A stretch of 32,000 bases of DNA, taken from positions 77,517-109,516 of the forward strand of contig JAIXYT010000038.1 of assembly GCA_027490095.1 (NCBI GenBank), written 5' to 3'. The notes under the pieces were generated by a model. It was not told the origin of the DNA. It was given only the letters and a program-made list of their open reading frames with translations, and made no database searches. This DNA comes from Sphingomonadales bacterium (GTDB taxonomy: Bacteria; Pseudomonadota; Alphaproteobacteria; Sphingomonadales; Sphingomonadaceae). Shown piece by piece: positions 1 to 32,000 of this stretch; the stretch's first letter is position 1, and each line of letters starts with the position of its first letter. A program made the translations under genes and the position numbers.

Positions 1-1430
1 CGGCAGCCGAAGGGCTGACCCAGTCCGAAGTGGCACGGGCCGAGGCCCTGTCCAAGCGCTGGCTGGCGCGCTTCCACGATTATGACGAGGAGGCCTGGGC
101 GCCCGATGTGACGGGCAGCCGGATCCTGATGGCCTGCTGCCACGCGCCGCTGGTGATCCCGGGCAAGGACCATGTGCACCGGTCCGCCGTGTTGAACGCC
201 ATTGCGCGCTGGAGCCGGCACCTCGACCGCGCCGCGCCGCGGATGCAGGCCGGGCTGCCGCGGGTGCAGGCGATCGCCGGGCTGATCGGCAGCGCGCTGA
301 TCCTGCCGGGCGGCGAGGAACGGCTGGCGCGCGGCCTTGCCCTGCTGGAGCAGTCGCTTGCCGATGTGCTGGGCGAGGATGGCGCGCCGGTGTCGCGCGC
401 CCCCCTGGACCTGGCGCAGCTGGGCGACCTGATGCTGGTGCTGTCCGCCTTTCATGCGGCGCGCATGCAGAAGCCCTCGGCTCCGGTGGAGCGCACGCTG
501 GACCTGGTCCGCCGAACCCTGGGCGCGCTGGCGATGGGCGATGGGCTTCCGGCGCCCTGGCATGGCGGGCAGCCGTCGAAGGCGCAGATCGTGCGGCTTG
601 GCGTGACGCCCGGCACCGCGCCGCCGCCGAGGTCCTCCGGGTTCCAGCGCCTGGCTGCCGGCACCGTCCGGCTGGTGATGGACGCCGGGCCGCCGCCGCC
701 GGCCCGGCTGAATCCGGCGACCCACGCCTCCACCCTGGCCTTCGTCTTCACCGACGGGGACCGGCCGATCATCGTGTCGTGCGGGGCGGAACGCGGAGCC
801 GAGGGCGAGCGGGCCTTTCCGCCGGAACTGGTGATGGGCCTGCGATCGACTGCCGGGCACAGCACCCTCGTGCTGGCCGACACCAACAGCAGCCGTCTGC
901 CCGACGGCGGCCCGCGCCGGCTGGGCGGGGTGGAGGAGGTGGTCGTCGAATCGCGGATGACGCGCGAGGGGCAGTGGCTGGAAGCCCGGCACGACGGCTA
1001 TGCGCGGCGCCACGGCTTCGAGCATCTGCGCCGGCTCTGGCTGAACGCCGAGGGCACGGACCTGAGGGGCGAGGACCAGCTGGTGCCGGTGCGCAGCGCG
1101 CTTGCCCTGTCGCGCCAGCGTGCGCCGCTTGCGGTCGCGATCCGGTTCCACCTGGGCGCGGGTGCGGTCGCGACCCCCACGCAGGACGGCCGCGGCGTCC
1201 TCATCACCCTGCCCGGCACCGGCAAGGCGGAGCGCAGCGGCCAGCCCGATCTTGCCTGGGCCTTCCGCGCGAGCTTCAACCATGCCCCCGGCCTGCTGGG
1301 GATCGAGCCCAGCCTGCTGGTGACGGCGGACGGCCAGACCCACGAGATCCAGCAGATCCTGCTGACGACCATGGTGGAGCCCGGGCAGACGGCCGATGTG
1401 AGCTGGAGCTTCAAGCGCCGCTCGCGGTGA
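1..1430 (+). CDS. heparinase II/III-family protein, C-terminal part (5' end lies outside the window)
   Basis: Frame 3 is open from the window edge to the stop at 1428-1430. The product carries heparinase II/III-like C-terminal patterns (ATHASTLAFVFTDGDRPIIVSCG, RSTAGHSTLVLAD). This family is often found next to purH in alphaproteobacteria. Confidence 0.55.
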   Translation, partial: AAEGLTQSEVARAEALSKRWLARFHDYDEEAWAPDVTGSRILMACCHAPLVIPGKDHVHRSAVLNAIARWSRHLDRAAPRMQAGLPRVQAIAGLIGSALILPGGEERLARGLALLEQSLADVLGEDGAPVSRAPLDLAQLGDLMLVLSAFHAARMQKPSAPVERTLDLVRRTLGALAMGDGLPAPWHGGQPSKAQIVRLGVTPGTAPPPRSSGFQRLAAGTVRLVMDAGPPPPARLNPATHASTLAFVFTDGDRPIIVSCGAERGAEGERAFPPELVMGLRSTAGHSTLVLADTNSSRLPDGGPRRLGGVEEVVVESRMTREGQWLEARHDGYARRHGFEHLRRLWLNAEGTDLRGEDQLVPVRSALALSRQRAPLAVAIRFHLGAGAVATPTQDGRGVLITLPGTGKAERSGQPDLAWAFRASFNHAPGLLGIEPSLLVTADGQTHEIQQILLTTMVEPGQTADVSWSFKRRSR

Positions 1431-1612
1431 GGGCCATGCCACGAACTGCCTGGGCAGTTCGCTTCGGCGGGCTGCCGCCGGCGCGCGGTCGCGCTTGCGG
1501 TGATCGGTTCCGATCACCGGGTTGTTGGATGCGCATGGCTGGCCTGCACTTGCACTGTGCGGCTGGCTGAGGCACCGGGCTTCCGAGCCTTCTCCCCGAT
1601 ACGAGAGTCCCC

Positions 1613-3187
1613 GTGACAGACATCCTCCCCATCCGCCGGGCGCTGCTTTCCGTTTCCGACAAGACCGGCCTTGTCGATTTCGCGCGCGCGCTTGCAGCCC
1701 ATGGCGCCGAGCTGCTGTCGACCGGCGGCACGGCAAAGGCCCTGCGCGAGGCGGGGCTGGTGGTGACCGACGTGTCGGACCACACGGGCTTTCCCGAGAT
1801 GATGGACGGCCGGGTGAAGACGCTGCACCCCAAGGTGCACGGCGGGCTGCTGGCACTGCGGGACGATGCCGGCCACCAGGCGAGTGCGCAGGCGCACGGG
1901 ATCGCGCCGATCGACATGGTGGTGATCAACCTCTACCCGTTCGAGGCGACGGTGGCGAAGGGTGCCCCGCGCCATGACATCATCGAGAACATCGATATCG
2001 GCGGGCCGTCTATGGTCCGTTCGGCTGCCAAGAACCACGCATTCGTGGCCTGCGTGACGGATGCGGCCGATTATGCGGCGCTGGCCGAGGAGCTTGCCGA
2101 CGGCGGGCTTTCGCTGGCGACGCGGCGGCGGCTGGCAGCCAAGGCCTTCCAGGCGACGGCTGCCTATGACGGGGCGATCGCCAGCTGGTTCGCCTTTGCC
2201 GACCAGGGAGAGCGCTTCCCGGCGGTTCTGCCGCTGACGGCGCGGCGGGTGACCGAGCTGCGCTATGGCGAGAACCCGCACCAGTCTGCTGCGCTTTACG
2301 CGGCGTCTGCCGTGCCGTCGGGGCTTGCCGGTGCCGAGCTGGTGCAGGGCAAGGCGCTGTCGTACAACAATATCGGCGACGCGGACGGGGCGCTGGCGCT
2401 GATCTCGGAGTTTCGGGACGCCGCGCCGACGGTTGCGATCATCAAGCATGCGAACCCCTGCGGGGTGGCGAGCGCCTCGACACTGGCAGAGGCCTATCGC
2501 GCGGCGAAGGCCTGCGATCCCGTCTCGGCCTTCGGCGGGATCATCGCACTGAACCGGCCGCTGGATGCGGAAACCGCCGCCGTCATCACCGAGCTGTTCA
2601 CCGAGGTGATAATTGCGCCGGGCGCCGACGAGGCGGCGAAGGCGGTTGTCGCGAAGAAGCCGAACCTGCGCCTGCTGCTGAGCCCGCTGCCCGATCCGGC
2701 GCGCACCGGTCTGGTGCTGAAGACGGTGGCCGGCGGTTTCCTGCTGCAGAGCCGGGACAACCAGACCATGGGCGAGCTGACCATCGTGACGAAGCGCCAG
2801 CCGAGCCCCCGGGAACTGGCCGACATGGCCTTTGCCTGGACGGTTGCGAAGCATGTGAAGTCGAACGCGATCGTCTATGCGAAGGACGGTGCGACGGCCG
2901 GCATCGGCGCCGGGCAGATGAGCCGGCTGGACAGCGCCCGGATCGCGGCCTGGAAGGCGCGCGATGCTGCGGAGGCCGCGGGCTGGGCCGAACCCCGCAC
3001 GATCGGCAGCGCAGTGGCGTCGGACGCCTTCTTCCCCTTTGCCGACGGGTTGCTGGCTGCGGCGGATGCCGGCGCGACCGCGGTGATCCAGCCCGGCGGC
3101 TCGATGCGCGACGCCGACGTGATCGCGGCTGCCGACGCGCGCGGCCTTGCAATGGCCTTCACCGGCCTTCGCCACTTCAACCACTAG
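1613..3187 (+). CDS. purH: bifunctional AICAR formyltransferase / IMP cyclohydrolase
   Basis: 524 aa with a GTG start. Unmistakable PurH N-terminus ([45 protein letters not shown]) and C-terminus ([19 protein letters not shown]). Confidence 0.97.
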
Positions 3188-3202
3188 GAGCCTTCGCGCA
3201 CC

Positions 3203-4084
3203 TTGCCCATCTTCCCACCCCACATCCGGGCCATGTTCTGGATGGTGCTGGCCTGCATTTCCTTTGCGGGCCTTTGGGTGATGATCCGGCTGGGGAGCGA
3301 GGAGCTGCACCCCTTTGCGCTGGTCGTGTGGCGGAACTTCCTGGGGCTCATGTGGCTGATGCCGATGGTTCTGCTGACGCCGGGCCTGTTGAAGACCGAC
3401 CGGCTGGGCGGCCACATGCGGCGCGCGACGTCGGGGGTGATCGCGACCTTCGCGACCTTCTATGCGGTCGCCAATGCGCCGATGGCGAACGTGCTGGCGA
3501 TCAACTACACGGCGCCGCTGTTCGCGACCATCGGGGCCGTGCTGTTCCTGGGGGAGCGGGTTCGCTGGGTGCGAGGGCTGGCGCTGGCGATGGGCTTCCT
3601 GGGCATGCTGCTGGTGCTGCGGCCCGGCAGCGCGGAGATGACGCCGGGGCTGTGGGCGGCCGTCATCTCGGCGATCACGACCGCCTTTTCCTATCTGGCG
3701 ATCAAGGCGCTGACCGGACACGACGATCCGCGGGCGATTGCCGTGTGGAGCTTCATCCTGACGACGCCGGTGTCGTTCCTGCTGGCATTGCCCTTCTGGA
3801 GCTGGCCGTCGGACCGGTTGTGGCCGATCCTGTTCGGGCTGGGGGCCTGTGCGGCGGCGGGGCAACTGGCGCTGAGCCGGGCGTTCAGCCTTGCCGAGGC
3901 GGGGGCCGTGCTGCCCTTCGACTTCGTGCGCTTCGGCCTCATCACGCTGGCCGGGATCCTGCTGTTCGGGGAGCGCTATGATGTGGCAACCATCGTCGGG
4001 GGCACGGTGATCCTGGCCTCCACCATCATCCTTGCGCTGAGGGAACGGGCGCTGGCGCGCGAGAGGGCGGGGCGGCGGGGCTGA
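3203..4084 (+). CDS. DMT-superfamily (EamA/RhaT-like) transporter
   Basis: About 10 hydrophobic helices in two EamA-like halves. The start is uncertain: TTG at 3203 or ATG at 3233 (MFWMVLACISF). Confidence 0.85.
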   Translation: MPIFPPHIRAMFWMVLACISFAGLWVMIRLGSEELHPFALVVWRNFLGLMWLMPMVLLTPGLLKTDRLGGHMRRATSGVIATFATFYAVANAPMANVLAINYTAPLFATIGAVLFLGERVRWVRGLALAMGFLGMLLVLRPGSAEMTPGLWAAVISAITTAFSYLAIKALTGHDDPRAIAVWSFILTTPVSFLLALPFWSWPSDRLWPILFGLGACAAAGQLALSRAFSLAEAGAVLPFDFVRFGLITLAGILLFGERYDVATIVGGTVILASTIILALRERALARERAGRRG

Positions 4085-4169
4085 AACCTCCCACTTTCGC
4101 CGATGGGATGGCTTGGCCGGGCGGGCCAAGGCTGCGCCCACATATCTCACCTTGCGGGAAGGGACTTCC

Positions 4170-4952
4170 ATGGAACTGAAGGGACTGTCGGCGGTCGTCA
4201 CGGGCGGCGCATCGGGCCTTGGCGCGGCGACTGCACGGGCGCTGGCGAAGGAGGGCGTGAAGGTCGCCATCTTCGACATGAACAGCGAAAAGGGCGAAGC
4301 GGTTGCGGCCGAGTTGGGCGGCGTCTTCTGCCATGTGAACGTGACCGACGAGGCCTCGGTTGACGCCGGCTTTGCGAAGGCGCGGGCGGCCATCGGGCAG
4401 GAGCGGATCCTGGTGAACTGCGCCGGCACCGGCAATGCGATCAAGACCGCCAGCCGTTCGAAGGAGACCGGCGAGATCAAGCATTTTCCGCTGGATGCCT
4501 TCAACATGATCATCCAGATCAACCTGGTCGGCACCTTCCGCTGCATCGCGAAGTCGGCCGCCGGCATGATGAGCCTGCCGCCGCTGGGCGATTTCGGCGA
4601 GCGGGGCGTGATCATCAACACGGCGAGCGTGGCGGCCGAGGACGGGCAGATCGGCCAGGCGGCCTATTCGGCGTCGAAGGGCGGGGTGGTCGGCATGACG
4701 CTGCCGATCGCGCGCGATCTTTCGAGCGAAGGCATCCGGGTGAACACCATCCTGCCCGGCATCTTCAACACGCCGCTGCTGCAGGCCGCGCCGCAGAATG
4801 TGAAGGACGCGCTGGGCGCGTCGGTGCCCTTCCCCAAGCGGCTGGGCAATCCGGAGGAATATGCGAGCCTGGCGCTGGAGATGTGCCGGAACAGCTATTT
4901 CAACGGCGAGGATGTGCGGCTGGACGGTTCGATCCGGATGGCGCCGCGCTGA
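4170..4952 (+). CDS. short-chain dehydrogenase/reductase, 3-hydroxyacyl-CoA dehydrogenase type-2-like
   Basis: ATG at 4170 is preceded by GGGAAGGGA. TGGASGLG cofactor motif, YSASKGG catalytic motif and a NGEDVRLDG tail typical of HSD17B10-like SDRs. The ORF-track start at 4113 lacks an RBS. Confidence 0.85.
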   Translation: MELKGLSAVVTGGASGLGAATARALAKEGVKVAIFDMNSEKGEAVAAELGGVFCHVNVTDEASVDAGFAKARAAIGQERILVNCAGTGNAIKTASRSKETGEIKHFPLDAFNMIIQINLVGTFRCIAKSAAGMMSLPPLGDFGERGVIINTASVAAEDGQIGQAAYSASKGGVVGMTLPIARDLSSEGIRVNTILPGIFNTPLLQAAPQNVKDALGASVPFPKRLGNPEEYASLALEMCRNSYFNGEDVRLDGSIRMAPR

Positions 4953-4971
4953 GGCCGACACGCTGAAGGGG

Positions 4972-5005
4972 AAAGGGCGGGGCTTGGGCCCCGCCCTTTT
5001 CTGTT
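4972..5005. terminator. bidirectional intrinsic terminator between the SDR and fasciclin genes
   Basis: Stem AAAGGGCGGGGC / GCCCCGCCCTTT (4972-4983 pairs with 4988-4999) with loop TTGG, followed by a T-rich run on the + strand and TTTCCCCTT on the - strand. It lies between convergent stops. Confidence 0.7.
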
Positions 5006-5009
5006 CGGG

Positions 5010-5504
5010 TTACTTCGTCGGCGGCAGGAGCACGGTGTCGATCACGTGGATGACGCCGTTGGAGGCCATGACATCGGCCTGCACCACGGTCGCGTTGTTC
5101 ACCTTCACGCCGTTGGTCCCGTTCACGTTGATGGTGGCGCCGTTCACCGTGGTGGCGTCGGTGACCTTGCCGGCGACGGCCGAGGCCGGGACCTTGCCGG
5201 CGACGACATGGTAGGTGAGGATCGCGGTGAGCTTGGCCTTGTTTTCGGGCTTCAGCAGGGTTTCGACCGTGCCGGCGGGCAACTTGGCGAAGGCGGCGTC
5301 GGTGGGGGCGAAGACGGTGAAGGGGCCGGGGCCCTTGAGCGTGTCGACGAGGCCTGCGGCGGTGAGGGCGGCGGCAAGGGTCTTGAAGGAGCCGGCGGCG
5401 ACGGCGGTGTCGACGATGTCCTTCTTTTCATGGTGCATGGCCTGGGCCGTGGTGGGGGCGAGCGCGAGGGCCGCGAGGGCGGCGGCAGCGAACAGGATCT
5501 TCAT
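5010..5504 (-). CDS. secreted fasciclin (FAS1) domain protein
   Basis: Signal peptide [22 protein letters not shown], then FAS1 hallmarks ([47 protein letters not shown]). Confidence 0.9.
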
Positions 5505-5616
5505 GGAACGGGCCTCATGGGTTGCGGACCGCAGAACTGGCGGCCACCCGGCAGGTGGGCCCTGTTGGTGACAAGTTGAGCGTGGCAGCGGCGCGCGCGT
5601 CAGTGCGCCGCAGGCG

Positions 5617-5907
5617 TCAGGCGCCGGCCAGGAGGGCGTCGATTGCCTTTGCGAGCTTGAGGTCGCGGGCGGAGAGGCCGCCTGCGTCGTGGGTGGTGAG
5701 GGCGATTTCGACCCGGTTGTACACGTTGAACCATTCGGGATGGTGGTCCTGCTGCTCGGCGAGCAGGGCGACGCGGGTCATGAAGGCGAAGGCTTCGGAG
5801 AAGTCCTTGAAGCGGAAGGTTCGCTTCAGGTGTTCGCCGTCGAGCGTCCAGTGGGGGAGGGTGGCTGCCAGTTGGCTGCGGGCGGCATCGTCCAGCTTCT
5901 CGACCAT
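5617..5907 (-). CDS. phhB: pterin-4-alpha-carbinolamine dehydratase
   Basis: 96 aa starting at the ATG at 5907, preceded by GGGGAAGG. DHHPEW motif and overall PCD pattern ([55 protein letters not shown]). The upstream part of the 219-aa ORF looks like a non-coding extension. Confidence 0.9.
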
Positions 5908-5934
5908 CGGCTTGCCTTCCCCTATCTCGGGCGG

Positions 5935-6327
5935 ATGGCCCGTTTCGCCCCCTCCTTGGCCGAGATCGAGTTGCTTGCGCAAGCGGCTGTCGAGCGGCTG
6001 CCCGAGCTGTTCCGCCAGCATCTTTCGCGCGTGATCCTGCGGGTGGAGGACTTCCCCGACGAGGAGGTTATGGCGGCGATGGAGCTGGAGAGCCCCTATG
6101 ACATCCTGGGCCTGTATTGGGGCCATCATGTGGGCGATCTGGCCGGGGAGATGACGGGCGCGCTGCCGCCGACGATCTTCCTGTACCGGCGGCCGCTGCT
6201 GGACGAATGGGCCAATGGCGAGGACAGCCTGGAGCATCTGGTGACGCATGTGCTGGTGCACGAGGTGGGGCATCATTTCGGGTTGAGTGATGCGGATATG
6301 GACGCCATCGAAGCGGGCCTCCGTTAG
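5935..6327 (+). CDS. small zinc metallopeptidase-family protein (DUF1025/zincin-like)
   Basis: 130 aa from the ATG at 5935. HEVGHH (HExxH) motif near the C-terminus and acidic DFPDEE and GLY segments typical of this family. Confidence 0.8.
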
Positions 6328-6403
6328 CGCGAAGCGCTAATCGGAGGACTCCGCGCAGATGCGGCCGGCGTGCGGCGGAGACTTCCGCCGACACGTCCGA
6401 CGA

Positions 6404-6436
6404 GCGGGCTTGCCCGCAATTTCTTGTTTTTTTGAC
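6404..6436 (+). terminator. intrinsic terminator downstream of the metallopeptidase gene
   Basis: GCGGG-CTTG-CCCGC hairpin (6404-6417) followed by AATTTCTTGTTTTTTT. Confidence 0.6.
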
Positions 6437-6505
6437 TTTCGAGCGGACTCGGCGGCTTTGCCGCCGGCCGCGCTTGCCGATATGGTTATCGATATATCTG
6501 AAATA

Positions 6506-6519
6506 GTTCCACGTGGAAC
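6506..6519. promoter_or_regulatory. perfect 14-bp palindrome GTTCCACGTGGAAC (operator-like site, binding protein unknown)
   Basis: Read directly from the sequence. GTTCC/GGAAC-type half-sites recur at 6566-6583 (GGAATGTTCCAACAGAAC). It lies in the AT-richer convergent spacer. Confidence 0.3.
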
Positions 6520-6589
6520 AATCCTATTCGCTTTGCAATCAACGTGTTGGTGCGATTCCGTGTAGGGAATGTTCCAACAGAACAGCTGG

Positions 6590-6610
6590 GCCCCGGGTCA
6601 AGCCCGGGGC
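6590..6610 (-). terminator. GC-rich hairpin, candidate terminator of the D-aminoacylase gene
   Basis: 8-bp stem GCCCCGGG/CCCGGGGC with a 5-nt loop. On the - strand it is followed by CCAGCTGTTCTGTTGG, a weak U tract. It sits about 130 nt past the stop at 6741. Confidence 0.35.
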
Positions 6611-6740
6611 GACGGCGGGTGCATTCTCTGCATCACATACATGACATGTCGCGTGCATTTGGCGTGCGTTCGGTGTGCACATTTTGCGCGTTTGGTGGCG
6701 GTTGGCCGCGGTGTCGTGCCGCTTTCTGCTCGGTTGGGCG

Positions 6741-8483
6741 CTATTCGGCGGCCATTGCCAGCGATGGCCTTGCCTGCGGGCCGCGGATCAGTCCGCCCGG
6801 CAACGCGCCTGTCATCTGCCCGTCGCGGAAGGTGACGACGCCGGACTTGATGGTGGCGACATAGCCGTCGGCCTTCTGGAGGAGGCGCTTGCCGCCTGCG
6901 GGAAGATCGAAGGCCATCCAGGGCTTGCCGAGTTTCAGGGCACCCAAGTCGATGAGATTGAGGTCGGCGAGCAGGCCGGGGGCGATCTGGCCGCGGTCGT
7001 TGAGGCCGTAGAGGCGGGCGGTGTCGCTGCACTGGCGCTTGATGGCGTTTTCGATGCTGATGGTGCCGCGCGTGCGGTCGCGGACCCAGTGCTGGAGGAG
7101 GAAGGTGGGGGAGGCGGCGTCGCAGATGGTGCCGCAGTGGGCGCCGCCGTCGGAGAGCGAGATGACGATGTCGTCGCGCTGGAGCAGGCCAGCCACGAAA
7201 TCGAGGTTGCCGTCGGCATAGTTGAGGATCGGGAAGTAGATGAAGCCGGCGCCGTCGTTGGCGCAGAGGAGATCATAGGCGTAATCGGCGGGGTCGCGGC
7301 CGGCGGCTGCCGCGCGGGCGGCGACGGTTTCGGCTTGCGTGGGCTCGTAGTTGAAGCCCTCGCCCATTTCGTAGTGGAGGCCGAAGCCTTGCGCGACGGC
7401 CATCAGCAGCATCTGGACGTCGGATTCGGGGTAGACGTCGGTTTCGGAGAGCATGCGGGCCTTGAAGGCCGGGTCCTTCAGTTTCGCCCATTGCTGAGCC
7501 CACGGGAGCTCGGCGATTTCGGCCCAGGCGGGCTTGAACAGGAAGGGGTGGACGGTGCCGCGCCAGGCCATGAGGATGCCGTTTCCGCGCAGCGCGATCT
7601 GCGCGACGATGTTGGCGCCGGCTGCGTTCCATTTGGCGGTTTCGGCCATCTGCTCTTCCCAGGGGAGTTCCTTGGCGATGGACTGCAGCATGGCGAAGGT
7701 GACGGGGAGGCCGGTTTCCTTGGAGAGGGCGCCCATCCAGCCGAACTCGTCCCACTCGCGGCGGAGATCGGAGGCCATTTCGAACACGCCGTGCCCGGCG
7801 CGGGCGACGGCGCGGCCGATGCCGATGAGCTCTTCCTTGGTGGCGGTGGTGCCGGGGACGAGCTCGCCGTCGATGGACTTGTGGAGGATGGTGCGCGACG
7901 TGGAGAAGCCGAGCGCGCCGGCCTTGAGGCCTTCCTCGACGATCGCCGACATCTGGGCGATCTCGTGTTCGGTCGGGTCCTCGTTGCGGGCGCCGCGTTC
8001 GCCCATGACATAGGCGCGCACGGCACCGTGGGGCACGTGGGTTGCGACGTCGATGGTGCGCGGGCGCTGTTCGAGGGCGTCGAGATATTCGGGGAAGGTT
8101 TCCCAGTTCCAGCTCATGCCTTCGGCGAGCGCGGTGCCGGGGATGTCCTCCACGCCTTCCATCAGGCCGATGAGCCACTGGTGCTTGTCGGGCTTGGCGG
8201 GCGCGAAGCCGACGCCGCAATTGCCCATGACGACGGTGGTGACGCCGTGCCAGCTGGAAGGCGCCATCTCGCTGTCCCAGGTGGCCTGGCCGTCGTAGTG
8301 GGTGTGGATGTCGACGAAGCCCGGGGTGACGTGCAAGCCCGTCGCGTCGATTTCGGTGCGGCCTTTTGCGGGCACCTCGCCGACGGCTGTGATGCGGTCG
8401 CCGTCGATCGCCACGTCGCCGACGAAGGCCGGGTTGCCGGTGCCGTCGACGATGGTTCCGTTGCGGATCACCAGATCATGCAT
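6741..8483 (-). CDS. N-acyl-D-amino-acid deacylase (D-aminoacylase) family amidohydrolase
   Basis: 580 aa. N-terminus [44 protein letters not shown], with the metal-binding HxH and a C-terminal beta-barrel segment typical of D-aminoacylases. Confidence 0.9.
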
Positions 8484-8562
8484 GTCACGTCTCCCTGGGG
8501 TGGGAGAGTAACAGCGGAGGCGGATTGCGAAACCGGTCGTTGAGAGAGGGTTTGCGGCCTCG

Positions 8563-9060
8563 TCAGGGCGCGTCGCCGAGGCCGACGTCGGCGAACACGA
8601 CGGAGACCTTGGTGGACGCGTCGGTCGAGCTGGCCATGACGAGCAGCAGTTTCTGCGCCTTCTTCGCGGACAGCATTCCGTTCCGGCGGTCTCCGGTGCG
8701 GGTGAGGGGCCCGAGGCGGCCCCTGCGGGCGCTGTCCTGGTAGAAGCGGAACACGGCGTCGACCGAATCCTGCGTGTTGAAGGTCACGCTGGTGGCATCG
8801 AAGCCGTCGCGCCGATCGTTCCGGATCATCGAGATGTCGGCGCCGGGATAGGCGGGGGCGAAGGCCGGGGCGGATTCGGGCCATTCCCTGGACCAGAAGT
8901 TGAAGCGCACGCCCTTGCGGCCCTTGTCGCCTTCGATCTGGACCCCGACGCCGTCGCCGTCGACGCTGACGGTCTGGGTGCCGCCGTCCGAGTGGGGCGT
9001 GCTCTTGCTGCAGGCGGACAGCAGAATGGCTGCGGCAAGCAGCAGTTCCGGCCGAACCAT
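8563..9060 (-). CDS. lipoprotein of unknown function
   Basis: 165 aa from the ATG at 9060, preceded by GAGGAGAAG. Lipobox LLSAC after a hydrophobic signal segment. No family recognised. Confidence 0.65.
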   Translation of the reverse strand: MVRPELLLAAAILLSACSKSTPHSDGGTQTVSVDGDGVGVQIEGDKGRKGVRFNFWSREWPESAPAFAPAYPGADISMIRNDRRDGFDATSVTFNTQDSVDAVFRFYQDSARRGRLGPLTRTGDRRNGMLSAKKAQKLLLVMASSTDASTKVSVVFADVGLGDAP

Positions 9061-9194
9061 GGCGCTTCTCCTCGAACACAACATCCTTACCGGCGTTAAC
9101 CTAACTGCCGCCGGCGCGCGGCACAATGGAAGCGATTGTAAATGAATGTGTTGTGGTGGAGAGGCGCGATCGGCCGGTTGCGGCTGGCCTGTCG

Positions 9195-10193
9195 CTAGCC
9201 TTCGATGCGGGCCATGTGGCGGGCGAGTTCGGCCTTCGAGTGGATCCCAAGCTTCTGGTAGATGGCGGTGACGTGGTTGCGCACGGTGAGCGGGCTGAGG
9301 TTGAGCCGTTCGGCGACGGTGGCGGAGGTGGCGCCTTCGGCGAAGAGGCGGGCGACCTTGAGTTCGGCGGGGGAGAGCGTTGCGAACGCGGGATCGGCGA
9401 TGCGCAGCAGGTGCCGGCCTTGCCCCCGCTTCAGGTTGAACGTCACGCTGCCGGCCTTCAGGTAATCGGCGCCATTGCCGACCAGCTTTACCAGCAGGTC
9501 GGGCAGCAGCGGCCCCAGCCAGTCGGGGAAAACCTGGTGAATGATCTGTCCGAAGGCCTGGTCGGAGGCGTGGACGTGGGCGCTGTCGTCGACGATGGCG
9601 AAGCCCCGTGTGTCGGCTTCGGCCGGCTGTGGCTTGCCGTTCGGGCCCGCAAAGGCGCTGAGCATCCGGCGCTTGCGGGCCGCCAGCAGGTGGGGGAAGC
9701 ACTGCTCCAGCAGATCGCAGTCGGCATCGGAATAGGCCGGCGATGCGGGACCGCGGAACAGGTAGATGAGTTCGCCGACGCGCGTCTTGGCGTCGAGGTC
9801 TGCAATGCCCAGGGTGTGGTCGATTCCGGCCGGCCGGCAGAACCCTTCGTGCAGGACGGCCTGGCGAGCGGCTTCTTCCGGGGTCAGGTCCTCGAGCCTG
9901 AGGGCCGTGCCGGGGCTGGCGGTTGCGGCTGCACGCAACCTGTCGTGCGATTGCCAGGCCCCATAGGCCACCAGCAGTTCGAGCGGGAGGTCGACGGCTG
10001 CGATTCCGAAGATCATCGGCGGGTCTTCGGCGCCCGAGCCCCAGATGGCGCAATCGAAGGGGATTGCGGTGCGCAAGCGCCCGAGCAGGGCTTCCTTCGT
10101 GGTCTCGACAGGTGCTGCGAAGGCGGCCTCGTGCAGGCCGAGCAGCAGACGACTGAGCGCTCCAGCAGGCATGCCGGTACAACCCCCAAGCAA
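9195..10193 (-). CDS. LuxR-family transcriptional regulator with an uncharacterised N-terminal sensor region
   Basis: C-terminal GerE/LuxR helix-turn-helix (LSPAELKVARLFAEGATSATVAERLNLSPLTVRNHVTAIYQKLGIHSKAEL). The N-terminal ~260 aa are not a receiver or a recognisable autoinducer-binding domain. The start may be the internal ATG at 10172. Confidence 0.8.
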   Translation of the reverse strand: MLGGCTGMPAGALSRLLLGLHEAAFAAPVETTKEALLGRLRTAIPFDCAIWGSGAEDPPMIFGIAAVDLPLELLVAYGAWQSHDRLRAAATASPGTALRLEDLTPEEAARQAVLHEGFCRPAGIDHTLGIADLDAKTRVGELIYLFRGPASPAYSDADCDLLEQCFPHLLAARKRRMLSAFAGPNGKPQPAEADTRGFAIVDDSAHVHASDQAFGQIIHQVFPDWLGPLLPDLLVKLVGNGADYLKAGSVTFNLKRGQGRHLLRIADPAFATLSPAELKVARLFAEGATSATVAERLNLSPLTVRNHVTAIYQKLGIHSKAELARHMARIEG

Positions 10194-10316
10194 GTGACAA
10201 ACGCGTGTATTGGTTAACGGCCCCGAATGTCCGTGGAATGAAGCATATGCTCTATGGCGGCCTCAAGTGAGTTCCCCTTATCGTCGCAGCCAGGGCAAAC
10301 AGGATTGGGGCATGTG

Positions 10317-11270
10317 ATGATGAACTACTCTTCGCGCGCGATCGGGACTGCTGTGCTGATGCTTGCGGCGTCGGCGGCGACTGCGACGACGCCAACCGGT
10401 TCGGGATCGGTGAACTTCGAGTTCCTGAGCTTCAGTGGGCCGGTCCAGGTGACCTTTCCGCCTTTCGTCCCCGGCGAATCCCCCCAATCCGTCGGCAGCT
10501 TGATCAACGGGGTCACCCCTACGCTTGATGGTAGGTCCATTCCGACACGACCGGGCGGCAGCGTTACCTGGGAGTTCGGTGGAACGACCTTTGCGCCGGG
10601 CACCAACCGCGTGGAGTTCGGCGAAATCTATTGGCAGCCAACCGACCCGCAATACAATGTGATCAGCTTCGCCGGGGCAACATTCGCCAACGTCTCGCCG
10701 GGCACGGAATTCCGGCTGGGAACCATCACCTTCCAGAACGGCAACTGGTCCGGAGGGGGGGCGACACCGCTGTTGAACCGCACCAGCCTGCTGCCGTTCC
10801 GGATCTGGACGACTTCGTCGGACGGTCCGCAATTCAACCAGGAACAGTTCGGCATCATCACGCTGACTGTGAACGCGACGGGCTTTCCAGCCAACCAGGA
10901 TCCGGCAAACTTCGACGCCGAAGCCGACTGGATCACGGTTTTCATGGGGGACGACCCGACCGATTCCTCGAGCTGGATCGAGGTCGCCGATTTCCGGGTG
11001 TATGACCTCTGCTGCAAGCCGGCAGGCCTTTCGTCGACCGGAACCGTGGACCTGATGGGCAAGTTCGGATCGCTGATCCTGACCGACCTCGCCAATCCGG
11101 TGGGCGGCTTCATCGTCGGCAACAACAATGCCTTGCCAGTGGTGCCGGGCGGCGGGGGCGGTGTCACCCCCGGGGTCATTCCCGAGCCTGCGACCTGGGC
11201 GATGATGATCGCGGGCTTCGGGCTTGTGGGCGGCGTGATGCGGCGCCGGCGGGACGCGCTGACCGCATGA
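10317..11270 (+). CDS. PEPxxWA-CTERM (PEP-CTERM) sorting-domain protein
   Basis: Signal peptide (MMNYSSRAIGTAVLMLAASAATA). C-terminal VIPEPATWAMMIAGFGLVGGVMRRRR is a PEP motif followed by a TM helix and an Arg cluster. The start is taken at the Met pair after GGATTGGGG, and 10314-10320 are all possible. Confidence 0.85.
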   Translation: MMNYSSRAIGTAVLMLAASAATATTPTGSGSVNFEFLSFSGPVQVTFPPFVPGESPQSVGSLINGVTPTLDGRSIPTRPGGSVTWEFGGTTFAPGTNRVEFGEIYWQPTDPQYNVISFAGATFANVSPGTEFRLGTITFQNGNWSGGGATPLLNRTSLLPFRIWTTSSDGPQFNQEQFGIITLTVNATGFPANQDPANFDAEADWITVFMGDDPTDSSSWIEVADFRVYDLCCKPAGLSSTGTVDLMGKFGSLILTDLANPVGGFIVGNNNALPVVPGGGGGVTPGVIPEPATWAMMIAGFGLVGGVMRRRRDALTA

Positions 11271-11309
11271 GGCCCTGGGCTGCCCGGAGGGGGGCAGCCG
11301 CGCGCGCCG

Positions 11310-11570
11310 TCAGCCTCGCAATATCCCCGCGAGGCTGACGGCTGCGATGCCGATCCAGATCACGTTGAGAATGGTACTGGGCCAGGCGCCGTGGAAGCCG
11401 GAGTTGATCACGAAGCCGGCGGCGCCGAACAGGTTCATCAGCTGGAAGCTGACGGAGCGGGCCTGGATGCGGCCGGTGGAGACGAGGGCGTAGGCGATGA
11501 GGATCAGGCCGGCGCCAATCCAGCCGGCGATCTCGATCAGCAGTTCGATGGTGTCAGCGGGCACGTCCAT
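11310..11570 (-). CDS. small 3-TM membrane protein (CBU_0592-like pattern)
   Basis: 86 aa with three hydrophobic helices. The pattern AY.L..G......S...L.NL.GA......S......WPS..LN..W is reminiscent of the CBU_0592 family. The start codon overlaps the end of the upstream TonB-like gene by 17 nt. Confidence 0.65.
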   Translation of the reverse strand: MDVPADTIELLIEIAGWIGAGLILIAYALVSTGRIQARSVSFQLMNLFGAAGFVINSGFHGAWPSTILNVIWIGIAAVSLAGILRG

Positions 11571-12297
11571 CGGGCCTCATTCCATAGTCGATGCGGATTC
11601 GCACCCACTCGCCATAGCGGTCGCGGCCGCCGATGCGGGGTGGGCGGACGCGGAACTGCCAGGCGGCGGCGTGCACGGAGCTGGCGATGCCCGACCCCGG
11701 CGGATATTCGCCGACGATCACGCAGTCCTCGACCCGGTAGCTGGGCACCGTTCGGCAGGCAATGAGGCCCCAGCCGGGGCCGCGCGCGGTCGACAGATAG
11801 CCCGAGAGCTCGTCGTCATAGGGTTCGCGGTACCAGGCGGCTGCGTAGAGCGGCTCGCCGTTGGGGCCGGAGCCTTCGACGCGTTCGCTGTCGGGCGGGC
11901 CCTTGGGGCGGAGGTCGGGCGGGCCGTAGCTTGGCTTGGGGGCGGCGGGTGGCGCAGCGGGCGGCGGGGCGAGCGCCACGGGGTCGGGCGTGGGCGGCAC
12001 CTCGACCGGCGGGGGATCGCGCGGCGGGGTGGGGACGGGAGGTGTCGGTTCGGGCTTGGCCTGTTCGGCTTCGCGGCTGTCTTCGGCCTTTTCGGGTTGG
12101 GTCTCGGCGGCCTTCTCCTGCTCGGGCGCGCTGATCGAGAAGACGACGAGGTCGCCCTTTTTCACGGCGGCGAAGCGGGGCGCGATGGAGATGAACAGCA
12201 GGCCCAGAGCTGCGTGCAGCAGGATGACGAACAGCACGCCCGTCACGCGGCGGCGCGTGCCGGGGGGCAGGTCTGCGTGCCAGGAACGGAGCGTCAT
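11554..12297 (-). CDS. TonB-family energy-transducer-like protein
   Basis: N-terminal anchor helix (VTGVLFVILLHAALGLLFISI), a Pro/Glu/Lys-rich spacer (PEPTPPVPTPPRDPPPVEVPPTPDP) and a C-terminal TonB_C-like domain (GWGLIACRTV..VEDCVIVGEYPPGSGIASSVHAAAWQFRVRPP). Confidence 0.75.
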   Translation of the reverse strand: MTLRSWHADLPPGTRRRVTGVLFVILLHAALGLLFISIAPRFAAVKKGDLVVFSISAPEQEKAAETQPEKAEDSREAEQAKPEPTPPVPTPPRDPPPVEVPPTPDPVALAPPPAAPPAAPKPSYGPPDLRPKGPPDSERVEGSGPNGEPLYAAAWYREPYDDELSGYLSTARGPGWGLIACRTVPSYRVEDCVIVGEYPPGSGIASSVHAAAWQFRVRPPRIGGRDRYGEWVRIRIDYGMRPDGRAR

Positions 12298-12348
12298 TCG
12301 GTATTCATGGCGAGCGTTGACCTCGGGTGACGCAAACCGATGGCAGAG

Positions 12349-12383
12349 GGCAGAAAGAAGAACGCGCGGGCAAAGCCCGCGCG
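12349..12383 (-). terminator. intrinsic terminator, likely the end of the acnA transcript
   Basis: 9-bp stem CGCGCGGGC/GCCCGCGCG (12363-12383) with a 3-nt loop. On the - strand it is followed by TTCTTCTTTCTG. It lies about 120 nt past the acnA stop. Confidence 0.55.
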
Positions 12384-12504
12384 GTCGTCGGACGGGTTCG
12401 TCGGCCTTAGGGCCTCCGCCCCGCCGGCCGTGCCGTCGGCGAGTCTGCGGACCTTCCCGCGATTGCTGCGCAATCCCGGTCCAGGCCGCAGCCGCCTATC
12501 GTGC

Positions 12505-15189
<2,685 letters not shown>

Positions 15190-15350
15190 GGTCGCCTCTG
15201 TCCTTTTTTTGTGCCGGTCGCCCGGGGGGCGCTGCGCATCCGCTCCTAGAACGGCGGAAACCGTGCGGCAAGCAGCCCATAAACTGCATGGCCGCCATGC
15301 CGTATCTGCAGGGCAAGCCCCCGGAACGAGGGCGCAGGAAGGACGAACGC

Positions 15351-16439
15351 ATGGAACAGGTTGCCGGACTGGAAGCGCTGGGCACTGCCGACGGGCCGCT
15401 GAACATGCGGGGCCTCGGCCATCCCGGCCTGATCCACTTCGATGCGATCCGCGACCTGTTCGTGGCGACGGGTCTTCAGCCTGAGCCGGAAAGCTATGAG
15501 CTGTTCTGGATGCACGTGACCGAGGCGGACCCTGCGCTCAGCCGGGCGCTGGAGCGCCTGCTGACCGAGGGGGCGCTGACCCCGGAAGGGGTGATCGAAC
15601 TCCGCCGGGTGCATCTGGGCGCGATCGCTGCGGCCGAAGTGCATGAGCTGGTGGAGGCGGCGCAGGAAAGCGCGAATGCGCTGGCGGACCGGCTGGAGCG
15701 GGGCCATGCCGACCTGAAGGCCTATGATGCCGCGATCGCCGCGCAGGACGAAGCGCTGGCGGCCAGCCGGACCGCCCAGGAGCTGGCCGACCTGATCCAG
15801 CGGTTGCGCCGGGCGAATGCCGCGATGATGGCGGCCAACCGGCGGCTGGAATCCGATATCGCGGCTGCGACCCTGGAGACCTCGCGTCTGCTGGACCGGC
15901 TGGAATCGGCCGAGCGTGCCGCGCGGACGGACCCGCTGACCGGCCTTCCGAACCGCCGCGGCCTGATGGATGCCCTGAAGAAGAATGTCGCGCGGGCGCT
16001 GGAAGAGGGGGTGCCGCTGACGGTCGGGCTTGCCGACATCGACCATTTCAAGCGCATCAACGACCAGTGGGGCCATTCGATCGGCGACGAGGTCCTGCGC
16101 TGCGTTGCCGCCCATCTGCAGGCCCATGCCCGCCGGACCGCCGGCGACCGGGGCATCGTGGGCCGCTATGGCGGCGAGGAGTTCCTTGTTGCCCTGCCCG
16201 GAATAGGGCTGTCGGCCGCGGCGGCTGCCATGGACAATGCCCGCGCGATCCTTGCGCGCCAGGTGCTGCGCAAGGCCGACGACGGCCAGTGCATGGGCCA
16301 TGTGAGCTTTTCGGCCGGAATTGCCCTGCTGCGGGCCGAGGACATGGTCGAGACGCTGGTCGATCGGGCCGATGCGGCTCTCTATGCGGCCAAGCGGGCC
16401 GGGCGCGACAGGGTATTGCCGGAAAAGCCGCAGCGCTGA
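15351..16439 (+). CDS. diguanylate cyclase (GGDEF domain) with a helical/coiled-coil N-terminal region
   Basis: ATG at 15351 after [33 protein letters not shown] and an RYGGEEF active site. The N-terminal ~190 aa are Ala/Leu/Glu-rich helices. Confidence 0.9.
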
Positions 16440-16443
16440 AGGG

Positions 16444-17784
16444 TCAGCCGGCTGCCAGCCGCGCCCGGATGTCGGCATGCGCTGCGGCCGTGATCGGCCA
16501 CTTCCACACAAGCAGCCCCGCCAGCACGGCGAGCATGGCCGAAGGCAGGGCAAAGAGAAGTTCGAGGCCCAGGATCGCCGTGTGGCTGTTGCGCGCGCCG
16601 GGTTCGGGATTGAAGCCGACGAGATCGAGAAGCGGGTAGGTGAGGCCGACCGGGATCGCGTAGCCGAGCTTGGCAGTTGCCGTGAGGATCGCGAAGTTGA
16701 GCCCGGTGGTTTCCGCGCCGTCGGACCCGCCGAGGCGGCGGTCGAGTTGCTGGGCGTCGTTCAGATCGGCGAGCATGGCCCTGAGCAGGAAGTTCGGCGC
16801 GGCGAAGGGAACACCGGCGATCGCCATGGTGACGGCGGCCAGCGCGACGTTCCCTTGCGGGACGAGGAGGACTGCGAGCATCGCGATCCCGAACCAGAAG
16901 CCCGCAAGGGCGGTCGCCCGATGCTTTCCCCAGGACCTGGCAAGCCGCACCCACATCGGGGCGGACACGAGCCCGGCGACGAAATAGCCGAGCAGGAGGA
17001 TCGAGGCGACGCCCTGCGGCACGCCGCGGGCCGCCGTGAAGAAGAACAGGAAGAGCGCGCCCGTGAAGCCGGAGGCGACCGACAGCAGGAGGTCGACAAG
17101 GAGCAGCCGCACCATCCGCTTGTCGGCCAGCACGCGCCGCACGTCGGCGAGCCGGACCCGGTGGCTTTCGGACGGGGCCTCGCCCTCGGGAACGATCGCT
17201 GCCGCCGCAAGCGCCGTGAGGGGGGCGAGCATGACGATGAACCAGCCCATGGCATGGATGCCCGCGGCGGGCGGCGCCATGGGCATGGCCTTTGCCACGA
17301 TCGGCGGGATGAACAGGACGGTGAGGGTTCCGAACACGTTGAAGGCGGTCCACACGCCGAAGATCCGCGCGCGCTCGCCATAGTCGCCCGAGAGGCGCGA
17401 GCCCCAGGACACCTGGGCGAGGTTCATGCAGGAAAAGCCGATGTAGAGGATGAAGAGCGAGAGGAAGGCCTGCACCGCGGTGACCCCGGGCTCTGCCTGG
17501 AACAGGAGAAAGGCCCCCAGCATCATCACCATCGACCCGCCCAGGATCCAGGGCCGGAACTGGCCCCAGCGGCTGCGGGTGTTGTCCATCAGGGCGCCCA
17601 GCAGGGGGTCGAGCGGGATGTCGACGATTCGGACGAACGCGAAGATGAAGCCGACGGTCGCCAGCGGCAGCCCGAGCGTGCCGGCATAGTGCGGCGGCAG
17701 ATAGACGACGAGGGGGAGGCCGAGCGCTGCGACCGGGAGGCCGGGGCTGCACCAGGCAAGCAGATGGGCGAGCCGCGTTCGCAT
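16444..17784 (-). CDS. MFS transporter, glycoside-pentoside-hexuronide (GPH/MFS_2)-like
   Basis: 446 aa from the ATG at 17784. About 12 TM helices and the GPH-like motif DIPLDPLLGALMDNTRSRWGQFRPW. The 130-aa upstream extension in the ORF track is Pro/Arg-rich and implausible. Confidence 0.85.
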   Translation of the reverse strand: MRTRLAHLLAWCSPGLPVAALGLPLVVYLPPHYAGTLGLPLATVGFIFAFVRIVDIPLDPLLGALMDNTRSRWGQFRPWILGGSMVMMLGAFLLFQAEPGVTAVQAFLSLFILYIGFSCMNLAQVSWGSRLSGDYGERARIFGVWTAFNVFGTLTVLFIPPIVAKAMPMAPPAAGIHAMGWFIVMLAPLTALAAAAIVPEGEAPSESHRVRLADVRRVLADKRMVRLLLVDLLLSVASGFTGALFLFFFTAARGVPQGVASILLLGYFVAGLVSAPMWVRLARSWGKHRATALAGFWFGIAMLAVLLVPQGNVALAAVTMAIAGVPFAAPNFLLRAMLADLNDAQQLDRRLGGSDGAETTGLNFAILTATAKLGYAIPVGLTYPLLDLVGFNPEPGARNSHTAILGLELLFALPSAMLAVLAGLLVWKWPITAAAHADIRARLAAG

Positions 17785-17855
17785 GGAGTTCCCCGTGGCA
17801 GAAGGCCACGGGCCGCTTATTGCCGGAACTGGGTCGGCGACGCTAGGGGGGCAGC

Positions 17856-19316
17856 ATGGCCAGTGCAGGAGACCCCGGCGAAACGGTGGCTGGGGCAGCC
17901 GGTGCAAGCGCCCTTGCACGCGGCGGCCGAACCAATTTCGCAGGCTTCCTGCTGCGGCTGTCGGCGCGGTTTCCGTTCCTGGTGCTTGCAGCCCGCCTGT
18001 ATGGGCCGGACGATCTGGGGCGCTTTGCCTATGCGACGATGGTGGTGGAGTTCGTGGCTGCGCTCGCCACCGTCGGGCTGAAGCGGGGGCTTTCCGGAGA
18101 GCTGGCGCGCGGCGGCCGACCTGATGCGCATGTGCTGGCGGACGGGTTGCTGCTGGGCATGATCCTGGCGGCAATCGGGACGACGGCGCTGGTTCTTGTG
18201 CCCGGCCTCATGTTTCCGGATGGCCCCGTGCAGGGCCCCGGGCGCTGGTTTGCGCTGATCGTGCCGGCGATCGTTGTTGCGGACGTGTCGCTTGCCGCGC
18301 TGGCCTTTCGGAACCGGATCGGGGTTGCCGTCCGCGCGCGGTCGGTGATCGAGCCCTGGGTGTTGACCATCGCCGCAACCCTGCTGGCCTTCACGGCGCT
18401 GAAGGCGGGCGGGCTGCTGATCGCCTATCTGGTCTCGCTGGTTGCGGCCACCGTCGCCTCGCTGCTGCCGGCCGTGCGCGCGTTCGGGCCGCCGCGCGGC
18501 TGGCGGCCGTCTGCCGGGCGGCTGGCTGCAATCGTGTGGCGCAACCTTCCCCTTGCCGGCGCGGATCTCGTCGAATGGGGGAGCCGCCGGCTGGACGTGT
18601 TCATCCTGGGCCGCTTTGCGTCGGCGGAGGTGGTGGGGCTTTACTATGTCGCCCAGCAGGTCGCCTCGCTTGCCGGCAAGATCCGCGCCTCGTTCGACCC
18701 GATCCTCGTGCCCATGCTGTCGCGCGCGATGAAGGCCGGCCGACCCGATGACGCGGCTGCCAGCCTGAACCAGGTGGGCTTCTGGGTGCTGAGCTTCCAG
18801 CTTCCCGTCGTTCTTGCACTCGGCCTTCCGGCCGAAGCTGTGCTCGGCCTGTTCGGGCCCGCCTTCGCGGCCGGCGGGCTGGTTCTGGCATTGCTGCTTG
18901 CAACCGAGCTTGCAGCCGCCGGCAGCAGCCTCGCCGAGATGGGCCTGATCTTTGCCCGCCCCAAGGCGAACCTCGCGATTGCGGCAGCCGGCCTGCTGCT
19001 GCAGGCCGGGCTGAGCCTGTGGCTGATCCCCCGCTACGGGGGGGCGGGCGCTGCGGCGGCCCTGTTGCTGTCGGTCACGGCCGTGGGCATCGTGCGCCAG
19101 ATCCTTTTGAGCCATGTGCTCGCCCGCCCTGTCGGCCTGTGGCGCTGGAGCCTGCTTGGGGCCGGTGCGGCGGCCTTTGCGCTGGGCCTTGCCGCCCGCG
19201 GCCTGCCCGAGCTGTGGCAGATGCTGGTCACGATTCCGGGGGTGCTGTTGCTGTTCGCAGCGCTGATGTGGCGCATCGGCTATGGCCCGGAAGACCGGGC
19301 GCTGTTCCGGCGTTAG
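17856..19316 (+). CDS. polysaccharide/oligosaccharide flippase (Wzx-like, MOP superfamily)
   Basis: 486 aa, polytopic. The N-terminal FAGFLLRLSARFPFLVLAARLYGPDDLGRF pattern is typical of Polysacc_synt-family flippases. Confidence 0.8.
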   Translation: MASAGDPGETVAGAAGASALARGGRTNFAGFLLRLSARFPFLVLAARLYGPDDLGRFAYATMVVEFVAALATVGLKRGLSGELARGGRPDAHVLADGLLLGMILAAIGTTALVLVPGLMFPDGPVQGPGRWFALIVPAIVVADVSLAALAFRNRIGVAVRARSVIEPWVLTIAATLLAFTALKAGGLLIAYLVSLVAATVASLLPAVRAFGPPRGWRPSAGRLAAIVWRNLPLAGADLVEWGSRRLDVFILGRFASAEVVGLYYVAQQVASLAGKIRASFDPILVPMLSRAMKAGRPDDAAASLNQVGFWVLSFQLPVVLALGLPAEAVLGLFGPAFAAGGLVLALLLATELAAAGSSLAEMGLIFARPKANLAIAAAGLLLQAGLSLWLIPRYGGAGAAAALLLSVTAVGIVRQILLSHVLARPVGLWRWSLLGAGAAAFALGLAARGLPELWQMLVTIPGVLLLFAALMWRIGYGPEDRALFRR

Positions 19317-19810
19317 AGCGGTTCGATCCGCCGGTTGACCAGCCGCCCGTCCGGCGTGAGCGCTGCGACGACCACCATCGGCCCCTCGCGCAGCTGCGCC
19401 TCGAGGGCGGGCGCAGTCGCCTCGGACACGAAGATGCGGGAGGTGAAGCGGACCGGCGCCTCGCCCCGGAAGCCGGGCTGCACGCCGATGCTGCTGGCCG
19501 CGAGATCGACCGGGAAGCGGCAGCTGTGAGCGGCGGGGCGCGCGGTTGCGGTGACCGTGCCGCCTTCGTCCGACAGGCAGAGGCGGCAGCCTTCGCGCAG
19601 GCACAGGCCGGGCGCGCCGGCCAGCGCCCAGCCGTAGGCGAAGCGCACATATTGCCCGCGCAGCGGATCGCGCGGGTCATAGCCCTCGATCGGGATTCGC
19701 CATTCCCGGGCGCTGCCCAGCGCGCGTTCCTGGACGGCGGCCGAGGCTGCCAGCCAGGCGAGCGGCAGGGCGAGCGCTGCGAGGATGGCCCAGTTCCGGC
19801 GCCCGGTCAT
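19313..19810 (-). CDS. GDYXXLXY-domain protein (variant GQYVRFAY)
   Basis: 165 aa from the ATG at 19810. N-terminal anchor, then EGYDPRDPLRGQYVRFAYG, which matches the GDYXXLXY signature. The ATGA overlap with the upstream DUF2157 gene suggests translational coupling. Confidence 0.75.
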   Translation of the reverse strand: MTGRRNWAILAALALPLAWLAASAAVQERALGSAREWRIPIEGYDPRDPLRGQYVRFAYGWALAGAPGLCLREGCRLCLSDEGGTVTATARPAAHSCRFPVDLAASSIGVQPGFRGEAPVRFTSRIFVSEATAPALEAQLREGPMVVVAALTPDGRLVNRRIEPL

Positions 19811-20925
19811 CCGGCGGCCTTTCGTGCCGTGACGATCCGGTGCCAGAGCCAGCTGAGCCCCACCAGCAGGGCCCCGCCGAGGATCAAGCCCCCGCCGGTG
19901 GCCGCGAGCGATCCGAACAGTTCGATGTAGACGATGAAGATGCGAAGCCCGATTGCCGCGATCGCGACCCCGAACAGGCTGGTCCAGCCCTCGGCGGCGG
20001 CTGCCCGGGCGATGGCCGCCCACAGGCCCATGAACACGGCGATGCCTGCGAGCCGGCTTGCCATCGTGTCGGGATGGGGGATGGCGAGCGCAAGCGCGAA
20101 GGCAAGGGGCGGGCCGGCGAGCAGCGGAAGGAGCAGGGATCGCGGCAGCTCGTGCGGGCGGCGCAGGGCCAGCAGGATCGCGCCGAGGCTTGCGAGCGCG
20201 GCCGGGATGAGCCGCACGGCGTTGTCGAGCGCCTGTTCGGGCCGGATGGTCGATGCCCAGGCGAAATGGGCGATGCCCGCGCCCATGAGGATGGTGACGA
20301 TCCCGGCCTCGCGCAGCGCGAGGCGGAACCCCGGCCGGCCGGTCAGCGCGATCGAGAGCGCGATCAGGAGCGCCGGCACGGCCATCGCTGCCCCCTGTGC
20401 GAGGCGCCAGGGCCCGCCGGCGTCGACCGTGTCGGCTGCCATTGCGGCGGGCCCGATCAGCGCCATTGCGGCAAGGGCGAATCCGGTGAGCCGGGTCGTG
20501 CCGCCCAGAAGCAGGGCAGGGCCTGCAATGAGCAACCAGAGAAGCAGCGCGTGCCACACCGGCCCCGTGAGCTGGTAGATCTGCGACTGCAGGGCGATGC
20601 CGGCGAGCACGAGGCCTGCGAACAGGAACAGCGCGCCTTCCGCCACGCGGAGGTGTCCGGCCTTTCGCGCCCACCAGTGGGTTGCGGCGGTGGCGGCCAG
20701 AAGCGCGAGGTGGCCGCCCAGCTTCACGCCGCGCGGGATCAGGTCCCAGTTGGCGGATATGAGGAGGATGATGCCCAGCACCACGGCCAGAAGGCCCAGC
20801 CCCGCGATGGCCCAGCGGGCGACCGGCTTCTCGCGCCTGGCTTCGAAGGCCCGGATGGCATCTGCGGCCGACAGGTCGATGAGACCTTCGGCAACCCAGG
20901 CGTCGAGGCGGTTGTCGAGCGACAC
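19807..20925 (-). CDS. DUF2157-like polytopic membrane protein
   Basis: 372 aa with a GTG start. Soluble N-terminal helix (LDAWVAEGLIDLSAADAIRAF) followed by ~10 TM segments. This is the usual partner of GDYXXLXY genes. Confidence 0.7.
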   Translation of the reverse strand: MSLDNRLDAWVAEGLIDLSAADAIRAFEARREKPVARWAIAGLGLLAVVLGIILLISANWDLIPRGVKLGGHLALLAATAATHWWARKAGHLRVAEGALFLFAGLVLAGIALQSQIYQLTGPVWHALLLWLLIAGPALLLGGTTRLTGFALAAMALIGPAAMAADTVDAGGPWRLAQGAAMAVPALLIALSIALTGRPGFRLALREAGIVTILMGAGIAHFAWASTIRPEQALDNAVRLIPAALASLGAILLALRRPHELPRSLLLPLLAGPPLAFALALAIPHPDTMASRLAGIAVFMGLWAAIARAAAAEGWTSLFGVAIAAIGLRIFIVYIELFGSLAATGGGLILGGALLVGLSWLWHRIVTARKAAG

Positions 20926-20962
20926 CCCCGACTGATGCAGCGTGGCTCTGCGCGCTGCAAGC

Positions 20963-20991
20963 CTTCAAACTGCCGGGTGCGGTTCCTACAT
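20963..20991 (+). promoter_or_regulatory. candidate sigma-32 (RpoH) heat-shock promoter of hslVU
   Basis: CTTCAA-N16-CCTACAT about 60 nt upstream of hslV. It resembles CTTGAA-N16/17-CC(C/T)AT.T with one mismatch in the -35 element. hslVU is a classical RpoH regulon member. Confidence 0.4.
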
Positions 20992-21050
20992 CGCTGAAGA
21001 CACGGGGCCGCGCCGTTTGCCCGGCCCCCATGGAAAGGCAGTTTCCCTAG

Positions 21051-21593
21051 ATGAGCGAGAGTTTGACCTGGCACGGCACGACCATCCTTGGCGTGCGCAA
21101 GGATGGCCGGGTGGTGGTGGCCGGCGATGGGCAGGTGAGCCTGGGCCAGACCGTGATCAAGCCCAACGCGAAGAAGGTCCGCCGGCTGGGTGCGGACGGC
21201 CGGGTGGTGGGCGGCTTTGCCGGTTCGACCGCCGACGCCTTCACCCTGTTCGAGCGGCTGGAGGCGAAGCTGGAGCGCTATCCCGGCCAGCTGACGCGCG
21301 CCTGCGTGGAGCTGGCGAAGGACTGGCGGCAGGACCGGTATCTCAGGCGGCTGGAGGCGATGATGATCGTGGCCGACGCCGAGACCATGCTGATCCTGAC
21401 CGGCACCGGGGATGTGCTGGAGCCGACCGACGGGGTCGCCGCAATCGGCTCGGGCGGCAATTATGCGCTGGCGGCCGCCCGGGCGCTGATCGACACCGAT
21501 GCCGACGCGGAAGCCATTGCCCGCAAGGCGATGGGGATCGCGGCCGACATCTGCGTCTACACCAACACCAATCTGACCGTGGAAACCCTGTGA
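21051..21593 (+). CDS. hslV: ATP-dependent protease subunit HslV
   Basis: 180 aa. The catalytic Thr follows [27 protein letters not shown], with [10 protein letters not shown] and [14 protein letters not shown]. Confidence 0.97.
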
Positions 21594-22924
21594 TGGATGC
21601 TGTGACAAACCCTGTGCCCGGTGGCTTCGACACCCTGACGCCCAAGGCCATCGTGGCCGCACTGGACCGCCACATCGTCGGGCAGACCGATGCCAAGAAG
21701 GCGGTTGCCGTGGCGCTGAGGAACCGCTGGCGGCGCCAGCAGCTGGCGCCTGAGCTGCGCGACGAGGTGAACCCGAAGAACATCCTGATGATCGGGCCGA
21801 CGGGCTGCGGGAAGACGGAGATCAGCCGGCGGCTGGCGAAGCTGGCGGACGCGCCCTTCCTGAAGATCGAGGCGACCAAGTTCACCGAAGTCGGCTATGT
21901 CGGCCGCGACGTGGATTCGATCATCCGCGACCTGGTCGAGGAATCGATCCGCCTGACCCGCGAGCTGCGCCGCGAAAGCGTGCGCGAGGCCGCCGAGAAG
22001 GCCGCGCTCGACCGGCTGCTCGACGCGCTGGTGGGCAAGGATTCGAGCGAGGCGACGCGCCTGGCCTTTCGCGACCGCATCTTTGCGGGTCAGCTGAAAG
22101 GCAGGGAGGTCGACATCGAGGTGGAGGACACGGGCGGCCAGATGCCGTTCGAGGTGCCCGGCATGCCCGGAAGCATGCAGATGATCAACCTGGGCGACAT
22201 GCTGAAGGGCGCGATGGGCAAGCGGATGAAGCGCCGCAAGATGCCCGTGGAGGACGCCTGGGAGCTGCTGGTGAACGAGGAGAGCGACAAGAGGCTCGAC
22301 ACCGATGACCTGACGCGCGAGGCGGTGAAGAACGCCGAGGCCAACGGCATCGTGTTCCTGGACGAGATCGACAAGATCGCCGTCTCGGATGTGCGGGGCG
22401 GCAGCGTTTCGCGTGAGGGCGTGCAGCGCGACCTGCTGCCGCTGATCGAGGGCACGACGGTTGCGACCAAATATGGCCCGGTGAAGACCGACCATATCCT
22501 CTTCATCGCGTCGGGCGCCTTCCATGTGGCGAAGCCCGCCGACCTGCTGCCGGAGCTGCAGGGGCGGCTGCCGATCCGCGTGGAGCTGAAGGGGCTGTCG
22601 AAGGCCGACTTCATCCGCATCCTGTCCGACACCGAGGCCTCGCTGACGCGGCAGTATATCGCGCTGATGGCGACCGAGGGGGTGGAGTTGTCTTTCACGG
22701 AGGACGGGATCGCGGCGGTCGCCGACATTGCGGCGCAGGTGAACGACCGGGTGGAGAATATCGGCGCGCGGCGGCTGCAGACGGTGATGGAGAAGCTGCT
22801 GGAGGAGCTGAGCTACGAGGCGGCCGATGGCGGCCCGCGGGCGCTGGTGGTGGATGCGGCCTATGTGGAAAAGCAGCTCGCCGCGATCGCGCGGGACAAC
22901 GACCTGTCGAAGTTCATCCTGTAG
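21593..22924 (+). CDS. hslU: ATP-dependent protease ATPase subunit HslU
   Basis: 443 aa. The ATG overlaps the hslV TGA (TGATG). [17 protein letters not shown], Walker [11 protein letters not shown], and [10 protein letters not shown]. The longer ORF from 20942 is an artefactual extension. Confidence 0.97.
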
Positions 22925-22941
22925 AGCCGGCGCGGCGGGGC

Positions 22942-24372
22942 CTATTCCGCCGCCGCCCGGAGCGCCGGCGTCTCGAGCGCCCAGCCGCCGTCGGGGAAGA
23001 AGCCGCTGCCCTTGTCGCTGGAGAGTGCCGCCCAGGCTTCGCGGACGATCGCCCGGTCGAGCTCGCGCGTTGCCTCGGTCAGCTCGGCATAGGGCTTGAG
23101 GTCTGGGTGGATGCGCCGGGCGTTGTCGCGCGCCGGGCCCGGCCGCCAGCCGGACAGGGTGCGGTCCATCATCCAGCGCCGATGTTCCAGCTCGGCGAGG
23201 CGTTCGAGCAGATCCGGGTCTGAATCGAGGCTGGGCAGCGGGATTCCGCCTGTCGCGCTGGTGGGCGGCAGCGGCCGCCGAAGCCAGGCTGCGACGTCGA
23301 CTCCGGCGCTTGCGAGCTTGGCCGGCAGGTGCACGAGCTGGCGGCGGTTGGATTCGCGGAACTCCTCGGGCAGCCGCTCCCATTCGATGTTGGCGGGCGC
23401 GTCGGAGGGAGCTGTTCGCCGATAGGCCTCGTGGAACATCTGCGGCAGTGCATCGAAGTCCGGATCGAAGAGCCCGATTGCGGCCGCGAAGTCGGCGGTT
23501 GCGCCGAACTGCACAAGGCCTGCGACCTCGCCGTCCCTGGGCGCCTCGGGAAGCGCGCCGCCATGCACCAGCCGGGTGAAGATGGGGCCCATGGCCCAGC
23601 CTTCGCGGCGTGCGACGGCTTGCAGGGAGACTGCGAGCGCCATCGCCCTCAGGTCCTCGTCGATTGCGACATAGGCGAGCGTGAAGGGGTCTTCGGACTG
23701 GGCCAGCGCGAGCGCGTTCGTGGGCAGCAGCCGCACATCGGACACAAGCTCCGGGTCGATCAACTCGATGTCGACGGTTTCGGAGAGGCCGGGGCAGCGC
23801 TGGAACAGGCTGGCCCGGATCTCGCGGGCGCGCGGATCCACGATCGTCACCCGCGGCTTGCCGAGGAAGCTGGTGAGCGAGGAGAGCAGCAGGTCGGTCA
23901 GCACCGCCTCGCCGCCGCGGCCCAGCCCGAAGATCAGCGCATGGAGCCGCCGATGCCCGAGCCGGCGGGCGATGAGGAAGGGCGGAATGCGCCAGTGCAG
24001 CGCCCGGACCGACAGCTGGACCTGGCTGACGAAGCGGACGCCCTGGATATTCTCCAGCTCGTCCATCCGCTCGGCGAACCAGGCGTCGGCGAAGTTCATG
24101 ACGATCGGCAGCCGCGGCGACACCGCCCTGAGCGCGCGGACGGCGGCGACCTGCTGCACCTCGTTGCGGAAGGCGACGACCGCACGCGCGGCATGGTTCG
24201 CGGCGAAGCTTGTCGCAAGCGAAGGTTCCCACCGCTTGGGCACGATCAGCGCGCCCGGGATCGGCAGGGCCTCTTCCTCGGCATTGGAGATCCAGGTGAC
24301 GGTTGCCGCGCGGGCGGCGGCGGCCTCGGTCACGCCCCGGGCGACGCCATGGTCGCCGACCACCAGCAGATG
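22942..24372 (-). repeat. diverged direct repeat, copy A (paralogous coding DNA shared with 28481..29887)
   Basis: Residues 117-592 of paralogue A align collinearly with residues 25-492 of paralogue B. By hand count, 113 of 163 residues are identical over the C-terminal block. Nucleotide similarity is visible (for example GGGAAGAAGCCGCTGCC.., GATCGCCCGGTCGAGCTCGCG, CCAGCGNCGATGTTCCAGCTCGGC). Confidence 0.85.
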
Positions 24373-24720
24373 CCCGCGCCGATAGCGGCCGAACATCCGG
24401 CTGGCGTGGGTGGACAGGAGGGCGAGCACGGCCTTGGTCGCGGCCACCACGAAGGCGATCGCGCCCAGCACGCGGGCCGTATCGATCCGCCAGTCCTGGT
24501 TGTACCGTTCGGAGAAGGCATAGAGGTTGGACAGCGTGACCGCGTGCAGCGAATGGTAGAGCACGTCGAGCCAGGTGAGGTTCAGCGCCGCGGCCTGGGC
24601 ATGCCAGCCCCAGATCGCGAAGCCGATCGCGGCGATCGCAAGCGTCGGCAACAGCACAGTCAGGTTCAGGAATCGCCGCATGCCCTCGACTGCTTCCTTC
24701 AGGGTGAACGGCTGCCCCAT
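22942..24720 (-). CDS. membrane protein: 2-TM channel-like module, two RCK-N/TrkA-N-like Rossmann domains and C-terminal RyR-type repeats (paralogue A)
   Basis: 592 aa. Residues 1-110 read TM, then WLDVLYHSLHAVTLSNLY, then TM. Rossmann 1 is HLLVVGDHGVARG (degenerate) and Rossmann 2 is LHALIFGLGRGGEAVL (intact GxGxxG). The C-terminal LAELEHRRWMMDRTLSGWRPGPARDNARRIHPDLKPYAELTEATRELDRAIVREAW matches the RyR-domain signature. It lies 61 bp downstream of the SLC13 gene on the same strand. Confidence 0.8.
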   Translation of the reverse strand: MGQPFTLKEAVEGMRRFLNLTVLLPTLAIAAIGFAIWGWHAQAAALNLTWLDVLYHSLHAVTLSNLYAFSERYNQDWRIDTARVLGAIAFVVAATKAVLALLSTHASRMFGRYRRGHLLVVGDHGVARGVTEAAAARAATVTWISNAEEEALPIPGALIVPKRWEPSLATSFAANHAARAVVAFRNEVQQVAAVRALRAVSPRLPIVMNFADAWFAERMDELENIQGVRFVSQVQLSVRALHWRIPPFLIARRLGHRRLHALIFGLGRGGEAVLTDLLLSSLTSFLGKPRVTIVDPRAREIRASLFQRCPGLSETVDIELIDPELVSDVRLLPTNALALAQSEDPFTLAYVAIDEDLRAMALAVSLQAVARREGWAMGPIFTRLVHGGALPEAPRDGEVAGLVQFGATADFAAAIGLFDPDFDALPQMFHEAYRRTAPSDAPANIEWERLPEEFRESNRRQLVHLPAKLASAGVDVAAWLRRPLPPTSATGGIPLPSLDSDPDLLERLAELEHRRWMMDRTLSGWRPGPARDNARRIHPDLKPYAELTEATRELDRAIVREAWAALSSDKGSGFFPDGGWALETPALRAAAE

Positions 24721-24781
24721 GCCCGACCTGCCGCCCCAATGGCCACAGGAAAAGCGGTCGCGCCGGTCGGACTGCCCGGGC

Positions 24782-26593
24782 CTAGAAGGGCCAGACCACC
24801 GGCACCCAGAAGACGCTGACCACGAAGAACATCGCCATCATGCAGATGCCGAGCTTCCAGTAGTCGCTGAACTTGTAGCCGCCCGGGCCCATGACCATCA
24901 GGTTCACCGGCGTTGCGATGGGCGTGAGGAAGGCGGCTGCGCAGGCGACGTTCACGCTCATCAGCACGGGCGTCACGTTCACGCCCATGGTGCCGGCCGC
25001 GAGCACGGCCACCGGGATCACGATGAGGGCGGTCGCGGTGTTGGAGATCACCTGGCCGAGCACGGCGGAAATCACGAACAGCCCGATCAGCAGCGCGCGC
25101 GGGCTGTTGTCGCCCAGGAGCTCAACCAGATTGTCGGCGAGAAGCTGGGCAGCGCCCGTCTGGAACATGGCGGTCGACAGCGGCATCATGGCGCCGACCA
25201 GGATGATCGTCGTCCAGTTGATCGCGCGGTAGGCCTCTTCCACCTTCAAGAGGCCCGTCAGGATCACGGCGCCCGCTGCGATCAGGCCGGCGATGGCGGG
25301 CTGCACCAGGTTGAAGGCCAGCATCGCAACCATGCCCAGGAGGATCAGGATGGCGGCCTTCGCGCCCAGCCCCAGCGGGACGGCCTGCTTGCGCACGACG
25401 GCCGGGCTGTCCACCACCAGCACCGCGGGATCCGCGAGGTGGGTTTCGAGCGCCTGCCAGCTGCCCTGCATCAGAAGCGTGTCGCCGGCCGCGAGCTTGT
25501 GGCTGCCGGGCCCCAGCGCCTCGCCTGCGCGTTCCACGGCCAGCACGACAAGGTCTCCGGAAGCGGCGGTCATCCCCGGGAAGGCGGTCTCTCCCACCAG
25601 CCGTGAGCGCGGCGGGATCACCACCTCGGCGAGGCCCGAATTGCGGTTGAACAGCGTGTCCCCGATGTCGCCATCGCCGCTGCCGAGCACGGCGAGATCG
25701 TGGCGCTCGGCAAAGGCCGCGACCATGTCAGCCGGCCCCGATACGATCAGGGAATGGCCGGGCGCTAGCGGGGTATCCGCCGCCACTGCCTCGCCCGCAT
25801 CGGTCTTGCCGCGCGCCAGCACCAGGCCGGGATAGGCCGACGTGTCGATATCTGCCGCTGTCTTGCCGACGCAGGCCGAGCCCTCGCGCAGCTTCAGCTG
25901 GAACCAGCGACCGCTCAGTCGATACTGCTCTGTCAGCGTGCGCGCGTGGGCGGAGAAGTCCGCCGGCAGCGACGGCCCCTGGGTGTAGGGCAGCAGCCTG
26001 GGCCCGAGAAAGTAGACGATGGCGATCCCGCCGATGACCAGCGGAAGGCCCGACCAGGCGAATTCGAAGAAGCCGAACGGCTCGCCGCCCGCATCCTGGA
26101 GCGCATCGTTCACGATGACGGCGATCGGGGTGCCCGAGAGGGTGAGCTTGGAGCCCGTGTGGGCCCCGAAGGCAAGCGGCATCAGCAGCTGGGAGGGCGC
26201 CGTGCCGGTGCGGATGGCCAGCACCACGACCACGGGCAGCAGCGCTGCGACCGCGCCGTTCACGCTGATGAGGGCGGTGAGCACGGCGACCATCAGCATC
26301 ATCAGCACCAGAAGCCTGCCGCGCCCTTCATCGCCGGCCCAGTCGATCAGCTTCTGCCCGGCCCAGGCGGTCACGCCCGCCGCCTCGAGGCCTGCCGACA
26401 CCACGAACAGGCTGGCGATGAAGATGATGGTCGGGTCGCCGAAGCCCGAGAACACCTCCTGCAGGGACAGAACGCCGGTCAGGTAGAGTGCCAGCGGAAC
26501 GAGCAGTGCGACAATCACGACAGGGAGCCTGTTCTGCACGAACAGGATCACGGCGCCCACGATGATCAGGAAGACGATGGTGATGTCGCTCAA
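24782..26593 (-). CDS. SLC13/DASS-family permease with two central TrkA-C (RCK_C) domains
   Basis: 603 aa. N- and C-terminal polytopic halves typical of SLC13/CitT-like permeases. The central soluble region holds two RCK_C-like repeats (..WFQLKLREGSACVGKTAADI..GHSLIVSG.. and ..LAEVVIPPRSRLVGETAF..GDTLLMQG..). Confidence 0.9.
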   Translation of the reverse strand: MSDITIVFLIIVGAVILFVQNRLPVVIVALLVPLALYLTGVLSLQEVFSGFGDPTIIFIASLFVVSAGLEAAGVTAWAGQKLIDWAGDEGRGRLLVLMMLMVAVLTALISVNGAVAALLPVVVVLAIRTGTAPSQLLMPLAFGAHTGSKLTLSGTPIAVIVNDALQDAGGEPFGFFEFAWSGLPLVIGGIAIVYFLGPRLLPYTQGPSLPADFSAHARTLTEQYRLSGRWFQLKLREGSACVGKTAADIDTSAYPGLVLARGKTDAGEAVAADTPLAPGHSLIVSGPADMVAAFAERHDLAVLGSGDGDIGDTLFNRNSGLAEVVIPPRSRLVGETAFPGMTAASGDLVVLAVERAGEALGPGSHKLAAGDTLLMQGSWQALETHLADPAVLVVDSPAVVRKQAVPLGLGAKAAILILLGMVAMLAFNLVQPAIAGLIAAGAVILTGLLKVEEAYRAINWTTIILVGAMMPLSTAMFQTGAAQLLADNLVELLGDNSPRALLIGLFVISAVLGQVISNTATALIVIPVAVLAAGTMGVNVTPVLMSVNVACAAAFLTPIATPVNLMVMGPGGYKFSDYWKLGICMMAMFFVVSVFWVPVVWPF

Positions 26594-26664
26594 GCGGCAG
26601 GCTCCCCCCTCGGGTTTGGGGCACGCTGGGGCAAGCCGCCCCGCAAATCAACTGTGGCGGCCGG

Positions 26665-26693
26665 TTGACAGCAGGCGCGAAAGGGGCTGCTCT
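26665..26693 (+). promoter_or_regulatory. possible sigma-70-type promoter of the AbgT gene
   Basis: Perfect -35 TTGACA at 26665-26670. The -10 element 17 nt downstream is only weak (TGCTCT). The ORF-track TTG start coincides with this hexamer and is probably not a start codon. Confidence 0.3.
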
Positions 26694-26721
26694 GTGCTCC
26701 GGGAGAATTGGGGGAGAGCGA

Positions 26722-28284
26722 ATGGCGGAGGCCGAAAGCCCGCGAACCGGCATGGACCGCCTGCTCGACGTGATCGAGCGCGTGGGCAACAAGGTGCCGC
26801 ACCCGGCGGTGATCTTCCTGGTGATGATCGGCGTGGTGATCCTGGCTTCGGTCATCATGTCGGCGTTCGGCGCCGCGGTGACGCTGGAAACGGCCGGTGC
26901 CGACGGCGCGGTGACCCGGCAGGTGGTGGCGGTGCGCAGCCTGCTGTCGACCGAGGGCGTCCGCTTCATGCTGACGAGCTGGGTCGACAATTTCATGGCC
27001 TTCTCTGCGACCGGCATGATCCTCGTCGCGATGGTGGGGGTGGGCGTTGCCGAGCAGACCGGCCTTGTCGCGGCGCTCATTCGCAAGATCGTCGCCGTGA
27101 CGCCACCGTCGCTCATCACCTTCGTGATCGTGCTTCTGGGCGGGCTGTCCTCGGTTGCGGCGGACGCCGGCTATGTCGTCCTCATCCCGCTCGGCGCCAT
27201 GGCCTTCCTGAGTCTCGGCCGGCACCCGCTGGCGGGCATTGCGGCGGCCTTTGCCGGGGTGTCGGCGGTGTTCGGGGTGAATGTCCTCATCACCCCGCTG
27301 GATGGGGCGCTGACCGAGATCACCAACGACGCGATCGCGCTTGTCCGCCCCGGCACCACGCTCGACCTGACGGCGACCATGTGGTTTTCGACCGTCAGCC
27401 TGGTGCTGATGTCGGCGCTGTGTGCGTGGATCACCGAAAAGAAGGTGGAGCCGCACCTTGGCACCTATGATCCGGCCGACGCCGGCCCGGTTGCAGCTGC
27501 GGGCACGACTGCGGAGGACTGTGCGACGAAGCAGGCGCCCGAGGACGAGGCGCGCGGGCTTCGCTGGGCGTTGTGGGCGCTGATCGCGTTCATCGCCTTT
27601 GTGGTGGCGCTGAGCTGGGGCGAGGGCGCGGTGTTCCGCAACCCCGAGACGGGGTCGCTGATTTCCGACAGCCCGCTGATGAAGGGGCTGATCGTGCTGG
27701 TGGCCTTGCTGTTCCTGGCGGTGGGCGCAGCCTATGGCGCGGGCGCCGGCACGCTGAAGAGCGTGTCGGAGGCGATCGGCATGATCGACAAGGCCTTCAA
27801 GGGGATGGGTCCGCTGATCTTCCTGTTCCTGGTGATCGCCCAGTTCCTGGCCTTCTTCGGCTTCACGAACATTGCGACGGTGCTTGCGGTGAACATGGCC
27901 GACGCGCTGGTTGCGGCCAATCTGGGCTCCGTCACCCTGATCCTGGGCTTCGTGGCCGCTATCCTCGTGCTCGACATATTGATGCCGGGCGCCATTCCGA
28001 AATGGGCGATCTTCGCGCCCATCTTCATTCCGCTGTTCATCCAGCTGGGGAGCGACCCTGCGACGGTGCTTGCGGCCTATCGGGTGGCGGATTCGCCGAT
28101 GAACGTGATCACGCCGCTGATGGGCTATTTCCCGCTGATCGTGATCTTCTGCCAGCAATATGTGAAGGATGCGGGTGTCGGCACGGTGATTGCGATGATG
28201 CTGCCCTACACGCTGTGGCTGGTGCCGATCTGGACCGCGATCCTGGTGGGCTGGTACATGTTGCAGCTGCCCTGGGGGTTCTGA
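26722..28284 (+). CDS. AbgT-family transporter (p-aminobenzoyl-glutamate / MtrF-type)
   Basis: ATG at 26722 after GGGGGAGAG. The N-terminus LLDVIERVGNKVPHPAVIFLVMIG matches the AbgT signature (ERIGNKVPHP), and the protein is polytopic throughout. Confidence 0.9.
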   Translation: MAEAESPRTGMDRLLDVIERVGNKVPHPAVIFLVMIGVVILASVIMSAFGAAVTLETAGADGAVTRQVVAVRSLLSTEGVRFMLTSWVDNFMAFSATGMILVAMVGVGVAEQTGLVAALIRKIVAVTPPSLITFVIVLLGGLSSVAADAGYVVLIPLGAMAFLSLGRHPLAGIAAAFAGVSAVFGVNVLITPLDGALTEITNDAIALVRPGTTLDLTATMWFSTVSLVLMSALCAWITEKKVEPHLGTYDPADAGPVAAAGTTAEDCATKQAPEDEARGLRWALWALIAFIAFVVALSWGEGAVFRNPETGSLISDSPLMKGLIVLVALLFLAVGAAYGAGAGTLKSVSEAIGMIDKAFKGMGPLIFLFLVIAQFLAFFGFTNIATVLAVNMADALVAANLGSVTLILGFVAAILVLDILMPGAIPKWAIFAPIFIPLFIQLGSDPATVLAAYRVADSPMNVITPLMGYFPLIVIFCQQYVKDAGVGTVIAMMLPYTLWLVPIWTAILVGWYMLQLPWGF

Positions 28285-28383
28285 TGAAGGCGGCCGCCGT
28301 CAGTGCGCAGCGCTGATCGGCGGACTCGCCGCAATCACGGACGGCGGGGCGTCGGCCCGCAGGCCGGCGAACCCGTCCGACGA

Positions 28384-28420
28384 GTCCGGCTTGGCCGGAC
28401 CCCTCTTTCCTTCTGGTTTC
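28384..28420 (+). terminator. candidate intrinsic terminator downstream of the AbgT gene
   Basis: 7-bp stem GTCCGGC/GCCGGAC with loop TTG, followed by the pyrimidine-rich CCCTCTTTCCTTCTGGTTTC. Confidence 0.4.
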
Positions 28421-28480
28421 AGAACCAAGCGGAGAGGGCAGGCTTCGCCTGACCCCCGCGAATTTGGCCGACTTTCCCCC

Positions 28481-29887
28481 CTAGCCCTTCGCTACGCGCT
28501 GCATGGCCCCGCCGTGGGGGAAGAAGCCGCTGCCCCGCGATGTGCCGAGCGTTTCCCAGGCCTCGCGCACGATCGCCCGGTCGAGCTCGCGGGTGTATTC
28601 GTCGAGCGCTTCGTAGGGGACGAGGTCGGGGTGGTGGCGCGCGTCGTTGTCGCGCACCGGGCCGTAGTGCCAGCCTGAAAGGCGCCGATCGACCATCCAG
28701 CGGCGATGTTCCAGCTCGGCCATCGTTTCCATCAGCGCGGGGTCGGCCTCGAGGTCGGGCAGCGGGATGCCGCCGGCCTCGTTGGTCACCGGGAGGGGTG
28801 TCCGGAGCCAGGCGGCGAGGTCCACCTTGGCCGTCAGCAGCTTCGCCGGCAGGTGCACGAGGAGGCGCCGGTTGGATTCGCGAAACTCTTCCGAAAGCTC
28901 TTCCCAGGGGCAGTTCGCCGGCGTGCCGGGGCGGGCGGTTCGCCGGTACGTTTCGTGGAACATGCGGGCGAGCAGGTCGATGTCGGGGTCGAACAGGCCG
29001 ATCGCTTCGGCGAAGTCGGCATTGGCCCCGAACATCAGCAGCTCGGCCGGTTCGTCGGTGACGGGAAGGCGCGGCAACTCGCCGCCGCCGGCCTGGCGCA
29101 CGAAGACCGGGCCCATCTGCCAGCGCTCCCGCGTGGCCAGCGCGTGGAAGGCGCGGGCCAGCGCCAGCGCGCGGACGTCGGCGTCGATCGACACATGGGC
29201 GAAGGTGAAGGGGTCTTCGGCGGCTGCGGCGAGCAGTGCGTCTGCAGGGATATGGCGTGGATCGTCGACGTCGCCCGCCTCGACGAAATGGATTTCGGCG
29301 GATTGGCCGATTTCCGGACAGCGGCGGAGCAGGTCGTCGCGCACCTCGGCAGCGCGGCGGTCGACGATCGTGATGCGCGGGGTGTCGAGATAGCCGGTCA
29401 GGCCGCAGAGCAGCAGGTCGGTCAGGATGCAGTCGCCGCCCCGGCCGAAGCCGAAGAGCAGGGCGTGGATGCGCGCATGGCCGAGGTTGCGGGCGATGAG
29501 CGGCGGCGGGTTGCGCCAGTGGAGGTCGCGCACGGCGAGCTGCACCTGGCTGACGAAGCGGACGTTCGAAAGCCCCGCCGTCTCGTTGCCGCGATCGGCG
29601 AACCAGCTGTCGGTGAAATTCACCATGATCGGCAGGGACGGGGCCCTGGCGCGCAGCGCCTCGACCGCCGGGATCTGCCGGGTCTCGTCGGCGAAGGCGA
29701 CAATTGCGCGTGCCGCGGTTGCCGCATGGCCGGCGTGCTGTGCGCCCCAGGGGGCCGCCACCAGCTCGACCCCGGGCATGGGGTTTGCCACCCTGCCGTT
29801 GGTGATCCAGGTGACGGGGGCATTGCGGCGCGCGGCGGCGGCAACCACGCCATCGGCAAGTGGATGGTCGCCGACCACCAGCAGATG
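28481..29887 (-). repeat. diverged direct repeat, copy B (paralogous to 22942..24372)
   Basis: See copy A. Same orientation, with the two copies 5.5 kb apart. Confidence 0.85.
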
Positions 29888-29959
29888 GTCGTGCAGCAGA
29901 TCCGGCGTGCCGGCACTGCCTGTGTCGGCCACGGTGTGGGAAACGCGCGTCACACCCAT
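28481..29959 (-). CDS. soluble paralogue B: two RCK-N-like Rossmann domains and RyR-type repeats, lacking the 2-TM module
   Basis: 492 aa. HLLVVGDHPLADG, IHALLFGFGRGGDCIL, and a C-terminal MAELEHRRWMVDRRLSGWHYGPVRDNDARHHPDLVPYEALDEYTRELDRAIVREAW. It lies 106 bp downstream of dnaJ on the same strand. Confidence 0.8.
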   Translation of the reverse strand: MGVTRVSHTVADTGSAGTPDLLHDHLLVVGDHPLADGVVAAAARRNAPVTWITNGRVANPMPGVELVAAPWGAQHAGHAATAARAIVAFADETRQIPAVEALRARAPSLPIMVNFTDSWFADRGNETAGLSNVRFVSQVQLAVRDLHWRNPPPLIARNLGHARIHALLFGFGRGGDCILTDLLLCGLTGYLDTPRITIVDRRAAEVRDDLLRRCPEIGQSAEIHFVEAGDVDDPRHIPADALLAAAAEDPFTFAHVSIDADVRALALARAFHALATRERWQMGPVFVRQAGGGELPRLPVTDEPAELLMFGANADFAEAIGLFDPDIDLLARMFHETYRRTARPGTPANCPWEELSEEFRESNRRLLVHLPAKLLTAKVDLAAWLRTPLPVTNEAGGIPLPDLEADPALMETMAELEHRRWMVDRRLSGWHYGPVRDNDARHHPDLVPYEALDEYTRELDRAIVREAWETLGTSRGSGFFPHGGAMQRVAKG

Positions 29960-30065
29960 CCGTCCGTGTCTTTGCCCCTTTGGCGACCCGTGGCCAGCAT
30001 GCGGGCGAACCGCGCCTGCGGCAAGGGCGATGTGCGCGCGTTAACCCTGCTTCGGGCCGTTGCGC

Positions 30066-31202
30066 CTAGTCGGTGAGCTCGTCCCAGGCGCCCTTCAGCC
30101 GATCCCAGAAGCCCTTGGACTTCGGGCAAGCCTCGTGCGGGTTCTCGGTGCCGCGGAATTCCTCCAGCAGCTCCTTCTGGCGGGGGGACAGTTTCGTGGG
30201 CGTCTCCAGCTCCACCTGCACCACCAGATCGCCGATGCCGTGGCCGTTCAGCGCCGGCATGCCCCGCCCGCGCACCCGGAACTGGCGGCCCGACTGGGTG
30301 CCGGCCGGCACCTTCACGTCCACGGGCTGCTTGTCGAGCCCGGGGATCTGCAGGTCGCCGCCGAGCGCCGCGTCGACGAAGCTCATGGGCACCTGTGCGA
30401 ACAGGGTGGTGCCGTCGCGCTTCCAGATGGGGTGGGGCTTCATGTGGACGAAGATGTAGAGGTCGCCGGGCGCCCCGCCGCGCGGGCCGGATTCGCCTTC
30501 GTTGGCGAGGCGGATCCGGGTGCCGTCGTCGACGCCCTTCGGGATCTTGACCTTCAGCTGCTTGGCACGCTCCACCCGGCCTTCGCCATGGCAGTGGCCG
30601 CAGGGATCGGAGATGACCTGGCCCGAGCCGTGGCAGGTGGGGCAGGTGCGCTCCACGATGAACATGCCGTTCTGCATGCGCACCTGGCCGCGGCCGCTGC
30701 AGGTGCTGCAGGCCTGGACGCGGGCACCGGGCTTGGCGCCCGTGCCGGCGCAATGATCGCAGGCCACGGCGACATCCAGCGCGATGTCGGCCTCGGCGCC
30801 GTGGAAGGCGTCTTCGAAGCTGACCTGGAGATCATAGCGGATGTCGGCACCGCGCTGTGGGCCCTGGCGCCGCCCGCGGGGACTTCCGCCCATGAACTGG
30901 TCGAAGATGTCGGAGAAGATGTCGGAAAAGGGCGATGCATCCTGGAAGGGACTGCCGCCGCCGCCGGCTCCGCCCTTGAAGGCGGCATGGCCGTAGCGAT
31001 CGTAGGCGGCGCGCTTGTCCGGATCCGACAGCACGCCATAGGCTTCGCTGATCGCCTTGAAGCGGGCCTCGGCTGCCTGGTCGCCGGGGTTGCGGTCCGG
31101 GTGCCAGCGCATGGCGAGCTTGCGATAGGCGGACTTGAGGGTCGCGTCGTCCGCGCCCTTTTCCACTTCCAGCAGCTCGTAATAGTCGATCTCGGCGTGC
31201 AT
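30066..31202 (-). CDS. dnaJ: molecular chaperone DnaJ
   Basis: 378 aa. J domain (DYYELLEVEKGADDATLKSAYRKLAMRWHPDRNPG), a Gly-rich linker and four CxxCxGxG zinc-finger repeats. Confidence 0.97.
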   Translation of the reverse strand: MHAEIDYYELLEVEKGADDATLKSAYRKLAMRWHPDRNPGDQAAEARFKAISEAYGVLSDPDKRAAYDRYGHAAFKGGAGGGGSPFQDASPFSDIFSDIFDQFMGGSPRGRRQGPQRGADIRYDLQVSFEDAFHGAEADIALDVAVACDHCAGTGAKPGARVQACSTCSGRGQVRMQNGMFIVERTCPTCHGSGQVISDPCGHCHGEGRVERAKQLKVKIPKGVDDGTRIRLANEGESGPRGGAPGDLYIFVHMKPHPIWKRDGTTLFAQVPMSFVDAALGGDLQIPGLDKQPVDVKVPAGTQSGRQFRVRGRGMPALNGHGIGDLVVQVELETPTKLSPRQKELLEEFRGTENPHEACPKSKGFWDRLKGAWDELTD

Positions 31203-31225
31203 CCCCGACAGGCCTTCGAACTGTG

Positions 31226-31252
31226 CGGCCGGAGGGCGATGCCCCCCGGCCG
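31226..31252 (-). promoter_or_regulatory. GC-rich hairpin in the dnaK-dnaJ spacer
   Basis: 10 base pairs with one mismatch (CGGCCGGAGGG-CGATG-CCCCCCGGCCG), sitting between the dnaK stop (31260) and the dnaJ start (31202). Confidence 0.45.
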
Positions 31253-31259
31253 GACTCCA

Positions 31260-32000
31260 TTACTTCTTGCTGTCGTCCACTTCGGTGAAGTCGGCATCGA
31301 CGACATCGTCGGCCGGCTTCGCCTCGGCGGTGTCGGCGGATGCGCCCTCGGCCTTCGCCGTTTCGGCGGCATAGACCGCTTCGCCGAGCTTCATCGCCAC
31401 CTGCGCGAGTGTCTGCGCCTTGGGCGTGATCTGGTCGGCGTCGCCCGAATCGAGCACCGCCTTCACATCGGCAATCGCCGTCTCGATGGCGGTCTTCGTC
31501 TCGGCGTCCACCTTGTCGCCATGCTCGGAAAGCTGGCGCTCGGTCGCGTGCACCAGGCTGTCGGCCTGGTTGCGGGCCTCGGCGGCCTCGCGGCGCTTCT
31601 TGTCTTCCGACGAGAACTGCTCGGCCTCCTTCACCATCTTCTCGATGTCGTCCTTCGAAAGGCCGCCCGAGGGCTGGATCCGGATCTGCTGCTCCTTGCC
31701 GGTGCCCTTGTCCTTCGCGTTCACGGCGACGAGGCCGTTGGCGTCGATGTCGAAGGTGACCTCGATCTGCGGCACGCCGCGCGGCGCCGCCGGGATGCCG
31801 ACGAGGTCGAACTGGCCCAGCATCTTGTTGTCGGCCGCCATCTCGCGTTCGCCCTGGAAGACGCGGATGGTGACGGCCGACTGGTTGTCGTCGGCGGTGC
31901 TGAAGGTCTGCGACTTCTTGGTCGGGATGGTCGTGTTGCGGTCTATCATGCGGGTGAACACGCCACCCAGCGTCTCGATGCCCAGCGACAGCGGGGTCAC
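31260..32000 (-). CDS. dnaK: molecular chaperone DnaK, C-terminal part (5' end outside the window)
   Basis: Substrate-binding and lid region [58 protein letters not shown], with an acidic tail ..[12 protein letters not shown]. Confidence 0.97.

Follow-up and report, generated by a model that had tools for sequence, protein, structure and literature searches.

The window, the whole 32,000-nucleotide stretch of DNA that was analysed, is a housekeeping chromosomal region with purH, aconitase, hslVU, dnaKJ and transporters. Its minus strand carries an open reading frame of 592 amino acids that contains all of the peptides quoted in the initial annotation of this DNA, and positions 22984-23472, to which that annotation referred, encode residues 417-579. 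A scan for promoters and terminators around the gene found none. The second copy that the initial annotation had reported is also present, as a shorter paralogue with its own RyR domain. The features of the two genes are as follows.

22942..24720, minus strand: whole gene, 592 aa, with a pore-like module of two transmembrane helices (2TM), Rossmann domain 1, Rossmann domain 2 and tandem RyR repeats (Repeat12-like); open reading frame with a GC3 of 0.87
24385..24681, minus strand: membrane module, residues 14-112, from the secondary structure of the models and a fold match to pores
Part of 24385..24681, minus strand: TM1, residues 20-43, predicted by the model
Part of 24385..24681, minus strand: re-entrant, pore-helix-like helix, residues 50-62, predicted by the model
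Part of 24385..24681, minus strand: variable loop, residues 63-76, low-confidence in the models
Part of 24385..24681, minus strand: TM2 and linker, residues 77-112, predicted by the model
23956..24372, minus strand: Rossmann domain 1, residues ~117-255, RCK-N/TrkA_N-derived, with the degenerate glycine motif VVGDHGVARG (residues 120-129)
23476..23949, minus strand: Rossmann domain 2, residues ~258-415, in which the dinucleotide-binding fingerprint is intact (G265-L-G267-R-G-G270 ... D295)
23278..23451, minus strand: RyR repeat A, residues ~424-481, degenerate, FH430EAY433RR...W447..L.EE.R.SN458R459...H464LPAKL
23020..23217, minus strand: RyR repeat B, residues ~502-567, the canonical domain recognized by Pfam RyR; its putative ligand residues are H513, W516, R520, R531, H538 and D555
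22984..23010, minus strand: C-terminal tail motif GSGFFPDGG, residues 571-579, predicted disordered, with pLDDT <50 from residue 576
28481..29959, minus strand: paralogue, 492 aa, with Rossmann 1, Rossmann 2 and tandem RyR repeats, lacking the membrane module and lying directly downstream of dnaJ

Judged by sequence, the RyR match of the 592-residue protein is far above chance. Pfam RyR (PF02026) aligns to residues 503-563 with an E value of 1.5e-12 and 48 bits against a gathering cutoff of 27.4, and phmmer searches of the PDB return RyR2 (E 6e-18), crystal constructs of the RyR1 and RyR3 Repeat12 (E 5e-15 to 4e-12) and the Bacteroides "putative ryanodine receptor" 3nrt/6uag (E ~8e-7). Both searches bear out the RyR domain originally recognized from the motif LAELEHRRWMMDRTLSGWRPGPARDNARRIHPDLKPYAELTEATRELDRAIVREAW (residues 508-563). 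The related half-repeat suspected upstream of it, MFHEAYRR...LPEEFRESNRRQLVHLPAKL (residues 428-469), proved to be a real but degenerate repeat: hhalign pairs residues 416-484 with residues 496-572 (E 3.4e-5), and Foldseek aligns 169-186 columns covering both repeats to the ~205-residue RyR3 Repeat12 (probability 1.00, TM 0.46-0.54), the matched RyR3 structures being complexes with AMP-PCP, ADP or ATP. The tail GSGFFP.GG, said to be common to both paralogues, is indeed kept as GSGFFPDGG, and occurs only in the closest subclade and the soluble paralogues.

Residue conservation was counted over 213 family members. Repeat A retains H430 in 203 of these, Y433 in 202, W447 in 212, N458 in 198, R459 in 197 and H464 in 202, while repeat B retains H513 (210/213), W516 (206/213), R520 (202/213), H538 (192/213) and D555 (191/213); with R531 included, each of the six putative ligand residues is found in 180-210 members. 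In the phmmer alignment W516, R520, R531 and H538 fall opposite W882, R886, R897 and H904 of RyR1, in which adenine stacks on W882 and the other three residues line the phosphate pocket (PMC13642953). By motif, the putative ligand residues of repeat B also correspond to H75, W78, H100 and D117 of the phage protein RyDEP, which bind ADPR (PMC13232231). Residues that these comparisons make equivalent to the nucleotide binders of the RyR1 RY12 and of phage RyDEP are nearly invariant in the family. Work from 2025-2026 describes Repeat12 as a clamp that binds ADP/ATP and dantrolene, with RY12 selective for ADP (PMC13642953). The earlier remark that bacterial RyR domains have an essentially unknown function is partly outdated, as papers from the same period report ADP/ATP binding by R12 and the binding or cleavage of cADPR isomers by phage RyR proteins (PMC13642953, PMC13232231, PMC12627627).

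H513 and D555 (210 and 191 of the 213 members) lie where the motif has the catalytic dyad H75/D117 in RyDEP (PMC13232231), and on this analogy the protein might be a membrane-bound enzyme whose RyR module acts as a RyDEP-like glycosidase on ADPR-type molecules. We consider this very improbable. The dyad is also kept in the phage homologues that bound 2'/3'cADPR but did not cleave it (of eight tested, six bound and none cleaved), and animal RyRs have these two residues as well (PMC13232231), which means that the dyad is not diagnostic of catalysis; fusion to a pore-like module and an RCK scaffold suits a sensor better.

The region between the membrane and the RyR repeats had been described as two RCK-N-like Rossmann domains, one with an intact GLGRGG motif and one degenerate. 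The two motifs are as described, at residues 265-270 and 120-129, respectively. The RCK assignment is supported at the level of fold (GsuK, MthK, the TrkA ring and the DMI1 ring) and through TrkA_N matches in relatives, but the C-lobes of an RCK domain are missing: Pfam gives no TrkA_C match in the target, and in the model Rossmann 2 comes directly after Rossmann 1, which consists of six beta-alpha units followed by a helical crossover. The hmmscan proposed for TrkA_N returned no Pfam match in the target itself at E<=1. Distant full-length relatives do match TrkA_N at the position of Rossmann 1 (E 5e-19 to 1e-12, with two of them at 5e-19 and 4e-17), and they also match TrkA, GsuK and Kch in the PDB by sequence. 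The glycine motif of Rossmann 1 is lost in the target's clade. Rossmann 2 retains a GxGxxG...D site, with G265 in 210, G267 in 169, G270 in 170 and D295 in 166 of the 213 family members, and may therefore bind a second nucleotide. Tandem-RCK structures matched by Foldseek include GsuK with NAD or ADP bound and the TrkA ring with ATP-gamma-S bound.

When the membrane module was modelled in isolation, 47 of its top 50 Foldseek matches were pores of tetrameric cation channels, the best of them the MthK pore (3ldd; TM 0.59, rmsd 3.8 A, probability 0.99), alongside KcsA, NaK, Slo2.2 and K2P, with E values of only 0.1-1.3 across the pore matches. A profile built from 20 sequences of the module found no channel in the PDB at E<=10, and Pfam gave no Ion_trans_2 match in the target. 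With no sequence-level match of the module to solved channels, it is the predicted fold only that points to a channel. The module has a conserved pattern, D.lYrsL..(loop)..W.lE.AR, and its P-helix-like segment and the W..E.AR at the start of TM2 are kept from Alphaproteobacteria to Actinomycetota and Bacteroidota. The loop where a selectivity filter would lie (residues 63-76) varies across the family and reads TLSNLYAFSE in the target. A TVGYG-type filter ([TS]xG[YFL]G) is absent from this region in all 229 family sequences scanned, which rules out a canonical K+ channel. Since the filter region is neither TVGYG nor conserved, the pore would probably pass cations non-selectively, or admit divalent ones, rather than select for K+, and since the loop is both variable and modelled at low confidence, conduction remains a putative function. 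The "channel-like" membrane module of the initial annotation holds, then, as a fold resembling the MthK, KcsA and NaK pores, but without a K+ filter. Some distant family members carry "LESGN/A" where the plant channel CASTOR, an RCK-ringed 2TM channel that lacks TVGYG and is Ca2+-selective, has its filter ADS(A)GNHA (PMC6697748), a likeness seen by eye and one that is absent from the target's own clade (TLSNLYA).

The AlphaFold2 model of the full-length monomer has a pLDDT of 87.8 and a pTM of 0.81. Its best Foldseek match in the PDB is GsuK (E 4e-7, 508-591 aligned columns), NAD- and ADP-bound entries included, and its other matches are full-length MthK, the TrkA ring, the DMI1 ring, Slo2.2 and RyR3 Repeat12. 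We favor, with about even confidence, the reading that the target is a subunit of a ligand-gated, MthK/GsuK-type tetrameric channel-like protein in which the RyR clamp senses a nucleotide. More broadly, we infer a cation channel of four subunits, or else a membrane sensor, whose gating depends on adenine nucleotides or ADP-ribose-type ligands; that the protein forms tetramers and conducts ions, which ligand it binds and in which direction it is gated all belong to this inferred part.

In the proposed mechanism, four subunits would place four 2TM/P-loop modules around a central pore, and eight RCK-N-type Rossmann lobes, two from each of them, would assemble into a gating ring in the cytoplasm. 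At the C-terminus of every subunit, two RyR repeats of the same chain would together make the counterpart of the animal Repeat12 (RY12) clamp, and this module most likely binds an adenine nucleotide or ADP-ribose-type ligand such as ADP/ATP, ADPR or a cADPR isomer. The adenine of the ligand would stack on W516, with Y433 facing it and with R520, R531 and H538 contacting the phosphates, and Rossmann 2 may take a second nucleotide, for example NAD(H) or ATP/ADP. Closure of the clamp on its ligand would be passed through the ring to TM2 and alter ion flux, and the energy or nucleotide state of the cell would in this way be coupled to membrane permeability. Against this reading stand the likeness to pores at the level of fold only (Foldseek E 0.1-1.3), with no PDB channel recovered by profile, the loss of the Rossmann 1 glycine motif in the clade, the lack of RCK C-lobes and the existence of a membrane-less paralogue.

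This paralogue is 60% identical to the target over residues 117-579 and has an RyR match of its own (Pfam PF02026, E 3e-14, 53.5 bits). The soluble form is kept at the same dnaK-dnaJ locus in Sandaracinobacter and relatives (three loci cited), and in the tree the soluble forms make up one clade that is sister to the target's subclade. We rejected the idea that it is a truncated pseudogene because its distance from dnaJ is only ~106 nt and several genomes keep this soluble form. Its existence implies that the cytoplasmic part can work without a pore. This raises the alternative that the target is a non-conducting, membrane-anchored nucleotide sensor or regulator, in which the 2TM module is a decayed channel remnant used for tethering and oligomerising while the Rossmann and RyR part regulates another protein. 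TrkA and KtrA are soluble RCK proteins able to regulate separate transporters, and fold matches to soluble RCK regulators of this type, the retention of the pore-less paralogue across the genus, the lack of a conserved filter or of TVGYG in the 229 family sequences and the low-confidence loop at residues 63-76 are all consistent with such a role. The client could be the adjacent CitMHS/SLC13 permease, which has TrkA_C domains and ends 61 nt upstream of the target's start codon, or a generic partner, which would account for how the soluble paralogue can work. The permease, however, is a neighbor only in the Sandaracinobacter group (5/80 loci), where it adjoins the locus of the soluble paralogue whether or not the TM copy is present. 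The conservation of the P-helix-like segment and of W..E.AR across phyla also speaks for a membrane module with a function beyond anchoring, and the fold of the module matches pore domains specifically. We regard a non-conducting sensor as unlikely, though the likeliest of the alternatives.

The search for relatives found 85 close homologues, including proteins of Sandaracinobacter and Polymorphobacter, the closest in public data being 95% identical to the target; a search of public assemblies for an identical protein found none. The wider family comprises 2,070 cluster representatives (50%-identity clusters) at E<=1e-30. The NCBIfam and PADLOC libraries hold no dedicated model for it and give only sub-threshold similarity to TrkA, Kch and Kef RCK in distant members. 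The combination of RyR, RCK and channel-like parts singled out in the initial annotation is a real architecture, but it is common, and prokaryotic RY12 "putative tetrameric cation channels" have already been mentioned in passing (PMC13642953); the architecture is neither rare nor newly seen, though uncharacterised. The gene-neighborhood survey that had been suggested was carried out by tblastn of the window's neighbors and by all-against-all ORF clustering of 83 loci, and it found no conserved operon partner in 80+ loci. The commonest neighbor clusters occur in 12/80 loci at most and reflect lineage synteny. The lack of a conserved neighbor is what would be expected of a self-contained sensor-plus-effector protein. 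Domain composition, fold similarities, ligand-site conservation, family size and this lack of operon partners are the observed side of our account.

In other lineages the surroundings of the family are different. There, members are operonic with a TGHR...GAD...GGT domain protein, which bears a weak likeness to nucleoside 2-deoxyribosyltransferase or SLOG and in some cases continues into a fused DUF4231/SLATT-like part; some members stand beside large AAA+RyR proteins, and small phage-like RyR proteins adjoin others. These neighbors could fit a conflict or anti-phage effector, in which the RyR clamp would sense an ADPR-derived signal induced by infection (e.g., a cADPR isomer) and opening of the pore would then depolarise the cell as a form of abortive infection. 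Binding or cleavage of 2'/3'cADPR is documented for phage RyR-domain proteins (PMC13232231), and abortive depolarisation has been proposed for ion-channel Thoeris effectors, with Thoeris type X employing an "ion channel" effector (10.64898/2025.12.03.692087). For the target such a role seems quite doubtful. Its surroundings are of the housekeeping kind, with no TIR, cyclase, SLOG or mobile-element gene in the window and no defence-family match in PADLOC; the Sphingomonadales and Caulobacterales loci have no conserved signal-generating neighbor; and the gene is syntenic and appears to be vertically inherited within its clade.

For the 2TM-RCK-RCK-RyR family as a whole, we advance a wider and decidedly speculative proposal that is unlikely to hold in full: that its members are prokaryotic cation channels, possibly Ca2+-permeable and gated through Repeat12 by ADP or ADP-ribose-derived messengers, that the coupling of R12 to a pore predates eukaryotic RyRs, and that in some lineages these proteins make up a conflict system together with partners of the TGHR (SLOG/NDT-like) and SLATT-like kinds.

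The RyR repeats were until recently among the least understood parts of the ryanodine receptor. In this 592-residue protein an R12-type clamp shares one chain with an RCK scaffold and a minimal pore-like module, to which it is attached directly, and this would make it a tractable model for asking how R12 closure reaches a channel gate and which natural ligand is involved, and it could serve as a simple model of channel regulation by RyR repeats. If the pore conducts, it would bring a new ligand class and a new, non-TVGYG type of filter to RCK-gated channels. Because the family is large and has neither a curated model nor an experimental study, a single biochemical characterisation would annotate thousands of proteins.

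Several known systems share parts of this architecture. TrkA and KtrA have tandem Rossmann RCK-N domains that bind ATP, ADP or NADH (fold matches 4j9v, 4g65 and 5but), and the soluble paralogue resembles their layout, whereas the target lacks TrkA_C lobes, has an added RyR module and a fused membrane module, and has no TrkH/KtrB partner gene adjacent to it. The plant nuclear Ca2+ channels CASTOR/POLLUX/DMI1 combine a 2TM pore lacking TVGYG with a tandem-RCK gating ring, as the target appears to, and the DMI1 ring is among its fold matches (7vm8, E 5e-4), but in CASTOR the gating ligand is Ca2+ and an RyR domain is lacking, and profile searches found no sequence-level relation.

On the RyR side, the target shares its family and the H, W, H and D positions with phage RyDEP, the phage RyR-domain sponges and the small bacterial RyR proteins (3nrt, 6uag), and its Foldseek matches include phage RyR-domain proteins such as that of Olleya phage Harreka_1. 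The phage proteins, which act on Thoeris signals, are small and soluble and pair single repeats as homodimers (PMC13232231), in contrast to the intramolecular tandem repeat that ends this chromosomal membrane protein. With the Repeat12 (RY12) of animal RyR1/2/3 it shares PF02026 and the pairing of two tandem repeats into one clamp, although its first repeat has degenerated strongly (Y433 replaces the second tryptophan, and the loop is shorter), and the module sits on an RCK scaffold and a 2TM pore-like module instead of the giant cytosolic shell of the RyR. The closest overall resemblance is to GsuK (PDB 4gx0/4gx1/4gx2/4gx5), whose ring binds NAD+ and ADP, and to MthK, which likewise place a 2TM/P-loop pore ahead of tandem RCK-type Rossmann domains in one chain. 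Sequence likeness to GsuK appears only in distant family members, and the target departs from both channels in lacking TVGYG and the RCK C-lobes, in the first Rossmann motif that has degenerated in its clade, and in carrying an extra RyR Repeat12-like module at its C-terminus.

The C-terminal region singled out by the initial annotation (window 22984-23472) corresponds to residues 417-579 of a 592-aa protein, the target, in which every peptide quoted was found (residues 428-469, 508-563, and 571-579). The window has about 69% GC, and GC by codon position in the target ORF is distributed as in a genuine gene:

22942..24720 (-): target ORF, 592 codons
28481..29959 (-): soluble paralogue, 492 aa, 60% identical over target residues 117-579
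Window genes up to the target: heparinase-like, purH, EamA, SDR, aconitase, GGDEF, MFS, DUF2157, hslVU
Window genes from the target on: target, CitMHS/SLC13 permease with TrkA_C, AbgT, soluble paralogue, dnaJ, dnaK

The window is ordinary chromosome, and a PADLOC search gave no match. The GGDEF diguanylate cyclase gene (15288-16439 (+), E 7e-41) sits beside the aconitase gene and is unrelated to the target. The CitMHS/SLC13-type permease (24782-26593 (-)), with a TrkA_C domain (RCK C-lobe) in its interior, shares the target's strand and stops 61 nt before the target start codon; no promoter or terminator was detected between the two. The permease brings an RCK C-lobe and the target RCK N-lobes without C-lobes, a pairing limited to the Sandaracinobacter group that may be coincidental.

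The soluble paralogue starts just ahead of Rossmann domain 1 and lacks a membrane segment. Sandaracinobacter and relatives keep the gene order dnaK, dnaJ, soluble paralogue, AbgT, permease, hslUV; in several genomes (the window and the related loci L007, L008, and L013) the pore-less copy has its fixed place immediately after dnaK-dnaJ, and the membrane copy is absent between permease and hslU in L008 and L013. Because all soluble forms group as one clade, sister to the target's subclade, in a neighbor-joining tree, the tree indicates that these forms arose once, by duplication and subsequent loss of the pore module. The conserved tail reported for both copies was recovered in each: GSGFFP(D/H)GG (window 22984-23010 (-)) is common to the two paralogues and only their closest relatives, and is predicted to be disordered (pLDDT below 50).

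The target belongs to the PF02026 domain family. Residues 503-563 score 48 bits with Pfam RyR (E 1.5e-12), well above the gathering cutoff of 27.4, and the soluble paralogue scores 53.5 bits. In the PDB, phmmer retrieved RyR2 (E 6e-18, three matched stretches per chain), crystal constructs of Repeat12 from RyR1 and RyR3 (E 5e-15 to 4e-12), and a "putative ryanodine receptor" of Bacteroides thetaiotaomicron (3nrt, 6uag; E about 8e-7). All of these bear out the RyR domain first recognized from the sequence alone. The related half-repeat claimed upstream is likewise borne out. This repeat A (about 424-481) reads FHEAYRR...W..L.EE.RESNRR...HLPAKL, a degenerate copy of the RyR repeat, and a profile-profile comparison of residues 416-484 with 496-572, which hold the canonical repeat B (about 502-567), gave E 3.4e-5 and paired "PW..L.Ee.ReSNR" with "HPdL.Py..L.e..r..DR". 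Foldseek aligned the target model with the ~205-residue human RyR3 Repeat12 over 169-186 columns (probability 1.00; TM 0.46-0.54, normalized on the target), the matched entries including complexes with AMP-PCP, ADP, ATP, and dantrolene. The last ~160 residues are therefore not one RyR repeat but a Repeat12-like module of two, and phage RyR-domain proteins from BFVD also match there.

A confident AlphaFold2 model (mean pLDDT 87.8, pTM 0.81), based on an alignment of 40 sequences, has the following parts:

20-43: TM1 helix
50-62: short helix
63-76: low-confidence loop
77-112: long helix, TM2 plus linker
about 117-255: Rossmann domain 1, six-stranded
about 258-415: Rossmann domain 2
C-terminal to Rossmann domain 2: RyR module

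Best PDB matches of the whole model (Foldseek)
GsuK channel, 4gx0/1/2/5: E 4e-7, 508-591 aligned columns, NAD- and ADP-bound forms included
Full-length MthK, 6oly: E 2e-5
TrkA gating ring, 4j9v, ATP-gamma-S-bound: E 1e-4
Slo2.2, 5u76: E 4.4e-4
DMI1 gating ring, 7vm8: E 5e-4
KtrA, 5but: E 7.2e-4

These folds uphold the two RCK-N-like Rossmann domains proposed at the outset. Pfam TrkA_N, also expected there, has no match in the target itself, whose first Rossmann domain carries the glycine motif VVGDHGVARG. The family profile, however, retrieves full-length matches (profile positions ~10-555) in distant relatives that have a true TrkA_N as their first Rossmann domain (E 5e-19 to 1e-12). One of these relatives (L060:8578-10368) matches the RCK domains of TrkA, GsuK, and Kch in the PDB by sequence, and it and others match the corresponding NCBIfam models, so that the homology of the target to RCK is well supported despite the missing TrkA_N match. 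Rossmann domain 2 retains G265-x-G267-x-x-G270 and D295, conserved in 166-210 of 213 family members, and no TrkA_C lobes were found in the target.

The channel-like membrane module of the initial annotation stands at the level of fold. Searched separately, a model of residues 14-118 (pLDDT 80.9) had tetrameric cation-channel pores as 47 of its top 50 PDB matches, the remaining three coming from the PsaBC transporter 7kyp (individual chains). Alignment with the MthK pore (3ldd) gave TM 0.59 and rmsd 3.8 A over 79 columns (probability 0.99), followed by KcsA, NaK, Slo2.2, K2P, and an AMPA receptor; E-values were weak (0.1-1.3), as expected for a helical module of ~80 residues. Neither a pore match by sequence nor a K+ filter came with the fold: a sequence profile of the module retrieved zero channels from the PDB, and T-x-G-Y/F-G occurs in none of 229 family sequences, the filter-region loop varying from TLSNLYA (target) to DINNxAY (Caulobacterales) and LESGN/A (distant clades). 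Because the filter is missing and the loop variable, we rejected a K+ channel and accept the target as channel-like on the strength of its model. CASTOR, an RCK-ringed 2TM channel without TVGYG, is Ca2+-selective with the predicted filter ADS(A)GNHA (PMC6697748); its likeness to the "LESGN" of distant clades is a lead only. A non-conducting, membrane-anchored sensor or regulator would also fit the lack of a conserved filter and the presence of a soluble paralogue, but the module is deeply conserved, and we consider this reading rather unlikely. A pattern of TM1, "D.lYrsL.lF", a short loop, "W.lE.AR", and TM2 is held from Alphaproteobacteria to Actinomycetota, Bacteroidota, Verrucomicrobiota, and Gemmatimonadota, which argues for a functional membrane module as judged from sequence.

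Candidate ligand positions can be read from two published systems, which partly supersede the statement that bacterial RyR function is essentially unknown. In the RY12 clamp of RyR1, ATP or ADP stacks on W882, and the phosphate pocket is lined by R886, R897, H904, R1000, and others; the clamp takes up two ADP selectively, and a role in sensing ATP:ADP has been proposed (PMC13642953; PMC12627627 for crystal structures). RyDEP, a phage protein that dimerizes through identical single-repeat RyR subunits, uses H75, W78, H100, and D117 to bind 3'cADPR or ADPR and cleaves 2'/3'cADPR; none of eight other phage homologues cleaved 2'/3'cADPR and six bound it, two further-characterized ones acting with nanomolar affinity as sponges for these signals (PMC13232231). 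RyR W882/R886/R897/H904 align with target W516/R520/R531/H538 in the PDB sequence search, and the RyDEP residues correspond by motif position to H513/W516/H538/D555. Of 213 family members, 180-210 retain these putative ligand positions of repeat B, and H430, Y433, and W447 of repeat A are likewise conserved among them. That the target is itself a RyDEP-like enzyme seems very improbable.

The family is common rather than exceptional. A word-indexed search gave 85 close relatives, annotated at most as "RyR domain-containing protein", and when 1.84 billion cluster representatives were searched exhaustively with a profile, 12,606 matched at E<=1e-3, of which 6,636 reached E<=1e-10 and 2,070 reached E<=1e-30; the top 150 are mostly near-full-length. 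Loci come from Sandaracinobacter, Polymorphobacter, many Caulobacterales, Rhodobacterales, and Granulosicoccaceae, and more distantly from Actinomycetota, Bacteroidales, and others; some members have two to four RyR domains. The homologue seems split or truncated in two MAG contigs (L065:7974-8687 and 9006-9677; L056:7917-8924), which could be frameshift, pseudogene, or assembly error. The neighborhood survey envisaged earlier, run over 80 loci, found no neighbor conserved beyond lineage-level synteny (largest cluster, 12 loci).

The channel-like RyR gene of Granulosicoccaceae and Bacteroidales lies directly behind, or in 4-nt overlap with, a gene whose TGHR domain has the invariant pattern "TGHR ... 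LAxGAD ... WDG..GGT":

L009: TGHR-domain gene 5710-7995, RyR gene 7992-9716
L012: TGHR-domain gene 5578-7920, RyR gene 7923-9644
L011: TGHR-domain gene 1-2259, RyR gene 2214-3980
L067: TGHR-domain gene 7128-7751, RyR gene 7785-9506

In one Pseudomonadales locus (L010:2965-4983), a TGHR-type gene lies ~3 kb from the RyR gene on the opposite strand. The domain's best PDB profile matches are weak (nucleoside 2-deoxyribosyltransferase 7m5h, E 0.042; YtoQ), and in gammaproteobacterial loci it shares a polypeptide with a multi-TM part whose similarity to DUF4231 (SLATT-like) is sub-threshold. The arrangement, absent from the window, looks like a two-gene nucleotide-sensing membrane system. Large proteins with an AAA-type P-loop and RyR repeats adjoin family members in a Gemmatimonadota MAG (L060:5886-8507; 873 aa, Pfam RyR E 3e-9) and a Dehalococcoidia MAG (L076:8978-12307; 1109 aa, E 9e-19), the latter with a C-terminal TGHR domain. 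Small stand-alone RyR proteins beside members in Hirschia (L045:7395-7778 (-), 127 aa; phage family phrog_5154, E 1e-35) and a Hyphomonadaceae MAG (L072:712-1065 (-), 117 aa) are similar in format to RyDEP or the sponges of phages. A cluster at L082:11266-15316, about 1.5-5 kb beyond the downstream side of a Caulobacterales member, holds HTH_XRE, AAA_33 kinase-like, and NUDIX genes and a methyltransferase fusion with an LDcluster4 (LOG/SLOG-like) domain; it could be a nucleotide-centered system. The operonic TGHR partner, the AAA+RyR neighbors, and the precedent of an "ion channel" Thoeris effector speak for a defense effector opened by an infection signal; the housekeeping surroundings in the window speak against it, and we regard it as unlikely for the target.

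Beyond the composition, folds, and conservation observed, we infer assembly, conduction, ligand identity, and gating direction. The best explanation, to which we give about an even chance, is a GsuK-like tetramer: four chains would assemble, on the GsuK pattern, into a pore-like core with an eight-lobe Rossmann ring, each RyR clamp would take up an adenine nucleotide or ADPR-type ligand, Rossmann domain 2 may hold a second nucleotide, and ligand occupancy would gate cation flux through a non-K+-type pore. The TrkA_N/RyR combination has already been noticed and is visible in databases; NCBIfam has no curated model for the family and we found no paper characterizing the architecture. Overall, the initial observation and its structural interpretation were correct. 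The target would work most like GsuK or MthK, with the RY12 sensor as its own addition.

Follow-up and report, generated by a model that had tools for sequence, protein, structure and literature searches.

RyR-domain paralogues with predicted RCK-like Rossmann lobes, one membrane-anchored and one soluble, beside the dnaKJ genes of a Sphingomonadales bacterium

Organization of the locus

The window analyzed here is a stretch of 32,000 nucleotides from a Sphingomonadales bacterium. Open reading frames (ORFs) and profile searches gave the gene order hslV, hslU, paralogue A, permease, AbgT-family transporter, paralogue B, dnaJ, and dnaK (Table 1), as in the initial annotation. The dnaJ product scored above the NCBIfam cut-offs (PRK10767, 527 versus 338 bits; TIGR02349, 427 versus 377 bits), and the dnaK fragment scored below its own (331 versus 648 bits) because the gene is truncated by the end of the window. 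Most homologues begin at the position of Met14 in paralogue A, and a start there would shorten A to 579 aa.

Table 1. Features of the locus, numbered from the first nucleotide of the window
Feature	Position	Strand	Description	Basis
hslV	21051-21593	+	Flanking context, outside the paralogue system	NCBIfam equivalog above cut-off
hslU	21593-22924	+	Flanking context, outside the paralogue system	NCBIfam equivalog above cut-off
Paralogue A	22942-24720	-	592 aa	ORF, Pfam RyR
A residues 423-567	23020-23454	-	RyR Repeat12-like domain	Pfam, PDB phmmer/hmmsearch, Foldseek
A residues 258-415	23476-23949	-	Predicted Rossmann lobe 2	Motif scan, family alignment, fold
A residues 117-254	23959-24372	-	Predicted Rossmann lobe 1 (RCK-N-like) and crossover helices	Model, Foldseek
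A residues 17-111	24388-24672	-	Predicted TM1, pore-helix-like helix (50-62), loop, and TM2	Hydropathy, DSSP of model, family N-terminal alignment, Foldseek
CitMHS/DASS-type permease	24782-26593	-	603 aa, two internal TrkA_C domains	Pfam
AbgT-family transporter	26722-28284	+	520 aa	Pfam ABG_transport
AbgT-B intergenic region	28285-28480	.	Hairpin, then T-rich tract	Sequence
Paralogue B	28481-29959	-	492 aa	ORF, Pfam RyR
B residues 25-159			Rossmann 1	
B residues 163-320			Rossmann 2	
B residues 328-471			RyR R12-like domain	
dnaJ	30066-31202	-	Flanking context	NCBIfam PRK10767, TIGR02349
dnaK, 3' part	31260-32000 (window end)	-	Flanking context	NCBIfam

The permease gene shares the strand of A and is 61 bp upstream of it, and this placement of A 3' of the permease is found only in the lineage of the window. 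Paralogue B starts 106 bp 3' of dnaJ, also on the same strand, with no terminator-like site between the two genes, and may be co-transcribed with dnaJ and dnaK. The two transporter genes are transcribed divergently from each other, B is convergent with AbgT, and neither paralogue shares a promoter region face-to-face with a transporter. The hairpin and T-rich tract between AbgT and B belong to a dispersed terminator-like repeat, other copies of which are found at 12385 to 12451 in the window and, at other loci, 3' of CitMHS (L166, L002, and L010) and 3' of AbgT (L172).

The AbgT protein matched Pfam ABG_transport (E = 3e-139, 465 bits), and the permease matched CitMHS (E = 3.9e-94, 316 bits) together with Na_sulph_symp and TrkA_C; the ABG_transport and CitMHS scores exceed the curated Pfam cut-offs. 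The AbgT ORF is listed from 26665; the start at ATG 26722, chosen from the sequence and from the lengths in relatives, gives the same 520 aa as in those relatives. The NCBIfam DASS match to the permease fell below cut-off. Since both transporters are below the NCBIfam subfamily or equivalog cut-offs, they are assigned at the family level, with no substrate call.

Relationship between the paralogues

The initial annotation had described A and B as diverged paralogues, one membrane-anchored and one soluble, and had proposed a pairwise alignment and dN/dS comparison. BLASTP aligned A residues 117 to 579 with B residues 25 to 484 at 276 of 463 identities (60%, E = 4e-179), which bears out the paralogy; the earlier count of 113 identical residues out of 163 was reproduced exactly, at A417-579. 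Hydropathy analysis found hydrophobic segments in A (approximately residues 17 to 40 and 82 to 106) and none in B, in keeping with the contrast drawn between the two. At the nucleotide level the identity is 66%, with no identical stretch longer than 24 nt, so there has been no recent gene conversion. Both genes are uninterrupted ORFs with low dN/dS values against the closest orthologue (A, 0.078; B, 0.080; orthologue comparisons span 0.08 to 0.2). This indicates that neither is a decaying pseudogene, an outcome that would have counted against the initial annotation, and that both are maintained by purifying selection.

Domain architecture of the family

Paralogues A and B belong to one uncharacterized bacterial protein family. 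The AlphaFold2 model of A (pLDDT 89.5, pTM 0.84) shows a predicted GsuK-like build: two TM helices flank a pore-helix-like segment, two Rossmann lobes of the RCK type come next, and the chain ends in a domain homologous to Repeat12 (RY12), the nucleotide-binding domain of ryanodine receptors. Its best Foldseek match was the GsuK channel, over approximately 520 to 530 aligned columns, followed by the TrkA ring, full-length MthK, KtrA, and RyR3 Repeat12 with bound ATP/ADP. Hydropathy, the model helices (residues 20 to 46, 50 to 62, and 77 to 111), and the alignment with GsuK and MthK give A the TM1-pore helix-TM2 topology of tetrameric 2-TM cation channels, and the N-terminal alignment of the family shows that TM1, the short helix, and TM2 are kept throughout. 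The TVGYG-type (T-V-G-Y/F-G) K+ selectivity filter is absent from A, where the position reads TLSNLY; this region varies across the family, with FDINN in Caulobacterales members. Pfam Ion_trans_2 was not detected in A or B. For want of both the filter motif and the Ion_trans_2 match, A is not classed as a K+ channel. Given the absent filter and the poorly conserved pore-loop region, the role of its membrane part may be limited to anchoring.

The glycine motif of lobe 1 is degenerate in A (GDHGVARG). The dinucleotide-binding signature of lobe 2 is intact in A (GLGRGG at 265 to 270 and TIVD at 292 to 295), with counterparts in B (GFGRGG at 170 to 175 and TIVD at 197 to 200), and in the alignment of 80 family members neither G265 nor G270 varies, with D295 almost as constant. 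These motifs and the Foldseek matches agree with the description of a gating-ring RCK domain as a Rossmann fold with GxGxxG...D/E and structural likeness. The analogy with RCK rings drawn in the initial annotation holds at the fold level, the best structural matches being GsuK, TrkA, KtrA, and MthK. Pfam TrkA_N (PF02254) left A and B unmatched at E ≤ 0.1. Sub-threshold matches were obtained for the distant relatives P0236, P0279, and P0295 (E = 9e-5 to 6e-4), in P0236 and P0295 at the position equivalent to lobe 1 of A, and the annotation of P0085 lists both TrkA_N and RyR. Both lobes are devoid of the RCK C-terminal subdomain, and whole-chain TM-scores to channel and RCK structures reach only 0.3 to 0.5; the RCK and channel assignment of A and B draws on predicted fold.

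Paralogue B is the same protein as A minus the membrane part. Its first 20 residues are predicted to be disordered, and its model (pLDDT 85.2, pTM 0.85) matched the GsuK ring (TM 0.40/0.50, rmsd of approximately 5 Å), TrkA, KtrA (TMt 0.70), Slo1, and RyR3 R12. Double-Rossmann enzymes (dipicolinate synthase A) also scored against it.

The RyR domain of both paralogues had been overlooked in the initial annotation. Pfam RyR (PF02026, gathering score 27.4) matched A at residues 503 to 563 (E = 1.5e-12, 48 bits) and B at residues 408 to 471 (E = 3e-14, 53.5 bits). Searches of PDB sequences with phmmer and hmmsearch matched only the RyR1/2/3 repeats and a RyR-domain protein of Bacteroides thetaiotaomicron, and the family profile matched RyR1/2/3 with an E value of approximately 1e-30. 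In A, the domain is composed of two half-repeats (FHEAYRR... and LAELEHRRW...). Both predicted structures aligned with RyR3 R12 (205 aa) over approximately 170 to 190 columns, with 24 to 28% identity and a TMt of approximately 0.45 to 0.5, and both display the two-repeat pseudo-symmetric clamp of R12. The first half-repeat is divergent: Tyr433 replaces Trp, and the beta-hairpin is missing. The residues of the ADP/ATP pocket of RyR1, W882, R886, R897, and H904 (PMC13642953), align with W516, R520, R531, and H538 of A and have equivalents in B. Among the 80 family members, conservation at these four positions is complete or no lower than 90%.

The matches of the whole chain of A, membrane part included, to the GsuK and MthK channels make it unlikely that A and B are instead nucleotide-binding sensors or enzymes (Rossmann dehydrogenases or NAD-utilizing proteins, or ADPR-glycosidases or sponges like RyDEP) with the helices of A as an anchor. 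Phage RyR-domain proteins (RyDEP) do bind or cleave cADPR isomers (PMC13232231), as sponges or enzymes, and such a role would suit the degenerate pore loop, the double-Rossmann enzymes among the Foldseek matches, and the fully soluble B, which is kept alone in several genomes. However, by TM-score and rmsd the GsuK, TrkA, and KtrA gating rings match far better than the enzymes, and the membrane topology is conserved family-wide.

Variation of the locus and history of the duplication

The conserved core of the locus is formed by dnaKJ and the AbgT/CitMHS pair, and the number of RyR-RCK genes beside it varies from none to one long form, one short form, or a B-A tandem. The tandem lies upstream of AbgT in the nearest other lineages (L004, L166, L167, and L168), L005 and L170 have a single long form in that position, and B is the only copy at seven loci (L002, L003, L010, L011, L016, L092, and L143). 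Sandaracinobacteroides hominis and L174 keep dnaKJ-AbgT-CitMHS with neither a RyR-family gene nor a remnant of one. At the genome level, a pattern-based scan, which a divergent long form could escape, yielded the short form alone for Sandaracinobacter neustonicus and for two MAGs.

This variation departs from the picture in the initial annotation of a self-contained four-gene module wedged between the hslVU and dnaKJ heat-shock operons. Nor is the block an insert that split two adjoining heat-shock operons. The link between dnaKJ and the transporters is older, and hslVU is missing from that side of the locus in L170 and L174. The split, bracketing arrangement was found only on contigs whose A is approximately 95% identical to that of the window, so the four genes are essentially not syntenic as a unit. 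The absence of mobile-element genes, also noted there, stands, and synteny is stable.

It is also very unlikely that the four genes form one module in which a hetero-oligomeric RCK-like ring of A and B controls AbgT, CitMHS, or both, as TrkA does TrkH and KtrA does KtrB. A RyR-RCK gene adjoins the pair in approximately 17 loci, with protein divergence down to approximately 50 to 57%, and dnaKJ is equally syntenic, which makes adjacency in a narrow clade weak evidence. The RCK-like fold of A and B is confirmed by Foldseek, and the TrkA_C (RCK-C) domains of the permease could hint at complementation of paralogues that have only RCK-N-type lobes. Against this, the pair is found beside dnaKJ with no RyR-RCK gene (L172 and L174), B persists without A at the seven loci above, in one of which (L143) AbgT is largely deleted, and B is not co-oriented with AbgT. 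Moreover, most family members lie away from the pair, including the long forms of Polymorphobacter, L001, L169, and L171 and approximately 100 distant members. The transporters are conserved neighbors of the RyR-RCK genes and at most putative partners.

Highly improbable is a role of the family as effector of TIR-based (Thoeris-like) immune signaling, with the window copies as defense genes. In its favor, a membrane-anchored TIR_2 protein is encoded within 2 kb at 21 loci from distant full-length relatives, chiefly Caulobacterales; among the 58 loci with sufficient flank, 14 show it. In gammaproteobacteria, the gene before the family member encodes a protein with a weak DUF4231/SLATT-like match. 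RyR domains can bind cADPR-type signals, and the Thoeris type X effector is an ion channel whose signal is unknown. Against it, TIR adjacency is confined to those distant Caulobacterales relatives, no TIR gene lies within the window, and PADLOC matched neither paralogue and neither transporter. The locus, with dnaKJ and hslVU, belongs to the core chromosome. The TIR gene varies in its orientation to the family gene, so its proximity may be lineage synteny, and the type X TIR sequences bear no apparent relation to that of the Caulobacterales.

In a neighbor-joining tree the short forms make up one clade, nested among the long forms and sister to the clade of A, and the upstream motif of A is common to tandem and split loci. 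The best reading of this history is tandem duplication, 5' truncation, and then relocation of A. An ancestral long-form gene would have stood between dnaJ and AbgT; after its tandem duplication, the upstream copy would have shed its 5' membrane-coding part to become B, and A would later have been lost in several lineages. In the lineage of the window, A would have moved past the AbgT/CitMHS pair, carrying approximately 45 bp of its upstream region along, a relocation that would give rise to the bracketing. The gene arrangement itself is ordinary, and the family is moderately interesting.

Proposed function

Taken as a whole, the evidence leads us to lean, with modest confidence, toward a shared family, a history of duplication, truncation, and relocation, and a nucleotide-gated ring mechanism, of which the nucleotide gating and the assembly of A with B are parts that we infer. 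The cytoplasmic part would sense adenine- or NAD-type nucleotides through lobe 2 (GxGxxG...D) and the RY12-like cleft (W516, R520, R531, and H538). Rings would assemble as in GsuK, MthK, and TrkA, and ligand-driven movement would gate the membrane part of A, which is probably a non-K+-selective pore, as it has no TVGYG filter. Because B is present in genomes with no detected long form, we propose that it forms a soluble ring by itself; where long forms exist, it may join them as a modulatory subunit. Its position just 3' of dnaKJ makes expression with the heat-shock operon plausible.

A bolder version, which we offer as speculation and judge quite unlikely, is that the long form is a prokaryotic nucleotide-gated cation channel with a RY12-type sensor and an RCK ring, that B, as a dedicated soluble subunit, tunes this channel or buffers the ligand in heat stress, and that the Caulobacterales members are wired to a neighboring TIR enzyme. 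In animal ryanodine receptors the RY12-type module senses ADP, and in phage RyDEP it binds cADPR isomers; this arrangement, if true, would be a bacterial counterpart of the control of RyR-type channels by NAD-derived nucleotides.

Comparison with known systems

By Pfam, the two transporters are ordinary members of the AbgT family (MtrF, YdaH) and of the DASS/CitMHS permeases with TrkA_C. In the abgABT genes of Escherichia coli, those for the M20 peptidases AbgA and AbgB adjoin the transporter gene; an M20 peptidase likewise adjoins the transporter pair in L170, whereas the window has none.

The fold matches of A and B to MthK, TrkA, and KtrA come with precedents for soluble RCK proteins that form or complete a ring. 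MthK obtains soluble RCK subunits from an internal start codon, whereas here a gene of its own, a paralogue diverged to 60% identity, encodes the soluble form. The ring proposed for B resembles TrkA, which is a soluble tetramer of tandem-RCK subunits. Unlike in the TrkA and KtrA systems, there is no TrkH or KtrB partner nearby, and B, in contrast to the subunits of these rings, occurs in genomes with no detected long form.

The multi-ligand-gated K+ channel GsuK of Geobacter sulfurreducens (PDB 4GX0/4GX5), reported to be activated by ADP and NAD+ (PMC3510474), combines in a single chain a two-TM pore domain and, after it, two RCK domains in tandem, as A is predicted to do. The sequence identity is only 13 to 16%, and A differs in having no TVGYG filter, RCK lobes without C-terminal subdomains, and an extra RyR Repeat12-like domain.

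The Pfam RyR domain is common to RyR Repeat12 (RY12), the B. thetaiotaomicron protein (3NRT/6UAG), phage RyDEP, and the A/B family. This family keeps the Trp that stacks on adenine in RyR1 RY12, along with the basic residues of the pocket, and its first half-repeat differs from Repeat12 in being truncated, with Tyr in place of Trp. Instead of belonging to a giant Ca2+-release channel or standing alone as a small protein, the domain is here fused to an RCK-type channel-like protein.

Two intact paralogues beside the heat-shock genes

In the gene order established from the open reading frame (ORF) list and profile searches, paralogue A, a long form with a membrane part, and paralogue B, a short soluble form, enclose a CitMHS/DASS-type permease and an AbgT-family transporter (see the table). 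The likely AbgT start is preceded by GGGGGAGAG, and the protein read from it has the length found in relatives. The GC content of the window is uniform (about 0.65-0.74), with no compositional break at the block, and the remaining genes are ordinary chromosomal ones (purH, an EamA transporter, an SDR, aconitase and a polysaccharide-synthesis protein). A scan for promoters and terminators was uninformative, the three terminator-like sites being all intragenic and fewer than the shuffled expectation. The annotated ORF of A carries 13 extra residues (MGQPFTLKEAVEG, window 24682-24720) before the Met-Arg-Arg start of most homologues, and its true start may be Met14 (ATG 24679-24681).

The initial annotation described the two genes as diverged paralogues, one membrane anchored and the other soluble, and this was borne out. 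BLASTP aligned A117-579 with B25-484 at 276 identities over 463 residues (60%, E 4e-179), and the 113 of 163 identical residues counted earlier in the C-terminal block were reproduced exactly (A417-579). A contains two hydrophobic segments and B none. Gene conversion or chimerism between the copies was rejected, given that nucleotide identity (66% overall) is flat in sliding windows, with no homogenized tract and no identical run longer than 24 nt. Decay of one copy had also been considered; neither is a pseudogene, both ORFs being intact, with dN/dS values against the closest orthologues of 0.078 for A and 0.080 for B (0.15-0.35 against more distant ones).

Features of the window, of the predicted structure of A, and of related loci (L numbers)
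Feature	Position or loci	Strand	Details
hslV	21051-21593	+
hslU	21593-22924	+
Paralogue A	22942-24720	-	592 aa
CitMHS/DASS-type permease	24782-26593	-	603 aa; two TrkA_C domains
AbgT-family transporter	ORF opens 26665, likely ATG 26722, end 28284	+	520 aa from ATG 26722
Paralogue B	28481-29959	-	492 aa
dnaJ	30066-31202	-
dnaK, 3' part	from 31260	-
A, membrane part	residues 20-46, 50-62, 77-111		AlphaFold2 model; helix, short helix, loop, long helix
A, Rossmann lobe 1	residues 118-232		AlphaFold2 model; crossover helices up to 254
A, Rossmann lobe 2	residues 260-414		AlphaFold2 model
A, helical/hairpin domain	residues 424-567		AlphaFold2 model
Arrangement (i), B only	L002, L003, L010, L011, L016, L092, L143		dnaK-dnaJ-B-AbgT(-)-CitMHS(+)-hslU-hslV
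Arrangement (ii), B-A tandem	L004, L166, L167/L168		dnaJ-B-A-AbgT-CitMHS-hslU; A orthologues 83%, 71%, 83%
Arrangement (iii), B and A split by transporter pair	found only in contigs with A 95% identical to that of the window
Arrangement (iv), single long form	L005, L170		at dnaJ/AbgT junction
Arrangement (v), zero RyR-family genes	L172 (Sandaracinobacteroides hominis), L174
59-aa HTH-like ORF	L011:15150-15970, L016:15000-15670, L092:7085-7860, L172:6672-6851 (S. hominis)		HTH_38 weak, E 1e-3
Terminator-like repeat	window 28285-28480, 12385-12451; L166:5690-5785; L002:15184-15264; L172:10567-10741; also L085, L143
TIR-adjacent loci include	L019, L023, L027, L031, L046, L048, L107, L112, L115		e.g. 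L031:8759-9892
DUF4231-like upstream gene	L012:7710-9995, L014:169-2259, L015:7261-9603

Predicted architecture and ligand site

The structure of A was predicted with AlphaFold2 from an 80-sequence family alignment, and the model is confident (pLDDT 89.5, pTM 0.84). A Foldseek comparison with the PDB returned the GsuK channel (4GX0/4GX5) as the top match over ~520-530 aligned columns, followed by the TrkA gating ring, full-length MthK, KtrA and the nucleotide-bound Repeat12 domain of RyR3. GsuK is a two-transmembrane K+ channel with two RCK (gating-ring Rossmann) domains per chain that is activated by ADP and NAD+ (PMC3510474). The model of B (pLDDT 85.2, pTM 0.85) has the cytoplasmic architecture of A behind a disordered stretch (residues 1-20), and by TM-score and rmsd it is matched best by the GsuK ring (TM 0.40/0.50, rmsd about 5 Å), TrkA, KtrA (TMt 0.70), Slo1 and RyR3 Repeat12. 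In both paralogues the resemblance to RCK proteins and channels is seen in the predicted models, at the fold level only. No match to the Pfam TrkA_N and Ion_trans_2 profiles was detected in A or B; sub-threshold TrkA_N matches occur in distant family members, and one relative (P0085) is annotated with TrkA_N and RyR.

The membrane part of A shares a two-transmembrane-like topology with K+ channels but lacks their TVGYG selectivity filter, with TLSNLY at the filter position in a region that varies across the family. A is therefore not classed as a K+ channel, and its membrane part may form a non-selective pore or be a mere anchor. A non-channel sensor or enzyme held by such an anchor is accordingly worth weighing, although it is unlikely: double-Rossmann enzymes (e.g., dipicolinate synthase A) match B with low E-values but superpose poorly.

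The Pfam RyR domain, C-terminal in both A and B and above the gathering score, was the sole region detected in sequence and profile searches of the PDB, where it matched the repeats of RyR1/2/3 and an RyR-domain protein of Bacteroides thetaiotaomicron. Work from 2025-2026 showed that the RyR Repeat12 (RY12) domain senses ADP/ATP in RyR1 and RyR3 and, in phages, binds or hydrolyzes cADPR isomers. In RyR1, ADP or ATP is bound in the RY12 cleft, where W882 stacks the adenine and the basic lining includes R886, R897 and H904 (PMC13642953). These four residues align with W516, R520, R531 and H538 of A (offset 366 residues), each of which is invariant or at least 90% conserved in the family and has its equivalent in B. 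The other half-repeat of A (FHEAYRR...PWE.L.EEFRESNRR) differs from that of RyR Repeat12 in being shorter and in having Tyr433 at the Trp position. The dinucleotide-binding signature of Rossmann lobe 2 is also complete, with GLGRGG (265-270) and TIVD (292-295) in A and GFGRGG (170-175) and TIVD (197-200) in B, and its residues are invariant or near-invariant in the family alignment. In phages, proteins with an RyR domain (RyDEP) either bind 2'/3' cADPR or cleave it (PMC13232231). Taken together, the conserved RyR1 pocket, the lobe 2 signature and the ligands of RyDEP make it reasonable to infer that the ligand of A and B is adenine- or NAD-derived.

Locus arrangements and origin of the copies

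Relatives of this locus carry zero, one or two genes of the RyR-RCK family in five arrangements (see the table). Every A-clade gene found has B alongside, and B stands without A in seven loci, among them the L011/L016 set that includes Sandaracinobacter neustonicus; a pattern-based scan recovered no long form in S. neustonicus and two metagenome-assembled genomes. This distribution suggests that B must be able to act alone. In a neighbor-joining tree of the shared core, the short forms make up one clade nested among long forms and sister to the clade that contains A and P0001-P0004. No remnant of A or B was found by tblastn in the loci devoid of family genes, one of which (L172) has the order hslV-hslU-small ORF-CitMHS-AbgT-176 bp-dnaJ-dnaK. 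Remnants of A in B-only loci were likewise rejected, the CitMHS-hslU gaps (0.2-0.8 kb) of L011, L016, L092, L010, L002 and L143 having zero similarity to A or B.

These sequences are most simply explained by three successive events. A long-form gene at the dnaJ/AbgT junction would have undergone tandem duplication, its upstream copy losing the 5' part; A would then have been lost repeatedly in different lineages, and in the window lineage it would have been relocated across the two transporter genes. Split and tandem loci have in common a stretch of about 45 bp preceding A (TTTTCC..TGGCCA..GGGC-ATG), and A thus appears to have moved with its own upstream sequence. We have high confidence in the architecture and duplication history of the paralogues. 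Inversion was rejected as the cause of the relocation, since neither a single inversion nor any pair of inversions yields the observed order. An element of ~100 bp 3' of AbgT that matches, in reverse, the CitMHS-hslU spacer of relatives was also discarded as a trace of the rearrangement; it is a dispersed terminator-like repeat and is therefore uninformative on this point. In this genome and in related ones, the hairpin-containing repeat (~70-130 bp) is found between convergently transcribed genes, downstream of AbgT, CitMHS and aconitase.

Other differences among the loci were noted. In relatives, the interval between CitMHS and hslU, occupied by A in the window, contains a conserved 59-aa HTH-like ORF (MAQDFVRHRQPWKPDELAKLRTLAAKGMGLKAIAKAL...) that the window lacks. 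At L143 (9404-10160, BBPD01000025.1), a natural deletion has left two short fragments of AbgT while dnaKJ-B-CitMHS-hslUV is kept, and a separate long form lies on another contig of that assembly (L088). Further long-form paralogues are found off-locus, beside an SDR gene (L001, L006, L007, L171) or rbfA (L169). In L170, an M20 peptidase (13539-14663) follows the transporter pair at a locus without hslVU; it is reminiscent of abgA/abgB of the Escherichia coli abgABT operon.

The initial annotation had read the genes as a self-contained four-gene transport and regulation module wedged between two heat-shock operons. Comparison of the loci speaks against this reading. The transporter pair stays beside dnaKJ with 0, 1 or 2 RyR-RCK genes, the family is mostly located away from such transporters, and only in the window lineage does A follow the permease, at a distance of 61 bp. 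B and AbgT are transcribed toward each other; dnaJ, which shares its strand with B, ends 106 bp before B begins, and no terminator-like site falls in this gap. Since hslVU adjacency is variable (missing at L170 and L174), the block is not an insertion between once-adjacent operons. In this narrow clade, adjacency to the transporters is no stronger than adjacency to dnaKJ. That A and B regulate the transporters is quite improbable: the permease does have RCK-C domains, and the lobes of the paralogues are all of the RCK-N type, but the co-occurrence pattern counts against it. The arrangement reflects ordinary genome dynamics (duplication, truncation, loss and relocation) and should not be taken as a new transport module. 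The heat-shock gene cluster itself is unusually dense in this clade, where hrcA, grpE, dnaK and dnaJ, mostly with hslU and hslV, fall within ~12-14 kb (L002:3665-17227, L170:1612-7914, L172:4566-17039).

Distribution and neighbors of the family

A word-indexed search gave 85 clusters annotated as RyR only or unnamed. An exhaustive HMMER search of 1.84 billion representatives retrieved 134 proteins at E <= 1e-30, mostly as full-length matches, and 2124 at E <= 1e-10. In genome and metagenome scans, full-length members were found in Sphingomonadales (Sandaracinobacter, Polymorphobacter, Qipengyuania), Caulobacterales, Hyphomonadaceae, Rhodobacterales, Devosia and Granulosicoccaceae; other phyla gave C-terminal-only matches.

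Clustering of flanking ORFs revealed no universal partner across the family. Lineage-specific neighbors comprise the SDR gene, a TIR protein and a protein with a weak DUF4231 match. Among distant full-length relatives of A (~30-35% identity, mostly Caulobacterales), a membrane-anchored TIR_2 protein (Pfam E 1e-25) lies within 2 kb at 21 loci, and at 14 of the 58 loci with enough flank, in varying orientation. Because the RyR domains of phage RyDEP bind cADPR-type products of TIR proteins, a TIR-signal-gated channel in these relatives is, by analogy, a lead worth testing. That the A and B copies of the window are themselves TIR-linked defense effectors is very unlikely. Neither has a match in NCBIfam or PADLOC.

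Loci of Granulosicoccaceae and other Gammaproteobacteria have, immediately upstream of the family member, a gene for a membrane protein of 700-780 aa with a weak DUF4231 (SLATT-like) match (E 8e-4). Upstream of the family member in a Gemmatimonadota locus (L061:7886-10507) is the gene for an 873-aa protein that combines a P-loop ATPase motif with two RyR-like repeats (LARAAHEVYREGL...; LAEMEHDRWMRAKIAAGWRW).

Functional implications and comparison with known systems

With two RCK lobes per chain, a tetramer would give an eight-lobe ring, as in GsuK and TrkA, and A would not need B; mixed A-B rings may also form. A nucleotide-gated, channel-like function for A, together with a soluble ring of B and possible co-expression with the heat-shock genes, is a tentative proposal that we put just short of even. 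The explanation as a whole, architecture and history together with this proposed function, is on balance slightly favored. Loci with zero, long-only, short-only or both copies offer natural genetic controls for the action of B alone versus with A.

Domain databases already place RyR beside TrkA_N in some proteins. Our literature searches turned up neither a paper on chromosomal RyR and RCK channel-like proteins of bacteria nor a description of a bacterial protein that joins an RY12-type sensor to a channel-like framework. Being small and tractable, a protein of this kind would make a good model of the coupling between nucleotide binding by RY12-type domains and gating, and the family gives tractable access, in bacteria, to nucleotide sensing of the RY12 type. 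The RyR-RCK family is an uncharacterized variant of the RCK-regulated channel-like proteins, in which one protein unites a membrane domain of channel-like build, RCK-type lobes and the Repeat12-type sensor of ryanodine receptors.

Follow-up and report, generated by a model that had tools for sequence, protein, structure and literature searches.

The locus examined here raises the question of whether the membrane module at the N-terminus of a 592-aa protein is a channel pore and, if so, of what kind. The gene lies on the minus strand at 22942..24720 of the window (the whole 32,000-nucleotide stretch of DNA that was analysed), as delimited from the ORF list, homologues, AlphaFold2 and Foldseek, and its residues 1–110 occupy window positions 24391–24720. 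The first-pass annotation had read these residues as a transmembrane (TM) helix, a short segment and a second TM helix leading into a Rossmann strand, and thus as the pore of an RCK-gated two-TM (2-TM) K+ channel with an ablated selectivity filter. The order of elements and the likeness to RCK-gated 2-TM channels both stand up to our analysis, but the lost filter does not. We consider the chances about even that the protein is a subunit of a nucleotide-gated, non-K+-selective, probably tetrameric pore-loop channel. The segments and their conservation, the domain content, the matches of the predicted fold and the extent of the family are what the analysis shows; that the module is homologous to channel pores, assembles as a tetramer and conducts ions, and by which ligand and in what way it would be gated, are points that we infer.

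Layout of the 592-residue protein

From its N-terminus, the protein comprises a 2-TM pore-loop-like module, an RCK-like domain, a second Rossmann domain and a RyR domain. The first-pass annotation had noticed neither the second of the two Rossmann folds nor the RyR domain at the C-terminus, nor a TM-less paralogue 3.7 kb away. The exact sequence is not on record by look-up, and all 85 of its 85 homologues carry the PF02026 annotation. Kyte–Doolittle analysis gave exactly two 19-mers above 1.5, at residues ∼16–41 and ∼81–106, with none elsewhere in the protein. Because basic residues (counted by eye) lie beside both cytoplasmic ends of the TM segments, the topology fits N-in/C-in.

Translation may start at 24681 (M14) rather than at 24720, as the counterpart of M14 (MRRFLNL) is the first residue of most homologues. 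An internal start at M109, just before the RCK domain and akin to that of MthK, was considered and rejected, as this methionine is not conserved among homologues.

Conserved features of the two-helix module

All four segments quoted in the earlier reading are present, namely FLNLTVLLPTLAIAAIGFAIWGW (residues 17–39), WLDVLYHSLHAVTLSNLY (residues 50–67), ARVLGAIAFVVAATKAVLALL (residues 82–102) and GHLLVVGDHG (residues 116–125), and the AlphaFold2 model places helices at 20–41, 50–61 and 77–112 and a strand at 118–121. TM1 (residues 17–39; 24604..24672, minus strand), defined by hydropathy and the model helix 20–41, ends in a conserved W-G-W, with Gly at G38 in 191 and Trp or Phe at W39 in 173 of the 197 family sequences. 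There follows a short pore-helix-like helix (residues 50–61; 24538..24573, minus strand, from the model helix) bearing D52 and Y55, which are Asp in 160/197 and Tyr in 151/197 sequences, respectively. This helix has the lowest mean column entropy of the module (2.07 bits) and is the part that hhalign aligned with the MthK pore helix. The pattern ‘W-x3-LY-x5-T’ that had been proposed for it is partly borne out: its residues are there, but W50 occurs in the closest orthologues only, and the gap between Y55 and T62 is six residues, where the pattern has five.

TM2, the inner-helix equivalent (residues 77–104; 24409..24492, minus strand), was delimited by hydropathy and by the model helix 77–112, so that the helix continues to residue 112. 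It opens with W77-R78...R83, where R83 is Arg in 194/197 and W77 is Trp in 157/197 family sequences. At 2.10 bits, TM2 is, together with the short helix, the best-conserved part of the module, and its low-entropy columns recur every 3–4 positions and are mostly Ala, Gly or Leu. Across the family the conserved positions are D52, Y/F55, W77 and R83, of which D52, W77 and R83 come close to invariance. In addition, a mid-membrane Gln, Lys or Arg is kept at the K96 position of TM2 in the family alignment, which, to judge from the residues, would be unexpected for a passive anchor.

Evidence for a channel-like fold

The AlphaFold2 model of the full-length protein had a pLDDT of 87.4 and a pTM of 0.81, and that of the isolated module (residues 14–118) a pLDDT of 83.9. 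The predicted structure contains an outer helix, a re-entrant pore helix, a loop and an inner helix. When the full-length model was searched with Foldseek, the top match was GsuK (4gx0_B, E 1.7e-6, 512 aligned columns), followed by MthK, TrkA, the DMI1 gating ring, Slo2.2 and RyR3 Repeat12. With the isolated module, 49 of the top 50 PDB matches (350,542 chains searched) were tetrameric pore-loop channels, including MthK, KcsA, NaK, Slo2.2, K2P and NaK-NavSulP, at probabilities of 0.7–1.0. The MthK pore 3ldd gave a TM-score of 0.60 by target length, with about 20% identity. The likeness to RCK-gated 2-TM channels proposed earlier therefore holds for the predicted structures, both of the module (channel pores) and of the whole chain (GsuK). 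Since the E-values of the isolated module were only 0.1–0.9, the fold evidence depends on one predictor and on the specificity of the hit list. The TM-scores were about 0.5–0.6 for a helical domain of 80–100 residues.

Profile–profile comparison pointed weakly in the same direction. Aligned by hhalign to K+ channel pores, the module matched TM1, pore helix and TM2 in order (P 0.0017–0.0019, probability ∼15%), using a K+ profile that is narrow and so limited in sensitivity, having been seeded with an MthK pore and built from seven MthK-like proteins (Neff 1.5). The MthK query itself had one match at 99% identity and retrieved proteins annotated with PF07885.

Sequence-to-profile searches were negative throughout. 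The HMM search that had been proposed as a check, with Ion_trans_2 (PF07885) and TrkA_N (PF02254), went against the earlier reading: a Pfam scan of the target at E ≤ 1 matched neither of these, nor Ion_trans, and returned RyR only, while an NCBIfam scan gave just a weak Kch match in the RCK region (residues 113–187, E 0.1). Ion_trans_2 and Ion_trans were likewise absent from 82 full-length relatives at E ≤ 0.01, and neither they nor any recurrent Pfam family appeared in 69 isolated TM modules at E ≤ 10. Two HMMER profiles of the TM module, one narrow and one wide, found no channel among PDB sequences at E ≤ 10 and gave chance-level matches only. A homologue search with the wide TM-module alignment returned one match, the word index used reaching poorly from short hydrophobic queries.

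The filter-equivalent loop

Between the short helix and TM2 lies the equivalent of the selectivity filter (residues 62–76, TLSNLYAFSERYNQD; 24493..24537, minus strand), as placed by the model and the family alignment. T-x-G-Y/F-G backbone geometry is conserved in, and required for, K+ selectivity. The loop contains neither a glycine nor TVGYG, the target reading TLSNLY at the filter position, just as the first-pass annotation had said. It is the least confident part of the AlphaFold2 model (pLDDT 56–62), and within the module it also varies most across the family (3.29 bits, with 2.1 bits in the helices on either side). The register of the filter is approximate, because hhalign shifts T62-L63 by one residue relative to the T-V of TVGYG. 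Going by its residues, a K+ filter built of backbone carbonyls cannot form with this loop; being without glycines and variable between relatives, it would leave any selectivity to side chains.

Whether such a filter was ever present is a separate matter. The TLSNLY segment turned out not to be conserved. By inspection, none of 145 newly retrieved relatives (P0086–P0230) has G[YFL]G in the filter-equivalent stretch, and the loop consensus of the wider family is (T/V)-L-(E/S/A/N)-(S/T/G/D)-(G/A/S/P). Thus there is no sign in these sequences that the family ever had a K+ filter, and to call it an ‘ablated K+ filter’ overstates the case; the module has the look of a pore-loop-like lineage that has long been separate, and not of a K+ channel damaged in recent times.

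Many members of the wider family read LQLF-TLES-G at the filter-equivalent place, and the filter of the bacterial sodium channels NavAb and NaChBac is TLESW, within the stretch FQVM-TLES-W. A family link to BacNav suggested by this TLES-like motif was rejected, as hhalign against BacNav pore sequences gave P 0.064 and a probability of 0.9%, and as the filter-equivalent Glu is a minority state, seen in 44 of 197 family members and not in the target.

Cytoplasmic domains

An RCK1-like Rossmann domain (residues ∼117–250; 23971..24372, minus strand) follows TM2, as recognized from the strands and helices beginning at 118, from Foldseek and from TrkA_N matches in relatives. Foldseek superposed it on the RCK domain of Escherichia coli Kch (1id1_B) with an rmsd of 2.5 Å over 120 columns. 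The earlier claim of a TrkA_N/RCK domain at this place is upheld for 58 of 82 wider-family members (best E 2.6e-22; relative P0085 is annotated with PF02254), but the target itself has no Pfam TrkA_N match at E ≤ 1. The glycine motif of this domain is degenerate in the target's clade (VVGDHGVA), and β-2 of the target ends in Asn, whereas the wider family has a canonical CGLGRKG in its first Rossmann domain.

The second Rossmann domain (residues ∼258–405; 23506..23949, minus strand), delineated by secondary structure, residue conservation and Foldseek, retains an intact dinucleotide-binding fingerprint, GLGRGG...D295, in which G265 is invariant and G267, G270 and D295 are nearly so. Its Foldseek matches are tandem-RCK proteins (GsuK, TrkA 4j9v/4g65 and the DMI1 ring 7vm8). 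By predicted fold, then, two RCK-fold domains are present per subunit (Foldseek matches to GsuK, TrkA, the DMI1 ring, MthK and 1id1).

The C-terminal RyR tandem-repeat-like domain (residues ∼416–567; 23020..23475, minus strand) was identified with PF02026, phmmer, Foldseek and conservation. The Pfam RyR match covers residues 503–563 (23032–23214) with E 1.5e-12 and 48 bits against a cut-off of 27.4. Matches by phmmer were to RyR1/2/3 repeats and the bacterial 3NRT/6UAG, one alignment spanning residues 416–563, and Foldseek aligned 176–185 columns with RyR3 Repeat12. In phage RyDEP proteins, the RyR domain is reported to recognize, sequester or cleave adenine and cADPR-type nucleotides, with H75, W78, H100 and D117 as ligand residues (PMC13232231, a 2026 preprint). 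The target has H513, W516, H538 and D555 at identical spacing, a mapping made by spacing and motif and not by alignment to the RyDEP sequence. They are kept in 52/52, 52/52, 49/52 and 45/52 homologues, respectively, and on this basis are candidate ligand residues of the RyR domain.

A TM-less paralogue and the gene neighbourhood

At 28481..29959 on the minus strand, 3.7 kb from the target, the window encodes a TM-less paralogue of 492 aa that has the RCK-like, Rossmann and RyR domains only, as judged by its 60% identity to target residues 117–579 and its RyR match (E 3e-14, 53.5 bits). In a neighbour-joining tree the TM-less forms are one clade nested within the TM-bearing family. A tblastn search of the window with residues 1–116 matched the target alone, with no remnant TM module near the paralogue. 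Since this clade keeps all of the cytoplasmic domains, the cytoplasmic part has a role without a pore of its own.

The upstream neighbour is a CitMHS-family transporter with TrkA_C domains (24782..26593, minus strand; Pfam CitMHS E 3.9e-94, TrkA_C E 1.4e-8). It is encoded on the same strand 61 bp from the target's start, and no promoter-like or terminator-like site was seen within 22700–25000; the two genes are possibly co-transcribed. The same gene order was found in contigs carrying a 95%-identical relative (P0001), and the soluble paralogue, abgT and citMHS are kept together in related contigs. Elsewhere the arrangement differs: the relative P0029 sits beside a GTP cyclohydrolase II gene and housekeeping genes, with no transporter linkage, and at the L004 locus the transporters are present while the slot is without the TM form. 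Pfam found no TrkH or KtrB gene among the scanned neighbours. The idea of an anti-phage defence system, prompted by RyDEP and Thoeris, was rejected given the housekeeping neighbours and the lack of any PADLOC-DB match at E ≤ 0.01 for the target, the paralogue and two wider-family members.

A large family

When 1.84 billion proteins were searched with a profile of residues 14–118, 653 cluster representatives matched at E ≤ 1e-3, so the module is more than a chance arrangement, and at 50% identity the family comprises no fewer than 653 clusters. The family architecture runs from the 2TM module through TrkA_N/RCK and a further Rossmann domain to RyR, which is present in 72 of 82 full-length wider-family members (TrkA_N counts are given above). 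As far as these sequences and the scans run can tell, the family is large and unnamed, and no Pfam model matched its TM module. No characterized member was found, in line with the first-pass annotation, which knew of none, and we found no paper describing such an architecture in the literature on RyR domains with TrkA, RCK, bacteria or ion channels. Members occur in the cultured strains Caulobacter sp. KR2-114 and Harenicola maris KMM 3653. One wider-family member was named ‘voltage-gated potassium channel Kch’ by JGI, probably from its RCK domain only.

Proposed mechanism and competing explanations

If the protein is a channel subunit, residues 17–104 would form the outer helix, re-entrant pore helix plus loop, and inner helix of a probably tetrameric channel. 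The inner helix would lead without a break into the cytoplasmic part, built, as in GsuK, from two tandem Rossmann/RCK-type domains per subunit and followed by a RyR Repeat12-like domain. Its ligands would be adenine-containing, such as ATP/ADP, NAD+ or ADP-ribose-type molecules, and would bind in the second Rossmann domain, at its intact GxGxxG...D site, in the RyR domain, at its H-W-H-D pocket, or in both. Once a ligand is bound, the cytoplasmic ring would change shape and pull the inner helices open, and pore selectivity, if any, would be set by side chains. Several points speak against a channel: no channel HMM matches, the hhalign probability is low, the isolated module has weak Foldseek E-values, a TM-less clade retains every cytoplasmic domain, and the RCK1 glycine motif is degenerate in the target's clade. 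A further point is the loop, which, as both the least conserved and the least confidently modelled part of the module, is the opposite of what is seen in known selective channels.

The variability of the loop, together with the lack of any channel HMM match, would fit a membrane-anchored nucleotide sensor or regulator, which we regard as possible though somewhat unlikely. Here the 2-TM module would tether, and perhaps oligomerize, the RCK-RCK-RyR assembly, and the sensor would control a partner in the membrane, such as the neighbouring CitMHS/TrkA_C transporter, as TrkA/KtrA do TrkH/KtrB. The close, same-strand position of that transporter with no terminator-like site between the genes, the linkage of soluble paralogue, abgT and citMHS in related contigs, and the appearance of soluble TrkA rings among the Foldseek matches are all consistent with such a role, as are TM-less paralogues that derive from TM-bearing ancestors and retain 60% identity over the cytoplasmic domains. 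However, the transporter linkage is not conserved (P0029, the L004 locus), the predicted re-entrant pore-helix fold retrieves almost only channel pores, and the retention of D52, W77, R83 and the mid-membrane Q/K/R over 197 diverse sequences is unexpected for a simple anchor.

A less probable explanation is that residues 1–110 are a generic helical hairpin with a periplasmic amphipathic helix, which AlphaFold2, misled by similar segment lengths, drew as a K+ pore. The non-significant Foldseek E-values of the isolated module, its modest TM-scores, the low pLDDT of the loop and the uniformly negative sequence-to-profile tests would all fit. Against this, the hit list is highly specific for pore-loop channels (49 of 50), an independent profile–profile alignment gave the same order of elements at P about 0.002, 2-TM channels are gated by exactly the kinds of domain that follow here, and the best match of the whole protein is full-length GsuK. 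Least probable by far is a true K+-selective channel with an unusual filter: the JGI Kch name and the GsuK/MthK-like architecture would favour one, but the glycine-free TLSNLY is not a conserved segment, and the name probably derives from the RCK domain only. We retain the non-K+-selective, nucleotide-gated pore-loop channel as our working interpretation.

Implications

A broader proposal, which we put forward as possible but doubtful, is that the family represents an unrecognized ancient bacterial branch of the tetrameric pore-loop channels, gated by adenine-nucleotide, NAD+ or ADP-ribose-type ligands via the RyR Repeat12-like domain and a dual-RCK ring. If so, it would provide a prokaryotic ‘pore-loop channel plus RyR domain’, a pairing that to our knowledge has otherwise been seen in the ryanodine receptors of animals and the PKDRR proteins of oomycetes. 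The glycine-free, variable loop, the near-invariant outer-mouth Arg and the inner-helix Q/K/R could then give a selectivity unlike that of any known superfamily member, and the pore could be non-selective, divalent-selective or even anion-permeable.

Should the prediction hold, RCK-gated 2-TM channels would gain a large non-K+ branch of at least 653 clusters at 50% identity, and a nucleotide-recognizing RyR domain would be physically coupled to a bacterial channel. This would offer a small, tractable system, at about 590 residues per subunit, for following a ligand signal from RyR repeat to pore, would bear on the long-debated regulation of ryanodine receptors by cADPR and nucleotides, and would test how far the pore-loop scaffold is preserved once its filter can vary freely. 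If the module is an anchor only, a channel-like scaffold would have been reused for a membrane-tethered nucleotide sensor, with the TM-less paralogue as the next step.

Comparison with known systems

GsuK of Geobacter sulfurreducens (4GX0/4GX1/4GX2/4GX5) resembles the target in plan, as in both a 2-TM module is joined within one chain to a tandem pair of Rossmann/RCK-type domains. ADP and NAD+ activate GsuK from a site on RCK2 (PMC3510474), and the intact GxGxxG...D of the target likewise lies in its second domain. In contrast, GsuK is described as a K+ channel, whereas the target reads TLSNLY and has no channel HMM match; the target has a RyR domain, which we have not seen reported for GsuK; and the two are just 13–15% identical in structural alignment.

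The closest fold match of the isolated module is MthK, a Ca2+-gated 2-TM RCK K+ channel (1LNQ, 3LDD, 6OLY; TM-score 0.55–0.60). In both, the Rossmann domain begins about a dozen residues past the hydrophobic part of TM2. Each MthK subunit carries TVGYG and a single RCK, supplemented by a soluble RCK made from an internal start (summarized in PMC3510474), and MthK lacks the RyR domain that the target has.

The plant nuclear channels CASTOR, POLLUX and DMI1 (7VM8) share with the target tandem RCK domains and the absence of TVGYG, and the DMI1 gating ring was matched by the full-length target model with E 3.9e-4. CASTOR is an RCK-ring channel that lacks TVGYG and is Ca2+-selective (PMC6697748), so that pore-loop channels with a tandem-RCK ring need not be K+ channels. 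Unlike the target, these proteins are eukaryotic, have two extra TM helices, use Ca2+ as ligand and have no RyR domain. Further, the CASTOR filter, ADS(A)GNHA, is highly conserved, and the D265N change of its acidic residue abolished channel activity (PMC6697748), whereas the equivalent loop of the target's family is variable.

Among soluble proteins, TrkA/KtrA (4J9U, 4J9V, 4G65, 5BUT) are tandem Rossmann/RCK structural matches that offer a functional analogy for the 492-aa paralogue; they differ from the target in having no RyR domain and in partnering TrkH or KtrB. The BacNav pores of NavAb and NaChBac resemble the family at the level of a motif only, and their voltage sensor is missing from it. 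Finally, similarity in the RyR domain links the target to Repeat12 of RyR1-3 (6UHH, 9L90), to Bacteroides thetaiotaomicron 3NRT/6UAG and to RyDEP. Animal RyRs have a different, six-TM pore region. What sets the target's RyR domain apart from those of all these proteins is its fusion to a 2-TM module and two Rossmann domains.

The membrane module and its topology

The membrane module lies at 24391-24720 on the reverse strand and comprises residues 1-110 of the 592-aa protein encoded by ORF 22942-24720 (-), hereafter the target. The first-pass annotation had read it as a TM helix, a short segment and a second TM helix followed by a Rossmann strand, and this order was confirmed. The four peptide segments fall at aa 17-39, 50-67, 82-102 and 116-125; a hydropathy scan of the whole protein found two membrane-length hydrophobic stretches (~16-41 and ~81-106) and none elsewhere; and an AlphaFold2 model of the full-length target (input alignment of 52 sequences; pLDDT 87.4, pTM 0.81) has helices at 20-41, 50-61 and 77-112 and its first beta-strand at 118-121. 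Basic residues, read from the sequence, flank the cytoplasmic ends of both TM helices, so the topology is probably N-in/C-in, with the remainder of the target cytoplasmic. The W-x3-LY-x5-T pattern attributed to the pore helix held up less well: W50 is found only in the closest orthologues, and six residues lie between Y55 and T62, one more than the pattern allows. In most homologues the first residue corresponds to M14 (MRRFLNL), and the 13 residues gained by starting at the annotated ATG (24720) recur solely in P0001, the closest relative; translation may begin at 24681 rather than 24720.

Similarity to channel pores

Pfam did not bear out the channel assignment: at E <= 1, neither Ion_trans_2 nor TrkA_N matched the target, whose sole match was the RyR domain PF02026 (aa 503-563, E 1.5e-12). 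An NCBIfam scan aligned aa 113-187 with the RCK part of Kch (E 0.1) and returned nothing else. Searched against all PDB sequences at E <= 10, two HMM profiles of the module, one drawn from close relatives and one from the wider family, hit no channel, and 69 isolated modules searched against Pfam at E <= 10 yielded no recurrent family. With hhalign, the module aligned to seven MthK-like proteins over 31 columns that run from the last part of TM1 into the first part of the pore helix (P 0.0017, probability 15.7%), and to MthK, KcsA and NaK over 83 columns, with TM1, pore helix, loop and TM2 following one another in that order (P 0.0019, probability 14.5%). The MthK sequence of the latter comparison was confirmed by a database protein 99% identical to it. 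This weak profile-profile similarity is suggestive of a K+ pore. Since the target lacks both the Ion_trans_2 HMM match and the signature filter, it is not to be classed among the K+ channels.

An AlphaFold2 model of isolated aa 14-118 (pLDDT 83.9) was compared by Foldseek with 350,542 PDB chains. By count, 49 of the 50 best matches were pores of tetrameric pore-loop channels, among them MthK, KcsA, NaK/NaK2K, Slo2.2, a NaK-NavSulP chimera, TREK-1 and an NMDA receptor. TM-scores by target length reached at most 0.60, identity was ~20% and probabilities were 0.7-1.0; the E-values (0.1-0.9) are weak, which is to be expected of so small a helical domain (80-100 residues). The MthK/Kch-type fold proposed at first pass thus reappears in the monomer model, with the E-values of the isolated module counting against it. 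The full-length model matched full-length GsuK chains best (512 columns aligned at E 1.7e-6); behind them ranked MthK (full-length), TrkA, the DMI1 gating ring, Slo2.2, the RCK domain of E. coli Kch (120 columns, rmsd 2.5 A) and RyR3 Repeat12. From these matches, the whole chain is predicted, by this one method, to follow the plan of a dual-RCK 2-TM channel that has one further domain at its C-terminus.

A constrained scaffold around a variable loop

Conservation was counted over 197 aligned modules. At the end of TM1, G38 is G in 191 and W39 is W or F in 173; in the short helix, D52 is D in 160 and Y55 is Y in 151, with hydrophobic positions conserved too; at the start of TM2, W77 is W in 157, A82 is conserved, and R83 (24470-24472 (-)), at the outer end of the helix, is R in 194. 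Low-entropy columns recur along TM2 every 3-4 positions, mostly as Ala, Gly or Leu, and the mid-membrane position K96 (24431-24433 (-)) is conserved as Q, K or R. If they face a pore, R83 and the basic K96 position could disfavour cations.

The loop between the short helix and TM2 (aa 62-76), where a selectivity filter would lie, behaves differently. Its mean column entropy (3.29 bits) is as high as that of the TM1-helix linker (3.26), while the short helix and TM2 stand at 2.07 and 2.10. The target reads TLSNLYAFSE here; its alphaproteobacterial clade has T-L-S-(T/N)-x-Y, in many cases with D or E next, and many wider-family members have LQLF(T/V)LESG (e.g. P0124, P0142, P0199). Inspection of this stretch in the 145 newly retrieved relatives (P0086-P0230) found G[YFL]G in none. 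The scaffold of the pore loop is thus under constraint and the 'filter' is not. This speaks for an old lineage that, on present data, never had a K+ filter, and against recent ablation of one. Of the first-pass description of an 'ablated' filter, the reading of TLSNLY in place of TVGYG therefore stands and recent loss does not; nor is TLSNLY conserved across the family.

The filter of bacterial Na+ channels is TLESW, which LQLFTLESG resembles. We claim no link between the two: with the pores of NavAb, NavMs and NaChBac, hhalign reached P 0.064, and the Glu occurs in a minority of the family. A tetramer of the LESG relatives would carry a ring of four Glu.

A large, unnamed family

The first search returned 85 homologues, each annotated with RyR alone, and a genome scan placed them in Sphingomonadales, Caulobacterales, Rhodobacterales and Hyphomonadaceae, the nearest genome being a Sandaracinobacter sp. 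MAG (83% identity). This MAG, JTS-AC95, carries two TM-bearing members, 83% and 54% identical to the target, so that several paralogues per genome seem common in the group. When the module profile was run exhaustively through 1.84 billion representatives with HMMER, 653 proteins, mostly of 540-620 aa, matched at E <= 1e-3. Among 82 full-length members, 72 have RyR, 58 have TrkA_N (best E 2.6e-22) and none has a channel Pfam domain. In their source records the members go by 'RyR domain-containing protein', 'TrkA family protein/RyR domain-containing protein' or 'hypothetical protein', with a single case of 'voltage-gated potassium channel Kch'. The module thus defines a large, unnamed family, whose architecture reads as 2TM, TrkA_N/RCK, a second Rossmann domain and RyR. 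We found no description of this architecture in the literature, including a 2026 survey of prokaryotic channels; the family is large, unannotated and testable, with an unexpected domain pairing.

Cytoplasmic domains and a candidate ligand site

Domain 1 (aa ~117-250) is RCK-like by predicted fold and through its relatives. Its glycine motif is degenerate in the target clade (VVGDHGVA) and canonical in the wider family (CGLGRKG). Domain 2 (aa ~258-405) retains GLGRGG and D295, with G265 invariant and G267, G270 and D295 nearly so, and its sequence has the classical dinucleotide fingerprint. The RyR domain is present in full: the C-terminal ~150 residues (aa ~416-567) align to the complete RyR tandem-repeat domain (phmmer, RyR2 residues 2644-2780), and Foldseek superposed 176-185 columns on RyR3 Repeat12.

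Phage RyR-domain proteins (RyDEP) are reported to bind or cleave 2'/3'cADPR; H75, W78, H100 and D117 are named as residues in contact with the ligand (ADPR/cADPR) and as conserved in animal RyR Repeat12 and across PF02026 (2026 preprint, PMC13232231). Mapped by spacing and motif, without alignment to the RyDEP sequence, the candidate equivalents are H513, W516, H538 and D555 (23056-23184 (-)), with identical spacings. Among 52 homologues they are kept in 52, 52, 49 and 45, respectively, and among 82 wider-family members in 78, 75, 55 and 66. This spacing and conservation make a nucleotide-type ligand plausible.

Gene neighbourhood and a paralogue without the module

A CitMHS-family transporter gene with two TrkA_C domains (24782-26593 (-)) lies 61 bp upstream on the same strand, divergent from an AbgT-family transporter gene (26665-28284 (+)). 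Beyond them, 28481-29959 (-) encodes a 492-aa paralogue without the module, in which both Rossmann domains are retained together with RyR; it shares 60% identity with target aa 117-579. ORF 20942-22924 (+) includes hslU behind a long N-terminal extension that is spurious; it runs towards the target gene, the stop codons being 17 bp apart. Very long ORFs of up to 1060 aa (21557-24739 (-), 23329-24819 (+) and others) overlap real genes in other frames; rich in Arg, Ala, Pro and Gly, they are typical artefacts of ~69% G+C DNA, not genes. The interval 22700-25000, which spans the junctions of the target gene with citMHS and with hslU, yielded no site resembling a promoter or a terminator, and PADLOC defence models gave no match.

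The order dnaJ, soluble paralogue, abgT, citMHS, TM form, hslU, hslV recurs in a contig that carries P0001 (95% identical). A related contig has this block, with the soluble RyR protein, abgT and citMHS together, and lacks the TM form; P0029, a more distant orthologue, is surrounded by unrelated housekeeping genes. In a neighbour-joining tree of the cytoplasmic region (without bootstrap), the TM-less forms are one clade nested within the TM-bearing proteins, which suggests secondary loss of the module. One possibility is that the 492-aa paralogue assembles together with the TM form; another is that it regulates the adjoining transporters.

Possible function and comparison with known channels

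We hold, with about even confidence, that the target is a subunit of a tetrameric pore-loop channel gated through its dual-RCK ring and RyR domain by an adenine-containing ligand, and not selective for K+. The ligand would act on the ring and RyR domain, these would then open the inner helices, and the pore loop, being glycine-free and variable, would give a channel without K+ selectivity. The analysis itself shows the segments and their conservation, the domain content, the predicted folds and the size of the family. That the module is homologous to channel pores, forms a tetramer and conducts, and what the ligand is and how it gates, are inferred; the central claim of this reading, the pore, draws on structure prediction and weak profile similarity. 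That the pore is a modelling artefact on a generic helical hairpin seems to us improbable. A membrane-anchored nucleotide sensor that regulates another transporter is somewhat unlikely but merits retention, chiefly because the 'filter' is unconstrained while the scaffold is constrained. A true K+ channel we give hardly any credence, in view of the glycine-free, unconserved loop.

The channel that we favour has a precedent in CASTOR, an RCK-ring channel that lacks TVGYG yet is functional and Ca2+-selective (PMC6697748). GsuK is a 2-TM K+ channel whose subunits each have two RCK domains, the layout predicted for the target; it binds nucleotide on RCK2 and is activated by ADP and NAD+ (PMC3510474). 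In the target, the putative fingerprint likewise lies in the second domain. In its working, the target would be closest to GsuK or MthK, departing from K+ selectivity as CASTOR does, with a RyR domain added.
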